Below are positions 1 through 64,000 of a stretch of DNA of 64,000 bases, piece by piece. The notes under the pieces are model-generated. The model saw nothing but the letters and a program-made list of their open reading frames with translations, did no database searches and had not been told where the DNA came from. Numbering within the stretch: the first letter of the stretch is position 1; the number at the start of each line of letters is the position of its first letter. The DNA is from Candidatus Hydrogenedentota bacterium (lineage in GTDB: Bacteria > Hydrogenedentota > Hydrogenedentia > Hydrogenedentales > SLHB01): the NCBI GenBank assembly GCA_963745075.1, contig CAVUWV010000019.1, forward strand, positions 1 through 64,000, read 5' to 3'. Position numbers and translations under genes: made by a program.

Positions 1-1165
1 GCGGTTTGAAATCGCGCTACGAGCAACATCACGCGATTACGTAACGGATACGGCATTGCGGGCCGCGGCGGAACTGGCCGCGAAACACATTAACGATCGC
101 TTCCTGCCGGACAAGGCCATCGACGTGATTGACGAAGCGGGCGCGAGCGTGCGGCTGCAATCGGGCACCGCGCGAAAGACGATCCGGCCAGCGGATATCG
201 AGCGCATCGTGGCCGAAATCGCCCGTATCCCCGCGCGGAGCGTGTCGTCGTCGGACAAGGCCCAGTTGGGCACGCTCGAAGAAGAACTCCAGCGCGTCGT
301 TTTCGGGCAGGACGAGGCCATTCACGCCGTGTCGACGGCGATCAAACGGTCGCGCGCGGGGCTCGGCAACGAGGAACGGCCTACGGGCTGCTTCTTGTTT
401 ACCGGGCCGACCGGCGTGGGCAAGACTGAAGTGGCGCGCCAACTCGCTGCCATCATGGGCGTGCACTTCGCGCGCTACGACATGAGCGAGTATATGGAGA
501 AGCACACGGTGGCGCGGTTGATCGGCGCCCCGCCGGGATATGTGGGCTTCGACCAGGGCGGACTGTTGACCGATGAAATTCGCCGGAACCCCTACTGCGT
601 CCTGTTGCTCGACGAGATTGAGAAGGCGCACCCGGACCTCTTCAACATCCTGCTCCAGGTGATGGACCACGCGACCTTGACGGACAACAACGGCAAGAAG
701 GCCGATTTCCGGAACGTGGTGCTGATCATGACGTCTAACGCGGGCGCCCGCGAGATGGCGTCGCAGAGCATCGGCTTCGGCGCATCCGAGCATGACCCTG
801 CGAGCAAGGGCCTGAAGGCGATCGAAAAGGCCTTCGCGCCGGAGTTCCGCAACCGGCTCGACGCGATCGTGTCGTTTCATTCCCTGTCGCCGGACGTCAT
901 CAAGAAGGTCGTCGACAAGTTCGTCGGTGAGTTGCAAGGCCGACTGGCGGCGCGCAAGGTCAGTCTTGCCGTCACCGACGCCACCCGCAACTGGCTTGCC
1001 GAGCATGGATTCGACAAGAGTTTCGGCGCGCGCCCCCTCGGCCGGTTGATGCAAACCGAGATCCGGGATGCCCTCGCGGATGAAATGCTCTTCGGCCGGC
1101 TCGAAAAGGGCGGCAAGGTTTTAGTGGATGTGAAGGATGGGAAGCTGGTGTTTGAATTCCCGTAG
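1..1165 (+). CDS. clpA: ATP-dependent Clp protease ATP-binding subunit ClpA, 5'-truncated by window edge; 1-nt frameshift near 43
   Basis: RFLPDKAIDVIDEAGA, second Walker A GPTGVGKT, DMSEYMEKHTVARLIGAPPGYVG, LLLDEIEKAHPD, FGARPL; no long M-domain between the AAA modules; upstream frame reads GLKSRYEQHHAIT then shifts; followed by aat. Confidence 0.93.
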   Translation, partial: RFEIALRATSRDYVTDTALRAAAELAAKHINDRFLPDKAIDVIDEAGASVRLQSGTARKTIRPADIERIVAEIARIPARSVSSSDKAQLGTLEEELQRVVFGQDEAIHAVSTAIKRSRAGLGNEERPTGCFLFTGPTGVGKTEVARQLAAIMGVHFARYDMSEYMEKHTVARLIGAPPGYVGFDQGGLLTDEIRRNPYCVLLLDEIEKAHPDLFNILLQVMDHATLTDNNGKKADFRNVVLIMTSNAGAREMASQSIGFGASEHDPASKGLKAIEKAFAPEFRNRLDAIVSFHSLSPDVIKKVVDKFVGELQGRLAARKVSLAVTDATRNWLAEHGFDKSFGARPLGRLMQTEIRDALADEMLFGRLEKGGKVLVDVKDGKLVFEFP

Positions 1166-1169
1166 AGAC

Positions 1170-1491
1170 AAATCCAAAATCCGAATCTCGAATCCCGAAA
1201 CAAATTCAAAATCTGAAATTCAAAACAAACGCCGGCGGTCCGACTTGACTGAATCTGCGGGTTAGATAACCCTAGTCACGGTGGCCAAGGTAGACGCGGC
1301 TTCCAGCCGCGTTGATTCTTCAGACTACTGCCACGGACAACAAAGAACTACCGCGGCTGGAAGCCGCGTCTACGCTATTGCAGTGCCAGATTGTTCACTC
1401 CGTTCAGAATGACTTCCAGCGAATGTTTGGGACGTTTGAGCTTTGGTCATTCGAATTTGTTTCGGATTTCAAGATTAGGATTTCGAGTTTT
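1170..1491. repeat. AT-rich ~7-nt-periodic inverted-repeat element (AAATCC.. / ..GGATTT) enclosing a REP doublet
   Basis: CCGAAACAAATTC (1195-1207) is the exact reverse complement of GAATTTGTTTCGG (1453-1465); related half-arms at ~12498-12565 and ~21621-21665. Confidence 0.7.
1290..1373. repeat. GTAG-type REP doublet (REPIN-like)
   Basis: GTAGACGCGGCTTCCAGCCGCG (1290-1311) and its perfect 22-bp reverse complement (1352-1373); each arm is itself a hairpin preceded by GTAG. Confidence 0.8.
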
Positions 1492-1536
1492 GATCGTGGT
1501 GTCCAGCCAAAAGCATTCAATCCCGTTGACCGATCG

Positions 1537-2229
1537 ATGCCGCTATTTCGCCTGAGCGAGGACCTCGTTTTTCCGCCGCCCCAATTTGCTCTGGAGGACG
1601 GGCTGCTTGCCGTGGGCGGCGATCTTTCCGTGGACCGGCTCCTGCTCGCGTACCAGACCGGCATCTTTCCCTGGTACTCGGAGGGCGATCCACTGTTATG
1701 GTGGTCGCCGGATCCGCGGATGGTGCTATTCCCCGAGGAACTGCATGTCTCCCGCCGTCTCCAACGGGTGTTGAAGAAAGGCGAATTCGAGATTACCCTC
1801 GACACGGCCTTCGACCGGGTAATTCATGCCTGCGGTGAAATACGGGGACCCGGCCGGGATGGGACCTGGATCACGCCGGACATGGAGGAGGCGTACTGCG
1901 CGCTCCACGAGGCGGGTTACGCCCATTCCGTCGAAGCTTGGAAGGATGGTGATCTGGCCGGCGGCCTCTACGGGGTTTCCCTGGGCGCCTGTTTCTTCGG
2001 CGAATCCATGTTTACTCACGTGCCCAACGCCAGCAAGGCGGCGTTTGCGCGATTCGTGCAGCAGTTGACGGCGTGGGACTTCTCGCTCATCGATTGCCAG
2101 ATGCACACGCCGCACCTGGCCCGGTTCGGCGCGCGCGAGATCCCGCGAAAACGGTTCTTGGGACTGCTGCGCGAGGGGTTGAACGCGAAGACGCGAAAGG
2201 AGCGTTGGCGATTCGAGGGAGTGGAGTGA
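1537..2229 (+). CDS. aat: Leucyl/phenylalanyl-tRNA--protein transferase
   Basis: GLLAVGGDLS, AYQTGIFPW, LLWWSPDPR, AHSVEAW, GGLYGV, FFGESMF, LIDCQ; ATG at 1537; next to clpA. Confidence 0.95.
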   Translation: MPLFRLSEDLVFPPPQFALEDGLLAVGGDLSVDRLLLAYQTGIFPWYSEGDPLLWWSPDPRMVLFPEELHVSRRLQRVLKKGEFEITLDTAFDRVIHACGEIRGPGRDGTWITPDMEEAYCALHEAGYAHSVEAWKDGDLAGGLYGVSLGACFFGESMFTHVPNASKAAFARFVQQLTAWDFSLIDCQMHTPHLARFGAREIPRKRFLGLLREGLNAKTRKERWRFEGVE

Positions 2230-2469
2230 GTCACTAACCAGCAGGGACGAAGAGAATACATGTGACTACACATCGTACCTCCGGACTCCCGTCTGACTTT
2301 TCCGTTTTCGTTCGACGCGCGATATAATGCGAGGTTAATGGGTGCATGCGCATAAAGACATTAACGGGAAAGGGGGCGGGGTGCATCCGTCGAGTTGGCG
2401 CGTCGGGGGGACGCGCAGATTACTAGAATCTTCGCCCCATGCAGCAAAAAAACGCTGGAAAGGACAGAA

Positions 2470-3670
2470 ATGTTTAACGCACTCGAGATGGCGCCGCCCG
2501 ATCCGATTCTCGGGCTCATCGAAGCTTTTAAGAAGGACCCGAACCCCGCGAAGATTAATCTGAGCATCGGCGTGTATCGTGACGGAAAGAATACGACGCC
2601 GGTGCTGGACTGTGTGAAGCGCGCGGAGGAGAAGATTCTGGCCTCCGAGAACGTCCAAGAACTACGTGAGCCCCAACAGCGGCGCGGTGGACTATGCCGC
2701 GGCGGTCCAGGAATTGCTCTTCGGAGCGGACCACGAGATCGTGACCAGCAAACGCGCGGTGACGGCCCATACGCCGGGCGGCACCGGTGCGTTGCGGGTA
2801 ACGGGCGATTTCATGCGGACGCTGCTCGGGGCGAAACGGATTTGGCTGAGCGAACCCACGTGGCCGAACCATCCGAACGTGTTTCAGGCCGCGGGGTTGG
2901 AACTCGCCACCTATCCCTATTACGACGCGGCGAAGAAAGCGCTCGATTTCGGGCCCATGCTCGACGCGCTCAAGAAGGTGCCCAACGGCGAGTTTGTCCT
3001 GCTGCATGGATGCTGCCACAACCCCACCGGGATGGATCCGACGCCGGAACAGTGGAAGGCCATCGCGGAGGTTTCGGCCAAGCAGGGCTGGATGCCGGTC
3101 TTCGATTTTGCGTACCAAGGGTTGGCCGATGGGATCCGGGAAGATGCGACTGGGCTTTCGCAGTTCCTTGGCGCTGGGAAGGAATTGATGATCTGCTCGT
3201 CCTTCTCCAAGAACTTCGGGATGTACAACGAGCGGGTCGGCGCGTTGACGGTGGTTGGCGAGTCTGCGACCGCGGCCGAAAAGGCGCTGAGCCATCTCAA
3301 AGCCGTGATCCGAACCAACTACTCGAATCCACCGGCCCACGGTTCCCAGATTGTCGTAACGGTGTTGAATGATACCGAGTTACGCAAACTGTGGGAGAGC
3401 GAAGTCAAAGGCATGCGCGACCGCATCGCGGGGATGCGCCAGCTCTTCGTGGATACCCTGAAGGCTAATGGCGTGAAACAGGATTTCTCGTTCCTGACGA
3501 CGCAGAAGGGGATGTTCTCGTTCTCCGGTCTGAACAAGGAACAGGTCGCGCAGCTACGCGACAAGCATGCCGTGTACATCGTCGGGTCCGGACGCATCAA
3601 CGTGGCCGGGATGACCGAAGACAACATGGATGCGCTTTGCACGGCGATAGCCTCGGTGTTGGAGCGGTAA
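2470..3670 (+). CDS. aspC: Aspartate/aromatic amino acid aminotransferase (class I), frameshift at ~2650
   Basis: PPDPILGL, KINLSIGVYRD in one frame; TPGGTGAL, LHGCCHNPTG, FDFAYQG, SFSKNFGMYNERVG (PLP Lys), SGRINVAG in the next frame. Confidence 0.92.
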
Positions 3671-3742
3671 GCGACGCGAACCTTTGACGGCCAACTCGTA
3701 ACTGGCTCTCGATGCTTCAATTACGAGAACGATTGCGAAACA

Positions 3743-3783
3743 AAAATAAGAGCGCCTCGCGGGAAGCGGGGCGCTCTTATTTC
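3743..3783. terminator. Bidirectional intrinsic terminator (aspC on +, putative ncRNA on -)
   Basis: AAAAATAAGAGCGCC-tcgcgggaagcgg-GGCGCTCTTATTT; T-tracts on both strands, longer on minus. Confidence 0.8.
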
Positions 3784-4085
3784 ATCTGCTTGAGCCTCAT
3801 TGAGGCCGAAGCGCGTCGGGACAGGCGTTGCATTGCTCTAATCCGTCTCCGAAAGGAGGAAACGCGTAGGAGGCGCTAAAAGACGGCAGGCTCGAATCAC
3901 CGCAATACCCGTTGAATGACTTCAAATGCATCGATCCGTGGTCCTTGGCAGAAACATTGCACCAGATTCACCAGCGCGAATGGCTACGCAGCGAATCAAT
4001 GTCTCTCCAACTTGCACCGAAGTGGGCATCTCGCGATAGGCCGCCTGTCCCGACGGCTTCTACCCGAACGCAGCCTCACTACATT
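3745..4085 (-). ncRNA. Putative orphan structured non-coding RNA (~300-340 nt), family not recognised
   Basis: 14-bp perfect closing helix 3814-3827/4042-4055, internal helices with G-U pairs only on minus strand, cUUCGg loop, upstream sigma70-like promoter, downstream terminator, no convincing ORF. Confidence 0.6.
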
Positions 4086-4092
4086 CGACCGT

Positions 4093-4121
4093 AGGATAGC
4101 ATATCGGGGGGCCGTTGTCTC
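4093..4121 (-). promoter_or_regulatory. Sigma70-like promoter for the putative ncRNA
   Basis: Minus strand GAGACA (4121-4116), 17-bp spacer ending in TGc, TATCCT (4098-4093): extended -10. Confidence 0.5.
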
Positions 4122-4500
4122 GCCCTTTTTTCGAGATTTCGTAAGCCTTTGAGCGGTGGTAAGTTCCGGTAATTGGGGTGTTTTTTCGCGTCAAAACGAA
4201 TGATCCGAAACATGGGTAACATATTTATTAATAACGTCTTATAGCGAATGTGCAAACCAAAACTTCGCCGCAATGCCTTTTCGCCGAAATCTTACGACTA
4301 AGATGATCGCGGGATTGTGTAAATAGTTAATCGACAGGTGGATAAAGAGACCATGTTCGGGTGTCGTCAGGCATAGAATCGGGTGCTCCCCCGGTTCTGT
4401 AGGAACCGTTCGTCGCGGGCAAGATGCCCCTGAGCGGGGACCTCTATCGAGGTTGTTGGAACCAAGAACAGTCGCAAATGGTTGAAACGTACATTACTCT

Positions 4501-4582
4501 CGAAATCGGGTTCGGTATCGGGATCGAAGTGGGATGCGCGAAGTGCTTTCGATCCCGATCCCGATTTCGATCCAGATTTCGA
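4501..4582. repeat. Hexamer-periodic palindromic element (ATCGGG)n/(CCCGAT)n
   Basis: CGAAATCGGGTTCGGTATCGGGATCGAA...TTCGATCCCGATCCCGATTTCG, downstream of a minus-strand gene. Confidence 0.7.
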
Positions 4583-4669
4583 CTATGTCAAACCACCGCT
4601 AATGATACAAAACGACTTACGGGAGCCTGTTCTAGGAGTTCCGCCAAGCCCTCCAGTCCAACGAACTCG

Positions 4670-7396
4670 CTACTGAAGTTTCAGCGTCGCCGCCAGCGCG
4701 CGAAGTTCGTTCATCCAATCCTCGTTGGATGGCGCAATCGGGAACCGGCGGCCGCGGACCCAATCGCCCTGGATGTGGTATACGAACGGTTCGCCGCGTT
4801 TGATAGAAACCACAACCTGATTCGCACTTGGCGATTCGCCGACGCGCAGGAATCGGTTGGGCGGGAACATCACGCCCAGACCGATGGTGCCGACGTTGGA
4901 CGTTTGGTACCCGCGTACGGCCATAACCCCCGCTTCCTGATCGAGCATGTAGAACGGTTGTTCCGTGAGGCGGGTCAGGTTGATGCCGAGTTCCACGGTG
5001 TCCTCCGGTTTGCCGCCCTCCACGAGGACTTCCACCTCCACGTCGTTGCGGTCCGCGATGAGCGTGAATCGGAGCCGTACGGTGTAGCCGCTGCCGTCGG
5101 GTCCCGCATTGGAAGCGCGGGTTTCAATCACGACCTTGTCGTTGGTCTGCTCGACGAGCTGGTTTTCAAACGTCGCAAACCCTTTGCCCTGCGGACTCCA
5201 CACGGGATACCGCTCGCCGTTGATGTAGAGGGTCACCCCGCCGCAACCGGCCGTATCGCGCACGTATAACGCGTCCACGCCCCAGTCGCCGGTCTGTTGG
5301 TCGCCGTCGAGTTGGTTCAGGATGAACCCGTCGCGGCTCTTGCCGTAGAAGTCGACCTGGCCCCAATAGCAGCGGTACGCGATAGTCTCGTTTTCCCACC
5401 CGATATGGTCGGATATCCAGTCCTTAAGATAAGCGACCCGGGGGTAATCGTTGACTTCGGCGCGCTTAGCGCCAATCCACTCGCCGTAAGTGGGCGGCGC
5501 GTCGTTCAGTCCGTACGCCTGCTCCAACTGCATCTGCATGGCGCCGAGGTCGCCGCGGCTGCGGGCTTCGTTGAACGCGGGCCAAAACGCCGCATCCGGT
5601 GCCGCCCCTTTGAGTTGCAGGATCAGGCGGTCCTTGAGAATGTCGAGGTAGAACCGGATGGACTCGTCGCTGTTCAGGAGTTTTCGCCGTAACTCGGCGT
5701 CGATGGCCGGTGCGCGCAGATTGTTCCGGAGCAACTGGGCCACGGGGTCGCCGTTGGGATCGGAACCGGCCGCGGTGAGCGCCTGCTCAAGGCGATGCGT
5801 CAGACAGAGGAGCGATTGGGGTACCGAAGCCAGGATTTCTTTTTGTGCCGCGCTGACGTCGGCCCAGGCCCACGGTATGTCGCGCGTTTCCACATCCTTG
5901 GCGGTCCAGGTGTCGTCGACGGTGCCGTCGGCGTTTGCATCAAAATTCCACGTGTCGATAACGCCGTCGCCGTCGGAATCGACATACGTGTATTTCATGT
6001 CCGCGCTGTGGTCTTGATCCGCGTCCACGTCAAGCCAGGCCCGCTGTGCGCCGCGCAGGTGGATGCGCTGATCGACGGGGTCGAGGTAGACCTGAATGGG
6101 GTGGCCGGGTTGTAGCGCCAACTCGTTACGTTTATTGACCGGACCGCAACTGGGACCGCCGACTTGGGGGAAATCTTCCGTACCGTTGGCGATGACGCCT
6201 TCCCACCGCTCATGGGTATCGGCGTAGCGCTGGCCGTCCACGTTGTTGTCGTCTTCGTCCCATGTGAGCAGCATTCGATCCCAGACTACCGGCACGCCGA
6301 CGGTCTGACCTGGTTCGTACGCGAGGAAGGGATCCGTCGGAATGCCGCGAAGCTGGATCGTTTCGAGAGCGTCCGAGGCCGGGGTCACACCGTTTTCGGG
6401 GGGATAGGCCGTGATGGAGACATCGTAATCGCGCGGTTGTTTGGGAGTCGCGTCGTCGTCCGCGTCGAAGCTGTGACGGTAGTTGCTAATCGCCGTGCCT
6501 TCCGCATCGTGGCGAATTACTTCCTCGGTCACGCCGTCGTCGTCGAGGTCGTAGAAGAGGAAGGGATTTTCCCACTGGGGCCGCCACGTGGTGGCCCCGG
6601 GGTCGAGCACAAAGGCGCAAAACATTTCCTTGCCACCGAAATGCGAGTTGTATTGGCACAAGGGCTGGCGGTAGGTGTAGCCCACGTCGTACCAGAGCAG
6701 GTTGTCGTCGCCCACGTCGCGGCCCCACCACACGACGACAGAGCCCTCGCCCCCGAACGATGCCGTCCCGGGGAAATACAGACCCATCTCATCAACGTCG
6801 TTGTCGCCGTCCACGTCGGTATAGTCGAGGACCGCGTCCACGGTCCCGTCGCCATGCCAGTCCGCGATGTACAAATCGCTGTCGTGGTCGGGTTGACCGT
6901 CCTCCTGGAGATCGCCGTCCTCATCGATGGCTCGCACGAGGAGCGGTTGCCATTCGACGGGATGACGGGGCGCCGTGTCGACGAACCAGACTTCGTCGGC
7001 GTTGCCGTCGCCGTCGTGGTCGACGTAATGCCGCTCGCCGGGTTCCGCCGCGAGAACTTTCTCCCGCATGGCGGAATCGAGCACTGCCTTGTCGCCGAAG
7101 ACGCGCTCAAGAGGATTTGCCGGCGCCGCGGCTTGGATCGGCTCCGGTAGGACCGCAGGGATTTCGGGTATGGCGGCGGGCGTTTCGAGCACGTCTTTCG
7201 GAACGTCCGGCATGGGCGCAGGAATACCATGCCCCTCGTTCGGCAGGTCGGACGCAGCCGGTGTTTTGGTAGCCGGAGCCCCTTCCTTTGCAATCGCTTG
7301 ATTGGCGGGGTCTGTGACGGCCGGAGTGTCTTGCGCTGCGGCAAGAACGCACGTTAGAACAGCCGCGATTGCGGCCCAAAACCCGAAGTGCTTCAT
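4670..7396 (-). CDS. Large secreted protein with many DxDxDG-type Ca-binding loops and a C-terminal DUF4861-like domain
   Basis: Signal peptide MKHFGFWAAIAAVLTCVLAAAQ, Pro/Ala linker, DHDGDG/DVDGDND/DSDGDG loops, HIGWENETIAYRCY..VDFYGK resembles DUF4861. Confidence 0.7.
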   Translation of the reverse strand: MKHFGFWAAIAAVLTCVLAAAQDTPAVTDPANQAIAKEGAPATKTPAASDLPNEGHGIPAPMPDVPKDVLETPAAIPEIPAVLPEPIQAAAPANPLERVFGDKAVLDSAMREKVLAAEPGERHYVDHDGDGNADEVWFVDTAPRHPVEWQPLLVRAIDEDGDLQEDGQPDHDSDLYIADWHGDGTVDAVLDYTDVDGDNDVDEMGLYFPGTASFGGEGSVVVWWGRDVGDDNLLWYDVGYTYRQPLCQYNSHFGGKEMFCAFVLDPGATTWRPQWENPFLFYDLDDDGVTEEVIRHDAEGTAISNYRHSFDADDDATPKQPRDYDVSITAYPPENGVTPASDALETIQLRGIPTDPFLAYEPGQTVGVPVVWDRMLLTWDEDDNNVDGQRYADTHERWEGVIANGTEDFPQVGGPSCGPVNKRNELALQPGHPIQVYLDPVDQRIHLRGAQRAWLDVDADQDHSADMKYTYVDSDGDGVIDTWNFDANADGTVDDTWTAKDVETRDIPWAWADVSAAQKEILASVPQSLLCLTHRLEQALTAAGSDPNGDPVAQLLRNNLRAPAIDAELRRKLLNSDESIRFYLDILKDRLILQLKGAAPDAAFWPAFNEARSRGDLGAMQMQLEQAYGLNDAPPTYGEWIGAKRAEVNDYPRVAYLKDWISDHIGWENETIAYRCYWGQVDFYGKSRDGFILNQLDGDQQTGDWGVDALYVRDTAGCGGVTLYINGERYPVWSPQGKGFATFENQLVEQTNDKVVIETRASNAGPDGSGYTVRLRFTLIADRNDVEVEVLVEGGKPEDTVELGINLTRLTEQPFYMLDQEAGVMAVRGYQTSNVGTIGLGVMFPPNRFLRVGESPSANQVVVSIKRGEPFVYHIQGDWVRGRRFPIAPSNEDWMNELRALAATLKLQ

Positions 7397-7648
7397 ATCA
7401 CGAGTTCTCCCAAAGAATGCAATTGATCCTGCTGTCCCGTACCGCGACACATGAAGGCAAACGCGTGCGGGGCGTGTTATATTACATGTTTTTGGGGCAT
7501 CGCGCATTCTTCGGGCTCTGTACCCCGTGGACATTATGGATGTGATAGACCGCGCAAACACTGTGCCTCGCCGCAAGCGCTATGGTAGGATTCGAGTCGC
7601 GGTGGTGTCTTGGGTTTCGGGGTTCGGAAACGCCTTGTAGGGGAATGC

Positions 7649-9940
7649 ATGGCCCAACAGACGGTATCCGGCAGTTCGCGCGAATGGAGGGAAGGCGACG
7701 TCCTTCTCGGTATCTATGAGGTTCGGCGTCTCATTGCCAAGGGCGGAATGGGCTACGTTTATCTGGTCCATCACCGCGGCTGGGACATGGAATTGGCGGT
7801 CAAGCGTCCCAAAGAGGAAGTGGTCGCCAGCGAAAAAGGCGCGCGCCTCTTCGAGCAGGAATGCGAAACGTGGGTGAATCTCGGTCTTCACCCCAATATC
7901 GCGAGCTGCTACTACGTCCGTCGCATTGAGGGCATCCCCCACGTGTTCGCTGAATTTGTCAACGGCGGCACGCTGTCGTCTTGGATTCACAATCGGATTC
8001 TGTACCGCGGCGATGTGGCGTTAAAGCGGATCTTCGACGTGGCGCTTCAGTTTGCCTGGGGGCTACGCTATGCCCACGCACAGAATCTCTTGCACCAGGA
8101 CGTCAAACCGCTCAACGTCTTGATGACCAAAGACGGTCTCGCCAAGGTGACCGACTTCGGCCTGTCCCGCGCCATGACGTTGGCGTCTGCGGAGGCCGGC
8201 GTGCGCGCGCATCGCGGGATCGGATCACGCGGGACCCCCGTCTATTGCTCGCCGGAACAGGCCCATCGCCGCAACCTCACGTTCGCCACCGACATCTGGA
8301 GTTGGGCCGTGTCCGTTCTCGAAATGTTCGTCGGCGATGTGACTTGGATGGCGGGGCAGTCCGCGGGCCAGGCCTTGGAACAGTACCAGGTGCTGGGTCC
8401 CGAGTTTGACGATATCCCGGAGATGCCCCCGGGGTTGATTGACCTGCTTCGCCGCTGTTTCAAGGAGGACCCGGCGGACCGGCCATCGAGCATGCACGAG
8501 GTCATCGACGCGTTGATGGCGGTCTATCAGCACGAACTTCGGGAACCCTATTTTCGGGAGCCGCCGGAAGCGGAAGAGACCTCGGCGGATCGCCTGAACA
8601 ACCGGGCCGTTTCGCTGGTCGACCTGGGGAAGAAACAGGAGGCCCGCGAGACCTGGGAGCGGGCGCTACGCATCGAGCCCGGACACATCGAGACCACCTA
8701 CAACTACATGGTCCAGTCCTGGCGCGACGGATCGGCCACGGACAAGACGGTGGTCCGGGCCGTGAAAAAGTTGTGGCGGAAAAATCCGAAGTCGTGGACG
8801 CCGGTGTACATGCTGGCCCAGGTGCAAATGGAACGGGGCGACTACGCCCTCGCGCAGGAACTGCTCAAGCGCTTGACGGCCCGGCGTATCGAAGGGCACG
8901 AAGTGCGCACCGCGGTGGATGAGGCGGAGTTGCGCGCACTGGAGTCCCGGCGGCTGATCAGAACCTTCGGATCGCACGAGGGCGCGATCACGGCGGTTTG
9001 CCTGAGCTGGGACGGGCAACTGGCGCTCTCCGCCGATGCGCCGAAAGGCGGGGGCGGTCCCTTGTCCGTTTGGAATGTTGAGACAGGGGAACGAGTCCAC
9101 CGGCTCGAAGGCCACCGTGCTGCGATATCCTCGGTTGCGCTGGCAGCGGACGGCGCCCGCGCCGCGACGGGGTCGCTGGATCGCAGTGCGCGCGTGTGGA
9201 ATCTCGTGACGGGGGAATGTGAGCACACGTTCAAAGTTCACACCAATGCCATAACCGCCGTGCGATTCACGGATGAAGGTCGCGGAATACTGACTGGAAG
9301 CGCCGACGGGACCATCTGCTGGTGGGATCTCGTAGACGGGAAGCTGCGAACGACCTTTGCGGGCCATGCGGGATCGGTGACGGCGATTTGCCCGGGCGTT
9401 CCGGGGCAGTCGTTCTTTTCCGCCAGTCAGGACCGGACCCTGCGCCAGTGGGAACTGAATACGGGCCGTTGTCTGAATGTGGAAAGTGACTATACCGAAA
9501 CGCTGTTGAGTCTCGCCGTCAGCGACAACCGGCGCTACGTGCTGGGCGGAACGGCGGACGGATGCATCGAGTTGTACGACGTGAGCGCATCGAAGAAGAT
9601 GGGACGCCGCAAAGCGCACAGCGAGCCGATCACGTCGATCGCGTTGGGCAAACGCGGCGAATTCGCTTTGACCGCCGTGCAGGGTGGAAAGCTCCGCATG
9701 TGGCAAATGGCTGCGAATCGTTGCTTACACACCTTTCCCGGCATGGCGCCCATCGCCCTGCGCGGCGACGGCGACGTGTGCCTGTCCGCCGGGCCGGAGG
9801 GCGTGTTGCACTTGTGGCACGTGGGGTTCCGGAGCGCGGTGATCTTTGCGCCGATGCTCCTGTGCCAATCCTACGAGGCCGATGACGACGGTGGCGATTC
9901 GACCCCGGGAGACGAACCGGGTCCGCCGGATGCGGATTAG
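7649..9940 (+). CDS. Hanks-type Ser/Thr protein kinase with TPR and WD40 repeats
   Basis: KGGMGYVY, LAVK, HQDVKPLN, VTDFG, YCSPEQ, DIWSW; TPR helix NNRAVSLVDLGK..A; WD40 units GHRAAISSVA..ATGSLDRSARVWN, TGSADGTICWWD. Confidence 0.9.
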   Translation: MAQQTVSGSSREWREGDVLLGIYEVRRLIAKGGMGYVYLVHHRGWDMELAVKRPKEEVVASEKGARLFEQECETWVNLGLHPNIASCYYVRRIEGIPHVFAEFVNGGTLSSWIHNRILYRGDVALKRIFDVALQFAWGLRYAHAQNLLHQDVKPLNVLMTKDGLAKVTDFGLSRAMTLASAEAGVRAHRGIGSRGTPVYCSPEQAHRRNLTFATDIWSWAVSVLEMFVGDVTWMAGQSAGQALEQYQVLGPEFDDIPEMPPGLIDLLRRCFKEDPADRPSSMHEVIDALMAVYQHELREPYFREPPEAEETSADRLNNRAVSLVDLGKKQEARETWERALRIEPGHIETTYNYMVQSWRDGSATDKTVVRAVKKLWRKNPKSWTPVYMLAQVQMERGDYALAQELLKRLTARRIEGHEVRTAVDEAELRALESRRLIRTFGSHEGAITAVCLSWDGQLALSADAPKGGGGPLSVWNVETGERVHRLEGHRAAISSVALAADGARAATGSLDRSARVWNLVTGECEHTFKVHTNAITAVRFTDEGRGILTGSADGTICWWDLVDGKLRTTFAGHAGSVTAICPGVPGQSFFSASQDRTLRQWELNTGRCLNVESDYTETLLSLAVSDNRRYVLGGTADGCIELYDVSASKKMGRRKAHSEPITSIALGKRGEFALTAVQGGKLRMWQMAANRCLHTFPGMAPIALRGDGDVCLSAGPEGVLHLWHVGFRSAVIFAPMLLCQSYEADDDGGDSTPGDEPGPPDAD

Positions 9941-11293
9941 TCAGAATGCTGTCCGCGACATTTTCGCCGGTTCGCTCTTGTGATCTGCACGATGTGCTTC
10001 CCTTTCCATCCCGTTCCGCTCTTTATCGCTGACCGGGAGACGACGAAGATCGGTTCCGTCAATACGCACGGTCCACAGTTCGTAGTGGTCGCGTTCCGCG
10101 CTGAGGCGTTTCTTGACCCGGAAGACAAGCCGGGTCCCGTCCGGAGAAAAGACAGGTTCATCGATGCGGCACTGCATCGTGACGATGGTACTGGTCTGGT
10201 CGGATTCCGTCCGGGCGACGTGCAGACGAGACTCGCAGCCCTCATCATCAAAACGGACGCACTTGGCAAAGGCCACGCGGCTCCCATCTCGCGAGAACTG
10301 GCAAACGGCGCATTGCCCCAATTCCTCGATCCATTTTCCAACCGGCGTCTCGCGTACCCCGCTGGCGCGTAACTTGCCTACCGCGTCGCGATCGCACAAA
10401 ACCAAGTTCCCGGCGTAGCTCGTGATAACCGGCTGATCCGCAGTCGCCCGAACGGCCCAATGTTGGTTGCCATCATGCTCCCCGGCGATCCTTGTGAGAC
10501 CGTCACCGCTGCGTGAAACGGAATACAAACTACGACGATCCCAGGAGGAATCGTAATCTGGTCCCCATTTGGGCGCTTGTTTCAAGCGGGCGAACAGGAT
10601 AGCGTCGCCATCGGGCAGAAACGCGGGCCCTACGTCGTAGCCGTCTTTACCCGACGTGACGTTCTGGACGGTCCCACCACCGGGGGAGACCAGCGCGACG
10701 TGCGCCATCGTCTTGTCGTCGCGGCGTGTAAACGCAATCGCGTCGCCGGTCGGTGAGAACTGAGGCGCCCAGTCCTCGTAGTCGCCTTCCGTTACCGGGG
10801 TGAGTTTGCCGGTGCCGAAGGCTAGGTTGAACAAGTTGCATTGCGTCTTTCCGGTGCGCGACGCGAACACGATGGACTGGCCGTCGGGTGCGTAGACAGG
10901 GTCAAAATCGAAGCGGTCGCCATCGGTGAGTTGTTTGCTCAGCGACCCGTCCAGCGGCACCCGATACAGGTTCATTCTTTTCCGTTGCTGATACGCGACG
11001 ACAATTTCATCTCCCCCCGGGGCAAAGGCTACAGCCTTCGTCCCCGTATCTCCGGGCAAGCCTTCCACTGCGTAATACAGTGGAAGGAATGGAATCGAAG
11101 CGATATAAAACGGCGCCATCAGCAAGATTCCGGTCCAGATAAACGCGGCGATCGGTAAATAGCAGATGGTTTCGCAGCCGGTGAACAGGGCGATCAGGAA
11201 GCCCGCAATCGCCACGCGGCTGCGACGGAAGCGAGGGCTATTATGTTTGGATATATATTGTTGATATATTAACTGTTGGAATCGCATTCGCAT
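9941..11293 (-). CDS. TolB-like PD40 beta-propeller, probable lipoprotein/membrane-anchored
   Basis: Repeated P.(F/Y)(S/A)PDG..I.F units (PVYAPDG, PQFSPTG, PVFSPDG); lipobox-like LFTGC; RBS AGGAGG before ATG. Confidence 0.8.
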   Translation of the reverse strand: MRMRFQQLIYQQYISKHNSPRFRRSRVAIAGFLIALFTGCETICYLPIAAFIWTGILLMAPFYIASIPFLPLYYAVEGLPGDTGTKAVAFAPGGDEIVVAYQQRKRMNLYRVPLDGSLSKQLTDGDRFDFDPVYAPDGQSIVFASRTGKTQCNLFNLAFGTGKLTPVTEGDYEDWAPQFSPTGDAIAFTRRDDKTMAHVALVSPGGGTVQNVTSGKDGYDVGPAFLPDGDAILFARLKQAPKWGPDYDSSWDRRSLYSVSRSGDGLTRIAGEHDGNQHWAVRATADQPVITSYAGNLVLCDRDAVGKLRASGVRETPVGKWIEELGQCAVCQFSRDGSRVAFAKCVRFDDEGCESRLHVARTESDQTSTIVTMQCRIDEPVFSPDGTRLVFRVKKRLSAERDHYELWTVRIDGTDLRRLPVSDKERNGMEREAHRADHKSEPAKMSRTAF

Positions 11294-11318
11294 GGTCCGG
11301 TCCTCCTGTCGGTTGGGG

Positions 11319-11804
11319 TTATTTCGTATCGAGCGTGTCGAGCCGCCCACGCAGGCGGGTTAACAGGTCTACCAGCGTTTCCCGCTCGCGCCGGGTCAGG
11401 GCGCCCATAACATCACCCACCTGCTCCATGTACAGTGTGGCGACCTGGGCGTGTCGGGCGATGCCGGCGCGGGTCAATTTCACGATGTTGTAGCGCCGGT
11501 CGTCGGGATCGGCGACGCGGACGACGAGGCCGGCCTTCTCCATGCGGTCGATGAGAGTCGTGATGTTGGCGCGATTGACGAGCATCATCTCGCTCAACTC
11601 GATCTGGGTCAGCCCGCCCCGTTCCCCGCTCTGGTTCTTCAGCAGGATCATAACGTTGAACTGCACGTCCGTGATGCCGTGTTTTCGGAAGAACTCGTCC
11701 GCGCGTTTCTTGGCCTTCGACGCCGTGAAGTAAATGTTTAATAGGGCCTCGTGATCGCGGTTCTTGAAGTCCGTGCGAAGCCCAAGTTCGTTTTTGAGGG
11801 TCAT
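11319..11804 (-). CDS. MarR-family transcriptional regulator
   Basis: GITDVQFNVM, LTQIELSEMMLVNRANITTLIDRMEKAGLV.R..DPDDRR..VKLT..G. Confidence 0.92.
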   Translation of the reverse strand: MTLKNELGLRTDFKNRDHEALLNIYFTASKAKKRADEFFRKHGITDVQFNVMILLKNQSGERGGLTQIELSEMMLVNRANITTLIDRMEKAGLVVRVADPDDRRYNIVKLTRAGIARHAQVATLYMEQVGDVMGALTRRERETLVDLLTRLRGRLDTLDTK

Positions 11805-11820
11805 TGGTCAACACCTTTAC

Positions 11821-11862
11821 TGTATACATATAAACAATAAACCAAACGCCGCGGACTGTCAA
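11821..11862 (-). promoter_or_regulatory. marR promoter with overlapping imperfect palindrome (probable autoregulatory operator)
   Basis: Minus strand TTGACA (11862-11857), 17 bp, TATTGT (11839-11834); imperfect palindrome TGTATACATATAAACA at 11821-11836. Confidence 0.65.
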
Positions 11863-12037
11863 GGGGGTTTCGCCGGGCCAGGTTCCTGCACCCCCATTTG
11901 CAGGCTATTCGAAAGGCTCATCTCTCAAAAGTGGGGACCCGTATACTGCGGCGCAGCCTCCGGAAACCTCCTCAATTCCTAATTCGTCATTCCCAACTGC
12001 AACGTCCCGGTCCATATCTATAAGGAGAGTTCCGCCC

Positions 12038-12364
12038 ATGCCAACCCCCCTACCGGCAATCGTGCCCTCGCAACGACGCCAAGACCCGCCCCGAACTCCG
12101 CACATCATCCTCGCGAACGCGGGCACCGCTATCAACACCCCCCCCTTGAATCGTCAAAAATCAAAAGGAGGTACACCCCCAATTCCTCCAGTCCAAGGAC
12201 TCCAGCCTCTGGCCGAATTACCGCGCAACCCAATACCGCATTTGTATTTACGAGGAGAACGCAGGAAAATCCCCAGACCGCCCGTCACCCTCGCGAACGC
12301 GCGGACCGAAATCAGCAGTCGGTGCACCCCCCCTTGTTCCGTCAAAAAACAAAAGGGGGGGTGA
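12038..12364 (+). CDS. Possible small Pro/Lys-rich protein with an internal duplication
   Basis: AAGGAGAG upstream of ATG; LANA..TPP...KSKGG and LANA..TPP...KQKGG repeats; no recognisable family. Confidence 0.35.
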   Translation: MPTPLPAIVPSQRRQDPPRTPHIILANAGTAINTPPLNRQKSKGGTPPIPPVQGLQPLAELPRNPIPHLYLRGERRKIPRPPVTLANARTEISSRCTPPCSVKKQKGG

Positions 12365-12640
12365 CACCAGGCGCCCGGACCCCGCGTTACGCCTTCGGCT
12401 CCATCACGCCCGCGGCGTGACTAGATTCCGTTGCCCCTTCGCGGCAGAAACATCGAATTGGAGCGACCTTGAGAGCAAGATGACGGACTGAGTCGGTGTT
12501 TTGGTCTTTCCTCGATTTGAACATTGCGATTTGTTCCGGATTTCGTGCTTTGGATTTTGGATTTGATTACGTTACGTCGCGCCGAGGTGGGTTGTGTTAC
12601 CCTGATCCTCGTGGGCACCAACCGCGAAAGGAGGAATCTC

Positions 12641-12835
12641 ATGGCCAGTGCAAAAGACAAAGGCACCACCATCGCCGGCGTCACCGTTTTCCTGGGCCTT
12701 GCCACCGGCGTAACGGCTTTCCTCGTCGGACTCCTGGCCATCTTTCACAGCCTGAACTTCGGAGGAGCGGGGGCCTGTTTCATCGCCGCCGCCTTGAGCT
12801 TCGGACTGACGGCGAACGCCATGCTGCGGGGGTGA
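12641..12835 (+). CDS. Small two-TM membrane protein (64 aa)
   Basis: Strong RBS AAAGGAGG, two hydrophobic helices, GC-rich third codon positions. Confidence 0.75.
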   Translation: MASAKDKGTTIAGVTVFLGLATGVTAFLVGLLAIFHSLNFGGAGACFIAAALSFGLTANAMLRG

Positions 12836-12845
12836 GCGGAAGTGG

Positions 12846-12891
12846 GATTGATCGGACGGATCCGACGGATCGGTCCGATCGGTCGGATCCG
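12846..12891. repeat. Nonamer-periodic palindrome GATCGGACG/GATCCGACG family, copy 1
   Basis: GATCGGACGGATCCGACGGATCGGTCCGATCGGTCGGATCCG; siblings at 25509-25548 and 53386-53427. Confidence 0.75.
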
Positions 12892-12948
12892 TTTCAACGC
12901 ATGGCCCCGCCACATTAACCGGAGGTCGCTTGGGGCGCTTCCATTTTC

Positions 12949-15291
12949 TCACTCCCCCTCATACCGCGCCTTGGCGGTTTCCTCGTCGATGAATCCGTAC
13001 CACATGCCGCGCCAGAAGGCGTCGGGGAAGGCGGCGCCGCCGAGTTCGCGGCGGGTGTTCTTCTCGAATTGCAGCACGAGGTGCGCGGACTCCCAGGTGT
13101 CGCCGTGGTCTTTGGACAGGTAGAGACCGGCGGGGGTGCCGGTAAACAGCCAGTCGGTGTTGCGCGGGGCGAAGACGGTGCGTGCGACGGGGATGTCGAG
13201 GCCTTGGGCGTGATCCTGCCAGGTCGTCCCGCCGTCGCTGCTGATCAGCACACCGCGGTCGCTTCCGACGACGAGGACGCCATTCACGAAACGCGGTTCC
13301 GTGATCTCGCCGCGGACGAAGAGACTCATGATGCCGAGCATCCCGCCTTCCGCATACTTCGCGTAGAGCGTTTCCATATCGTTTGACCACGTCTCGCCGG
13401 CGTCGGTGGATTGTTGCAGCAGCGAGTTCACGCCCATACTGCCGAATTCGGATCGCATACCGACGATGATGTGATCGGGATTGGCCGGGTCGGCGACGAG
13501 CCAGGGATAATTGCGCGTATATTCGGGGAACCCAAACCGCGATGTGCGGGTCCAATCGGATTCGTCAATCCGTTTGGTAAAGAGCGCGTCGCCGATGCGC
13601 GCATAGATGCGATCGCGCCGTTCGGTTGTATCGGGATGGGCTTCGTCCAGTGCCAGCGTGAACTGAACGTTGCCCGCTTGCGGCAGGCCTTCCGTCAGGT
13701 TTTCCCAGGTCTTACCCAGGAACTCTTCGCCGAAGTCGACGCTGCGGTATACGCCGCGCTCGGTCATCGCGTACAACACGCTCGTGTCGTTGGGATCGGT
13801 TTGAATATCAACCGGCGCGCCGCCGTCGTTAGGCACGGGCAGCCGCTCCCATTGCGTGCCGCCCGTGATGGTGAGATAGAATCCGTCCCGCGCTGCGACA
13901 TAGAGAATGCGCGAGCGGCGTCCCACGGCGACGGCCTTCGCCGGACTCGGCAGTTCGCCGTCGATGGGCCGCCAGTTCGCTGCTGTGGCCGCGGCGTCGC
14001 GCGATTGATAGAGCGATCCGTCCTGATCCACAGCGCACATGACCACCGGGTCTTCGGACGACACCGCCACGTCCTGCACGATGCGGCTAAGCCATCCGTC
14101 CGGCCGGAGCAGGTTACCTTTCCAGAGGTACTCGTTATCCCACGAGGCGGCGTAGACGGGGTAGGGCGGTTTCGCGTCCTTCTTGATGCTGTTCATGCGA
14201 GGTTGCACGGTCATGTCGGTGGGAAAGGTTTGCAGCGAATGGAGCGCTTCCTGCAAGGCCTTCTCCTTGCCGGGCGCGTCCGGCGCGACGCCGAAGTAGA
14301 TATACGTGAACAGGCTTTGCGCGTCGTTCACATGGTTCGCCCAGATGGCATCCGCCACGACGCGGTAAGCGGCGAGTAACTCGGGGTCGTCCTCGATGCG
14401 GAACAGATTTTCGAGGTGGCAGATCACGTGTTCGGCGTCATCGAAATTCTTCTCGGTTTTGAAGGGCTTCAGCCCGCGCAAACCGTACCGATCCACGAGT
14501 TGGTCGTAGACCGCCTTGAACTTGGGTTTTTCCGTAGCGTGGTAGGCGACCTTCGCGCCCGCGATGGCCATCATGATCCGCATGTTCAGCGTCTTGCCGT
14601 CCGTCAGGCCCAGGATGGGCACGGGCCGCCCGTCGTAGTTGTGAATGATGAGATCGTTGTCGACCCAGTAGCTCACCAGCGCGTCAATGGAATCGCGGCA
14701 GCGGTCCTTCTGCTCGCCTTCGGCGGCGAGGTCGTAATATTGGCCGAGCGCGTGGATGGCGTCGCTGTAGTTGTGGTGACTGGGGTCCGCGAGCCAGCGG
14801 AGATCCTGGCCGTCCACCGTGCCCTGATGCCATTCGTCGCGTTTGCTGCCCGCATGGCGTTCCTCGTAAGTCTCGCCGTGCCCGAGGAAATAGCCGCGGG
14901 CCTGCAATCCGCGCACGCCGGTCACGCGCTGGCACCGGTACACCGCCTCGAACAACTCGTCCGCCCGCTGTTTGGCCGCGGCCACTTGGTCCGCCGGCGC
15001 GCCGACCTTCTTCAAGTACGCGTACCGGTACGACGCACCGGCGAGATGGTTCGAGGTCCAGCAGACCGCGTGGGCCACGTCCGCGAAGGGATTGGTCGTA
15101 GTGAGGTCGAAGGCCTGCCCCTCGGGTGGGATCTGCACGAGGGACGGATAGAGTCCGAGGATATTGTGCTTCGCGACGATGCCTTCTTCGATGATGCGAT
15201 CTTTTTCGAGGAGTGGCAGACGCCACGTTTCGTCGGCGTGGACGGCGGGGATGAGGATTGCACACAGGATGGTCAAGACTCGGACTCGCAT
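12949..15291 (-). CDS. Secreted protein: helical N-terminal domain plus BNR/Asp-box beta-propeller (possible glycoside hydrolase)
   Basis: Signal peptide MRVRVLTILCAILIPAVHA, RBS AAAGGAG; Asp-boxes STDAGETW, SSDGGTTW, SKDHGDTW. Confidence 0.7.
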   Translation of the reverse strand: MRVRVLTILCAILIPAVHADETWRLPLLEKDRIIEEGIVAKHNILGLYPSLVQIPPEGQAFDLTTTNPFADVAHAVCWTSNHLAGASYRYAYLKKVGAPADQVAAAKQRADELFEAVYRCQRVTGVRGLQARGYFLGHGETYEERHAGSKRDEWHQGTVDGQDLRWLADPSHHNYSDAIHALGQYYDLAAEGEQKDRCRDSIDALVSYWVDNDLIIHNYDGRPVPILGLTDGKTLNMRIMMAIAGAKVAYHATEKPKFKAVYDQLVDRYGLRGLKPFKTEKNFDDAEHVICHLENLFRIEDDPELLAAYRVVADAIWANHVNDAQSLFTYIYFGVAPDAPGKEKALQEALHSLQTFPTDMTVQPRMNSIKKDAKPPYPVYAASWDNEYLWKGNLLRPDGWLSRIVQDVAVSSEDPVVMCAVDQDGSLYQSRDAAATAANWRPIDGELPSPAKAVAVGRRSRILYVAARDGFYLTITGGTQWERLPVPNDGGAPVDIQTDPNDTSVLYAMTERGVYRSVDFGEEFLGKTWENLTEGLPQAGNVQFTLALDEAHPDTTERRDRIYARIGDALFTKRIDESDWTRTSRFGFPEYTRNYPWLVADPANPDHIIVGMRSEFGSMGVNSLLQQSTDAGETWSNDMETLYAKYAEGGMLGIMSLFVRGEITEPRFVNGVLVVGSDRGVLISSDGGTTWQDHAQGLDIPVARTVFAPRNTDWLFTGTPAGLYLSKDHGDTWESAHLVLQFEKNTRRELGGAAFPDAFWRGMWYGFIDEETAKARYEGE

Positions 15292-15419
15292 GACGGGTAC
15301 TCCTTTCGTAACAGTCTCCGCCATGGTACGCCTGCGGGACGCGTCGGGCAATGAAGAACCGGACGGACCGGTTCGCTCGGCTGGAACCAGCGACTACACG
15401 GACGAGACGCCCGTGCCCC

Positions 15420-15935
15420 TTAGCCGTGGATCTCGGCGTATTGCCGGCGGGCGCGGGCGACGGCTTCGGCGAGGGGTTCGGGGTCCTGCGAACCGATGAC
15501 GAGGGGACGGTGGCCGGTGGTGAGCAGCACGCCGCGATTGCCGCGGGCGTTGAAAAAGGACGTTGGGGTCCCTTCGAACATGCCCAGCCGGACGCCCCAA
15601 CCGCCGGCATCGCGCAGCGGCCGGTAGGTGACGACACGTTCTTCGATAATCGTATCGAGGCCGACCCGGCGCCACAGCATGGGGAACAGCACACCGAGGG
15701 ACAAATACACGTCATTGGAGCGAACGCGCACCCGGAGGCGCATCAGATTGGTGGCCAACAGCAGGCTTACCATAATGAGCACGATAACGCCGAGGGGAAT
15801 CGGTTCGCTGCCGGGGCTGGGCGGTTCTTTGCCGAGGCCCACCAACACGGGGAGCAAACCGAAGATCAGGAGGAACATCAGGACGTAGACCCAAAGTGCG
15901 AAGCGCTGGTTTTCTTCGTAGAGGACTTCGTTCAT
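15420..15935 (-). CDS. Membrane protein with two TM helices and a bacterial PH-like soluble domain
   Basis: Two hydrophobic segments; AGGWGVR motif and GNRGV.L.......IGSQDPE.L typical of DUF6141/bPH-type proteins. Confidence 0.7.
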   Translation of the reverse strand: MNEVLYEENQRFALWVYVLMFLLIFGLLPVLVGLGKEPPSPGSEPIPLGVIVLIMVSLLLATNLMRLRVRVRSNDVYLSLGVLFPMLWRRVGLDTIIEERVVTYRPLRDAGGWGVRLGMFEGTPTSFFNARGNRGVLLTTGHRPLVIGSQDPEPLAEAVARARRQYAEIHG

Positions 15936-16004
15936 GGGAACCTCCGGTGCGGGGGGTGCACGGACCTACACGGACGAGCACGGACAGACCGTGCGAATCG
16001 GCCA

Positions 16005-17582
16005 CTACAGAGTCGCGTGTAATTGGTCCAGCACGGCCAAAGCCTCTTTGTGAATCACGGGGGCGATCCCCGGACCGCCGGAGTTTTCCTCGCCGTATTG
16101 GGGTTTGTCAGTGCGGCCGTAGGCGTAGGGCGGCTTCTCGTCCCATTGCGTATGCGGGATGATGTAGCCGATCTCGTCGTTGGCGAGGCCGACGATCATA
16201 TTCACCTTGCCCTGCATCTGTTGGCGCAAGGGCGGCACCTCGATCGGCGTGCCGGGGTAGTCCCCGCCTTCCGGCGACTCGATGCCGCCTTCCGCGATTT
16301 CGGGATACAGCTCGCCGGGAATCGTCAGGATCTCCAGATCGCCGATGCGAATGGCGTTCACCTCCGTCTTTGCTTTGCCCCAATACCAGCCCGGATGGAT
16401 GAGCCCGAGCATGCACGCATACCCGAACAGGCCGTCCATGGGCACGAAGATGGTCTTTGCCACGACGGCGACTTCCGGGTTTTCGACGCGGATGGCATCG
16501 TCGCTGCGCTGGGAATTCGCGACGACGATGGCCAGGTTCTCGCCCAGCGCTTCGGCCTTGCCAAAACTGGCTTCCCGGAATTCCTGGACTCCGTCCCGAT
16601 GGGGCACGGTCGTGTGCAACTGCGTCATGAGCCCGCCAACCATACCCTGGAAGTACAGGCACATGCCGCCCAGCGGTTCCACGCCATTGGGATCGCTCAC
16701 GCCCGTTTCGACCCCTTGGCGCACCCAATTCAGGAAATCCGACGTGAGTTCGGAATTGCTGCCGCCGAGGGTTTCGGCGTGATTGCCCCAGGACACCATC
16801 GTGGCGATGGTCTCATCGGTGCCATGTTTCACAAACCGGGCGCTGCATATGTCGCGATCGATGACGATGGGTTTCCGGCTATCGTCGACAAACCCTTCGG
16901 GTTCGATGACCTTATCGGCCAGGATCATATCGGCGGGTTCGAGGTTGCGCACCGATTCCTCGATGGCGTCCGTGCAGGCCTGTTGGACCTTCTTCATGTA
17001 CGGGTAGTCGAACTTGGGCCGGAAGGGCGAGTAACTCCAAATCCCCATGGTATCCGGCGCTTCGTGGTTGTGGCTCGTCGAAAACATGACGTGGTCGATG
17101 CCGAGCGACGGGTCCAGCGACTTCCGTACGGCGATAAACTTCTCGTGGAGGACACCGATACTGTCGATGGTCACCATGACCAGCGTGACGCCGTTGTTCC
17201 GCACGGCAATCGCGCGGACCCATAGCGGGTCGTGGACGCCCTTGGCGGGGCGGTTGTTGGAGAATCCCGCCATCCAGACCAAGTCCATCCGGCCGTTGCC
17301 GTTGGTATCCTCCCAGGTGTCGCCCTTGTCCTCGTTGTACTTACCATCTCCGTCGGCGTCGGTCCAGGTGTCGTACTGGGTGAGGTTGGGCGTGATATCC
17401 CGTTTGGCGACACCGACTTCCAGCACGCCGGGCGTGGCGGTGTCCCCGGCCGCGGGTTTCACCAGATCTGCGCGGTAGAACCGGTACGGACCCTTCATGC
17501 GGTAGCCGAGAATGGCCACAAGCAGCAGGGCAATCAACGCAAGGGTGGAAAGGATCTTGTGGTTGGCAATGAAACTAGGCAT
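16005..17582 (-). CDS. Neutral/alkaline ceramidase-like membrane-anchored hydrolase
   Basis: GVAKRDITP, GVHDPLWVRAI, STSHNHEAPDT, WGNHAE, IPGELYPE, GLANDEIGYI, YGEENS. Confidence 0.8.
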   Translation of the reverse strand: MPSFIANHKILSTLALIALLLVAILGYRMKGPYRFYRADLVKPAAGDTATPGVLEVGVAKRDITPNLTQYDTWTDADGDGKYNEDKGDTWEDTNGNGRMDLVWMAGFSNNRPAKGVHDPLWVRAIAVRNNGVTLVMVTIDSIGVLHEKFIAVRKSLDPSLGIDHVMFSTSHNHEAPDTMGIWSYSPFRPKFDYPYMKKVQQACTDAIEESVRNLEPADMILADKVIEPEGFVDDSRKPIVIDRDICSARFVKHGTDETIATMVSWGNHAETLGGSNSELTSDFLNWVRQGVETGVSDPNGVEPLGGMCLYFQGMVGGLMTQLHTTVPHRDGVQEFREASFGKAEALGENLAIVVANSQRSDDAIRVENPEVAVVAKTIFVPMDGLFGYACMLGLIHPGWYWGKAKTEVNAIRIGDLEILTIPGELYPEIAEGGIESPEGGDYPGTPIEVPPLRQQMQGKVNMIVGLANDEIGYIIPHTQWDEKPPYAYGRTDKPQYGEENSGGPGIAPVIHKEALAVLDQLHATL

Positions 17583-17788
17583 GGTACTGCATCTCCTATA
17601 CCCATCAGCCTACTCAAAGTGATAGGCTATATGCAAAGCCCTGTCTCCCCAAGGGGTTGCCAAAAAACATGCTTTGAACGGCCGGTGGAAATACGGTATA
17701 GTGAATACGAAGCGCGATACAGCGTCTGGTTGTATGAGGTACAGAAATGACGCCCACGAGACGGGAGGGCGTTAGAGGTAGCATTGCC

Positions 17789-18028
17789 ATGAACGCATCG
17801 CAGAAGAGAGAGATTTTCGGGTTTGTGCTCAGCATCGCTTTGGCGGTCGTCCTTGCGGTGGGGGCCATCATGTCGTTTAACGGCACGAGCAACGCCAGCT
17901 CCGATCCCTACACGATCGAAGTGCAGACCCCGGATCAGACCGGCACGGTGGGCACCGATAAGGGCGTGAAACGGTTCCAGACGACGGACGCCCGAACCAT
18001 CCTGCATTCGGAATCCACCGGGCAATAA
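17789..18028 (+). CDS. Small membrane-anchored hypothetical protein
   Basis: GAGG RBS, one N-terminal TM helix, followed by a terminator. Confidence 0.65.
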   Translation: MNASQKREIFGFVLSIALAVVLAVGAIMSFNGTSNASSDPYTIEVQTPDQTGTVGTDKGVKRFQTTDARTILHSESTGQ

Positions 18029-18046
18029 CGAACGGATAGACTATCC

Positions 18047-18090
18047 ACTCCGCAGTCCGTCCACGGGACGTGACTGCGGAGTTTCTTTTT
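18047..18090 (+). terminator. Intrinsic terminator
   Basis: ACTCCGCAGTC..GACTGCGGAGT followed by TTCTTTTT. Confidence 0.75.
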
Positions 18091-18194
18091 CCGGCGACAC
18101 CGATCTATCATCCCCCTGTCACGCCGTGACGAGAACCCAGCACAACTTTCGGACAATCCATCGCCGTTTCGTGCGTGGTCGGAGGATAGCACCC

Positions 18195-18707
18195 ATGTCG
18201 AGAATTCAGCTTGTTTTGCTCTTTACCGGTGTCGCGATTGTGGGCTCCATCAGCGCACTGATGACCTCATGGTTGACCGGAGGCGTGGTGTCGGCGGCGC
18301 CGGCCTATCTCGAAGCCAAGGAATTCCGACTGGTCGACGATTCGGGCGCTATTCGCGGCCGGTTCGGCACGGACCCCGACGGGACCACGCGGCTGGTGAT
18401 CACCGATCCCGATGGCGTGCCACGATTGTGGAGCGGCGTCATGCCGAATGGCACGGCGATGGTGAACCTGAACGACGAGGCCGGAAAACCCCGCGTGTTC
18501 ATCCAGGTCAACGACACGGAGCCGCTGATCGCCATGCGGGACACATCCGACACGGGCCGCATTTATCTGCAAGTCAGCCAGGACGAACCGTTGATCAACC
18601 TGCGCGATGCTAACAACCAGGGGCGCATCTTCATCAAAGTCGGCGAAGAAGGTCCGGCGATCTGGTTCAACGACGACCAGGGCCGGACGGTCTACACGCA
18701 ACGCTGA
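18195..18707 (+). CDS. Membrane-anchored hypothetical protein with ~22-aa beta repeats
   Basis: GGAGG RBS; N-terminal TM; EAKEFRLVD..G..R then repeats of P.I.L.D....RI.I.V. Confidence 0.75.
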   Translation: MSRIQLVLLFTGVAIVGSISALMTSWLTGGVVSAAPAYLEAKEFRLVDDSGAIRGRFGTDPDGTTRLVITDPDGVPRLWSGVMPNGTAMVNLNDEAGKPRVFIQVNDTEPLIAMRDTSDTGRIYLQVSQDEPLINLRDANNQGRIFIKVGEEGPAIWFNDDQGRTVYTQR

Positions 18708-18835
18708 CGTTCTACGCCGTGCATTGCGGGGTCCACATTCTGCGCTTCGGATTCACTCCAGACAACCCAAGCCATGCTTTCCCTATCCTCATGATTTGAA
18801 TTGACGGACCTGTTAACTAGGTCTATGCTGAAAGT

Positions 18836-19924
18836 ATGAATTGGCAAAACATTTCCAAACGATTGCCGCCGATTGCAGCCGTCGCGATCGTCGCTGCATT
18901 TCCACTCCTCGGGTACGCGGCCGAACCGGACGCCGCAAATGTTCCCCGCAATCACACCGTGACGGATCAGCTCCCGGAAGGCTATTTTCAGGAATCATAC
19001 GTCCACAACGCGATGGGGACGTTCTTCGAGATCGTGGTGTACGGCGAGCGGGACAAGGATTCGGCCGACCAGTTCAGCCGGGCCGCGGACGAAGCGTTTA
19101 AGACTATCGACAGTCTGGAGGACCGGGCCAGCAGTTGGATTCGCAGCAGCCAGATTTCACGGGTGAACCGGGAAGCGGCCGAACAACCGATTCGGGTGGC
19201 GCCGGACGTGTTCCGCATGCTCGAGGTGTCCCAAACCTTGTATCGCAACACGGGCGGCGCCTTCGACATCACCGTGGGGCCCCTGGTCGATCTGTGGCGC
19301 ACCTGCCGAGAAGAAAAAAAATTGCCCACCGAGTCCGAACTTGCGGCTGCGCGTGGTGTCATAGGTTTCGACAAGGTGACGCTCGATGCCAAAGCGCGGA
19401 CGGTGTCGTTCGCTAAGCCGGGAATACGCCTGAACTTCGGAGGGATCGGCAAAGGTTTCGCGCTCGACGAGGCCGTGCGGGTGTTGCGCAGCTACGGCAT
19501 CCGACGGGCGATCCTGCACGGCGGCGCGAGCACGATCATCGCGATGGGCGCGCCACCGGATAAGCCCGGCTGGACGGTTCGCGTGAGCCATCCCGTCGAC
19601 ACGGACAAGGACATTGCGACGTTCGTGCTCAAGGACGAGTCGTTGTCCACGTCGGGGCATTTGATCGACGTGGTGGAGATAGACGGGAAGAAGTACGGCC
19701 ACATTCTGAACCCGGCCACGGGGATGCCCGTGCAGGGGATCGTCATGAGTATGGCGGTGGCGCCGACCGGCACGGAAACGGATGGACTGAGCACCGCCTT
19801 CTTCGTGATGGGCGTAGAGGGGACCGAACGCTATTGCCGGGATCACCCCGGGGTGCGCGCGGTTCTGGTTCCCGATTCCGACACCGGGACGTTCAAACCC
19901 ATCCGGATTGGCTTTGACCAATAG
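18836..19924 (+). CDS. apbE: FAD:protein FMN transferase (ApbE family)
   Basis: AMGT, TGGAFDITVGPLVDLW, NFGGIGKGFA, STSG, YGHILNP.TG, TDGLSTA; signal peptide. Confidence 0.9.
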   Translation: MNWQNISKRLPPIAAVAIVAAFPLLGYAAEPDAANVPRNHTVTDQLPEGYFQESYVHNAMGTFFEIVVYGERDKDSADQFSRAADEAFKTIDSLEDRASSWIRSSQISRVNREAAEQPIRVAPDVFRMLEVSQTLYRNTGGAFDITVGPLVDLWRTCREEKKLPTESELAAARGVIGFDKVTLDAKARTVSFAKPGIRLNFGGIGKGFALDEAVRVLRSYGIRRAILHGGASTIIAMGAPPDKPGWTVRVSHPVDTDKDIATFVLKDESLSTSGHLIDVVEIDGKKYGHILNPATGMPVQGIVMSMAVAPTGTETDGLSTAFFVMGVEGTERYCRDHPGVRAVLVPDSDTGTFKPIRIGFDQ

Positions 19925-19963
19925 GACAGCGAGCGAAAGTTGAACCGTAACTTGGTCATCGCA

Positions 19964-20110
19964 ACTCGTAATCGTGCTCGTAATCGTAATCGAACTACGA
20001 CTTACGTACGTGAGCGATCTCGGAACGCCGAAATCCGGCTAAACCGCAAATGCAGTACGCATCGATGTCTTCCACCAACCTCGATTACGATTACGAGCAC
20101 GATTACGAGT
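19964..20110. repeat. 147-bp element with perfect 30-bp hexamer-periodic terminal inverted repeats
   Basis: ACTCGTAATCGTGCTCGTAATCGTAATCGA (19964-19993) / TCGATTACGATTACGAGCACGATTACGAGT (20081-20110). Confidence 0.85.
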
Positions 20111-20138
20111 CACGATGGCTTCGGGAAGGGAGCCGGCC

Positions 20139-21611
20139 ATGGATACGAAACTGTCTCGACGCAATTTCATCAAGGCCACGGGTGCGACGGCGGGGCTCGC
20201 CATCGCCACGGGGTACTCGCCCTTTTCCTACGCGCAAAATGAAAAAGTCCGGGTCGCACTCATCGGCACGGGCAGCCAAAACCGTCTCCACATCGAGGAC
20301 GGTCTTGCCGGCGCGCAGGACATCGAAATCGTTGCCATAGCGGATTGCCTGTTGTTCAATCTGGGGTGGGGCTGGACGACCGCCGGCAGCGACCCCGAGC
20401 TCAAGAAACACCTCTACACCGACTATCCGACGATGTTGGAAAAGGAAATGGACAACATCGATGCGGTCATCATCGCCACGCCCTTCAAGACCCACTACCC
20501 CATCGTGATGGACTGTCTCGACGCGGGCAAGCACGTCTTCTGCGAAAAGACCATGGCCCACACCTACGAGGCATGCCGGGACATTGTGACGAAGTGTCAC
20601 GACACGGGTCTCTTCGTGCAGGTCGGCCACCAGCGCCGGTACAACCCCGAGTACAACTACGCCGCGACCCAGATGCTGCAGAAGAAGCGCCTGGGACGCG
20701 TCGGATTCATCGAAGCCCAATGGCACCGGAACGACGCGTGGCGGCGTCCCCTGCCCAAGAAGAAGGACGGGTCGCCGTACGTGTTGAGCCCCGCGGAGAA
20801 GAAATGGATTCCCGATCTCCAGAAGCATTGGAACTGGCGCATCTACGAAGAGTACTCGTCGGGGCTGCTCAGCGAACTGGCGACACATCATCTGGAAGAG
20901 GTCAACTTCCTACTGGGTACCATGCCGTCGCGCGTCTGGGGCACGGGCGGACTGGACTATTGGCGCGACGACCGCACGACCTTCGACAATCTCACAGTCA
21001 CCTACGAATACGAAATGTCGAAGCGGGACCACGGCTTCGGCACGGTCGACGCCAAGATCGAGGAACAAGATCCGCGACGCGTCAATCAGCCGTACACGGT
21101 GCGCGTCACGTGGTCGGGCACACTGGAGAGCGCCAAGAAAGGCGCTTCCATGCTGGTCATGGGCGACGAGGGGACCTTCGAACTGCGGGAACGGTGGTCG
21201 TGGGAGAAACCCGGCTGCGTCTTCTTCCAGGAACCCGTCAAGATCTGGCTCGATCCCAAAACGATGCAACCGACGACCGACAAAAAGATCATTGAGTGGA
21301 TCAAGGTGACGGGGCAATCCCAAATCTACTCACGTTGGGAAGAGCAAGATCCGGTTCCCTTCGAGAAGGAACTCGATCCCTCATGGTTCGACATCACGCC
21401 CGACGTGCGGCAGTTCCAGGCCTTCGCTAAGCACATCAAAGAAGGCGGCAAACCGCGAACCAACGAGATGGTCGGGTTGATGGCGTCCGTCTGCGATATC
21501 GCCGGGCACGAAGCGGTCACCACCAAGGAAGTCGTCGAGATCGATCCCGCAGTGTATACCTTCGATTTCGAAACACCCGATCCCTTCGTCTACGAGTTGA
21601 TCGAGGCATGA
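20139..21611 (+). CDS. Tat-exported Gfo/Idh/MocA oxidoreductase, paralog 1
   Basis: SRRNFIK Tat motif, RVALIGTG, DAVIIATP, HVFCEK, QVGHQRR, NWR.Y..YS.GL.SELATH. Confidence 0.9.
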   Translation: MDTKLSRRNFIKATGATAGLAIATGYSPFSYAQNEKVRVALIGTGSQNRLHIEDGLAGAQDIEIVAIADCLLFNLGWGWTTAGSDPELKKHLYTDYPTMLEKEMDNIDAVIIATPFKTHYPIVMDCLDAGKHVFCEKTMAHTYEACRDIVTKCHDTGLFVQVGHQRRYNPEYNYAATQMLQKKRLGRVGFIEAQWHRNDAWRRPLPKKKDGSPYVLSPAEKKWIPDLQKHWNWRIYEEYSSGLLSELATHHLEEVNFLLGTMPSRVWGTGGLDYWRDDRTTFDNLTVTYEYEMSKRDHGFGTVDAKIEEQDPRRVNQPYTVRVTWSGTLESAKKGASMLVMGDEGTFELRERWSWEKPGCVFFQEPVKIWLDPKTMQPTTDKKIIEWIKVTGQSQIYSRWEEQDPVPFEKELDPSWFDITPDVRQFQAFAKHIKEGGKPRTNEMVGLMASVCDIAGHEAVTTKEVVEIDPAVYTFDFETPDPFVYELIEA

Positions 21612-22082
21612 CGTGGGTCCAATTTGAAATTCGAAAACAAATCCGAATGACAAAATGACCGAAATGGGGGGGGGAATTCAATAAGCAACACTGCGAATAT
21701 TGATTATAGTATAAATAATTCTTTTGCGCTGTGGCGCAAATTGAGCGTTCGCCGACAAAATCATGTGTCGGACGCCCACCGTGGGTTGGACCGGCGGGTC
21801 CGGCAAGTAGTAGAATGGAATAGAGAGCGTGGGAATTCCGGTTCCCCCGTTATAGAGGTGTTGCGCAGCGCGTCAAGCCTCGCGCTTGACGTGTTGGTTT
21901 GATTCGATAGAGAATACGGAGCGAAGTCGGGACGTGGCGGCATTGCCGCCGCGAAGCGGAGAAATGTGTTGTTCACCGGGCCGTCCGCTTGCTCCCGCCT
22001 CGCAGAATGTCGCCCCGCCGGACGGGTGGCGGCGGTCCACGCGTCCGGAGCGTATAACTGTGGCAACAGAAAGGAACCAGGA

Positions 22083-23555
22083 ATGGACAAGGATTTGACG
22101 CGGCGTAATTTTATGAAGGCAACGGGCGCTGGGGCGGGCATCGCCATCGCGGCGGGTTGGTCCCCCTTGTCCTACGCGCAAAACGAACGGGTACGGGTCG
22201 CCATGATCGGCACGGGCAGCCAGAACTGCATCCACCTCGAGGACGGCCTGGCCGGCTCCCAGAGTATTGACGTGGTCGCCATTGCGGATTGCCTGAAGCC
22301 CAACCTCGCGAAGGGCTGGTTCACGGCGGGCGGCAGCGACGAACTGAAGAAACACCTCTACCTGGACTATCGCGAGATGTTGGACAAGGAAAAGGACAAC
22401 ATCGACGCAGTCGTGATTGCCACGCCGTTCAAAACGCACTATCCCATCGTCATGGACTGTCTGGACGCGGGCAAGTACGTGTTCTGCGAGAAGACCATGG
22501 CCCACACTTATGAATACGCCCGGAACGTCGTGAAGAAGTGCCACGAAACCGGGCTGTTCGTCCAGAACGGGCACCAGCGGCGTTACAACCCTGAATACAA
22601 CCATGCGGCCACGCAGATCATCGAGAACGGACGCCTTGGCCGCGTCGGGTTCATCGAATCCCAGTGGCACCGCAACGGCGACTGGCGGCGTCCGCTGCCG
22701 CGCCTTAAGGACGGCACGACGTACCAGTTGTCTGAAGCCGAGAAGAAGTTCATCCCGGATTACGAAAAGCACATCAACTGGCGCATTTACGAAGATTTCT
22801 CCGCCGGCCTGATGAGCGAGTTGGCGACGCACCACATGGAAGTCACGAACTTCCTGTTGGGGACGATGCCGTCGAAGGTCTACGGTTCGGGCGGCAACGA
22901 TTACTGGCGCGACGGCCGCACCACCTTTGACAATCTCGCCGTGACATACGAGTACGAGATAGGCCGGCGGGATCACGGCTTCGGTCAGATCGACGCCCGC
23001 AACGATCAGCAGCGGGAACGTATGCGCGAACAGAATCGTCCGTACAAGGTGCGCGTCACGTGGTCCGGCACGCTGCAAAGCGCCCACAAGGGCGGCTCGA
23101 TGCTGATCATCGGCGACAAGGGCGCCTTCCAATTGCGCGAGCGGTTGAAGGCGGACCAGCCGGGTTGCGTCTTCTACGGTGAACCCGAAAAGATCTGGCT
23201 CGATCCCGCGACCGGTGAACCGACGACGGACACGGATATCATCCAAGGCATCCGGGCGCGCGGTGAATCGCAGAAATACACGCAAATCATCGATCAGGAG
23301 CCGATTCCCTTCGAAAAGGAAATGGACCCGAGCATCTTCGACAAAACGCCGGACGTGCGGCAGTTCGAAGCTTTCGCCCAGTGCATCAAGGAAGGCGGTA
23401 AGCCCCGCACGAACGAGATGGTCGGCCTGATGGCGTCGATTTGCGATATCGCCGGTCACGAGGCCGTGTCGACGGGCGAGATCATCGACATCGACCCGGC
23501 CCTGTACACCTTCGATTTTGAGACGCCGGAACCGTTTGATTACGTGAAGGCGTAA
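22083..23555 (+). CDS. Tat-exported Gfo/Idh/MocA oxidoreductase, paralog 2
   Basis: TRRNFMK Tat motif, same motifs, collinear and highly similar to 20139-21611. Confidence 0.9.
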
Positions 23556-23570
23556 AGACGAGAAACACGT

Positions 23571-23611
23571 GGCCCCGGCGCGAGCAACTTCGCGCCGGGG
23601 CCTTTCTATTT
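23571..23611 (+). terminator. Intrinsic terminator, target hairpin of the group IIC intron
   Basis: GGCCCCGGCGCGA-gcaact-TCGCGCCGGGGCC followed by TTTCTATTT, immediately before GTGCG. Confidence 0.85.
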
Positions 23612-25506
<1,895 letters not shown>

Positions 25507-25508
25507 TC

Positions 25509-25548
25509 GATCGGACGGATCCCTGCCGATCGGTCCGATCCGTCCGAT
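25509..25548. repeat. Nonamer-periodic palindrome, copy 2 (3' flank of the intron)
   Basis: ATCGGACGGATC...GATCCGTCCGAT hairpin. Confidence 0.7.
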
Positions 25549-25552
25549 TCTC

Positions 25553-26308
25553 CTACTCCGAAAACGGCGCTCGGCGAATCAGCTTGCCGAAGCCTACGCG
25601 CCGGTGCAGGAAACAGATGCGCCCGCTGGGACGCTCCCGCATTTCCTGCCGCAGCCGTTCTCCGAAAGCTCGTTTGAAGTCTTCGCGCGGGTAGCGCTGG
25701 ACGACCTTCCTTCGCGTTTCGTTGTCCAGTAGTTCTGCGTTCGTGCCGACGACATCCAGGCTGGCTCCGGCATGAAGCAGATGCGCCTCGACTCCTTTTC
25801 CTATTGGCGCCACAACGTTGAGATGCATGACGATGGCCTCCGTCAATGCCTCCTGGCGCTCCGGCGGCCACGCCGCTTGCCGGGCAAGAGCGCCGGCGCC
25901 CTGGGCGCTGTCGAGTGTGAAACATTCCGCGTGTTCGGCGCATCCGGCGTAAGCAGTGGTCAGCCCCAGGTCGTGCAATAGTGCCGCGACGTAAAGGAGT
26001 TCGTTGTCGAATGTAATGGACCGGGCCGTCGCGATGAGGTGTGCCCACAGGTAGGTGCGATGGCAGTGGTTTACTAGAAAGACCGGCGAGACTTGTTGAC
26101 AAAGGAGCGCGGCTTGATTTGCGGTTTCCGAATCGGGCGGCGCAATGTCGTGCAGGGGCACGTTCACCGGAGCACCGGCTGCTGAAAAACGGCGCATCAT
26201 TCGGTGCGCTTGCAGTTGCAGGCCCTGTCCCATCAGCGCCAACCGGTCGGTGACCGTCAACCGGCCCATGGTACGCATCGCCCATTCCAGGGATCCGACT
26301 CCGTTCAC
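25553..26308 (-). CDS. HD-domain metal-dependent protein (cyanamide hydratase-like)
   Basis: LVNHCHRTY, DNELLYVAALLHDLGL, EAIVMH, LLHAGASLDVVG, YPR..FK. Confidence 0.82.
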   Translation of the reverse strand: MNGVGSLEWAMRTMGRLTVTDRLALMGQGLQLQAHRMMRRFSAAGAPVNVPLHDIAPPDSETANQAALLCQQVSPVFLVNHCHRTYLWAHLIATARSITFDNELLYVAALLHDLGLTTAYAGCAEHAECFTLDSAQGAGALARQAAWPPERQEALTEAIVMHLNVVAPIGKGVEAHLLHAGASLDVVGTNAELLDNETRRKVVQRYPREDFKRAFGERLRQEMRERPSGRICFLHRRVGFGKLIRRAPFSE

Positions 26309-26341
26309 GGAAACGCCTCCAGAGGTCTTGGTGTGGAGTGC

Positions 26342-27562
26342 TCAGCGCACGTGGTCCTCGCGTAACGCTCGCGCGGTCACTCCAAGTCCCATCAAGCCAG
26401 CAACGCCGAGCAGTGTGCCCGCTCCGAGGAAGAATCGCAATTGTTCGGCGCCCGCCTCGGCCGCGCCGCCGGTGGTGAGCGACAGGAGAAACAGGACGCC
26501 CGAGAAGGACAGGCGGCCGGCGAGGCTTTGCATGGACAGATAGGTGGCCCGTTGCGCCTGCGGGACCCGGGGAGCGATGGCCGCGTTGAGCGGAGCGGTC
26601 ATCAATCCGCGCGGACAGCTTCGCAGCAAGATGAGGATTACGACGATCGGGTTGATGACGATGGCCATGGCGATCATGATGATCAGTTGCAGCGCGGTGC
26701 TCGACAACAGGGCGGTTGCCAATCCGAACCGATCCCGGAGGCGCACGCTCCATGCCGCAGCCTGGGAGGCAACGACCATCGTAAGCGCCGTGACCACACC
26801 GGAGACCAGCGGTGTGCCCGAGGTTGTGCTGTGCCAACCGCGCAAGACCAGATCCAGGTAGGGTTGGTAAAAGAGGTATGGCATGTGATTGAGCACCGTC
26901 ATGAGCACGTAGAACGCGAAAAGCCACAACAATGCGGACTGGCGCAGGCAGGCGATGCACACCCGCAATTGGCGCAGAATCCCCTCGCCCAGCGAGGCGC
27001 GCTTTTCCAATACGGTCGGTTCCCTGAACAAAGACACAATGGCGACGCAAACGACCGCCGACACAAACGCCAGGGCGTAAGCGTACCGTAACGATATCAT
27101 GCCAGCGGCGCCGCCAAGGATTGCCGCGATTGCGCCGCCCAGAAAGGCGCGGTGGACGGCGATCGCCTCGCGATCCCCGAAGTCATTCTCGCGATGCAGC
27201 CCCGCAAGGGAGTCGAAGTGGAAGGACGTATCGGTGCCCGAATTAAAGGCGAGACCTGTGGCGAGGAAGATCTGCGCGAGCGCGAAGGTGGAGAATTCAT
27301 GACCGAAGAAGAACAGCGCATGCGCCACGGCCACCGATGCCGTGGCCACGAGCAGCGTGAGGCGGCGTCCCACACTGTCGGATAGATAGCCCGACGGCAC
27401 TTCGAGAACGACCACCGCAAAATAGTAGATCGCTTCCAGCCGCAGCACGTCGGCCAAAGGGAACCGGGACGAAAAGTACAGGAAGAACACGGGCAGCCAA
27501 AAATACGCACTGAACACGCCCGCATACCACGGGTACAACCGTACATTTCGTTCCAGGGACAC
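26342..27562 (-). CDS. MFS transporter
   Basis: GTG start after AAGGAG; LEVPSGYLSDSVGRR (MFS motif A), AFNSGTD, ~12 hydrophobic segments. Confidence 0.88.
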   Translation of the reverse strand: MSLERNVRLYPWYAGVFSAYFWLPVFFLYFSSRFPLADVLRLEAIYYFAVVVLEVPSGYLSDSVGRRLTLLVATASVAVAHALFFFGHEFSTFALAQIFLATGLAFNSGTDTSFHFDSLAGLHRENDFGDREAIAVHRAFLGGAIAAILGGAAGMISLRYAYALAFVSAVVCVAIVSLFREPTVLEKRASLGEGILRQLRVCIACLRQSALLWLFAFYVLMTVLNHMPYLFYQPYLDLVLRGWHSTTSGTPLVSGVVTALTMVVASQAAAWSVRLRDRFGLATALLSSTALQLIIMIAMAIVINPIVVILILLRSCPRGLMTAPLNAAIAPRVPQAQRATYLSMQSLAGRLSFSGVLFLLSLTTGGAAEAGAEQLRFFLGAGTLLGVAGLMGLGVTARALREDHVR

Positions 27563-27573
27563 AGGCGCTCCTT

Positions 27574-27852
27574 TCAGCGGAGGTAGGTGCGAATGATTTC
27601 CACGAGTTGCTCCGTGGCTTCCACTTGTTCGCCCGTGGGTTTCCGTTTCGGATCGATGACGTGTTCGCGAATGTGGCCTTCGAGGATCTCCGCCATAAGC
27701 CCGCTGAGCGCCCCCCGGCAGGCCACGACCGTTTGCAGAATGGTGAATGGATCCGCTTCCTCGGTGAGCCCGCGCTCGACGGCCTCCAGTTGGCCGCGGA
27801 GCCGGCGGATGCGGTTCACTAATTTCTTCTTGTCGCGTACGGTGTGGGACAT
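27574..27852 (-). CDS. CsoR/RcnR/FrmR-family repressor (RcnR-like, Cys35 replaced by Pro)
   Basis: MSHTVRDKKKL..R..R..GQ..A, LQ....RGA..GLM.E..EGH..EH; GGAGG RBS. Confidence 0.88.
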   Translation of the reverse strand: MSHTVRDKKKLVNRIRRLRGQLEAVERGLTEEADPFTILQTVVACRGALSGLMAEILEGHIREHVIDPKRKPTGEQVEATEQLVEIIRTYLR

Positions 27853-27876
27853 GGGGTAATCCTCCAGAAAATCCAA

Positions 27877-27897
27877 ATACTATAGGGGGTATGGTAT
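27877..27897. promoter_or_regulatory. RcnR/FrmR-type operator
   Basis: ATACTATA-GGGGG-TATGGTAT: G-tract flanked by AT-rich inverted repeat, ~25 bp upstream of the repressor start. Confidence 0.8.
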
Positions 27898-28134
27898 CAC
27901 CTCGGCGAGCCGGTCTGCAATCGAACGGGAAATGGGCACCAGGATGGGCGGGCCACACAAGCGACCTAAAAGACCAAGAGGACCGAAACGACACGCGGGT
28001 CTGCCGGGACTTGCTTGAAACGGTCGCCTATGTCGCTTATGTACAAGTTGCCGCTTCGGTCGTGACACGATCTGGCGTGGCGTGGTAGCATGGCGCGTTG
28101 AACACCCATGCAACGCGTCGTGGAGGACCGAACT

Positions 28135-29285
<1,151 letters not shown>

Positions 29286-29305
29286 CGGAAGGAATCAGAC
29301 CTGCG

Positions 29306-30187
29306 ATGTACATTTCCATACGTGACGGCATGTTGGTTGAAGCGGGGTTCACGAATCTCGCGGAAGGGATGAAGCGAATCGGTGTGACGGCCGTGGAAGT
29401 CGCGCTCGATCAGGATTTCAGTGTTTACGGTATGGACTCCACCAACAAGGTGTCCCTGCAGGGCGACGACGGTGTGATGGCCTACAAGAAACACCTCGAC
29501 AATCTCGGTATCACGGCGTGCAGTTTCCTCACGGCGCGCGATTTCAGCGCGGGCGATATGGAATCGAATACGCGCTGGGTCGCGCGGGCGCTCGAGATCG
29601 CCGAGATTATGGGCATGTCGTCGATCCGAATCGATTCCGCCATGAAACGCGAACGCGAACTGGATTTCGGCACGCGCGTGAACCTGTTCGCCGAAGGGCT
29701 CGGCGGCGCATTGGAACGGACGAACGGATTGAAGGTCACGATGGGGATCGAGAATCACGGGTACCAGGGCAACAACCTCGCGTTCCTCTTGAACGTGTTC
29801 AAGCGCGTGGGTTCGGACCGTCTGGGCTCGACTATGGACACGGGGAATTTCTATTGGCGTGGCTATCCCCTCTCGGAGGTCTACGGCATCCTCACGCTCC
29901 TGGCGCCGCATACGAAACATACGCACCTCAAAAACATCCACTATCCCGAAGAGACGCGCGAGGAAATCCGCGAGGGAGGCTGGGAGTACGGAAAGTATGT
30001 TTGCCCGCTGTACGAGGGCGATATCGATCATGGCCGGGTTCTTAACATTCTCTCCGACGCAGAATACGCGGGCGACGTATGTATCGAAAACGAATCGCTC
30101 GATAAGTGTGCGAACGACGAGGAGCGGAAGGACGTGCTGAAACGCGAAGTCGATCACCTCGAGGAGTTGCTCGCTACTCTTGGCTAA
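29306..30187 (+). CDS. Sugar phosphate isomerase/epimerase (xylose isomerase-like TIM barrel)
   Basis: GIENHG, DTGNFYW, HTHLKN, GDIDH, CIENE. Confidence 0.85.
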   Translation: MYISIRDGMLVEAGFTNLAEGMKRIGVTAVEVALDQDFSVYGMDSTNKVSLQGDDGVMAYKKHLDNLGITACSFLTARDFSAGDMESNTRWVARALEIAEIMGMSSIRIDSAMKRERELDFGTRVNLFAEGLGGALERTNGLKVTMGIENHGYQGNNLAFLLNVFKRVGSDRLGSTMDTGNFYWRGYPLSEVYGILTLLAPHTKHTHLKNIHYPEETREEIREGGWEYGKYVCPLYEGDIDHGRVLNILSDAEYAGDVCIENESLDKCANDEERKDVLKREVDHLEELLATLG

Positions 30188-30635
30188 CGACAACATCATG
30201 CAGGCACTTCCTCAGTGGAAGATTTTGGTGCTGATGATCGCCGGCGTCGCCCTGGTGGGCTTCTCCGTCTATCTGGCTCAACGTTGGGACGTCATGGAGC
30301 GGGCCGCGCTCGATTTTCGCGGGGACCGGGCACAGGGTTCGGCGGAACGCAATGACGACGGCACGTATCGTCTCCGACTCGATTTCGGCGAGCGTATACT
30401 GGGGCGCAGCTACGACGGCGGATTTGGGTTTCAGTCCTCGGACAAGCCCGTCTTTCACGTGATGATGGCGTACAACCCGCAAAACCCATCGGAGTTCCAG
30501 CCCGCGACGGTGTCCTACATTCCGTCGGCGGCGGTCGGGATTGTGTTTGCCCTGGGGATGGCGTCCATACTGTATGCCCGCCGCATCGTGCAACGGGTAC
30601 GGCGCGAACAAAACCGGCACGCCAAGAAGAAGTAA
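30180..30635 (+). CDS. Two-TM membrane protein (DUF3592-like)
   Basis: N- and C-terminal TM helices around a small domain with YNPQNP; GAGGAG RBS; overlaps previous stop. Confidence 0.65.
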   Translation: MANDNIMQALPQWKILVLMIAGVALVGFSVYLAQRWDVMERAALDFRGDRAQGSAERNDDGTYRLRLDFGERILGRSYDGGFGFQSSDKPVFHVMMAYNPQNPSEFQPATVSYIPSAAVGIVFALGMASILYARRIVQRVRREQNRHAKKK

Positions 30636-30640
30636 GACAT

Positions 30641-30849
30641 ACTGGGAGCGCCATGCACCAGCGTGGCGCGTTGAGTGGTTTGATATCGTTATTCCCGTGA
30701 AATCAATCGGAGACGAGAACAGCCAATTCCGGTTTTTTATGGTCCTCTAAACCGTCCAATTCCGTGGTGAACGGACGCGACGGAGGTGTTTGACTTCCTC
30801 GCAGATACTCGTTGCCGGCTTCGCCACGCTGGTGCATGGCGCTCCCAGT
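30641..30849. repeat. 209-bp element with perfect 28-bp inverted repeats between convergent genes
   Basis: ACTGGGAGCGCCATGCACCAGCGTGGCG (30641-30668) / CGCCACGCTGGTGCATGGCGCTCCCAGT (30822-30849). Confidence 0.85.
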
Positions 30850-30853
30850 GTCA

Positions 30854-33175
30854 TTACTCCGGTTTCTTTCGGAATCGCAGCACGTCAGCCGCTTGGGTGT
30901 CGAACTGCGCAATGCCGTCAACTGTCTCCACCGTGGACCACGTGCCGTCACGTTGCACCTCGCCGGTCTTCCAAGGCATCACGATTCGCAATGCACCGCC
31001 AACGGTGCTTTCGACGCGCAGGTCCCCCACAGCGCCATCTGCGAATGATGCGCTGACCAGGAATCCGCCTTGCGCGCGCAACGTTTGAAACGAAGCCGGC
31101 AAGTGTGACGGCCACGCGGGGAACAGACGAATGACATCCCCCACACTTTGCAGCATCAGTTCCATCACGGGCAACGCCGCGCCAAACATTTCCGTGTAAT
31201 GCCCGAAATCGTTGAAGTGGAACTGAGGATCGAGCCGGTTGAAACTTAAGGTCCCATTGCGGCGTTCGCGCCACATCAACTCCGTATGCAGGTAATCACG
31301 GGCATCGGGTGTGGCCAGCCGCGCACGGGCGATGGCCAACATAATCGGGGCGTTGTTGCCGTTGTCTTTGAGATGCTGCAACGTGTTTGCGAACAGGTCG
31401 CGCCGCGCTTGCGGCGAACTTGCCGTCACAACGTCACAGGGAAACACCGGCGTCGTCGGCACGGGAATGTTGTACTGAATGGGTGGCGCGTCTTGCACGT
31501 CCACGACGATGTTCGGGTCTTCGCTCCAGACCGGGTAGTCGGGTAAGAGAGCTTTCGCGGCACGCCACTGTTCGACTTTGTCCGCGTCCACCCCAAGCGT
31601 CGTAGCCCCTTCGACAGCGGCGTCGAAGATGTACCGGTACATGGCGATATCGAAGGCGCAATTCCGATTCCGCTCGAAGTGCTCCGTCCACCCCCAGTGT
31701 TCCGGCGAAACGCTCGGCGCGAGCACGACGCGGTCACCGTCCCGGTCGCACTGCGCAATAAACGCAGCCTGAAAATCGGCCACATCCCGCACCGCGGGAT
31801 ACGCGATGTCCCGCAGGAAGCCGGTCGAAGGTTCGTATTTGTAATGCCACCATACCGGCTGGACGCTGAAGCCGTTCACGCCTTGCGTGAAGCCCCAGAC
31901 GTGATGGATATACTGCCGTCCGCCGGGCGATTTGCATGCCGCAGGATCGGAGGGCTCGTACGCGAAAAGCACATGCGGTATGTACACCCCATCCATGTCG
32001 AAGATCGTGCGCGCGAGCCACCGCGCGCGCGGCAGGTAATCGGCGATCAGACGATCGTAAGGCTCGGTCAGGTCGCACTGGTTCGCCGCGTATGCCGACC
32101 AGTAGGTCTGTTGAATGTTGTAGTTGGTGTGGTAATCGCCGTGCCAGGCGGGTTTCTCATCCAGCAATCCGGCGAACAGCCCCGTGCTGACGACCCCGGG
32201 CTTCGACACGCAGCGCAGGAAGTACAGGTTGCGGTACCAGACGCGTTCCAGCACCTCGTCGCTGACCTGGATGCCGCTACGGCTCCAGAAGTCTTCCCAG
32301 ACCTGCTCGTGGCCTCCAAGATCTTTCGAGGCTTTGGCCGCCGCTGCAATCTCCGGAGGCGTTTGTTTGTCGAGTTGCGTTTCCGGAAGCACGGCCATAT
32401 AGGCAAGGGCCGTTGCCAGACGCTTTGGAGAATTGCTCTCCCGCGACGTCACCACGGAGGTCACCGCGGTATTCTCGTGCTGAGACATGGCCACGGCGAA
32501 AGACAGGCCGGGCCAATCCGCGTCGCCGGGGATATCCTGCGCGATCCACGCGACGTGGTCTTCGTTGCCCGTTTCCGCTGCTGGGATATCCTCCGACGCG
32601 ATTGCTTCCAGCGCGCAGTTCACGGCTCCGTCGTCCCGGTTCACGACAATCGTATTCACATCGGCAGGAATATGGATTGTATACATCCCGTTCACGGAGA
32701 ACACATCGATCCGCGCACGGCGCAAGTCGAGCTTCGCGACGAGCGGCGGCTTTGCGGCGCCGGTTACGCGCAACACCGCACAGGCCCGTGGACACGGGTA
32801 TGGGTGCGCGTGGTAGGAATCGGGTCCCTCCCACGTGCTGTCTTCCGGCAGGATGTATTCGCGATCGGTCCATTCTTCACCGCGACCCAGTTCCAGAAGG
32901 CGCTTGAGCGTCGGAATCGGCGGGTCCAGGGCGGAATCGAGCCGCGCATCCCACACATCGTTCTTGGTGATGCGAACCACGAGATCGTCGCCGTCGGAAA
33001 ACACTAAGGCGTTCAGATCGCCGTTGCCGATGAGGAGCGCGTCGTTGATGGGATCGTCCAGCGTGGAAAGCGCAACGTCCGATCGTTCGAGCGCCTCGGG
33101 ATACGGGATGTCCGCGAAGGCGCAGACGCCGGTCAGGATCAGGGTTGGGATGAGAATTCGCGCCAGACAATTCAT
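30854..33175 (-). CDS. GH95-like glycoside hydrolase (alpha-L-fucosidase-like)
   Basis: Signal peptide; LIGNGDL, WHGDYHTNYNIQQTYW, PSVSPEH, ELMLQS...IRLFPAWP, LRAQGGFLVSA. Confidence 0.82.
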   Translation of the reverse strand: MNCLARILIPTLILTGVCAFADIPYPEALERSDVALSTLDDPINDALLIGNGDLNALVFSDGDDLVVRITKNDVWDARLDSALDPPIPTLKRLLELGRGEEWTDREYILPEDSTWEGPDSYHAHPYPCPRACAVLRVTGAAKPPLVAKLDLRRARIDVFSVNGMYTIHIPADVNTIVVNRDDGAVNCALEAIASEDIPAAETGNEDHVAWIAQDIPGDADWPGLSFAVAMSQHENTAVTSVVTSRESNSPKRLATALAYMAVLPETQLDKQTPPEIAAAAKASKDLGGHEQVWEDFWSRSGIQVSDEVLERVWYRNLYFLRCVSKPGVVSTGLFAGLLDEKPAWHGDYHTNYNIQQTYWSAYAANQCDLTEPYDRLIADYLPRARWLARTIFDMDGVYIPHVLFAYEPSDPAACKSPGGRQYIHHVWGFTQGVNGFSVQPVWWHYKYEPSTGFLRDIAYPAVRDVADFQAAFIAQCDRDGDRVVLAPSVSPEHWGWTEHFERNRNCAFDIAMYRYIFDAAVEGATTLGVDADKVEQWRAAKALLPDYPVWSEDPNIVVDVQDAPPIQYNIPVPTTPVFPCDVVTASSPQARRDLFANTLQHLKDNGNNAPIMLAIARARLATPDARDYLHTELMWRERRNGTLSFNRLDPQFHFNDFGHYTEMFGAALPVMELMLQSVGDVIRLFPAWPSHLPASFQTLRAQGGFLVSASFADGAVGDLRVESTVGGALRIVMPWKTGEVQRDGTWSTVETVDGIAQFDTQAADVLRFRKKPE

Positions 33176-33246
33176 AGTTGCTCCCCCTTCAATGCGGTGC
33201 TGCCCGCCAGCAAGGATACACCGTGGCGAAAGCTTGCGCCAACACG

Positions 33247-33345
33247 CCAGGGACAGCAGGGACAACAGCGACAGCAGAGACACCCGCGACGGGAGGAAAA
33301 CCTCCCATTCGTCCTTGTTGTCGCTGTAGTCGTTGCTGTCCCTGG
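33247..33345. repeat. Nonamer-periodic inverted-repeat element (GGACAGCAG)n
   Basis: CCAGGGACAGCAGGGACAACAGCGACAGCAG...GTCCTTGTTGTCGCTGTAGTCGTTGCTGTCCCTGG; weaker relative at ~27961-28041. Confidence 0.7.
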
Positions 33346-33354
33346 ATTCCTCGA

Positions 33355-34839
33355 TCACGCGACTACGTCGTGCACCACATTTCCGGCTACGTCGGTCAAC
33401 CGGAAATCGCGTCCATTGTGGCGGTAGGTGAGTTTCAGGTGGTTGATGCCGAGCAGGTGCAGGATGGTCGCGTGTAGATCGTTCACGCTGACGCGGTTGA
33501 CGGCGGCTTTGTGGCCGATCTCGTCAGTCTCGCCGTAATGCACCCCGCCCTTGGCGCCGCCGCCTGCAAACCAGACCGTGAAGGCGTGAGGGTTGTGGTC
33601 GCGGCCGGATTGGCTGCCGCCCGGGGAGCGCTGCACGAGGGGGAGGCGTCCGAACTCGCCGCCCCAGATAACGAGCGTGGAATCGAGGAGTCCGCGCTGT
33701 TTCAAGTCCGTCAGCAGGCCCGCGATGGGGATGTCCGTCTCACCGGCGAAGCCGCGGTGGTTGCCCTCGATGTCGAGATGGCCGTCCCAGCTCTTTTCGT
33801 TTTCCTCGCCGCCGCTGTAGATCTGCACGAAGCGGACGCCGCGCTCCACCATGCGGCGCGCCATGATGCACTGTTTGGAAATGTGCGCGCACTTCTCGTT
33901 ATTGAGCCCGTAGAGCTCCTGGATATGCTTCGGCTCCGAATACACATCCATGGCGTCGGGCGCGGCCATTTGCATGCGGTAGGCCAACTCGAAACTTTCG
34001 ATGCGTGTGGCGAGTTCCGGATCGCCCGTATTGCCGGCCATATGATGCTTGTTCAATGACGCAAGCAAATCGAGTTGCCGCCGCTGTTGTGCGTCGGTCA
34101 TGATCTCGGGGCGCTTCAGGTTGTCGATGGGTTCGCCCTGCGCGTTAAGGCTGGTCCCCTGAAATATGCCGGGCAGGAATCCCGCGCCCCAGTTTTGCGA
34201 ATAGCCTTTCGGGAGACCGCGGCCCAGGGTGTCGTACATGACGACGAAGCCGGGGAGGTTCTGGTTTTCCGTGCCGAGACCGTAGGTGACCCACGAACCC
34301 ACGCTGGGGAATCCCATACGGCTGAAGCCGGTGTTGATCTCGAAGAGGGCGGGTGAATGGTTGTTCGTTTCCGTGAAGCACGAATGAATGAAGGCCATGT
34401 CGTCCACGTGCTGGGCCATGTTTGGGAAAATCTCGGAGACCCACGTGCCCGACTCGCCGTGTTGTGCAAAATCGAAGGGGGATTTCATGATCGGGCCGAC
34501 CTGGTCCGCGAAAAAGCCGGTCGTGCTGTCGAAGCCTTCCAGCTTCTGGCCGTCGCGTTTTTCCAGTTCGGGTTTGTAGTCCCAGGTATCCACATGGCTC
34601 GGGCCGCCGTTCATGAACAGCCAGATCACCGCCTTCGCCTTCGCCGGGAAATGGGACGGATGCGACGCGAGCGGGTTCAAGGATTCCGTCGCGGAAGCGG
34701 CGAGCAGTCCCTGGGACTCGAGCAGTCCGGCCAATGCCAGCGCACCGAACCCTTGCCCCGTCCGGCGGAGAAAGTCGCGGCGCGTACAAAAACACGGCGC
34801 CGGTGTGGCGATGTAGTGGGGTTCAATTTTTTCGCTCAT
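33355..34839 (-). CDS. DUF1501 domain protein (Tat-exported)
   Basis: TRRDFL, KAKAVIWLFMNGGPSHVDTWDYKP, ARRMVERGVRFVQI, WDGH, GEFGR.P, GRDHN, DLHATILHLLG. Confidence 0.92.
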   Translation of the reverse strand: MSEKIEPHYIATPAPCFCTRRDFLRRTGQGFGALALAGLLESQGLLAASATESLNPLASHPSHFPAKAKAVIWLFMNGGPSHVDTWDYKPELEKRDGQKLEGFDSTTGFFADQVGPIMKSPFDFAQHGESGTWVSEIFPNMAQHVDDMAFIHSCFTETNNHSPALFEINTGFSRMGFPSVGSWVTYGLGTENQNLPGFVVMYDTLGRGLPKGYSQNWGAGFLPGIFQGTSLNAQGEPIDNLKRPEIMTDAQQRRQLDLLASLNKHHMAGNTGDPELATRIESFELAYRMQMAAPDAMDVYSEPKHIQELYGLNNEKCAHISKQCIMARRMVERGVRFVQIYSGGEENEKSWDGHLDIEGNHRGFAGETDIPIAGLLTDLKQRGLLDSTLVIWGGEFGRLPLVQRSPGGSQSGRDHNPHAFTVWFAGGGAKGGVHYGETDEIGHKAAVNRVSVNDLHATILHLLGINHLKLTYRHNGRDFRLTDVAGNVVHDVVA

Positions 34840-34848
34840 GCTTCCCTC

Positions 34849-37800
34849 TTAATCGATGTAAACAAACTCATTCAGGCCCAACAGCACCTGGCAGAAATCC
34901 TGAATTGCCGAAGCGGCGGGATGTTCGTTGCCCGATTCGGCGTACGAAGCCTTTTGCGCTTCGATGAACGCGAGTGAATCGGCCAACTCCGTTTCGTCGG
35001 GAACCCGACCCACCGCGATCCGGTACCCTTCGCGCACGACCGTATCCGTTGCAGTCGCGGCATCGGGACAGATCCGCTTTGCGAGGTTGGCGGCGCAGGT
35101 GCGCACGAGATCGTTGTTCATCATGAGCAAGGCCTGCGGTGCAATGGTGGTGGACGGCCGTTCCCCGATGCCCTGGGTTGCGTCCGGCCCGTCGAACAGC
35201 GTCATCATAGGGATGAGCTTGCTGCGCTTGACCGTGAAGTAGATGCTGCGGCGGTCGTGCTCGTCCAACGTGCCGGGACCGAACATCGTCGGGTCCAGGG
35301 TGCCGCTCACGGAGAGCATGGCGTCGCGAATGACTTCCGCTTCGAGGCGTTCGCGCGGGTGACGCCAGTAGAGTTTGTTCTGCGTATCAATCTTTACTTT
35401 GGTCTCGTCGATGGCGGCGCTTTGAAGGTAGGTGGCGCTCGTCATGATGAGTTTATGGATGGGTTTCAGGCGCCAACCGTTGTGGACGAGTTCCAGCGCC
35501 AGCCAATCGAGCAGTTCCGGATGCGTCGGTGCTTCGCCCTGCATGCCAAAATCGCTGGTGGTCGCCACGATGCCTTGGCCCATGTGGTGTTGCCACAACC
35601 GGTTCACGATGACCCGCGCGAGCAGGAAGCCCGCGCCGTCGTCGTAATCGGTAATCCATTCCGCCAGCGACGTCCGCAAATACGGGGTACGCGACCCCTC
35701 CGGCGGTTCGACTTTCCAGTGGTCCGCCCCATCCAAGGCAAACTCGAGCGTGGTGAGGAAACCCTGTGTGGCGATGTCGCCTTTCTGGTTCGGGTCGCCG
35801 CGTTTGAGGAAGTTCGTGTGTTCGAGATAGTCGCCGCCCTGGGTGTGCGTGCGGATGGCCGGCACTCCTTCGCTGCAGACCATGACTTTCGCCTTGCCGG
35901 GTGCGGGCCGCAGTTCCGCGTGTTCGCGGACTTTCTTCGCGCGATCGCGCCAGTCCTTGTCCGTCGTGCGGTACCACGCAAACAGCGTTGCGCGATCTTC
36001 ATCGGTCAATGCCGCGAGATCGGTGTTGAGTCGGGTTAACGCCTCCTGTGCGGCGTGGTACTCGTCCTCATCGTCGAAACCGACGGGCCAAGGTAGCGTG
36101 CTGGTCGACAGGCGCGTGCGGCCGATCCCATGGCCCGTATTCACGTCGAAGGATAACGTCACGGTCAGCACCGTGCCGCCGTCAAAACCGACGGGAGACT
36201 CAATCCGGAAGATGGCGGCGTGGTCTTTCCCGAACTCGGGATCGACGGCCCACCCGGACTTGGGATCGTCGTCGATGGCGGCGCTGACGGGCAGGCCGGT
36301 CTGTTCAAACGTGGCGATGGGGTTGACGAGTTTGGCTTCGACCGGTTCGCCCTGACCGTTGGCGGGCGCGGCAACGACTTTGATCGACGATAACGCGAAG
36401 TTGCCGTTCGCGGCACGTCCGGGCCCGCCCTTGGCCAAAGCGTCGTCGTGTAACGCCTCGATGCGAATCGCCGCGATACCCTTTTTGTCCGTGCGCGCGG
36501 TGAAGGTGTAGGTGTCGCTCGCGGGATTGACACCCTCCGCGCGGAAAGACTCATCGTCGAGCTTCGTGAAGTAGGCGCCGCCCGCGGACGTGGCGTTGTC
36601 GACGTGCAACACCGTCCACGGCGCTTCAAAATCCGCCTTGTCGTCGGTCTTCAGCCACGCATCGAAACGTTCGGTCAACGTGCCCTCTTCGAAGGATTCC
36701 AAGTCGGCAACCAGCGGCGCGTGTTCTTTCTCGAATCGCGCCATGGCCTGCTGGTGCGTGAGATCGTCGACCGGGATCTCCAGATTCGATCGGACGGTCT
36801 TCGTAAACGTCGAGATGAGCCGGTAGTAATCTTTCGTCGGGATGGGGTCGTACTTGTGATCGTGACAGCGCGCGCAGCCGACCGTGAGACCTAGCATGGA
36901 CGTGCCGATAGTCCGGGTCATGTCGTCGAGTTCGTCGTAACGTTCCTTCTCGACCTGGCTCTTGGTGATTTGCGTCGCGTGCGTTCCTGCGCCGAGAAAC
37001 CCGGTGGCCATCATGGCGAGCGGATTGTCCGGGTCGTACTCATCGCCCGCGATCTGCCACTTCACGAAGGTGTTGTACGGCAAATCCTGGTTGAACGCCT
37101 TGATGACGAAATCGCGGTAGTGATAGGCGTACTCGCGGTTGTAGTCCTGTTCGTAACCGTGGCTCTCCGCAAACCGCGCGAGGTCAAGCCAATGGCGCGC
37201 CCAGCGTTCGCCGAAGTGCGGGTTGTCCAGCAGTTCGTCCACGAGTGTGTCGTAGGCCTTGGGATCGGGATCGTTGACGAAGGCGTCCACCGCCTCGGGC
37301 GTCGGCGGCAGGCCGATCAGATCGAAGTACGCGCGCCGGATCAGCGTGCGCCGGTCCGCCTCGGGATTCGGCGCAAGTTTGTTCGCTTCCAACTTGGCGA
37401 GAATGAACCGATCGATATCGTTCCGCGGCCACTGCGTATCGTTCACCGCAGGCGGATCGCGTTCGACCGGTTTGACGAAGGCCCAGTGCCGCTCGTACTT
37501 CGCGCCTTGATCGATCCAGCGGCCCAGGAGATCGATTTCCTGTGCCGTCAACGACTTCTGCGAATCGGGCGGCGGCATCTGGTCCACGGGATCGTCCGTG
37601 GTCATACGCTGCCAAAGCGGGCTCTCCGCGCGTTTTCCCGGCACGATGGCCGCATGACCGGACTTCAGCGCCTGAAACGCCCCATCCTCCGTGTCCAACC
37701 GCAACCCTGCCTTGCGTTTCCCCTGGTCGGGTCCGTGGCAGGCGAAGCAGTTTTCCGACAGAATGGGGCGGATGTCGCGATTGAAACTGACGGCCGCACC

Positions 37801-38007
37801 GGGCACACGCGTTTCGTCCGCGGCGACGCGTTTGATGCGCTCCTCCAGCGCGTGCAGCAATACGGCACGCTCGTTCGCGTCGGAGTCGATGCGATCCAAC
37901 ATCGCGGCGGCGTCCGAAGCCGGGTCCCCATGGGCGGACAGCGCACACGCCGCCACGGCACAAATTGACAGTATTCGCCCGATGCAAGGTAAGACCGATA
38001 CCTTCAT
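34849..38007 (-). CDS. PSD1 and planctomycete cytochrome c domain protein (PSCyt1/DUF1549/DUF1553)
   Basis: FNRDIRPILSENCFACHGPD, HWAF, GERWARHWLDLAR, CARCHDHKYDP, ARVIVNRLWQHH.G.G, PTHPELLDWLA, QALLMMN. Confidence 0.92.
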   Translation of the reverse strand: MKVSVLPCIGRILSICAVAACALSAHGDPASDAAAMLDRIDSDANERAVLLHALEERIKRVAADETRVPGAAVSFNRDIRPILSENCFACHGPDQGKRKAGLRLDTEDGAFQALKSGHAAIVPGKRAESPLWQRMTTDDPVDQMPPPDSQKSLTAQEIDLLGRWIDQGAKYERHWAFVKPVERDPPAVNDTQWPRNDIDRFILAKLEANKLAPNPEADRRTLIRRAYFDLIGLPPTPEAVDAFVNDPDPKAYDTLVDELLDNPHFGERWARHWLDLARFAESHGYEQDYNREYAYHYRDFVIKAFNQDLPYNTFVKWQIAGDEYDPDNPLAMMATGFLGAGTHATQITKSQVEKERYDELDDMTRTIGTSMLGLTVGCARCHDHKYDPIPTKDYYRLISTFTKTVRSNLEIPVDDLTHQQAMARFEKEHAPLVADLESFEEGTLTERFDAWLKTDDKADFEAPWTVLHVDNATSAGGAYFTKLDDESFRAEGVNPASDTYTFTARTDKKGIAAIRIEALHDDALAKGGPGRAANGNFALSSIKVVAAPANGQGEPVEAKLVNPIATFEQTGLPVSAAIDDDPKSGWAVDPEFGKDHAAIFRIESPVGFDGGTVLTVTLSFDVNTGHGIGRTRLSTSTLPWPVGFDDEDEYHAAQEALTRLNTDLAALTDEDRATLFAWYRTTDKDWRDRAKKVREHAELRPAPGKAKVMVCSEGVPAIRTHTQGGDYLEHTNFLKRGDPNQKGDIATQGFLTTLEFALDGADHWKVEPPEGSRTPYLRTSLAEWITDYDDGAGFLLARVIVNRLWQHHMGQGIVATTSDFGMQGEAPTHPELLDWLALELVHNGWRLKPIHKLIMTSATYLQSAAIDETKVKIDTQNKLYWRHPRERLEAEVIRDAMLSVSGTLDPTMFGPGTLDEHDRRSIYFTVKRSKLIPMMTLFDGPDATQGIGERPSTTIAPQALLMMNNDLVRTCAANLAKRICPDAATATDTVVREGYRIAVGRVPDETELADSLAFIEAQKASYAESGNEHPAASAIQDFCQVLLGLNEFVYID

Positions 38008-38143
38008 AGCCCCCATCTTCCCAAGAGAAGCCCCAAAAAGTCAATAAATTCGGGAGTTTATCATTGAACGTTCCGGAGTCATCGGCTACAATCCGGCTGA
38101 TTTTGTCTGCTAGCTGAATTCGCATCAGGAGCGAGCCACTATT

Positions 38144-39619
38144 ATGGATTTGGAGCGCTATCGCGACTTGTTGTCGCGCTTTGAGAAGGCCCGTGTGTTG
38201 GTCGTGGGCGACATTTACCTCGACGAGAACGTCCGGGGCGTGGTGACAGGGATCAGCCTGGAAGCGCCGATCCCGGTGTATGAGGTGCATCAGCGCAAGT
38301 ACAACCCCGGCGCGGCGGGGAACGCGGCGTGCAACGTGGCGGCGCTGGGCGCGAAGACCTATATGGTCGGCTACGTGGGCCGGGACACGAATGCGGACAT
38401 CGTCCGGCGCGAGTTCGAGGTGCGGAACGTGGACACGTCGGGGCTGGTCGTGCATCCGACGCGCGCGACCAACACGTACGGCAAGCTGCGGGCGGGCGGA
38501 TTCAACATCCCCACGCAGGAGATTTTGCGGACGGACACGCCGACGCCGGTGTTTATCGAGGGCGAGGTCGAAGATCAGATCATGGCGAACATAAAAGCCC
38601 GGGCGCCGGAAGTCGACGCCATCGTGGTGACCGACCAGGTCTGTTCCGTGGCGACGGAGCGGGTCCTGCGCGAGGTCGTCGAGATTGCGAAGCAGCACAA
38701 GCTCATCACCGTCGGCGATTCGCGGTCCCGCGCGGGGGCCTTCAACGATTTCGACATCATTGTGCCGAACGACCGCGAAGCGGGCATTGGCGCGGGGATT
38801 GAAGTCGTCGATGAAGAGACGCTCCATGCGGCGGGCAAGAAGCTGCTGACCATCTGCAAGAACGCAGTGGTCACGCGGGGCGCGGAAGGCATCACGGTCT
38901 TCGCGGCAGACGGCAGCGTCACCGACGTGCCGATTACCATCGCCCCCGACGCCGTGGTCGACGTAACCGGTGCGGGCGATACGGTTACGGCCGCCGTGAC
39001 CGTGACCACGGTCGCGGGCGGCACGCTGGCGGAAGCCGCGGTCGTGGGGAATACCGCCGCAGGGGTGGCGGTGGCTCAAGAAGGCGTCGTTACCGTACCC
39101 AAAGCTCAGCTCGATCGAGCGCTGCTCAGCAAGGGCGGCCCTGCAAAGCTAAAGGATATCAATGAGTTAAAGGATGTCGTGGCAGCCTTGCGCGAGTCGG
39201 AAAGGAAAGTCGTCTGGACGAACGGTTGCTTCGATATCGTCCACGTGGGCCATATTACGTACCTCCAGAAGGCGGCATCGCTGGGCGATGTGCTAATTGT
39301 CGGCCTCAACACCGACGAATCCGTGCGAAAGGTCAAGGGTCCGGGCCGGCCCATCGTTCCCGAAACCGAACGGGCTGTGGTACTTGCGGCGCTGGAGTGC
39401 GTGGGCTACGTGGTACTGTTCTCCGACCCCACGCCGATGCCATATCTCGAAGCCTTGCGCCCGGATGTGTACGCCAAAGGCGGCGATTACACGCTGGAGA
39501 CCATCGTCCAGGAGGAGCGACGGCTGGTCGAGAGCTACGGAGGGTCCATCGCAATTATTCCTGGGGTGGAGGGCCGCTCCACGACAAATATCATCGCCCG
39601 GATCGCACAAGACGGGTGA
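38144..39619 (+). CDS. hldE: Bifunctional heptose-7-phosphate kinase / heptose-1-phosphate adenylyltransferase
   Basis: VLVVGD..LD, ISLEAPIPV, DVTGAGDT (PfkB), then TNGCFDIVHVGH, VGLNTDESV..KGP.RP, KGGDY, STTNII. Confidence 0.92.
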   Translation: MDLERYRDLLSRFEKARVLVVGDIYLDENVRGVVTGISLEAPIPVYEVHQRKYNPGAAGNAACNVAALGAKTYMVGYVGRDTNADIVRREFEVRNVDTSGLVVHPTRATNTYGKLRAGGFNIPTQEILRTDTPTPVFIEGEVEDQIMANIKARAPEVDAIVVTDQVCSVATERVLREVVEIAKQHKLITVGDSRSRAGAFNDFDIIVPNDREAGIGAGIEVVDEETLHAAGKKLLTICKNAVVTRGAEGITVFAADGSVTDVPITIAPDAVVDVTGAGDTVTAAVTVTTVAGGTLAEAAVVGNTAAGVAVAQEGVVTVPKAQLDRALLSKGGPAKLKDINELKDVVAALRESERKVVWTNGCFDIVHVGHITYLQKAASLGDVLIVGLNTDESVRKVKGPGRPIVPETERAVVLAALECVGYVVLFSDPTPMPYLEALRPDVYAKGGDYTLETIVQEERRLVESYGGSIAIIPGVEGRSTTNIIARIAQDG

Positions 39620-39700
39620 CTTTCGCCATATGGAGGGGTGTGAAATCCCACGGGACTGTGTTAGACTGGCATCCTGATACGACGTAAAGGAGACGATTCC

Positions 39701-40264
39701 ATGAGCTTGCAGCGGTTTGTATCCATTTGGGCCTTGGCGGTGTTGGTTTGCGCGTTTGCGTGGACGGGAGCCGCCCAGGAGAACAAGGAACTCGCCACGT
39801 CCCAGGCTCCGTTTATCTTGGAGCCTCCGACCACCTCGCTTGATACGTCCGGCGCGGTAAACTTGCCCCCGGCCAACACATCCGGCGTTACCAGCCCGTC
39901 GAATGAGCAAAGCAAACGGCAAGCGCGCGTGCAAACGAGCGACGATACGGCCAAGAAGCAAGCGACGCCCGAACGCCAGACTCCAAAGAACGTGATGCGC
40001 ATTGACGACAAGACCAGGCGGAAAGTCAAGCCGGTTGCGATTATCAAAGCATCCCTGTCCCCGTGGGGCTATACGCGCCGGTTCCAGGAAGGGGACATCG
40101 CTCGTCCAGAACATCCGTATGGAGCCGGTACCGGTAGCGGTCTAGGCGCCTCGACGGGTCCGAATGCGCCCCGTAGTTTGAGCCTTAGTGGAATTGGCAG
40201 CCGCCGCTCCAGCTCCGGCTCTTCGCAGCGCAGTGAACGCCGTCAACACGGTCGTCCAAGATAG
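39701..40264 (+). CDS. Hypothetical secreted low-complexity protein
   Basis: AAAGGAG RBS, signal peptide, Ser/Thr/Pro-rich. Confidence 0.65.
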   Translation: MSLQRFVSIWALAVLVCAFAWTGAAQENKELATSQAPFILEPPTTSLDTSGAVNLPPANTSGVTSPSNEQSKRQARVQTSDDTAKKQATPERQTPKNVMRIDDKTRRKVKPVAIIKASLSPWGYTRRFQEGDIARPEHPYGAGTGSGLGASTGPNAPRSLSLSGIGSRRSSSGSSQRSERRQHGRPR

Positions 40265-40314
40265 ATAAGGCGCCCGATCTACAGACAAACACTGCGTTGT
40301 AACCGCGAGGCTTT

Positions 40315-40848
40315 CTACAGGGTTTCCACCGTGATGTGGCTGTTGGTGTAGATGCAGATTTGGGCCGCCGTGTCCAGCGCTTCACGAACAATGGCTTCCG
40401 CGTCGAGCGAGGAATGCTTGATGAGTGCGCGGGCCGCCGCCAAGGCGAATGACCCTCCCGAACCAACGGCGATGATTCCGTCATCGGGTTGAATAACTTC
40501 ACCGCTGCCGGCGACGATCAGGGACGCTTCGGTGTCGCAAACGGCCAGAAGGGCTTCCAGGTTTCGCAGGTACTTATCCGTACGCCATTCCTTGCCGAGT
40601 TCAACGGCGGCACGCACCAGGTTCTTGTTGAACTCGTTGAGCTTTCCCTCGAACCGCTCGAACAGGGTGAATGCGTCAGATACCGCGCCCGCGAATCCCG
40701 CGAGAACGCGCCCATCAGCCAAGCGGCGCACCTTGACGGCATGATGTTTCATAATGGTGTTACCGAGGGTGACCTGGCCATCGGCGCCTAACGCCACTTT
40801 CCCGTCCTTGCGAACGCTGACCACGGTGGTACCGTAAAATGTATCCAT
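40315..40848 (-). CDS. hslV: ATP-dependent protease subunit HslV
   Basis: GTTVVSVR (catalytic Thr), [45 protein letters not shown]. Confidence 0.96.
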
Positions 40849-40980
40849 GGGAGTTCCTTTTAATGCTCGCACCGGCAATGACCGGTTTCAGGTTAATTTC
40901 AATGGTTCTAACACATCGGTCCGGTGAAGGCCAAGCGAGGGGCAATCCCTTTTCGACGATGGCGATTGGAGAGACGCACC

Positions 40981-41478
40981 GTGGATGAAGGTAAATCGGC
41001 GCTTTTGGGGTTGTTGATTCTGGGAGCGTGCATCGCGTTTATGTGGTCGCGCGGGTATCGCATGCGCCGGACGTGGAAGCGCGGCATCGACGCCCTGGAG
41101 GCGGGGGATCTGGCCGTTGCGGAAAAGTCGTTACAGTCGTGCGTCAAGCAATCTCCTTCATTCGTACCGGCGCGGCGGTTGCTGGGCAGAACCCTCGTTG
41201 CGCTTCAACGGTTCGACGAAGCGGAAGCACAGTTGCGTCTCGCGTCCCAGTTTGAACCCCGAAATGCGGAAGGCCATCTCGAGCTGGCCATGTTTCTGGC
41301 CAACTGTCCGCCGGTCCGTCCGGACGAGGCCGTCAAGAGCCTGTCCACGGCCCTGGAGTTTGCGCCGGCAATACGCGCGACCCTGGGACACCGGCCGGAG
41401 TTTGCCCGCCTTCGCGACGATCCCCAGTTTCAAGCGCTACTGCACGCCTCCGCTGAAAGCGATTCGGGAGCCGGTTAG
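40981..41478 (+). CDS. Membrane-anchored TPR protein
   Basis: GTG after GGAGAG; TM helix; TPR helices LGRTLVALQRFDEA, P.NAEGHLELA; C-terminal F..LR.DP.F..L. Confidence 0.78.
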   Translation: MDEGKSALLGLLILGACIAFMWSRGYRMRRTWKRGIDALEAGDLAVAEKSLQSCVKQSPSFVPARRLLGRTLVALQRFDEAEAQLRLASQFEPRNAEGHLELAMFLANCPPVRPDEAVKSLSTALEFAPAIRATLGHRPEFARLRDDPQFQALLHASAESDSGAG

Positions 41479-41499
41479 CCCGCACCAAGAACGCGTCGC

Positions 41500-42456
41500 T
41501 CACGCGTGGGGGTGGGCGTCCCGGTAGACTTGTTTCAGACGGTCGATGCTGACGTGGGTGTAGATCTGCGTACTGGAGAGGCTCTCGTGTCCCAGCAGCT
41601 CTTGAACGACGCGAAGATCTGCGCCCGCATTGAGCATGTGCGTGGCGAAGGTGTGACGCAACGTGTGAGGGGAAATGGCGCGGCGTCCGGGCAAGGCTTG
41701 GCGCACATACTGTTCAACGACGCGCTGGACGCTGCGGGTCGTGAGCGGACCACCCCGGAAATTCACGAATAACCGTTCATGTTTGGGATTGCCCAGAGAA
41801 CCCCTCACATGAAGATAGGCGAGCAATGCCTCCGTGGCGTAGCTCCCGAGGTAGGCGATTCGTTCTTTGCGTCGTTTGCCCAAGACCACCATGGTGCCGC
41901 CGACGAGATCGAGGGAACGCAATACCAGGCCTGCCAGTTCCGCCGCGCGAATGCCACTCGAATACAAGGTCTCCAGGATCGCGCGATCGCGGATCCCGAG
42001 CGGCTCGGACGTGTCCGGCGCGTCGAGCAGCGCGGTGACTTCCGGAATGCTGAGGACGTCGGGCAGATCGCGGGCAAGTTTCGGTGATTTGACGGTCTGC
42101 GCGGGATTGGTTTCCAGCTCCCCGATGCGGACGTAGAATTTGTACGCGGCACGGATGGCGGCGAGTTTTCGCGCGGACGTTTTTGGCGTGCCGCCGCCCG
42201 TCTGCACGTGAGCCAGGAACGCGCGAATGTCGTTCCGCCCCGCCCGGCGCAGGGCGTCGACGGAAGCCGGCGGTCGGTCGCCCGGCTCGCGGGATAGGGA
42301 GTCGGGGCCATGGTCCACATAATCGCAGAACTGGGCAAGATCCAGGAGATACGCACGCAACGTATGCGCGGAGAACGCGCGTTCCGTTTCCAGATAATCG
42401 ATGAATTGCTGCACGTACCGTCCGTTCCGTTCGTCAAGCACACCACAAAGTTTCAT
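41500..42456 (-). CDS. xerC: Tyrosine recombinase XerC
   Basis: SAHTLRAY..DL, RDRAILETLYSSGIR..EL, GKRRKER, SPHTLRHTFATHML..GADLRVVQELLGH..LSSTQIYTH; topA-xerC-hslV context. Confidence 0.9.
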   Translation of the reverse strand: MKLCGVLDERNGRYVQQFIDYLETERAFSAHTLRAYLLDLAQFCDYVDHGPDSLSREPGDRPPASVDALRRAGRNDIRAFLAHVQTGGGTPKTSARKLAAIRAAYKFYVRIGELETNPAQTVKSPKLARDLPDVLSIPEVTALLDAPDTSEPLGIRDRAILETLYSSGIRAAELAGLVLRSLDLVGGTMVVLGKRRKERIAYLGSYATEALLAYLHVRGSLGNPKHERLFVNFRGGPLTTRSVQRVVEQYVRQALPGRRAISPHTLRHTFATHMLNAGADLRVVQELLGHESLSSTQIYTHVSIDRLKQVYRDAHPHA

Positions 42457-42528
42457 AGAGAGTGTGTCGGTGCGGGACGATGAAAGCAAGCGGAACGGCG
42501 CGGCACGGCCGGAAGGACCGACGCGATC

Positions 42529-45177
42529 TTACTTCGATCTCGGCTTCCGCTTCGCTTTCGGCTTGGCTTTGCGCTTGGCCGGTTTCTTAGCGGCGTTGGC
42601 GAGGAGCTCTTTTGCCTGCTCCAGCGTGACCGCCGCGGGATCGACATCCTTCGGCAGGGAGGCGTTAACCTTGCCATTGGTGACGAAGGGACCGTACCGG
42701 CCTTCGCAGACTTCGATGGTTTTCTTCGTCTCTTCGTCCTCACCCAGGGTTGCGATGACCTTCTTCGTGGCGCGACGACTCTTTTTGGGTTGAGCAAGGA
42801 GTTCCAGGGCCCGTTCAAAGGTGATGGTATAGACGTCGTCGTCGGTTTCGAGACTCCGGAACTCGTCGCCCCACTTCACAAAAGGTCCAAACCGGCCGAT
42901 GGCAGCCGTGACGATTTCACCGTTCTCGGGATGGGCTCCGAGTTCACGCGGAAGTGAAAGGAGTTTTACTGCCAGCGCGGGATCGACATTGTGCAGGTCT
43001 GTTCCTTTCGGCAGACTCGCGCGCTTGGGTTTCTTGTTCTTGTCGGTCTTTTCGCCCAACTGCACGTAGGGGCCGTACGGTCCAAGCAGGGCGAAGATCG
43101 GTTCATTTGTTTCGGGGTGATAGCCGATGGCTTCGTTGCTCTTTTCTTTGTGCTTGAGCAGTTCGAGCGCTTTGTCCACCGTCAACTCTTCATACGTGAT
43201 GTCCAGGGGAATGGTGACCGTGTTGTCCGGCCCGCCTTCGCCGCGCTGAATGAACGGCGACGTGCGACCGACGCGAACGACGATAGGCTGTTTGCTGTCC
43301 GGGTCTTCGCCCACGGGAATCGTGGGGTACTCCATCTCCGGGAGCTCGCGTTCGATCTGCGGCACCAATCCGTGGCCGAACTGGCCTTCTCCGCGATAAA
43401 AGGCGGCCAGAAAGTCTACCCAGTTCTGTTTCCCGTTGGAGATGTCGTCAAGGGCATCTTCCATGCGGGCGGTGAAACCCAGGTCGACGTACTCCTCGAA
43501 ATGCTGTCGCAAAAGTTTGATGACGGCGATCGCGAGGAAGGTCGGTAGCAGTGCTTTGCCGCGACGTTCCACGTACCCCCGGTTCTGAATGGTCGACACC
43601 GTCGGGGCGTACGTGGACGGGCGGCCGATCCCTTCTTCTTCGAGCCGTTGGATCAGGGATGCTTCGGTGAACCGCGCGGGAGGCTGGGTCCGGTGCGCGT
43701 TGGCTTCAATATCCACGAGACTGAGGCCGCCGTTCGCGGCTGTTCCGGCTGAAACCTGCTGACCTTCCTCGAGATGGGGTAGTTCCGTGTCACGCTGCGC
43801 CGTGTCCGCCACGCGCAAGTAGCCCGGGAACGCCACCACCGAACCGTTGGCGCGTAGAGTGGCGGACTTGCCGTCGGCGGTGGCCGCAAAGTCGACGGTG
43901 GTCTTTAAGAGGACCGCATCCGCCATCTGAGAGGCAATCGTCCGGTTCCAAATGAGTTTGTACAGGGCAAGCTGGTCGCCGTCCAGGTACCGCGCCATCT
44001 GTTCCGGCGTGCGATCCAAATGGGTGGGGCGGATGGCTTCATGAGCTTCCTGGGCGTTCTTGGACTTCGTCGTGTAGCGCCGCGGTCCCCGGTAATAGTC
44101 TTCGCCAAACGACGATTTGACGACGTGGCCGGCTTCCGCCAGCGCTTTCTCGCTGAGCGTCAGCGAGTCGGTACGCATGTAGGTGATTACACCTTCGCGT
44201 TCGCCGCCGCCGAGATCCACCCCTTCGTACAAGCTTTGCGCGACCTGCATGGTTTTGCGCGGCGAGAGGTTAAGGTTCGAACTGGCCGCCTGTTGCAGGG
44301 TGGACGTGATAAACGGGGGCGCGGGGCGCTGCGTAGTCTTCTTCTGCTCGACCCGGACGACCCGCCATGGAAGTCCGGCCCGCAGTGACCCGGACAGCGC
44401 GTTGGCGTCCGACTCCAGGAGGTGGACGACCTCGGCGCGGGTCTTCGCGTCGTCTTTCAATTCGCCGGTCGCCGCGTCGAAATCCTTGCCCGTCGCGGGC
44501 CGGCGCCCGTCCAGTTCGACGAGTGCGGCGCTGAACACGATACCGCTCGCGGCGAGCTGGGCTTCCACACTCCAGTAGCCCGCGATGCGGAAGGCCTTCC
44601 GCTCCTCTTCCCGTTCGACGATCAGACGGACTGCGACGCTCTGGACGCGGCCGGCACTGAGTTTTGGCGCGACTTTTTTCCAGAGCACCGGCGAGAGTTC
44701 GTACCCGAAAAGGCGGTCGAGGACCCGGCGGCTTTCCTGGGCTCGCACGAGGTCGTCGTTCACGGAGCGCGGGCTGGAAAGGGCTTCATCGATTGCGGAC
44801 TGGGTGATTTCGTGAAAGGCGATTCGCTTTACCGGGATCTTGGGCTTGAGCGTTTCCAGGAGATGCCAACTGATGGATTCCCCTTCCCGGTCCTCATCGG
44901 TGGCGAGTACGAGTTCGTCGGCTTCCTTGAGCGCTTTCTTCAGTTCGGCGATGCGAGGTTTGCTCTCTTTGGAGACCACATAGACGGGGGTAAACCCATT
45001 CTCCGTATCGACCGCGAGACGCGCCCAGGGCTTGGACTTGATCGCCGCCGGAATCTCGGCTGCGGAACCCGGGAGATCGCGAATATGACCGTAACTGGCC
45101 ATGACCTTGTAGTCCTTGCCGAGAAAGCGGCCGATGGTCTTCGCTTTAGCCGGAGACTCTACAATAACGAGTTTCAA
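42529..45177 (-). CDS. topA: DNA topoisomerase I with Topo_C repeats and Lys-rich tail
   Basis: LVIVESPAKAKTI, SYGHIRDL, ATDEDREGE, SAGRVQS, ITYMRTDS, QEAHEAIRPT, GIGRPSTY, G(R/P)(Y/F)GP(F/Y)V repeats. Confidence 0.97.
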   Translation of the reverse strand: MKLVIVESPAKAKTIGRFLGKDYKVMASYGHIRDLPGSAAEIPAAIKSKPWARLAVDTENGFTPVYVVSKESKPRIAELKKALKEADELVLATDEDREGESISWHLLETLKPKIPVKRIAFHEITQSAIDEALSSPRSVNDDLVRAQESRRVLDRLFGYELSPVLWKKVAPKLSAGRVQSVAVRLIVEREEERKAFRIAGYWSVEAQLAASGIVFSAALVELDGRRPATGKDFDAATGELKDDAKTRAEVVHLLESDANALSGSLRAGLPWRVVRVEQKKTTQRPAPPFITSTLQQAASSNLNLSPRKTMQVAQSLYEGVDLGGGEREGVITYMRTDSLTLSEKALAEAGHVVKSSFGEDYYRGPRRYTTKSKNAQEAHEAIRPTHLDRTPEQMARYLDGDQLALYKLIWNRTIASQMADAVLLKTTVDFAATADGKSATLRANGSVVAFPGYLRVADTAQRDTELPHLEEGQQVSAGTAANGGLSLVDIEANAHRTQPPARFTEASLIQRLEEEGIGRPSTYAPTVSTIQNRGYVERRGKALLPTFLAIAVIKLLRQHFEEYVDLGFTARMEDALDDISNGKQNWVDFLAAFYRGEGQFGHGLVPQIERELPEMEYPTIPVGEDPDSKQPIVVRVGRTSPFIQRGEGGPDNTVTIPLDITYEELTVDKALELLKHKEKSNEAIGYHPETNEPIFALLGPYGPYVQLGEKTDKNKKPKRASLPKGTDLHNVDPALAVKLLSLPRELGAHPENGEIVTAAIGRFGPFVKWGDEFRSLETDDDVYTITFERALELLAQPKKSRRATKKVIATLGEDEETKKTIEVCEGRYGPFVTNGKVNASLPKDVDPAAVTLEQAKELLANAAKKPAKRKAKPKAKRKPRSK

Positions 45178-45438
45178 AACGTGTTTTCCTATCCCACGGG
45201 TTGCTTAGCGACGGGCTTCGCCATTCGCATCCTGCAGCAAGTTGGTGTGTAATCCACGACGGCGACGTGACGGGGCCTTGACAGGGACCCCACACCGGTC
45301 TCCGCCGTAGAACGGAGAGACTATACCCTGTGCCCACAGATTCTGGCAATCCCTGCCCAAGGGAACCGGGCAAGAAAGTAACGGACGCCTTACCCCCCTT
45401 TTTTGGGACAGGCGTCCAGGGTGAACTCAACAAATGGG

Positions 45439-45897
45439 TTAGTGGAAGACTTCCCGTTCGCCCTCCATGACGCCATAGATGGTTTGTTGTGACTCGAAAT
45501 CGCGCCCGCCACAGACCAACCACGAGATCAGGTAATCCAATTCGTCCAGCCCGATTTCACCGTCGAAATGGTTCAAGTGGTCCAAGAGCATTTCCCGTTC
45601 GGTCGGGTCGATCAACCCATACAACTCGAGGCGAACCAAAGCGTCCCTCGCGGCAGAAGAGAGCTTATATTCCTCCAACAGCGAAAGGAGCCGTACCGAA
45701 CGTGGAGATGCATCAAGGACTTGTGGGCCCTTCGTAATCCGGCGACCCACCAGTTTGATGACTGCATCGATGTCTCGCTTCTTATAGCCTTGACCGGCCA
45801 ACCAGGAGCGAATCCCACTTTCCGTGGGAAGCGCGTCGGGCTGTTCTTCGATATGCTTTAAGATGACGTCAACAAGCTTCGTCAGTGATTGCTTCAT
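45439..45897 (-). CDS. smg: Smg/DUF494 family protein
   Basis: L...GY....I, VRLLS..E..KLS..AR..L.RL...GLI...REML; upstream of topA. Confidence 0.75.
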   Translation of the reverse strand: MKQSLTKLVDVILKHIEEQPDALPTESGIRSWLAGQGYKKRDIDAVIKLVGRRITKGPQVLDASPRSVRLLSLLEEYKLSSAARDALVRLELYGLIDPTEREMLLDHLNHFDGEIGLDELDYLISWLVCGGRDFESQQTIYGVMEGEREVFH

Positions 45898-46222
45898 CCA
45901 CGGCTCCCGTGACAGTTACTCCGGGGCACGAATCGTACTGCTTCCTACCCGCCTGTATTTTAGGGGGCTGAGAATAGCGTGTCAACCGGATTCGGCGGTT
46001 CCTTGCCCGTGGAGCGGGACGCGAGACCGGCTGGGGCGGAGAAACCGGCTTAAACCTGACTGTGTGTGTAATCATTATTGCGATCCTAACCTATTGACAG
46101 ATTCTGCATTGCTCGATATTCTAAAAGGGTGCAGGGCGGGGAATAAGGCCTGGTGGTAGATTTGAAGTGGTATGTTGCCCCGGTATCCGGGGCGGAGCTG
46201 AAGTGGGAGAGAGGGTAGCGTA

Positions 46223-46450
46223 GTGTCAGACGGAGTAACTCAAGCAAGTTTGCGCGGCAAGGTGAAGTGGTTTAACGATCAGAAAGGGTATGGGTTCATT
46301 ACTCGCGACGACAGCCCGGATGTGTTCGTGCATCATTCCGCAATCCAGATGGACGGATTCCGCACCCTTCGTGAAGGGGAGGAGGTCCAGTTCGAATTGC
46401 TGGAGAGTCCGAAAGGATTGCAGGCCGTCAACGTGATGCGTGCCGATTAG
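46223..46450 (+). CDS. Cold-shock domain protein
   Basis: [40 protein letters not shown]. Confidence 0.95.
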
Positions 46451-46626
46451 TCCGCATTTCTGATACGCGCAGATCGATGAGCTGCCACAACGAGGTGGGA
46501 AATGGCGCGTAGCTGCCATTGAACTTTTCGTTGCGGGTGCATAGGGTTGTGGCTGGAGCGCGCAGCGTATGGGTTGCGCGTGCACAACGCGAGAGAGTTG
46601 TCGTGTCCAGCCAAGCAGCAAGGTAT

Positions 46627-49140
46627 GTGTTTTCCCGAATCCTGTGTACGGCAGTGCTGTGTCTTGTTTTGCCGGGAAAGGCCGACGTACCGCTCCCTCC
46701 CGATTTGCCGGCCGTGGTGTTGTGGACATCTGTCGACTTTTGCCCGGCGGAGGACGAAGCGAGAGCTTGGCGCGCCCGGGGCATCACGGGGGCCACGCTG
46801 ACGGGCACCGCCGATGCGATTCGTACGTCCGCTTCCGTTCTCATCGCGGCAGGGGTTGCGCACAATTTTGTTCGATTTGATCCAGGTGCCGTAGTCACGT
46901 TCGGCGGCGACGGGGCGCGGCCGACAGCGATCGAGAAGGTACGAACCTCCGCGGAAACGGCCCATTCTATGGGAATGGCCGGTGTCGTGTTCGACCTGAC
47001 GGACTTGGCGCGGGCCAAAAAGCCGGGAATCGGCAGTGACATGAGCCCCATCGAACTCGAAGGGGTGCGGACATGGGGCCGTCTCCTCGCCGAGGCGGTT
47101 CTCGACGCAATGCCGAAGGGAACGGTCCTTGTCCTGATTCCTCCACCGGGGCAAGCGTCTTCCGCGATAATCAGCGCGTTGCTCGGTATGTGCGACGAAA
47201 TTGCGGCGCATAGGGGTTTCACTATTCATCTCATCGTGCCCGGCGATGCCACGCCCGACGAAGTCCGTGGACGAATAACAAAATACCGGCGCCTGCTCAA
47301 CGTGCGCGGTGCCGGTGAAGTCTCGGAAATGTCGCTCGTTTTCGATTTATCGCTTGGGCTATCGCGTCCCAAAGCTGCGTTGGACGACGAGACAAAGCGC
47401 GAGCGCATTATCGAGGCGAATATCGGCGCGGAATCCTATGTCTTCCTTTCTCCCGATTCGGTCCCGGCGCGCGCAAACGATACGCCAAAGTTGAGAGATT
47501 CGTGCGTTGCTCCGCTTGCGAATTTGGTGCGGGCGGGCGTTGCGCAGGCCGGAGGGAACCGCGCCGAGGTTCTGTGCGGTAAGGACGGCGCGGCGCTGGC
47601 CTTTTTGTCCGGTACACGGGAATCCTTCCAACTCATGGAACGTGCGCTGCCGGTCCGGGTAATTGACCTCCGAACGTTCAAATCCCAAACGATTTCGCCG
47701 AACGACGGCGCCCTTGAACTGGGGCCGTTCGCGGGCCCTATGCTGGTGGACCGGTTACAGGTCAGTAACTGGGTCGTGCCGTCGAGTCTATGGTTGGAGC
47801 GGGGTACGGTACCGCCGGGCCCGGTCCATTCCATTCCGGTTGCATTTGGTTGGGCCAACCGAACGGCGCTTCGATTCACGGGCACTTTGGAGACGGTGGT
47901 CCCCAAGGGATTTTCGTTGTTGCCCCGCACACAGGTGATTGATCTCGAACCGGGCGAATCTGTGGTGATAGACGGCACCTTGCAAGGACGTGCAACGCGC
48001 GGTACGCAGGTGGACATACGCCTGGTGCTTACCAGTCCGGGTGGCGCGCCGGCAGCCGGAAACTTTGCCGTTCCCGTCCCGCCGGATCTGTTTTGGAACG
48101 TACCCACGGGGTGGTCCTGCGACACGCCGCCCGCCCTTGTCGATTTGGACGGGGACGAAAGTGCGGAAGTCGTGGCCGGCACCCGCGACGCGCTTCGCGC
48201 GTTGGATGGATCGGGACACACGCTCTGGCAAGTTCCGGTGAACGCCGGGATTACGACTCCACCGGTGGGCGCGCGCCGATGGTCCGGGCGCAATCTCGTT
48301 GCCGTAGGTTCAAGCCGCGGGGTCGAGGCATTCGGTGACGACGGGTCTACGTTGTGGTGTACGCCGGTGCCCGGCGACGTTCGCGTAATTCGCACCGGGA
48401 ATCTGACACCATTTCCGGGAGAAGAACTCGTTGTGGGTACCGGGAAAGGCGTGGTGTCCGCCCTGCTTTCGAATGGCCAAGTTCTGTGGTCCGCGCTGGT
48501 CGATGGACCGGTTTCCGATCTCGATGTGGAAGACGTGGACGGCGACGGTCGTGACGAATGCCTGGTATTGTCAGGTGGATTGACAGCGTTAGACGAGAAG
48601 GGTCACCCGATTTGGACCGCGATGGAAGGCGCGGCGCCTACGCAATGTCCGCTGTTGATTGCCGACCTGAGCGGCGACTGGAACTGGGACGTCGTGGTCG
48701 GTTTCGACGACGGCCGCGTCACCACGCTCAATGCCGGCACCGGTGAAACCGTGAACGCCGATGAAGTACCCGCTGGTCCGATTGTGGGCATCGCGTGCGG
48801 CGAACTGTTGGAGAATCCCGGCCAGGAACTCCTGGTTGCGACGGCGCGCAGTCTCTACTGCCTTTCCCAGGACCTGACCATCCTTTGGGCGAAGGCGTTC
48901 CACGTGAGCGCGGCGCCAACCGCTATCGGCGAGGGTGAAGACGCGCGAATACTTGTTCCCACCCGATTGGGCGACTTGGTTTGTCTCGATGCAAGAGGCC
49001 AGGAACGCTGGCGTGACAAACGCGCCGGTGACTCGATTCCTTTCACTCCGTCCCTCGTCTTCTCCAACTCCGGTGAAGCGGCGGTTTGCATGTACGGTTC
49101 GTTGGATGGACACCTGCGCGCGATTCAGTTGCCGGGCTAG
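46627..49140 (+). CDS. Large secreted protein with Ig-like middle region and C-terminal PQQ-like/FG-GAP beta-propeller
   Basis: GTG start with signal-like VFSRILCTAVLCLVLPGKA; DLDGDESAEVV, DVDGDGRDE, DLSGD; repeated G..LW units. Confidence 0.72.
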   Translation: MFSRILCTAVLCLVLPGKADVPLPPDLPAVVLWTSVDFCPAEDEARAWRARGITGATLTGTADAIRTSASVLIAAGVAHNFVRFDPGAVVTFGGDGARPTAIEKVRTSAETAHSMGMAGVVFDLTDLARAKKPGIGSDMSPIELEGVRTWGRLLAEAVLDAMPKGTVLVLIPPPGQASSAIISALLGMCDEIAAHRGFTIHLIVPGDATPDEVRGRITKYRRLLNVRGAGEVSEMSLVFDLSLGLSRPKAALDDETKRERIIEANIGAESYVFLSPDSVPARANDTPKLRDSCVAPLANLVRAGVAQAGGNRAEVLCGKDGAALAFLSGTRESFQLMERALPVRVIDLRTFKSQTISPNDGALELGPFAGPMLVDRLQVSNWVVPSSLWLERGTVPPGPVHSIPVAFGWANRTALRFTGTLETVVPKGFSLLPRTQVIDLEPGESVVIDGTLQGRATRGTQVDIRLVLTSPGGAPAAGNFAVPVPPDLFWNVPTGWSCDTPPALVDLDGDESAEVVAGTRDALRALDGSGHTLWQVPVNAGITTPPVGARRWSGRNLVAVGSSRGVEAFGDDGSTLWCTPVPGDVRVIRTGNLTPFPGEELVVGTGKGVVSALLSNGQVLWSALVDGPVSDLDVEDVDGDGRDECLVLSGGLTALDEKGHPIWTAMEGAAPTQCPLLIADLSGDWNWDVVVGFDDGRVTTLNAGTGETVNADEVPAGPIVGIACGELLENPGQELLVATARSLYCLSQDLTILWAKAFHVSAAPTAIGEGEDARILVPTRLGDLVCLDARGQERWRDKRAGDSIPFTPSLVFSNSGEAAVCMYGSLDGHLRAIQLPG

Positions 49141-49169
49141 TTAACAATCCAGATTGCGTGGGCAAGCGG

Positions 49170-49649
49170 CTAAGACCCGGGGATCGCAGTGGAGTCGTCC
49201 GCAATTTCGCGTGCGACCGTGCGCAAGTCACGCGCCCAGTGGATTCTCCCAGCGCAAAACGGGAAACCGCTGTCCGTACTGCAAAGTGTGAGACCGTGTT
49301 CGATAGTCAAGGCCGCGAGATGCGCATCGGATACCAGGTTGGCGTGGACATCCGACGCACTCAGTAGTTGTCCGAGCACTTCGGTGTGACGCAAGGAGGG
49401 TTGTGGATTCCAGACGGTCTTACAGGAAAGCCAATGTGCGACTTGCTGCCGGGCGCCGGGCACGGCCTCAGGCGGTTCGAAGACGCGTGGGTTTGTCATC
49501 AAGCGAACAAATGCGAGTAAGCTCTCCCACGGTAATCCGACGCGACTCTGACCATTGAGTCTACCGTCGAGCCAATCGTGAGCTGCGACATGTTGTTGAA
49601 AGGATTCGACGTGCGCGTAGAGGAGCAGATTACCGCCGACGAGAATCAC
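49170..49649 (-). pseudogene. vapC: VapC PIN-domain toxin, apparently inactivated
   Basis: ILVGGNLLLYA (first catalytic Asp is Gly), AFVRLMTNPR, NLVSDAHLAAL.IEHG...STD, then out-of-frame RFPVLRWENPL. Confidence 0.8.
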
Positions 49650-49891
49650 TTGTGGTCCTCGCCGTCGGCATAGGCGATGACTTCGGAGGCGTTGTCCACG
49701 TTAGGCAGACGGCAGCGCATAGAAACGGTATTTGTGCGAAATGGTTCCGGCTTCTTGCGAGGCGTCGCCATGGCGCGAAGCCCCAGCCGAAGCGCTTCAT
49801 TGATGAGTTGCTTCAGACTTCGGTCTCGGGTAGCCCGAAGCCGTTTCAATTCGACTGCCACATCATCGTCAAGTGTCAAAGTTGTTCTCAT
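49646..49891 (-). CDS. vapB: VapB-type ribbon-helix-helix antitoxin
   Basis: MRTTLTLDDDVA..L......SLKQLINEALR.GL; 4-nt overlap with the PIN gene. Confidence 0.85.
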   Translation of the reverse strand: MRTTLTLDDDVAVELKRLRATRDRSLKQLINEALRLGLRAMATPRKKPEPFRTNTVSMRCRLPNVDNASEVIAYADGEDHK

Positions 49892-52413
49892 ACATCAAAT
49901 CTCAACACATTTGATTTCTTGATGCCGATCGGTCGGTTGCGGGGTTCCGAATTGGCGGGTGCGACAGCGGCCATGTGCTGGTACGCGAATGCGGCGACGA
50001 GGTATGCGCCCACGGCCAACAGGACGACCGCACGAAATCCCAGGTGTACCGCGCAAAGACTTGCTGTCAAAGCGCCTACGACCGACGCGCACCCGTTGAT
50101 CCCCCACGCCCACGGCAGGAGAAGTTCATGGCGCAACGCAACAAGTTGCAGCCCGGTGGGAAAGGGGATCCCCATGGCAAAGGCGACGGGCGCCAGCAAG
50201 GCGATGCTCGCGGCGATCTTCACGAGGTCTGGCCAGCCCGAGCCGAATGCGAAGACGGTACCCAAACCCGATAGATAGAGCACCGCGAGTACGCCAATGG
50301 CAGTGACGGTTGCCACCATTGGGTGGCGGCCCTGCCCGTGCAGACGGTCGGCGAAAAGGCTGCCGAGTCCGGAGAATACAAGAAATGCGGTCAGCACGAC
50401 GGTTACGGCGTACATGGGAAAGGCGAGGAAGAGCATGAAACGCTGGATGAAGGCAATTTCAAGGAACATGTATGCGAGTCCCAGCGCGGCGAAGTAGAAG
50501 AGGACCCAGCGCTTGGCCTTGGGGCTTGTTCCCCTTCGCGCGAATACCATCAGCGGCGTGAGGATCAGTATGACGCTTACCGCAATCCCCTGAATGAGTG
50601 TGGCCACCAAGGCGAGATAACCCCATTCCATGTACGGGAGCCAGTTGGTTCCGAACTGGCGCAACAGCTTCGGAAGATACCGCCATTTTACGAACCGCGA
50701 AAAGTAGGGGCGGTCGTCCGTCGCAGGGCGGACGAAGAACACGCACTCGCGATAGGCGCGCTCGGGATCGCCGGATAGGATCTCCTGTGCGAAGCGATAG
50801 TAGGCCGGTTCCTCGAGTACCACGAACCGGTTTGCGTCTTCCGGTTCGATTCCCGGGAGATAACAGAGATCGAACCACCGGTCATTGCAGAACCGGCGGA
50901 CCGCGGCGATGTCGCGTGCGTTCAATCCCTCACGGGTCACAAGCACCGTGGCGGTATTCCATGTCCGGATGAATATGAGATGATCGTCGGGCTGGTCGAT
51001 GCCCGCGCGCCGGCACGCGGCGACGGCGGTGGCGAAGAGTTTCAGGGCGGTGCGCGGCGGCGTGTCAATCCAACAGGTCATGGAGAGCACGCCGTCAGAC
51101 GTCAGTCGGTTGATGTAAAGGGACAGGGCCTCGATCGTATACAAGTAGCTTTCGGTCGCCGCCTGGGTACCCGCAGTGGACGCGAGGAAGGAACCCTGCA
51201 CGGGCAGGATGATGAGGTCGTAGCAATTGCCGTGCGACTGGAGGAAGCCCCGTCCCTCGTCGATGTTTGCTGAAACGTCGTCCCGCGCGTAGATGTCGCC
51301 GGAGAACGCCGCAAGGGGACCGCGAACCAAGTCGATTACCGCGTGTTCAACCTCGACGGCGTTGACGTGCGATGCGCCATGGGCCAGTGCGCCGAGGATG
51401 TCCGCCCCGCCGCCGGAACCGATGACTACGGTGTGGGGATTCGATCGGGCCACACGGTAGGCGACGGCCGAAGTGACGTAATCAAGATACGCCATACGTC
51501 CAAGATCGCCGTCGAACCGGTTGACCGGTGAGACCGCGCCGGCATCGAAGAAAAGACCGATTTGTTCGGGTAACGGACCCAGTTCGCTCATGGGGTAGTT
51601 CGAAATCTGGCCGGGCGTTTCACGGATCTGTTTGGAAGCTACGGCCGTCACGACGGACATGGGGCTTACCGACTCCGCAACGATCCGTGCATCGGGGTAC
51701 TGGAGCGCGTAGGAAAGCCCCTTGTATTCGGAAACGCGGACGGGGGTGGTCCAGTCCATCAGGAGCGGCAGCGCGGCCAGCGCGATTGTCGGGATTCCTA
51801 CAAGTGGACCGAATCGAAATCGCCACGCCAGCAGCGTAAACGCGAAGGCGACGACGATGGCGAACACGTAGGGAAGTAACGCGGGTTGAACGTAATGCAA
51901 GAGGAAGATGACGGTCAGAGCGCCCATGCCCGAGCCGAGCATATTGACGAAGTACATCCGTCCAACGGCGTTGGGGGTTAACATGAATCCGCACATGATG
52001 CACGTGGCCGTGAAGAAGAACGGGATGGTCAACACTGCGTACAGCGCGATGAGATTCGCCCATTGGCCCTGCATGGCCACAAGCTGCAAAGTCTCGAAAG
52101 GGATGCGCTGGCTGAGGTCGTAGCACAGAACCAGCGACAGGGCGAGCATCAAGGTGCTGAATTGCAGCAGGCCAGCTTCATGGCCGCGCAAGAGGTTTTT
52201 CGCCAGGGCAATGACCGTTCCGCTGAGCCCGAACCCCAACATCGCGATGCTGATGACCATGTAGGCGAAGTGGTGCCATTGCCCGATGGTGAACACGCGC
52301 ATCAGCACGACTTGGTAGGCGATACCCACGGCACTGATGAGAAAGATCGCGACGTGCAGTGCCGTAACGCGGTCGAAAACGTTTGAGCCTACGGTACCGT
52401 CCGAACTTCGCAT
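49888..52413 (-). CDS. Polytopic membrane protein with spermidine synthase-like SAM-binding domain
   Basis: HFAYMVISIAMLGFG, YFVNMLGSG, VIGSGGG.D, V.AVE, EGR.FL, YLYTIEA, PATDDRPYF, MGIPFP.GL, WAWGING..SV. Confidence 0.85.
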   Translation of the reverse strand: MRSSDGTVGSNVFDRVTALHVAIFLISAVGIAYQVVLMRVFTIGQWHHFAYMVISIAMLGFGLSGTVIALAKNLLRGHEAGLLQFSTLMLALSLVLCYDLSQRIPFETLQLVAMQGQWANLIALYAVLTIPFFFTATCIMCGFMLTPNAVGRMYFVNMLGSGMGALTVIFLLHYVQPALLPYVFAIVVAFAFTLLAWRFRFGPLVGIPTIALAALPLLMDWTTPVRVSEYKGLSYALQYPDARIVAESVSPMSVVTAVASKQIRETPGQISNYPMSELGPLPEQIGLFFDAGAVSPVNRFDGDLGRMAYLDYVTSAVAYRVARSNPHTVVIGSGGGADILGALAHGASHVNAVEVEHAVIDLVRGPLAAFSGDIYARDDVSANIDEGRGFLQSHGNCYDLIILPVQGSFLASTAGTQAATESYLYTIEALSLYINRLTSDGVLSMTCWIDTPPRTALKLFATAVAACRRAGIDQPDDHLIFIRTWNTATVLVTREGLNARDIAAVRRFCNDRWFDLCYLPGIEPEDANRFVVLEEPAYYRFAQEILSGDPERAYRECVFFVRPATDDRPYFSRFVKWRYLPKLLRQFGTNWLPYMEWGYLALVATLIQGIAVSVILILTPLMVFARRGTSPKAKRWVLFYFAALGLAYMFLEIAFIQRFMLFLAFPMYAVTVVLTAFLVFSGLGSLFADRLHGQGRHPMVATVTAIGVLAVLYLSGLGTVFAFGSGWPDLVKIAASIALLAPVAFAMGIPFPTGLQLVALRHELLLPWAWGINGCASVVGALTASLCAVHLGFRAVVLLAVGAYLVAAFAYQHMAAVAPANSEPRNRPIGIKKSNVLRFDV

Positions 52414-52462
52414 AGCACCACCGTACCAGGGCCGGCCGCGAGTGTACGTCACCTTGGGAACG

Positions 52463-53281
52463 TCAGATGACTTCTCCCGCTCCGCCGGTCCCCGCCGAAG
52501 TTGTATCGCCTAGTTCGTTCCGGAAGCGTTCGAAATCCGCTTTCAACGTCTTCGCGACGATGGCAAAATCGCTGCTGTGAACGATGAAATTCGTGCCCTG
52601 CTTGGCCCACTCGATTTCGCGCTCGATTTCTTCCGAGTAGTGAATGCCCACGCCCACCGAGGCGGCCCGTGCCTTCGTGATGATCGTCGTGATCGCTTCC
52701 TGGAACGTGGGATGCCCGTATTGCTCCGGAATACCGAGACTGATGGACAAGTCGTGAGGTCCCACGAGCACCGCGTCGAGGTCCGGCACGGCGAGAATCC
52801 GATCGAGCGCCGACAAGGCCGGTGTGCTCTCGATGTTCACGACCATGACGCGGTCGGCGTTGCGTTGGACCAGGTACTCGCCCGTTTCCTCGTTAGGGAT
52901 CTCGTCGCCTTTCAGCACGGCGTCCAACCGCTTGCCCTTCAAGGGCCGCAGCTTGACCGCGCCGCGCAGCGCCATGACTTGGTCCACCGACTCCACGTAG
53001 GGCGCGATGATGCCGTGGGCGCCGCCGTCCAGCACCATGCAGGCCCGGTACGGGTCGGGTTCGGGGATGCGCACGATGGGGGCGATGTTCAGCGCGTCAA
53101 AAGTCCGGCACATCCAGGAGAGTGTCTCCCGCGCTAATGAAATGTGTTCGGTATCGATGAAGACAAAATCCATGCCCGTGCCGGCCATCATGGACGGCCA
53201 TGCGGGTGACGGCGACACGCAACAGGTTCCATACACGCGTTTGCCGGATCGCAGGGCGGCGGCCAGTTCTTTACCTCTCAT
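52463..53281 (-). CDS. HpcH/HpaI aldolase family protein
   Basis: DFVFIDTEH, PIVRIP, VLDGGAHGIIAP, NIES, VGPHDLSISLG. Confidence 0.88.
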   Translation of the reverse strand: MRGKELAAALRSGKRVYGTCCVSPSPAWPSMMAGTGMDFVFIDTEHISLARETLSWMCRTFDALNIAPIVRIPEPDPYRACMVLDGGAHGIIAPYVESVDQVMALRGAVKLRPLKGKRLDAVLKGDEIPNEETGEYLVQRNADRVMVVNIESTPALSALDRILAVPDLDAVLVGPHDLSISLGIPEQYGHPTFQEAITTIITKARAASVGVGIHYSEEIEREIEWAKQGTNFIVHSSDFAIVAKTLKADFERFRNELGDTTSAGTGGAGEVI

Positions 53282-53385
53282 GGTGGGTCGTACTCCCTCT
53301 GGTTTAGCTGATTCTCCATTGTAGTGGATTTTGCGCGGTGCTGCATCTTGAGAGCCGGGATCTGCGCAGGGAGTAGGTTTTTGGG

Positions 53386-53427
53386 CCGATCGGACGGATC
53401 CGTCGGATCGGACCGATCGGTCGGATT
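53386..53427. repeat. Nonamer-periodic palindrome, copy 3
   Basis: CCGATCGGACGGATCCGTCGGATCGGACCGATCGGTCGGATT. Confidence 0.7.
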
Positions 53428-53549
53428 GGACTGTCGGCCTGCGTTCCAACACGATGGTCGCCGTTGATGGATTTTTGGACGACGAGCCCGCGAGCCTCTA
53501 CAATACTGGACCGCGAGGTCCCGTTTTCGGGAGTACAGGAGAGCACGCC

Positions 53550-54273
53550 ATGCAGAAGGTATCGCATTTCCCCACGGCATTTGTTGCGCGTATTGCCACG
53601 ATTCTTGTTCTCGGGGCAATGCTTTTTGCTGCGTCTGCCGCGCACGCCCAAAAGGAGGACCGCTGGGAGCCGGCTATCCAGGCCTTCGAGGCGCAGGACC
53701 GCGACGCGATGCCGCCGGAAGGCGCGGTGCTCTTTGTCGGGAGTTCCAGCATCCGGGTCTGGGATTTGGACGAATCGTTTTCCCGATCTCGTGACGATTA
53801 ATCGCGGATTCGGCGGCTCGACGATTGCCGATGTGAACCGGTACGTGGACCGCATCGTCATTCCCTACAAGCCCGCGACGATTGTCTTTTACGCGGGCGA
53901 TAACGACGTGGCCCAGGGAACGACTGCGGAACAGGTGTTTGAAAATTTTAAGACCTTTGTGGGAAAGGTCGGGGCCGCGCTGCCGGACACCAAAGTCATT
54001 TTCATCTCCATCAAACCGAGCGTCGCGCGGTGGAAGCTGTGGGATGAGATGAAGAAGGCGAACGGACTAATCGAGGACTACTGCGGGAAGGATGATCGGC
54101 TAACCTACGTGGACCTCGGCGCATTGCTCCTTGGCGAAGACGGCAAACCGCGAGCCGACTTGTTCAGGGAGGATGGCTTGCACCTCAACAAGGACGGCTA
54201 CGCCAAGTGGAACGCAGCGCTGCGTCCCTACCTTGTTAACGCGATGAAGAAGGAAGAGGCGAAGGCGAAGTAA
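53550..54273 (+). CDS. Secreted SGNH/GDSL hydrolase, frameshift in T-run 53778-53781
   Basis: Signal peptide, LFVGSSSIR.W then (shifted) INRGFGGS, YAGDND, SIKPS.AR, DGLHLN..GY. Confidence 0.88.
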
Positions 54274-54299
54274 GCGAGACTGGGCTCAGCGAAATGGTT

Positions 54300-55559
54300 T
54301 CATTCCGCAAGGCGAATTAAGGCGCGGCCTGCGTGGAAGGAGGTCTTCCACTCGTTGCCTTTGTCGGTGGTCAGGGGTTGGCCGGTGTCCCAGTGCACGT
54401 CTTGGTACCAATCGCCGTATTCGTGGTCGATCTGGTAGGTCCATACCCAGTCGAACAGGTTCCGCAGCGCGTCGCGGTATTTCTCATCGTTGGTCCACGC
54501 AAAGGCATCGACGAGGGCGTTTAACATTTCTGCTTGACCCCACCAGGGTTTTAGCAAGCGGTCTTCCGGCAGGTCAGTCGCATTGACTACGTGGCCGGTC
54601 ATCGGTCCATAGGCCGCAAGTCCGCCGCGATCACGATCGAACCCAAATTTTAGCGCGTGGTCGATAAGTCCGAGGGCCGCATCCCGATAGTCGTCGCGCG
54701 GTTCGCCCAACACATCCGCCGCCGCGAGGAGGAGCCAGGCCATTTCGACGTTTAGTCCGTAGGACGTGGTCATCACGCCGTGCGCATCCGAAACGGGATT
54801 CCAGTCGTAGTCAAAAGCGGTGATGCTGCATCCATGTTCGGCGTGAATGCCCTTGTCCCGGATGAGTTGGGTCACATTGCGCAAGGCAGCGAGATGTTTC
54901 GGGTCGCGCGTGGCACCCGCAAGATACACGAGGCACTCCATCATGTTGGTGTGCATGTCAACGGTCTTGATCTTCGGCTGCGCGCCAAGGTGCATCTGGT
55001 CGGCGTTCAATGCGGGCCAGTCTTTGTCATCGAAGTCTTCGATGTATCCCATGTCGCGATCCGCGGCCTTGGTCTGGACCACGTCAAACACGCGGTTCAC
55101 CCATTCCGATACGTCCTCGCGTTGTGATGCGCGATAGAATTCCGCGAGACCCGTAATGGCGTAGGCGTGGAAGTCTGTGTTCTTGCGCGTGCACTTGGGT
55201 TTTCCGCCGCGTGTGACGGAGAAGTAGAATCCGCCATCCCGCTCGTCCCACATACATTGGGTCACGAAATCGAAGGCCTTGGACGCGAGGTCGAGGTAGC
55301 CGCGATCGGTCAAACCATGCCGATGCGCCGCCGAGAGACTCGCGATCATGCGAACCTGCATCATGAGGATCTTTTCGCTGTCATCGAGGCGACGGCCTTG
55401 CCGGTCAAGCCGCGTCAGGAACCCGCCGTACTGGTCGTCCCAGGCGTGGTTGGCCCAGAACGGCATCAGGTTTTCGGCCAGCGCGGATTCGGCGCGGGAG
55501 CGGATATTGGAAGATGGATGATCGATGCCGGAAATCGAGTGTTTTCGTGTGTTTTCCAT
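54300..55559 (-). CDS. AGE-family epimerase (cellobiose 2-epimerase-like)
   Basis: PFW...D..YGGF, MWD...GGFY, K......AYAI.GL.E, SYGLNVE.AWLL, WWGQAE, D..YG.W, WK..FH..R. Confidence 0.85.
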   Translation of the reverse strand: MENTRKHSISGIDHPSSNIRSRAESALAENLMPFWANHAWDDQYGGFLTRLDRQGRRLDDSEKILMMQVRMIASLSAAHRHGLTDRGYLDLASKAFDFVTQCMWDERDGGFYFSVTRGGKPKCTRKNTDFHAYAITGLAEFYRASQREDVSEWVNRVFDVVQTKAADRDMGYIEDFDDKDWPALNADQMHLGAQPKIKTVDMHTNMMECLVYLAGATRDPKHLAALRNVTQLIRDKGIHAEHGCSITAFDYDWNPVSDAHGVMTTSYGLNVEMAWLLLAAADVLGEPRDDYRDAALGLIDHALKFGFDRDRGGLAAYGPMTGHVVNATDLPEDRLLKPWWGQAEMLNALVDAFAWTNDEKYRDALRNLFDWVWTYQIDHEYGDWYQDVHWDTGQPLTTDKGNEWKTSFHAGRALIRLAE

Positions 55560-55816
55560 CTTTCGTATTTTAGCCTTGGTGCGTTCCGGTCTGTATTTCT
55601 TGCGAACAACGCTCAGAGGATGAACGTTACAGGCCCGTTGGATCAAGGATGCCGTATGCGGATAGACCCGAGACGCCCGGAAAAGGGCCGCACTGGGAGC
55701 CAGGCGCTCCCAATGCGGCGAAGGGTGACTTCCCGCTTGATTCTCGAGTTTGTCCCGCCACACCACGGTGTTTTACGTCGTCATTCGTGCGAAACCACCA
55801 CGGCACAAAATGCAGT

Positions 55817-55846
55817 TTGACTGCATCTTGCGGGCTTTGGTAGACT
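55817..55846 (+). promoter_or_regulatory. Sigma70 promoter of the infC operon
   Basis: TTGACT (55817-55822), 18 bp including TG, TAGACT (55841-55846). Confidence 0.7.
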
Positions 55847-55865
55847 AGCGTGCTTTTGAAGAGCA

Positions 55866-55990
55866 AGTAGAAGCACGCGCTTCTCACCTTGCCGCGATCC
55901 CGGGGACGGGATTTGGGCGCAAGGTTGTCAGCATGGGATACCTATGTGTTCTCGGCGGCAGAGGCGTGTTGTGCCTTGCCGCCTTTTTTG
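55866..55990 (+). ncRNA. Ribosomal protein L20 leader (attenuator with terminator)
   Basis: AGAAGCACGCGCTTCTCACCT...AGGT motif as in the Bacillus infC L20 leader, ending in GGCGGCAGAGGC..GCCTTGCCGCC-TTTTTT; upstream of infC-rpmI-rplT. Confidence 0.8.
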
Positions 55991-56068
55991 TGCGTGCGGG
56001 TGGATGCCGTGGTCCGTCCGGGCGCAGTGGATGAAAATCGAGTACACGGGAGGCAGGAGGGAACACTA

Positions 56069-56599
56069 ATCGCCAGGCCTATTGAGCAACGAGTGCGGGT
56101 GAATGAGACCATTAACGCCCGCCAGGTCCGCGTCATTGATGAGGAAGGTAACCAGTTGGGGATTATGTCCCCGGCCGATGCGTTACGCGACGCCTACGAA
56201 CGCGGGCTGGATTTAGTTGAAGTAGCGCCGAATGCGTCACCGACGGTGTGCCGCATCATGGACTACGGAAAGTACAAGTACCAGCAGAGCAAGCGTCAAA
56301 AGGAATCGAAGAAGCACCAGCATACGGTCACGGTGAAGGAAGTGAAGTACCGGCCAAAGATCGACAAGCACGACTTCGATTACAAGACGAACCACGTGCG
56401 CGAGTTCCTGGGAGAAGGCAATAAAGTCAAAGTTACCGTGATGTTCCGCGGCCGCGAACTCGCGCATCCGGAGTTTGGACACGAGATCCTCACCCGCGTG
56501 CTCGAGGCGACCCGCGACCTATGCCAGGATCAGATCGATCCCAGGCGACAGCGCCTGGAAGGGCGGAACATGACGATAGTGCTGACGCCGTCCAAGTAG
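56069..56599 (+). CDS. infC: Translation initiation factor IF-3 (ATC start)
   Basis: RVNETI.A.QVRVID..G.QLG, LDLVEVAP, CRIMDYGKYKY, KEVKYRP.I..HD, KVKVTVMFRGRE; AGGAGG then ATC at 56069. Confidence 0.96.
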   Translation: MARPIEQRVRVNETINARQVRVIDEEGNQLGIMSPADALRDAYERGLDLVEVAPNASPTVCRIMDYGKYKYQQSKRQKESKKHQHTVTVKEVKYRPKIDKHDFDYKTNHVREFLGEGNKVKVTVMFRGRELAHPEFGHEILTRVLEATRDLCQDQIDPRRQRLEGRNMTIVLTPSK

Positions 56600-56785
56600 G
56601 GCGGGCGTCCGGCTGATAGCGATTGCAGCGGTTTCCCTCGTACGGCGGGGGAGGGATGTGGCGATCAACGGAGCGTGGCGGCGGAGATCGCGGCGTGTTT
56701 GCGCTGCGTGCGTCGAAGTGACGTTCCGTGAACGACGAGATCCCGGACAGCGCGAAAAGCGGTCCGGAGTGATGGAGGATTACGA

Positions 56786-56983
56786 ATGCCGAAAATGAAA
56801 ACCAACCGATCCGCGTCCAAGCGGCTGAAGCGCACCAAGACCGGTAAGTTTAAGCGGTTTAATGCCTTTGCGCGGCATAAGCTGACTCACAAGACGGCGA
56901 AGCGGCGCCGGCGCTTGCGTACGGCCGTACTGGTCGACGGCTCCGAGCAGAAGCGTGTGGAACGCATGCTTCCGTACGGCTGA
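56786..56983 (+). CDS. rpmI: 50S ribosomal protein L35
   Basis: MPKMKT..SA.KR.K.T.TGK..R.....RH.L..K..KR.R.LR. Confidence 0.97.
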   Translation: MPKMKTNRSASKRLKRTKTGKFKRFNAFARHKLTHKTAKRRRRLRTAVLVDGSEQKRVERMLPYG

Positions 56984-57054
56984 CCGTAGCGCAACCCGAG
57001 GAAAACACGCACCGAAGGCGCCCGCCAGGGCCCAACGGATGGAGGATTTGAACG

Positions 57055-57420
57055 ATGCCAAGATCTACGAACGCGCCGGCTTCCCGGAGCCGCCGCAAGA
57101 AATTTATCAAGCGGGCCGCCGGCTACCGGGGGAGCCGCCATCGCCTGTTGAAGACCGCCCGGCAAGCCGTCGAGCATGCGGGTACCTACGCCTATCGTGA
57201 TCGCAAGACGCGCAAACGGGACTTCCGGAAACTCTGGATCGCCCGTATCAATGCCGCGACGCGCGCCGAAGGGCTGACTTACAGCCGGTTCATTTTGGGC
57301 TTGAAACTTGCCAATATCAACGTCAACCGGAAGATGCTGGCCGAAATCGCGGCGACGGATGAGGCCGGGTTTCAGCGTCTGGTGGAAGTGGTGAAGGCCA
57401 AGCTCCAGGCTGCGGCGTAA
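57055..57420 (+). CDS. rplT: 50S ribosomal protein L20
   Basis: A.GYRG.R, YAYRDRK.RKRDFRKLWIARINAA, YSRFI.GL, NRKMLAEIA. Confidence 0.97.
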   Translation: MPRSTNAPASRSRRKKFIKRAAGYRGSRHRLLKTARQAVEHAGTYAYRDRKTRKRDFRKLWIARINAATRAEGLTYSRFILGLKLANINVNRKMLAEIAATDEAGFQRLVEVVKAKLQAAA

Positions 57421-57425
57421 CGCGC

Positions 57426-58154
57426 ATGCGGGTAGTCCCTGCAGTAGACATTCGGGGCGGACACTGCGTGAACTTGGTCCAAGGCGACTACGACCAGGAG
57501 ACGGTGTTTGGTGAAGATCCCGTGGCCCAGGCGATCGCCTGGCACGAGCAAGGCGCTGAAATGGTCCATATCGTAGACCTGGACGGCGCGCGCAAGGGGC
57601 AACTCTGTGTTTTGGCGGAAGTCTTGCAGATGTCGGCTATCCGTATCCCCGTGGAAGTGGGCGGCGGAATTCGGACCGTCTGCGATCTCGACATGGCCTT
57701 CCAGGCGGGTGCCGCTCGCGCCATTCTCGGTACGGCAGCGTTTCGCGATCCCCGGTTTCTGCGGACCGCGGTGGCGACGTACCCCGGGCTGGTCGCGGTC
57801 GGTATCGATGCCCGTGGCGGCAAGGTGTCGTTGAGCGCCTGGACGGAGGATACGCAGGAAGACGCCGTTCGTTTCGCCAAGCAGGTGGAAGAGGCGGGCG
57901 CCTGCCGGATCATTTACACCGATATTCTGAGTGACGGCATGATGCGCGGCCCCAATCTCGAAGCGACGCGCGCCGTCGCGCAGGCCGTGAATATCCCCGT
58001 GACGGTGTCCGGCGGCGTGTCGTCCCTGGACGACATACGCAATGTCTGCGCGTTGGAACCGGACGGGGTTGACGAAGTCATTGTCGGCCGTGCCCTCTAT
58101 GTGGGGGCGTTTACGTTGCCCGAGGCGATTGAGGTGACGCGGGAGGGTTCGTGA
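57426..58154 (+). CDS. hisA: ProFAR isomerase HisA
   Basis: PAVDIRGG.CV.L.QGDY, HIVDLDGA, EVGGGIR, YTDI..DGM..GPN, SGGVSS..D, IVGRALY. Confidence 0.95.
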   Translation: MRVVPAVDIRGGHCVNLVQGDYDQETVFGEDPVAQAIAWHEQGAEMVHIVDLDGARKGQLCVLAEVLQMSAIRIPVEVGGGIRTVCDLDMAFQAGAARAILGTAAFRDPRFLRTAVATYPGLVAVGIDARGGKVSLSAWTEDTQEDAVRFAKQVEEAGACRIIYTDILSDGMMRGPNLEATRAVAQAVNIPVTVSGGVSSLDDIRNVCALEPDGVDEVIVGRALYVGAFTLPEAIEVTREGS

Positions 58155-59009
58155 ACCCGAACTTCGGAACAGTCACTATCGTCGGCGTCGGATTGCTAGG
58201 CGGATCCCTGGGCCTTGCATTGAAGGAGCGAGGCCTCAGCCGTCTGGTCCGCGGGGTGGGCCACCGCCAGGTGTCGTTAGACGCCGCGCTCGCCCGGAAA
58301 GCAATCGACGAAGCATTTCTCGATCTTCCCCCTGCACTAAAAGACGCCGATCTCGTAGTTATTTGCACGCCCGCTGGGTTGGTCCCGGAAACGTTGGACC
58401 GGATTCGGCGGGCGACTTCTTCTTCCGCCGCGATCACCGATGTGGCGAGCACGAAGGCGGCGATTTGCGCTCACGCCGACCAATGTTGGCCCGGACGCCG
58501 CCGGTTTGTCGGTAGTCACCCCATGGCCGGTTCGGAAAAGTTCGGGCCGGAGCACGCCACCGCGGACCTGTACGAGGGCTGTGTCACAATCCTGGAACCG
58601 TTGGCGGGGCAGGACCCCGACGCGCACGAAACGGTCCGAAGGCTGTGGAGTGCGGTCGGCGCGTCGATCGTGGAACTGGATCCCGGAACGGCACGACACA
58701 CTTGTGGCGCGAACCAGCCACATCCCCCACATAATGGCGGCACTCGTCGCGGAACAAGCAACCTGGGCGCGGGGCGTGCCGTCCGTAATCGGCAAAGGCT
58801 TTCTCGACACCACCCGCGTGGCGGCAGGCCGGCCGGAAATCTGGCGCGACATCTGCCTGACCAATCACGAGGCGATTGTCGCCGGACTGGATGATCTGGC
58901 AACTCGCCTGGTGGCTGTACGGGCCGCCATTGAAAACGGCGCTGGAGATGAACTGGCCGCGTTCTTTGAGGCGGCCCGCGTAGCACGCGAACAGGTGCTG
59001 GACCGATGA
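58151..59009 (+). CDS. tyrA: Prephenate/arogenate dehydrogenase, frameshift at ~58683
   Basis: IVGVGLLGGSLGLAL, TDVASTK, FVGSHPMAGSE, then shifted HD..VA.TSH.PH, GF.DTTRVA...PEIWRDI. Confidence 0.9.
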
Positions 59010-59641
59010 ACGGTGTATTTATCACGGTCGAAGGTGTGGAAGGCTGCGGGAAATCCACGCAGATTGCCCTCTTGAAGAAGTATCTCGAATCGGCGGGCCG
59101 CGACGTGGTCGTTACGCGGGAACCGGGCGGTACCCCCATCGCCGAAACCATTCGTGGAATTTTACTGGATCCCGAAAACGCGGAATTGTCGCCGGTTGCC
59201 GAAGCCTTTCTGTACGCAGCCGCCCGCGCGCAGCACGTGGATGAGTTTATCCGCCCCGCGTTGGGGGCCGGCAACGTGGTTTTAAGCGATCGGTTTGCGG
59301 ACAGCACCACGGCGTATCAAGGGGCGGGTCGCGCATTGGCCGCCGATACGATCCGGACCTTGCACGCCATCGCAACGCGCGGCACCTGGCCCGAATTGAC
59401 TATCGTGGTGGATGTGCCCGTGGAAGAGGGTCTGGCACGAGCGGCGCATGGGAATGAGCTGGATCGCATCGAACGGGAACCCCTCGAATTCCATCAACGG
59501 GTCCGGGAAGGTTTCTTGGCGATCGCCCGAAGCGAGCCGGAGCGGGTCCATGTCATAGACGGCACCCAGCCGGTCGACGCGGTTGCCGCCGCGATCCGCG
59601 ATTTGGTAAAAGGACTTCTTCTGCTAGGTGACACGGTATGA
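59006..59641 (+). CDS. tmk: Thymidylate kinase
   Basis: FITVEGVEGCGKSTQ, TREPGGT, AARAQH, DRF.DST.AYQG. Confidence 0.96.
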   Translation: MNGVFITVEGVEGCGKSTQIALLKKYLESAGRDVVVTREPGGTPIAETIRGILLDPENAELSPVAEAFLYAAARAQHVDEFIRPALGAGNVVLSDRFADSTTAYQGAGRALAADTIRTLHAIATRGTWPELTIVVDVPVEEGLARAAHGNELDRIEREPLEFHQRVREGFLAIARSEPERVHVIDGTQPVDAVAAAIRDLVKGLLLLGDTV

Positions 59642-59726
59642 GGCTGTGGTTAGACGGTGCACAATGCGCGCAGAAGGGACAAGCATTCCCCACTGAAGAC
59701 AGAGATTTGGAAAACGAGCGACGTAA

Positions 59727-59889
59727 GAACATCCCCCTTAATCCCCCTTCAAAGGGGGAATTCGCGGCCCGAAGTGTCAGCCATGCACCAGGGCGAAGGA
59801 GCATCGTGGAGGTCTTCGGTGGTCCAAAACGCATCGCAAAGCGTTGCGCGGAAAATTCCCCCATTGAAGGGGGATCAAGGGGGATGTTC
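59727..59889. repeat. C/G-tract inverted-repeat doublet inserted between tmk and holB
   Basis: GAACATCCCCCTTAATCCCCCTTCAAAGGGGGAATT (59727-59762) vs AATTCCCCCATTGAAGGGGGATCAAGGGGGATGTTC (59854-59889), 34/36 complementary. Confidence 0.85.
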
Positions 59890-59939
59890 CGGCTGCCGAG
59901 TGCGTTTCGTTCGCCTTGCGCTGTCGTGCGGGGTGATAC

Positions 59940-61028
59940 ATGAGTTTTAGCGATATCCGCGATCAGGAGACGGCCGTTCGGTTCTTGCAGAACATCCTGC
60001 GGGAGGAGCGAATCCCCAACGGTCTGCTCTTTTACGGTCCCGGCGGCGTCGGCAAAGGGTTGGCTGCGCTGGAGCTGGCCAAAGCAATTAACTGTACCCA
60101 GCAGAACGGCGACGCATGCGACGCGTGTCTGCCGTGCCGGAAGGTCATGAGCGGCAACCATCCCGACATCCGGCACGTAAGTCCGTCGGAGAAGACCCGT
60201 CTGATTAAGAAAGCCGAAGTTGACGAAATCAACGAGATGGCGGCGCTGCGCCCTTTCGAGTCGGCGTGGCGGATCTTTATCATCCAGGACGCGGATCGCA
60301 TGAACCCCACCGCGCAGAACCACTTTCTCAAGACCCTGGAAGAACCGCCGGGCCGTTCGTTGTTCATTCTATTGAGTGAGTTTCCGCGCGTTTTGCTGCC
60401 CACGATCCGTTCGCGCTGCCAAGCGGTGCGGTTTCGGGCGTTGCGTCAGGAAACCGTGGCGGATCTGTTGCGGCGGGAACGCGACCTTCCGGATGATCTG
60501 GCTGAATCCATCGCGGGAATCGCCGAAGGTCAGATGGCCCGCGCGCTGGATTTGGTGGACTCCGACAAGCGCCAGGTGGTGTTGTCCCTGACGGCACGGC
60601 TGGCGGATGGCGAGGATCCGGTGGTGATGGCGGAGGAGTTCACGAAGTTTCTGGGCGACCAGCGTAAGCAGTTGGAAGCCAGTCTCAAAGCCGACATGGC
60701 GTACGAGTCGGCGGACGAAGTGAGCCGTGCGGACATGGAACGGTTGAAGGACGAGCGGCTCGCGCAACTCACCGCCATGTCCAAACGTGATATGCTTGAA
60801 TACTTGTATCTCTTGGAAACCTGGTATCGCGACGAAATGATCTTTGGCGCGACGCGCGACAAGTCGCGTGTGTGGAACAAGGACCAGATTGAACGGCTGG
60901 AATCCGCGAAGGCCGGAACGTCCGCCGAGAAGCTGCGTGCGATTGAAACGGCCCGGATGTATCTCGACCGCTTCATTAATGAAGAGCGGGTATTTCGGGA
61001 CCTGTTTCTGACGCTTGCCGCGTCGTAG
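59940..61028 (+). CDS. holB: DNA polymerase III subunit delta'
   Basis: LLFYGP.GVGK, C....ACDAC..C...HPD, ADRMN..AQN..LKTLEEPP, LLPTIRSRC. Confidence 0.94.
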   Translation: MSFSDIRDQETAVRFLQNILREERIPNGLLFYGPGGVGKGLAALELAKAINCTQQNGDACDACLPCRKVMSGNHPDIRHVSPSEKTRLIKKAEVDEINEMAALRPFESAWRIFIIQDADRMNPTAQNHFLKTLEEPPGRSLFILLSEFPRVLLPTIRSRCQAVRFRALRQETVADLLRRERDLPDDLAESIAGIAEGQMARALDLVDSDKRQVVLSLTARLADGEDPVVMAEEFTKFLGDQRKQLEASLKADMAYESADEVSRADMERLKDERLAQLTAMSKRDMLEYLYLLETWYRDEMIFGATRDKSRVWNKDQIERLESAKAGTSAEKLRAIETARMYLDRFINEERVFRDLFLTLAAS

Positions 61029-61050
61029 CGCTACCGTTTGGAGCGACTGA

Positions 61051-62100
61051 ATGCAAACTGTAAAGATTCGCCTGCGTAAACCGACGCGGGTGTTTACGTT
61101 TCTCTCCGAAGATATTCCTCTGGGCCGGGACGAAGACTGCATCGTGCGCAGCGACCGCGGGCTCGAGTGGGGTACCTGCGTGGTACCGCCGGAACCGTGT
61201 CCCGAGGACATGAAAAGCCGGTACAAAATGAACGTGGTGCGGAAAGTGACGCACAATGATGAGAGCACGTACCGGCAGATTCAGGAAGAGGAAGCGAAGG
61301 CCAAAGAGTTATGCGCCAAGCGCATTCGGGATCGAAGTCTTCCCATGAAGCTGGTCGACGTCGAATATACCTTCGACAAACACAAGGTCATTTTCTATTT
61401 CACGGCCGCGGACCGGGTGGACTTCCGGCAACTGGTTCGTGACCTGGCGCAGGACCTCAAGACGCGCATCGAGCTGCGTCATATCCAGGTGCGGGACGAA
61501 GCCAAGCTGACCGGCGGTATCGGAATGTGTGGGCGCGAACTCTGTTGTTCGACGTGGCTGCGCGAATTCAAACCCATCTCGATGAAGATGGCCAAACGTC
61601 AGAACCTCTCTTTGAACCCCTCGAAGATCAGCGGGCAATGCGGGCGCCTCCTGTGTTGCCTGAGTTATGAGAACGAGATGTATAAGGAACGGAAACGGTC
61701 CGAGAAGGCGGAGCGCGAATCCCAACCCACGGCCGAGCCCGAGCCGGTCGTTGATCACGTGGACGCGTTCGGCGCCGCGGGCGCCTTTGGCGACTCGGAT
61801 ATCCGGCCCCGTCCTGCCGACTGGCAGGAACGGCTTCACGAGATGAACGGGGATGATGCCGTCGGCATCGCCGACGACGCCACCGACGAGACTGAGGGGC
61901 GTGGTCCGTCCGAACAACGGCGAGGCACCCAACCGCAGGGATCGTCGGCCCGGCCACCACGAAGTCCGTCGGCGACGCAGGGATCCGGCCACTCCCCGGA
62001 CGGGTCCAAACGGAGAGGCCGCCGCCGCCGCAGGCGCCGTCCCGGCCGGCCGGGCGACTCGCAATCGTCGAGTTCCGGAGGCCAAGGTTCCTCGTCCTGA
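61051..62100 (+). CDS. ricT: PSP1 domain protein (RicT/YaaT-like) with long disordered C-terminal tail
   Basis: MKLVDVEY.FD..K..FYFTA..RVDFR.LVRDLA...RIELR.I.VRDEAK..GG.G.CGRELCC, MAK.QNLSLNP.KISG.CGRL.CCL.YE. Confidence 0.9.
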   Translation: MQTVKIRLRKPTRVFTFLSEDIPLGRDEDCIVRSDRGLEWGTCVVPPEPCPEDMKSRYKMNVVRKVTHNDESTYRQIQEEEAKAKELCAKRIRDRSLPMKLVDVEYTFDKHKVIFYFTAADRVDFRQLVRDLAQDLKTRIELRHIQVRDEAKLTGGIGMCGRELCCSTWLREFKPISMKMAKRQNLSLNPSKISGQCGRLLCCLSYENEMYKERKRSEKAERESQPTAEPEPVVDHVDAFGAAGAFGDSDIRPRPADWQERLHEMNGDDAVGIADDATDETEGRGPSEQRRGTQPQGSSARPPRSPSATQGSGHSPDGSKRRGRRRRRRRPGRPGDSQSSSSGGQGSSS

Positions 62101-62877
62101 TGGGTCTCGTCGACACGCATTGCCATTTGCAGTCCGACCGTTTCGATGAGGACCGCGAGGCCGTCCTGGCGCGTGCGCTCGAATCCCTGGATTGGATCGT
62201 GCTCATCGGTGATTCGATTGCGTCCAGCGCGGCAGCGGTGGAACTGCTACGGGAAAACGTCTACGCCGCAGTCGGCATTCATCCCTACCATCCGGAGCAA
62301 GCCGATTCCGCGGGTATCGAACGGCTGCGCACGCTCGCGGCAATATCGGGCGTGGTGGCCATCGGTGAAATCGGGCTGGACTATTTCAAGTACAACGACG
62401 CCCCGCGCGACACTCAACACGCCGCCTTTCACGCGCAACTGGAACTCGCGGCGGAACTACAACTCCCCGTCGTGATTCACAACCGCGACTCCTGTGACGA
62501 TCTCGCTGCAGATCCTGGAGGAGCACCACCGAAGCTTGTGTGGCGGGATCATGCACTGTTTTGCGGGGAACGCGGCATTTCTCGAGCGGTGCTTGTCGTG
62601 GGATTTCCACGTGTCCTTCGCGGGAAACGTGACGTTTCCGAAGGCGCCGGAACTGCGGGACGCCGCACAGGCCGTTCCAATGGAGCGGTTGCTGGTCGAG
62701 ACGGACAGCCCCTACCTCGCGCCGCAACCGGTCCGCGGAAAACGATGCGAACCCGCCTACGTGCGCTACACGGCGGAAACCTTGGCGGAGGTCAAGGGCG
62801 TCGACGTGGACGAACTAATCGAGCAAACGACGGCTAACGCCTGCGCGCTGTTTCGTATTGGCGAAGGATCCGGTTAG
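62100..62877 (+). CDS. tatD: TatD-family nuclease, frameshift at ~62506
   Basis: DTHCHL, GIHP, AIGEIGLDY, PVVIHNR then shifted GIMHCF, LLVETDSPYLAP. Confidence 0.92.
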
Positions 62878-62920
62878 CGATTTGGAGTTTTACGCCCCGT
62901 TGTTGGCTTACCGGACAAAC

Positions 62921-64000
62921 TCAGTCGCCCTGCAACGTCTCGTCGGCGGGCTCGTCTTCAGCCGAATCCTCGGTCGCTTCCGGCAGGGATTTTGTCTCAC
63001 CTTCCTCGTCTAGCGCCAGCGCGGGCAACGGCGGGTGGAGTTTGTGAATGACGTGGCTGAGCGGTTCGTGCATGAGCCGCGATTCCCCGCCGCTGACTTC
63101 CCGTAACAAGGGTTGGAGGAATTCTTCCTCGCGCAGGGCGGACGGTTCGCGTCCGGCTTCGCGCAATGCGGCAATCACGTGGCCGATGGTGATCTTGTCG
63201 ATGGACCGCGCGGGCGCGTACGTGACCGGCTCGGTTACGCAGCGCTGGACGAGGCCCGCTTCATCGAGTTGATCGAGGGTTTCGTTCAGCAGGCGCGTCG
63301 GGACTTTCCATTCTTCCGCCGCTTCCGACGGCGAAAGACCCGGTAGTCCGGCGTCGAACCGATGGGCAAGTTCGACCATAGCACGCAGGGCCAGGGCTTC
63401 GCGGTAGGCCTCGCTGGCGCCCGCTGCGTGGCGTTCCATGGCGAAGGTCTTTTCGTTCTGGTAGGCAAAGGTGAGCTCGGCGCCGAAGAGCAGGATGACC
63501 CAACTGAAATAGATCCAGATGAGCAGGAACGGAAAGAGCGCGAAACTCGAGTAGACCACGCTGTTTCTGGCGAGGCCGTATTGGAGGCCGAAATACCCCA
63601 TCGACAGAAGCAGCCACAGAGTGCCTGCCACAAAGCCGCCGAGAACGGCGTAGCGCCATTTCACTTTGGTATTGGGCACGATGGCATAGAGCGTCGTGAA
63701 GGCGAACCAGATGACCAGGTACTGAATGCCGCGTGCCGCCAAGGCCAGCACGCCAAGCCGATCGGTGACCGTGTCGCTGCCCAGCGCCGCCGTCAACCCG
63801 ATCACGCCCATCACGACGAACGGCAGCAGGATCGTGATCATCATGTAGTCGCTGAACATGCGATACCAGGAGCGTGTCTGCTTGAGTCCCCATATGGAGT
63901 TGAAAGACGATTCGATGTTGCGCATGAGCCCGAACACGGCAGTGAGTATGAAGGCCAATCCGGTCAGTCCGAGCGCGCGGGGATTGGCGCTCTGGCTTGC
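62921..64000 (-). CDS. YihY/BrkB family membrane protein with C-terminal winged-helix extension, 5'-truncated by window edge
   Basis: IE.SFN.IW...R, LY..VPN..V....A..GG, VYSSFA..P..LIWIY.SW.ILLFGAE. Confidence 0.88.
   Translation of the reverse strand, partial: ASQSANPRALGLTGLAFILTAVFGLMRNIESSFNSIWGLKQTRSWYRMFSDYMMITILLPFVVMGVIGLTAALGSDTVTDRLGVLALAARGIQYLVIWFAFTTLYAIVPNTKVKWRYAVLGGFVAGTLWLLLSMGYFGLQYGLARNSVVYSSFALFPFLLIWIYFSWVILLFGAELTFAYQNEKTFAMERHAAGASEAYREALALRAMVELAHRFDAGLPGLSPSEAAEEWKVPTRLLNETLDQLDEAGLVQRCVTEPVTYAPARSIDKITIGHVIAALREAGREPSALREEEFLQPLLREVSGGESRLMHEPLSHVIHKLHPPLPALALDEEGETKSLPEATEDSAEDEPADETLQGD

Follow-up and report, generated by a model that had tools for sequence, protein, structure and literature searches.

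A structured RNA gene of an uncatalogued family in Hydrogenedentota and its candidate lipoprotein target

The stretch of DNA analysed here (the window; 64,000 nucleotides of contig CAVUWV010000019.1 from a Candidatus Hydrogenedentota bacterium) carries on its minus strand a real, single-copy, stand-alone structured non-coding RNA (ncRNA) gene of an uncatalogued family. Judging from its sequence, the RNA is likely to belong to the base-pairing small RNA (sRNA) kind as its functional class. The reading that is favoured, with moderate confidence, is that of a trans-encoded antisense RNA repressing a single gene, which encodes a predicted lipoprotein and lies upstream of mutL. If this reading is true, a regulatory RNA in an uncultured phylum gains a named and directly testable target, and an unannotated lipoprotein family is flagged as worth tight control.

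The RNA locus and its fold

The features of the locus are collected in Table 1. Much of what a first-pass annotation had read from the letters is present, including the promoter-like site on the minus strand, a 14-bp closing helix (4055-4042 with 3827-3814) with its GAAGC/GCUUC extension, the long arm, CCGUCU/AGACGG, two CCUCCU tracts and the terminator hairpin. The promoter words AGAC and T(A/G)TG(C/G)TA are kept in all 14 homologues of the ncRNA, and we infer a start site near 4087; a consensus promoter scan called 0 sites, the ncRNA promoter having 8 of the 9 matches needed. A comparable terminator hairpin, when homologues were judged by eye, was evident only in six genomes of the source genus. 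The assignment to the minus strand also holds: without the terminator this strand reaches z -3.6, with none of 200 shuffles folding as well, whereas the plus strand reaches z -0.45 (66 of 200 as good), and all seven homologues tested fold better on the minus strand. No open reading frame (ORF) with a Shine-Dalgarno (SD) sequence is common to the homologues, in agreement with the earlier remark that the transcript holds no credible ORF.

Table 1. Features of the ncRNA locus, in window coordinates.
Feature	Position	Strand	Basis or remark
Structured ncRNA body, ~285 nt	3804..4087	-	covariance-model match; z -3.6; sequencing-run contigs inside 3815-4063
Promoter-like site GAGACA-17 nt-extended TG.TATCCT	4093..4121	-	sequence; word conservation in homologues
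P1, 5' hairpin	4065..4087	-	82% of cells paired; two-sided change in 5/8 pairs
P2 5' strand, closing helix	4042..4060	-	covariation; sequence
P2 3' strand, closing helix	3808..3827	-	covariation; sequence
Domain A: long P3/P4/P5 arm and side hairpin	3899..4037	-	most two-sided changes fall here
Tip loop GCCAUUC, domain A	3978..3984	-	identical in 13/14 homologues; deleted in G021
Bulge (U/A)GGUGCA, domain A	3958..3964	-	kept in 13/14; replaced in G021, where the tip loop is also lost
Domain B: P7 (3886-3878 with 3850-3842) around both anti-SD tracts	3842..3886	-	alignment; sequence
Hairpin P8 with tract 1, loop CUCCUAC	3861..3877	-	96% of cells paired; one-sided changes only
Tract 2, GCGUUUCCUCCUUU	3852..3865	-	invariant in 14/14; predicted seed
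Intrinsic-terminator hairpin, U-rich tail on each side, between the ncRNA and convergent aspC	3742..3781	.	sequence
Convergent aminotransferase gene, aspC-like, main reading frame	2666..3670	+	syntenic neighbour

In the source genome (G000) the ncRNA is followed by the terminator and the convergent gene; among the homologues the promoter is conserved and the neighbours vary. The link between the RNA and aspC is one of synteny. The aspC-like gene is split over two frames (window ~2470-3670, plus strand), its N-terminus MFNALEM... being off-frame from the main 334-aa ORF; its homologues are intact ORFs of 398-406 aa, and the split is either an assembly error or a recent frameshift. Upstream of the ncRNA stands a DUF4861 gene, downstream of which, at 4500-4582, lies a palindromic repeat of (TCGAAA/TCGGGA)-type units with similar DNA in contigs of other organisms. 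For at least five homologues in other genera, the upstream neighbour is a divergent gene of the ribonucleotide-reductase small-chain family (PF00268), found in G012, G015, G119, G122 and, in part, G124. In these genomes it lies ~250-340 nt upstream of the ncRNA, and in G012 it encodes 299 aa (L165:2087-2986); such a gene may encode an R2-like oxidase.

The fold begins with the P1 hairpin, after which the closing helix P2 holds domains A and B, domain A making up ~140 nt or about half of the molecule. In a plain MAFFT alignment of the homologues, two-sided changes occur in 27 of 71 pairs (shuffles 14.0 +/- 2.6, none of 500 as high), and the paired cells amount to 84%, compared with 36-46% in slid controls; since the structure was drawn from one aligned sequence and the sequences are related, these figures serve as support and not as probabilities. 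A model-fitted alignment, which is biased towards the structure, raises the count to 32 pairs. Covariation says little on P7 because this helix is mostly invariant. Three small hairpins described earlier did not survive the alignment: of the 14 homologues, six have AUC-GCGA-GAU intact, six have CAC-UUCG-GUG and a single one has UUGAA-GUCA-UUCAA, and the strands concerned form the long covarying helices P3/P4 instead. Both anti-SD tracts (CCUCCUAC and CCUCCUUU) are predicted to be largely unpaired in most homologues, tract 1 being altered in G021. The pyrimidine strand UCCUCCUUUY is predicted to be unpaired inside P7, and within the full RNA the cost of opening is ~1 kcal/mol for UCCUCCUUUC and 4.8 kcal/mol for the whole 14-nt tract 2.

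Family identity, expression and distribution

An Rfam 15 scan of window positions 1-10000 returned three matches at E 0.18-0.49, none overlapping the ncRNA, so that no covariance model matches it. The first-pass annotation had seen no signature of RNase P, tmRNA or SRP RNA; its view stands, and these RNAs were located on other contigs of the source genome, the small SRP RNA (RF00169, 60.4 bits) at C8:30781 and tmRNA and an RNase P motif elsewhere. Canonical 6S RNA (RF00013, 61.7 bits) has its only match in the genome at G000:C21:117505-117690. Among the openly available listings of a literature search on the phylum name and RNA terms, no description of the ncRNA was found, though a candidate list in a supplement could hold it.

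Across 8 of 8 sequencing runs, the coverage by contigs of close relatives is confined to 3815-4063; the runs were found using this stretch, their contigs report presence and carry no strand, ends or level, and uncovered stretches are not evidence of silence. Four were salt-marsh RNA runs, possibly of one campaign, compared over 1.8 kb, and the other four, two of them flagged as probably DNA, were compared over 20 kb. Other coverage of the 20 kb consists mostly of short partial pieces of other organisms, chiefly over clpA among the pieces listed. The features expected of an sRNA gene, namely its own promoter (as read from conservation), a non-coding body and expression, are found together here. 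The earlier proposal of an undescribed, independently transcribed structured ncRNA is supported by the Rfam result, the conserved promoter, the covarying helices and the contigs from RNA libraries.

The ncRNA is present in 14 of 135 Hydrogenedentota genomes, all within four genera of a single family. Of 60 relatives searched by blastn, eight gave homologues, and one short unrelated match also came up; a core pattern with at most one mismatch extended the set to the 14 genomes across the phylum. A covariance model built from these 14 scores them at 131-294 bits, the next best score in the phylum being 17.9 bits; it detected no homologue beyond the 14 among 13 candidates scored per genome, and a deeper look at five genomes and at the aspC flanks of 21 loci gave no further ncRNA. 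The homologues and covariation to which the first-pass annotation had looked for support are both in place. The core pattern was also run against 185,579 species genomes, metagenomes and viral contigs, with matches judged by eye, and no homologue outside the 14 was found: the 13 genome matches comprised 11 known homologues and two unrelated sequences, the five metagenome matches comprised two copies of known homologues and three unrelated sequences, and all 12 matches in viral contigs were unrelated. Each of the 14 genomes has a single copy, and in 12 of them ncRNA and aspC share a contig. Because 13 of the 14 RNA-positive genomes form, together with G035, one clade in the aspC tree, co-occurrence of the RNA with its candidate target mostly reflects shared descent and is not independent evidence.

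The candidate target upstream of mutL

The complement of tract 2 precedes an ATG at G000:C14:240089-240102, the gene starting at G000:C14:240105 and being unlinked to the ncRNA. A phylum-wide pattern search found the word AAGGAGGAAACG(C/T)ACATG in 10 RNA-positive genomes out of 14, and among the matches listed it did not occur in the other 121; these 10 sites, in g1 and g11, match by construction because the target was found there by the complementary pattern. All 10 belong to orthologues of one gene (nine with a complete ORF, 132-138 aa long, and a tenth truncated by a contig end), which lies upstream of mutL in G000, G003, G015 and G021, with tandem copies in between in G015. The hydrophobic N-terminus of the protein ends in VGC, which we take to be a lipobox, and the product is a predicted lipoprotein. 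A beta-sandwich is predicted for it (pLDDT 75.6); searches gave no Pfam match and no PDB match at E<=0.001, the best Atlas match (0.90) was to unnamed clusters, and its named homologues are all Hydrogenedentes hypothetical proteins.

A profile search (E<=1.1e-20) located the gene in 15 of 135 genomes, namely 12 RNA-positive genomes and G123, G028 and G035. In G001 the gene is cut at a contig end with the pairing site intact, and in G002 the syntenic contig stops 2.6 kb before the gene, which is an assembly gap. The ncRNA locus of G123 is probably unassembled, as its aspC contig ends inside aspC.

Several results point to this gene as the partner of tract 2. It ranks first of 6,800 candidate ATG starts of G000 by longest perfect complement (14 nt) and first of 1,018 when the opening costs of the full RNA and the mRNA are included; the 1,018 were taken from 1,165 candidates, the remaining 147 being the weakest by raw duplex energy. 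The rank depends on the scoring: cofolding with the isolated 49-nt domain B places the target 460th of 1,165, with a histone-like gene first, and raw duplex energy over 24,660 candidate starts places it 20th in a list in which GC-rich noise prevails. All 13 RNA-positive genomes with the gene region assembled retain the site. As an out-of-sample check, the gene was found by protein homology in G012, G124 and G021, and in each the first copy pairs over 13 nt. Overall, first copies pair over 13-14 nt, with G-U allowed, at -18.7 to -25.4 kcal/mol (12 genomes, with the same site in G001), compared with 6-12 nt and -10.6 to -20.6 kcal/mol for 16 in-genus duplicates; the ranges overlap, the duplicate G119_2 (-20.6) scoring better than the first copy of G021 (-18.7). 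Duplicates cluster within their genus in the protein tree (support 99/99 and 100/99), from which it follows that the site was lost separately in two genera, in younger copies, yet persisted in one copy through the divergence of the genera. Tandem arrays of two to six copies occur in these two genera, independently by the protein tree (G012:C121:16400-20000; G124:C553; G123:C275; G015:C41; G119:C119; G122:C685).

The start region itself is well conserved. Over the 17 nt before the start, four cross-genus comparisons with G003 gave 15, 17, 15 and 12 identical positions, and the maxima among 17 ribosomal-operon genes were 14, 14, 13 and 13, so that the target exceeds all 17 in three of the four comparisons and two of the 17 are higher in the fourth. 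The ribosomal set comprises 29 rows minus 11 in the opposite frame and one with a mis-picked start, and the gene labels of these rows are our assumption. The second-best site in G000 (13 nt) belongs to the histone-like gene and has drifted in 3 of 3 congeners found, for which reason this gene was rejected as a second target; a search with its protein, a low-complexity query, gave no matches in five other genomes. The ORF in question (G000:C27:44834; L246:835-1146) encodes 104 aa, rich in Lys and Ala with KKPAAKKK repeats and without a Pfam match, and, in G000 alone, 18 nt are common to its leader and that of the lipoprotein gene.

Sequence comparison and energy models together indicate what is expected of a base-pairing sRNA, a conserved and accessible seed complementary to an unlinked start region. 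The first-pass annotation had suggested an SD-targeting regulator, and this reading is supported: for tract 2 there is a specific candidate target, backed by the complement and the ranks, while tract 1 has no supported partner. A second register, pairing tract 1 with the leader GUAGGGUGC, was rejected (p 0.04-0.93; cognate pairs no better than non-cognate). The domain A tip loop was likewise discarded as an anti-AUG element, as GAAUGGC occurs at 17 of 1,679 starts, six of which are one repeated element, and is absent from the target. These six are copies of one 472-537-aa ORF with identical upstream DNA (G000 C1:139820, C8:21406, C10:504490, C14:72543, C15:176078 and C24:205053), probably an insertion sequence. 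Tract 1 is also complementary to the sense strand over the presumed -10 of the target (GCGTAGGA..GGCGC in G119, CATCTGTGGTAT in G021; compared in G119 and the other g11 promoters, L184, L181, L180 and L183, and in G021, L177), likely by chance since those bases are probably untranscribed.

Other observations weigh against the pairing or limit it. Close homologues of the gene in G028 and G035 carry a site that pairs over 14 nt with wobbles, and no ncRNA was found in these genomes (84% and 76% complete, respectively) by the covariance model, in the aspC flanks or in the deeper search; an exact tract-2 match in G028 proved to be another gene's ribosome-binding site. The distant homologue in G044 pairs over 16 nt with wobbles, only five of them Watson-Crick. 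Folding of 13 leaders predicts a GUGC/GCAC stem in six of them, and this stem of the leader's own can explain part of the site conservation without an RNA partner. Tract 2 is invariant, the one exception being a C/U position immediately 3' of the tract, so that RNA and target show no true compensatory change, and changes in the target site are wobble-compatible or a 1-nt bulge.

Beyond the complementarity, we infer every step of the mechanism. The strand UCCUCCUUUY, unpaired in P7, would nucleate on the A/G-rich SD sequence shown in the loop of the leader GUGC/GCAC stem, and with P8 opened the duplex would grow into GCGUU to a length of 14 bp, stopping three bases short of the AUG. This would keep the 30S subunit off the mRNA and lower lipoprotein synthesis. 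For all 14 bp to form on a closed-loop strand, P7 probably has to breathe; otherwise pairing may stay partial. No match to PF01423 or PF17209 (Hfq) was found in G000, which is 90% complete, and for this reason the closed scaffold probably supplies stability and presentation itself.

Alternative readings and related systems

The repressor model leaves domain A unaccounted for, and this conserved, unexplained half of the molecule leaves room for a second activity. It is conceivable, if doubtful, that the ncRNA is mainly a protein-binding decoy or scaffold acting through the tip loop and bulge of domain A, the leader being conserved for its own hairpin or for that protein, which possibly also reads the lipoprotein leader, and not for pairing. 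Such a reading would suit the size of the domain and the retention of GCCAUUC and (U/A)GGUGCA in 13 of 14 homologues. Bulge and target leader have the same-sense word GGUGCA in common in g1, g8 and G121, and in G021 both read UUGGGAC (7 nt, which 16 of 1,165 G000 leaders match as well); moreover, G028 and G035, in which no ncRNA was found, still have the leader motif. The shared word is, however, a post hoc one, 6 nt of the G000 bulge recur in 78 of 1,165 leaders, and in G119, G120 and G122 bulge and leader share only 4-5 nt. Furthermore, the exact complementarity of the most invariant unpaired strand to the SD region would go unexplained.

That the ncRNA is instead a broad anti-SD regulator in the manner of cuckoo/NfeR1 or RNAIII, whose two redundant CCUCCU seeds act on many mRNAs with the lipoprotein gene as one of them or as a chance best match, is considered unlikely. 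The predicted openness of both tracts would fit, as would the several G000 genes predicted to bind at -12 to -16 kcal/mol, and NfeR1 is a precedent in which redundant aSD loops act on several mRNAs (PMC10746234). Against this, generic SD pairing has no need of the invariant GCGUUU beyond the aSD, the second-best site is seen to drift among congeners, and tract 1, altered in G021, lacks a supported partner.

A combination of functions, in which domain B would clamp the ribosome-binding site of the lipoprotein mRNA and domain A would mimic the leader motif (GGUGCA; UUGGGAC in G021) to capture or hand over a leader-reading protein, is regarded as rather improbable. If true, the RNA would be a silencer that works without a chaperone, pairing with its target and mimicking it as well.

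The other class named by the first-pass annotation, an RNA-polymerase-binding 6S/Ms1 analogue, is very unlikely, as is a divergent housekeeping RNA. Stable, abundant RNAs tend to be well covered in sequencing runs, and the ncRNA, with its closed 5'-3' stem, is the only well-covered feature of the 20 kb in the runs compared. Nevertheless, no Rfam model matches the ncRNA, the genome has its 6S, small SRP RNA, tmRNA and RNase P motif at other loci, only 14 of 135 genomes carry the ncRNA, and it is branched and lacks a central bubble in a rod. A mobile-element remnant (MITE), whose scattered copies had been named earlier as a condition against a functional RNA, or a cis-regulatory leader is largely refuted by copy number and synteny, for although the ends are inverted repeats and in G015 and G119 the ncRNA precedes a long same-strand ORF, each of the 14 genomes has a single copy, the aspC contig is shared in 12 of 14, a terminator and convergent gene come after the ncRNA in G000, and the promoter is conserved while the neighbours change.

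Among known systems, 6S RNA (RF00013) and Ms1 are stand-alone, structured RNAs with paired ends; the ncRNA resembles them in these respects and differs in matching no Rfam model. RNAIII is a large, multi-domain RNA with many targets that encodes a peptide and is under quorum control. The ncRNA is likewise large and multi-domain, with C-rich unpaired seeds against ribosome-binding sites, but it has no Rfam match and no shared ORF. RNAIII of Staphylococcus aureus is reported to present UCCC in three hairpin loops (PMC4615179).

The cuckoo/CcsR/alpha-r14 RNAs (NfeR1) of Alphaproteobacteria are reported to carry repeated unpaired anti-SD motifs (PMC4615179, PMC10746234), with NfeR1 occluding ribosome-binding sites independently of Hfq (PMC10746234) and cuckoo RNAs consisting of 2-4 adjacent hairpins, each with CCUCCUCCC, and no multiloops (PMC4615179). 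The ncRNA too has more than one unpaired anti-SD motif; unlike them, it is 285 nt long, branched with a closing helix and without CCUCCUCCC, and its main tract lies on an internal-loop strand with a 14-nt match to one gene. MicL of E. coli is a trans-acting RNA dedicated to one lipoprotein mRNA, whose translation it blocks; sigmaE drives its expression, it originates inside cutC, and it works together with Hfq (PMC4102768). A single lipoprotein mRNA is the predicted target here as well, with no homology implied, whereas the promoter-like site of the ncRNA is of the housekeeping type, its fold is closed and multi-domain, the search for Hfq in G000 found none, and its candidate target is an unrelated protein predicted as a beta-sandwich. 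If the repressor reading is true, a large, closed, multi-domain RNA would serve as a single-target translational repressor in a genome where no Hfq was found, converging on the MicL-Lpp logic.

The 3' untranslated region of the lipoprotein gene carries CGCGTTTCGTCCCT (G000:C14:240519-240560; L114 ~3520-3560) in four genomes of the source genus and lacks it in g11. This element resembles tract 2 and is partly complementary to the gene's own SD region, and a 5'-3' fold-back of the lipoprotein mRNA is possible through it.
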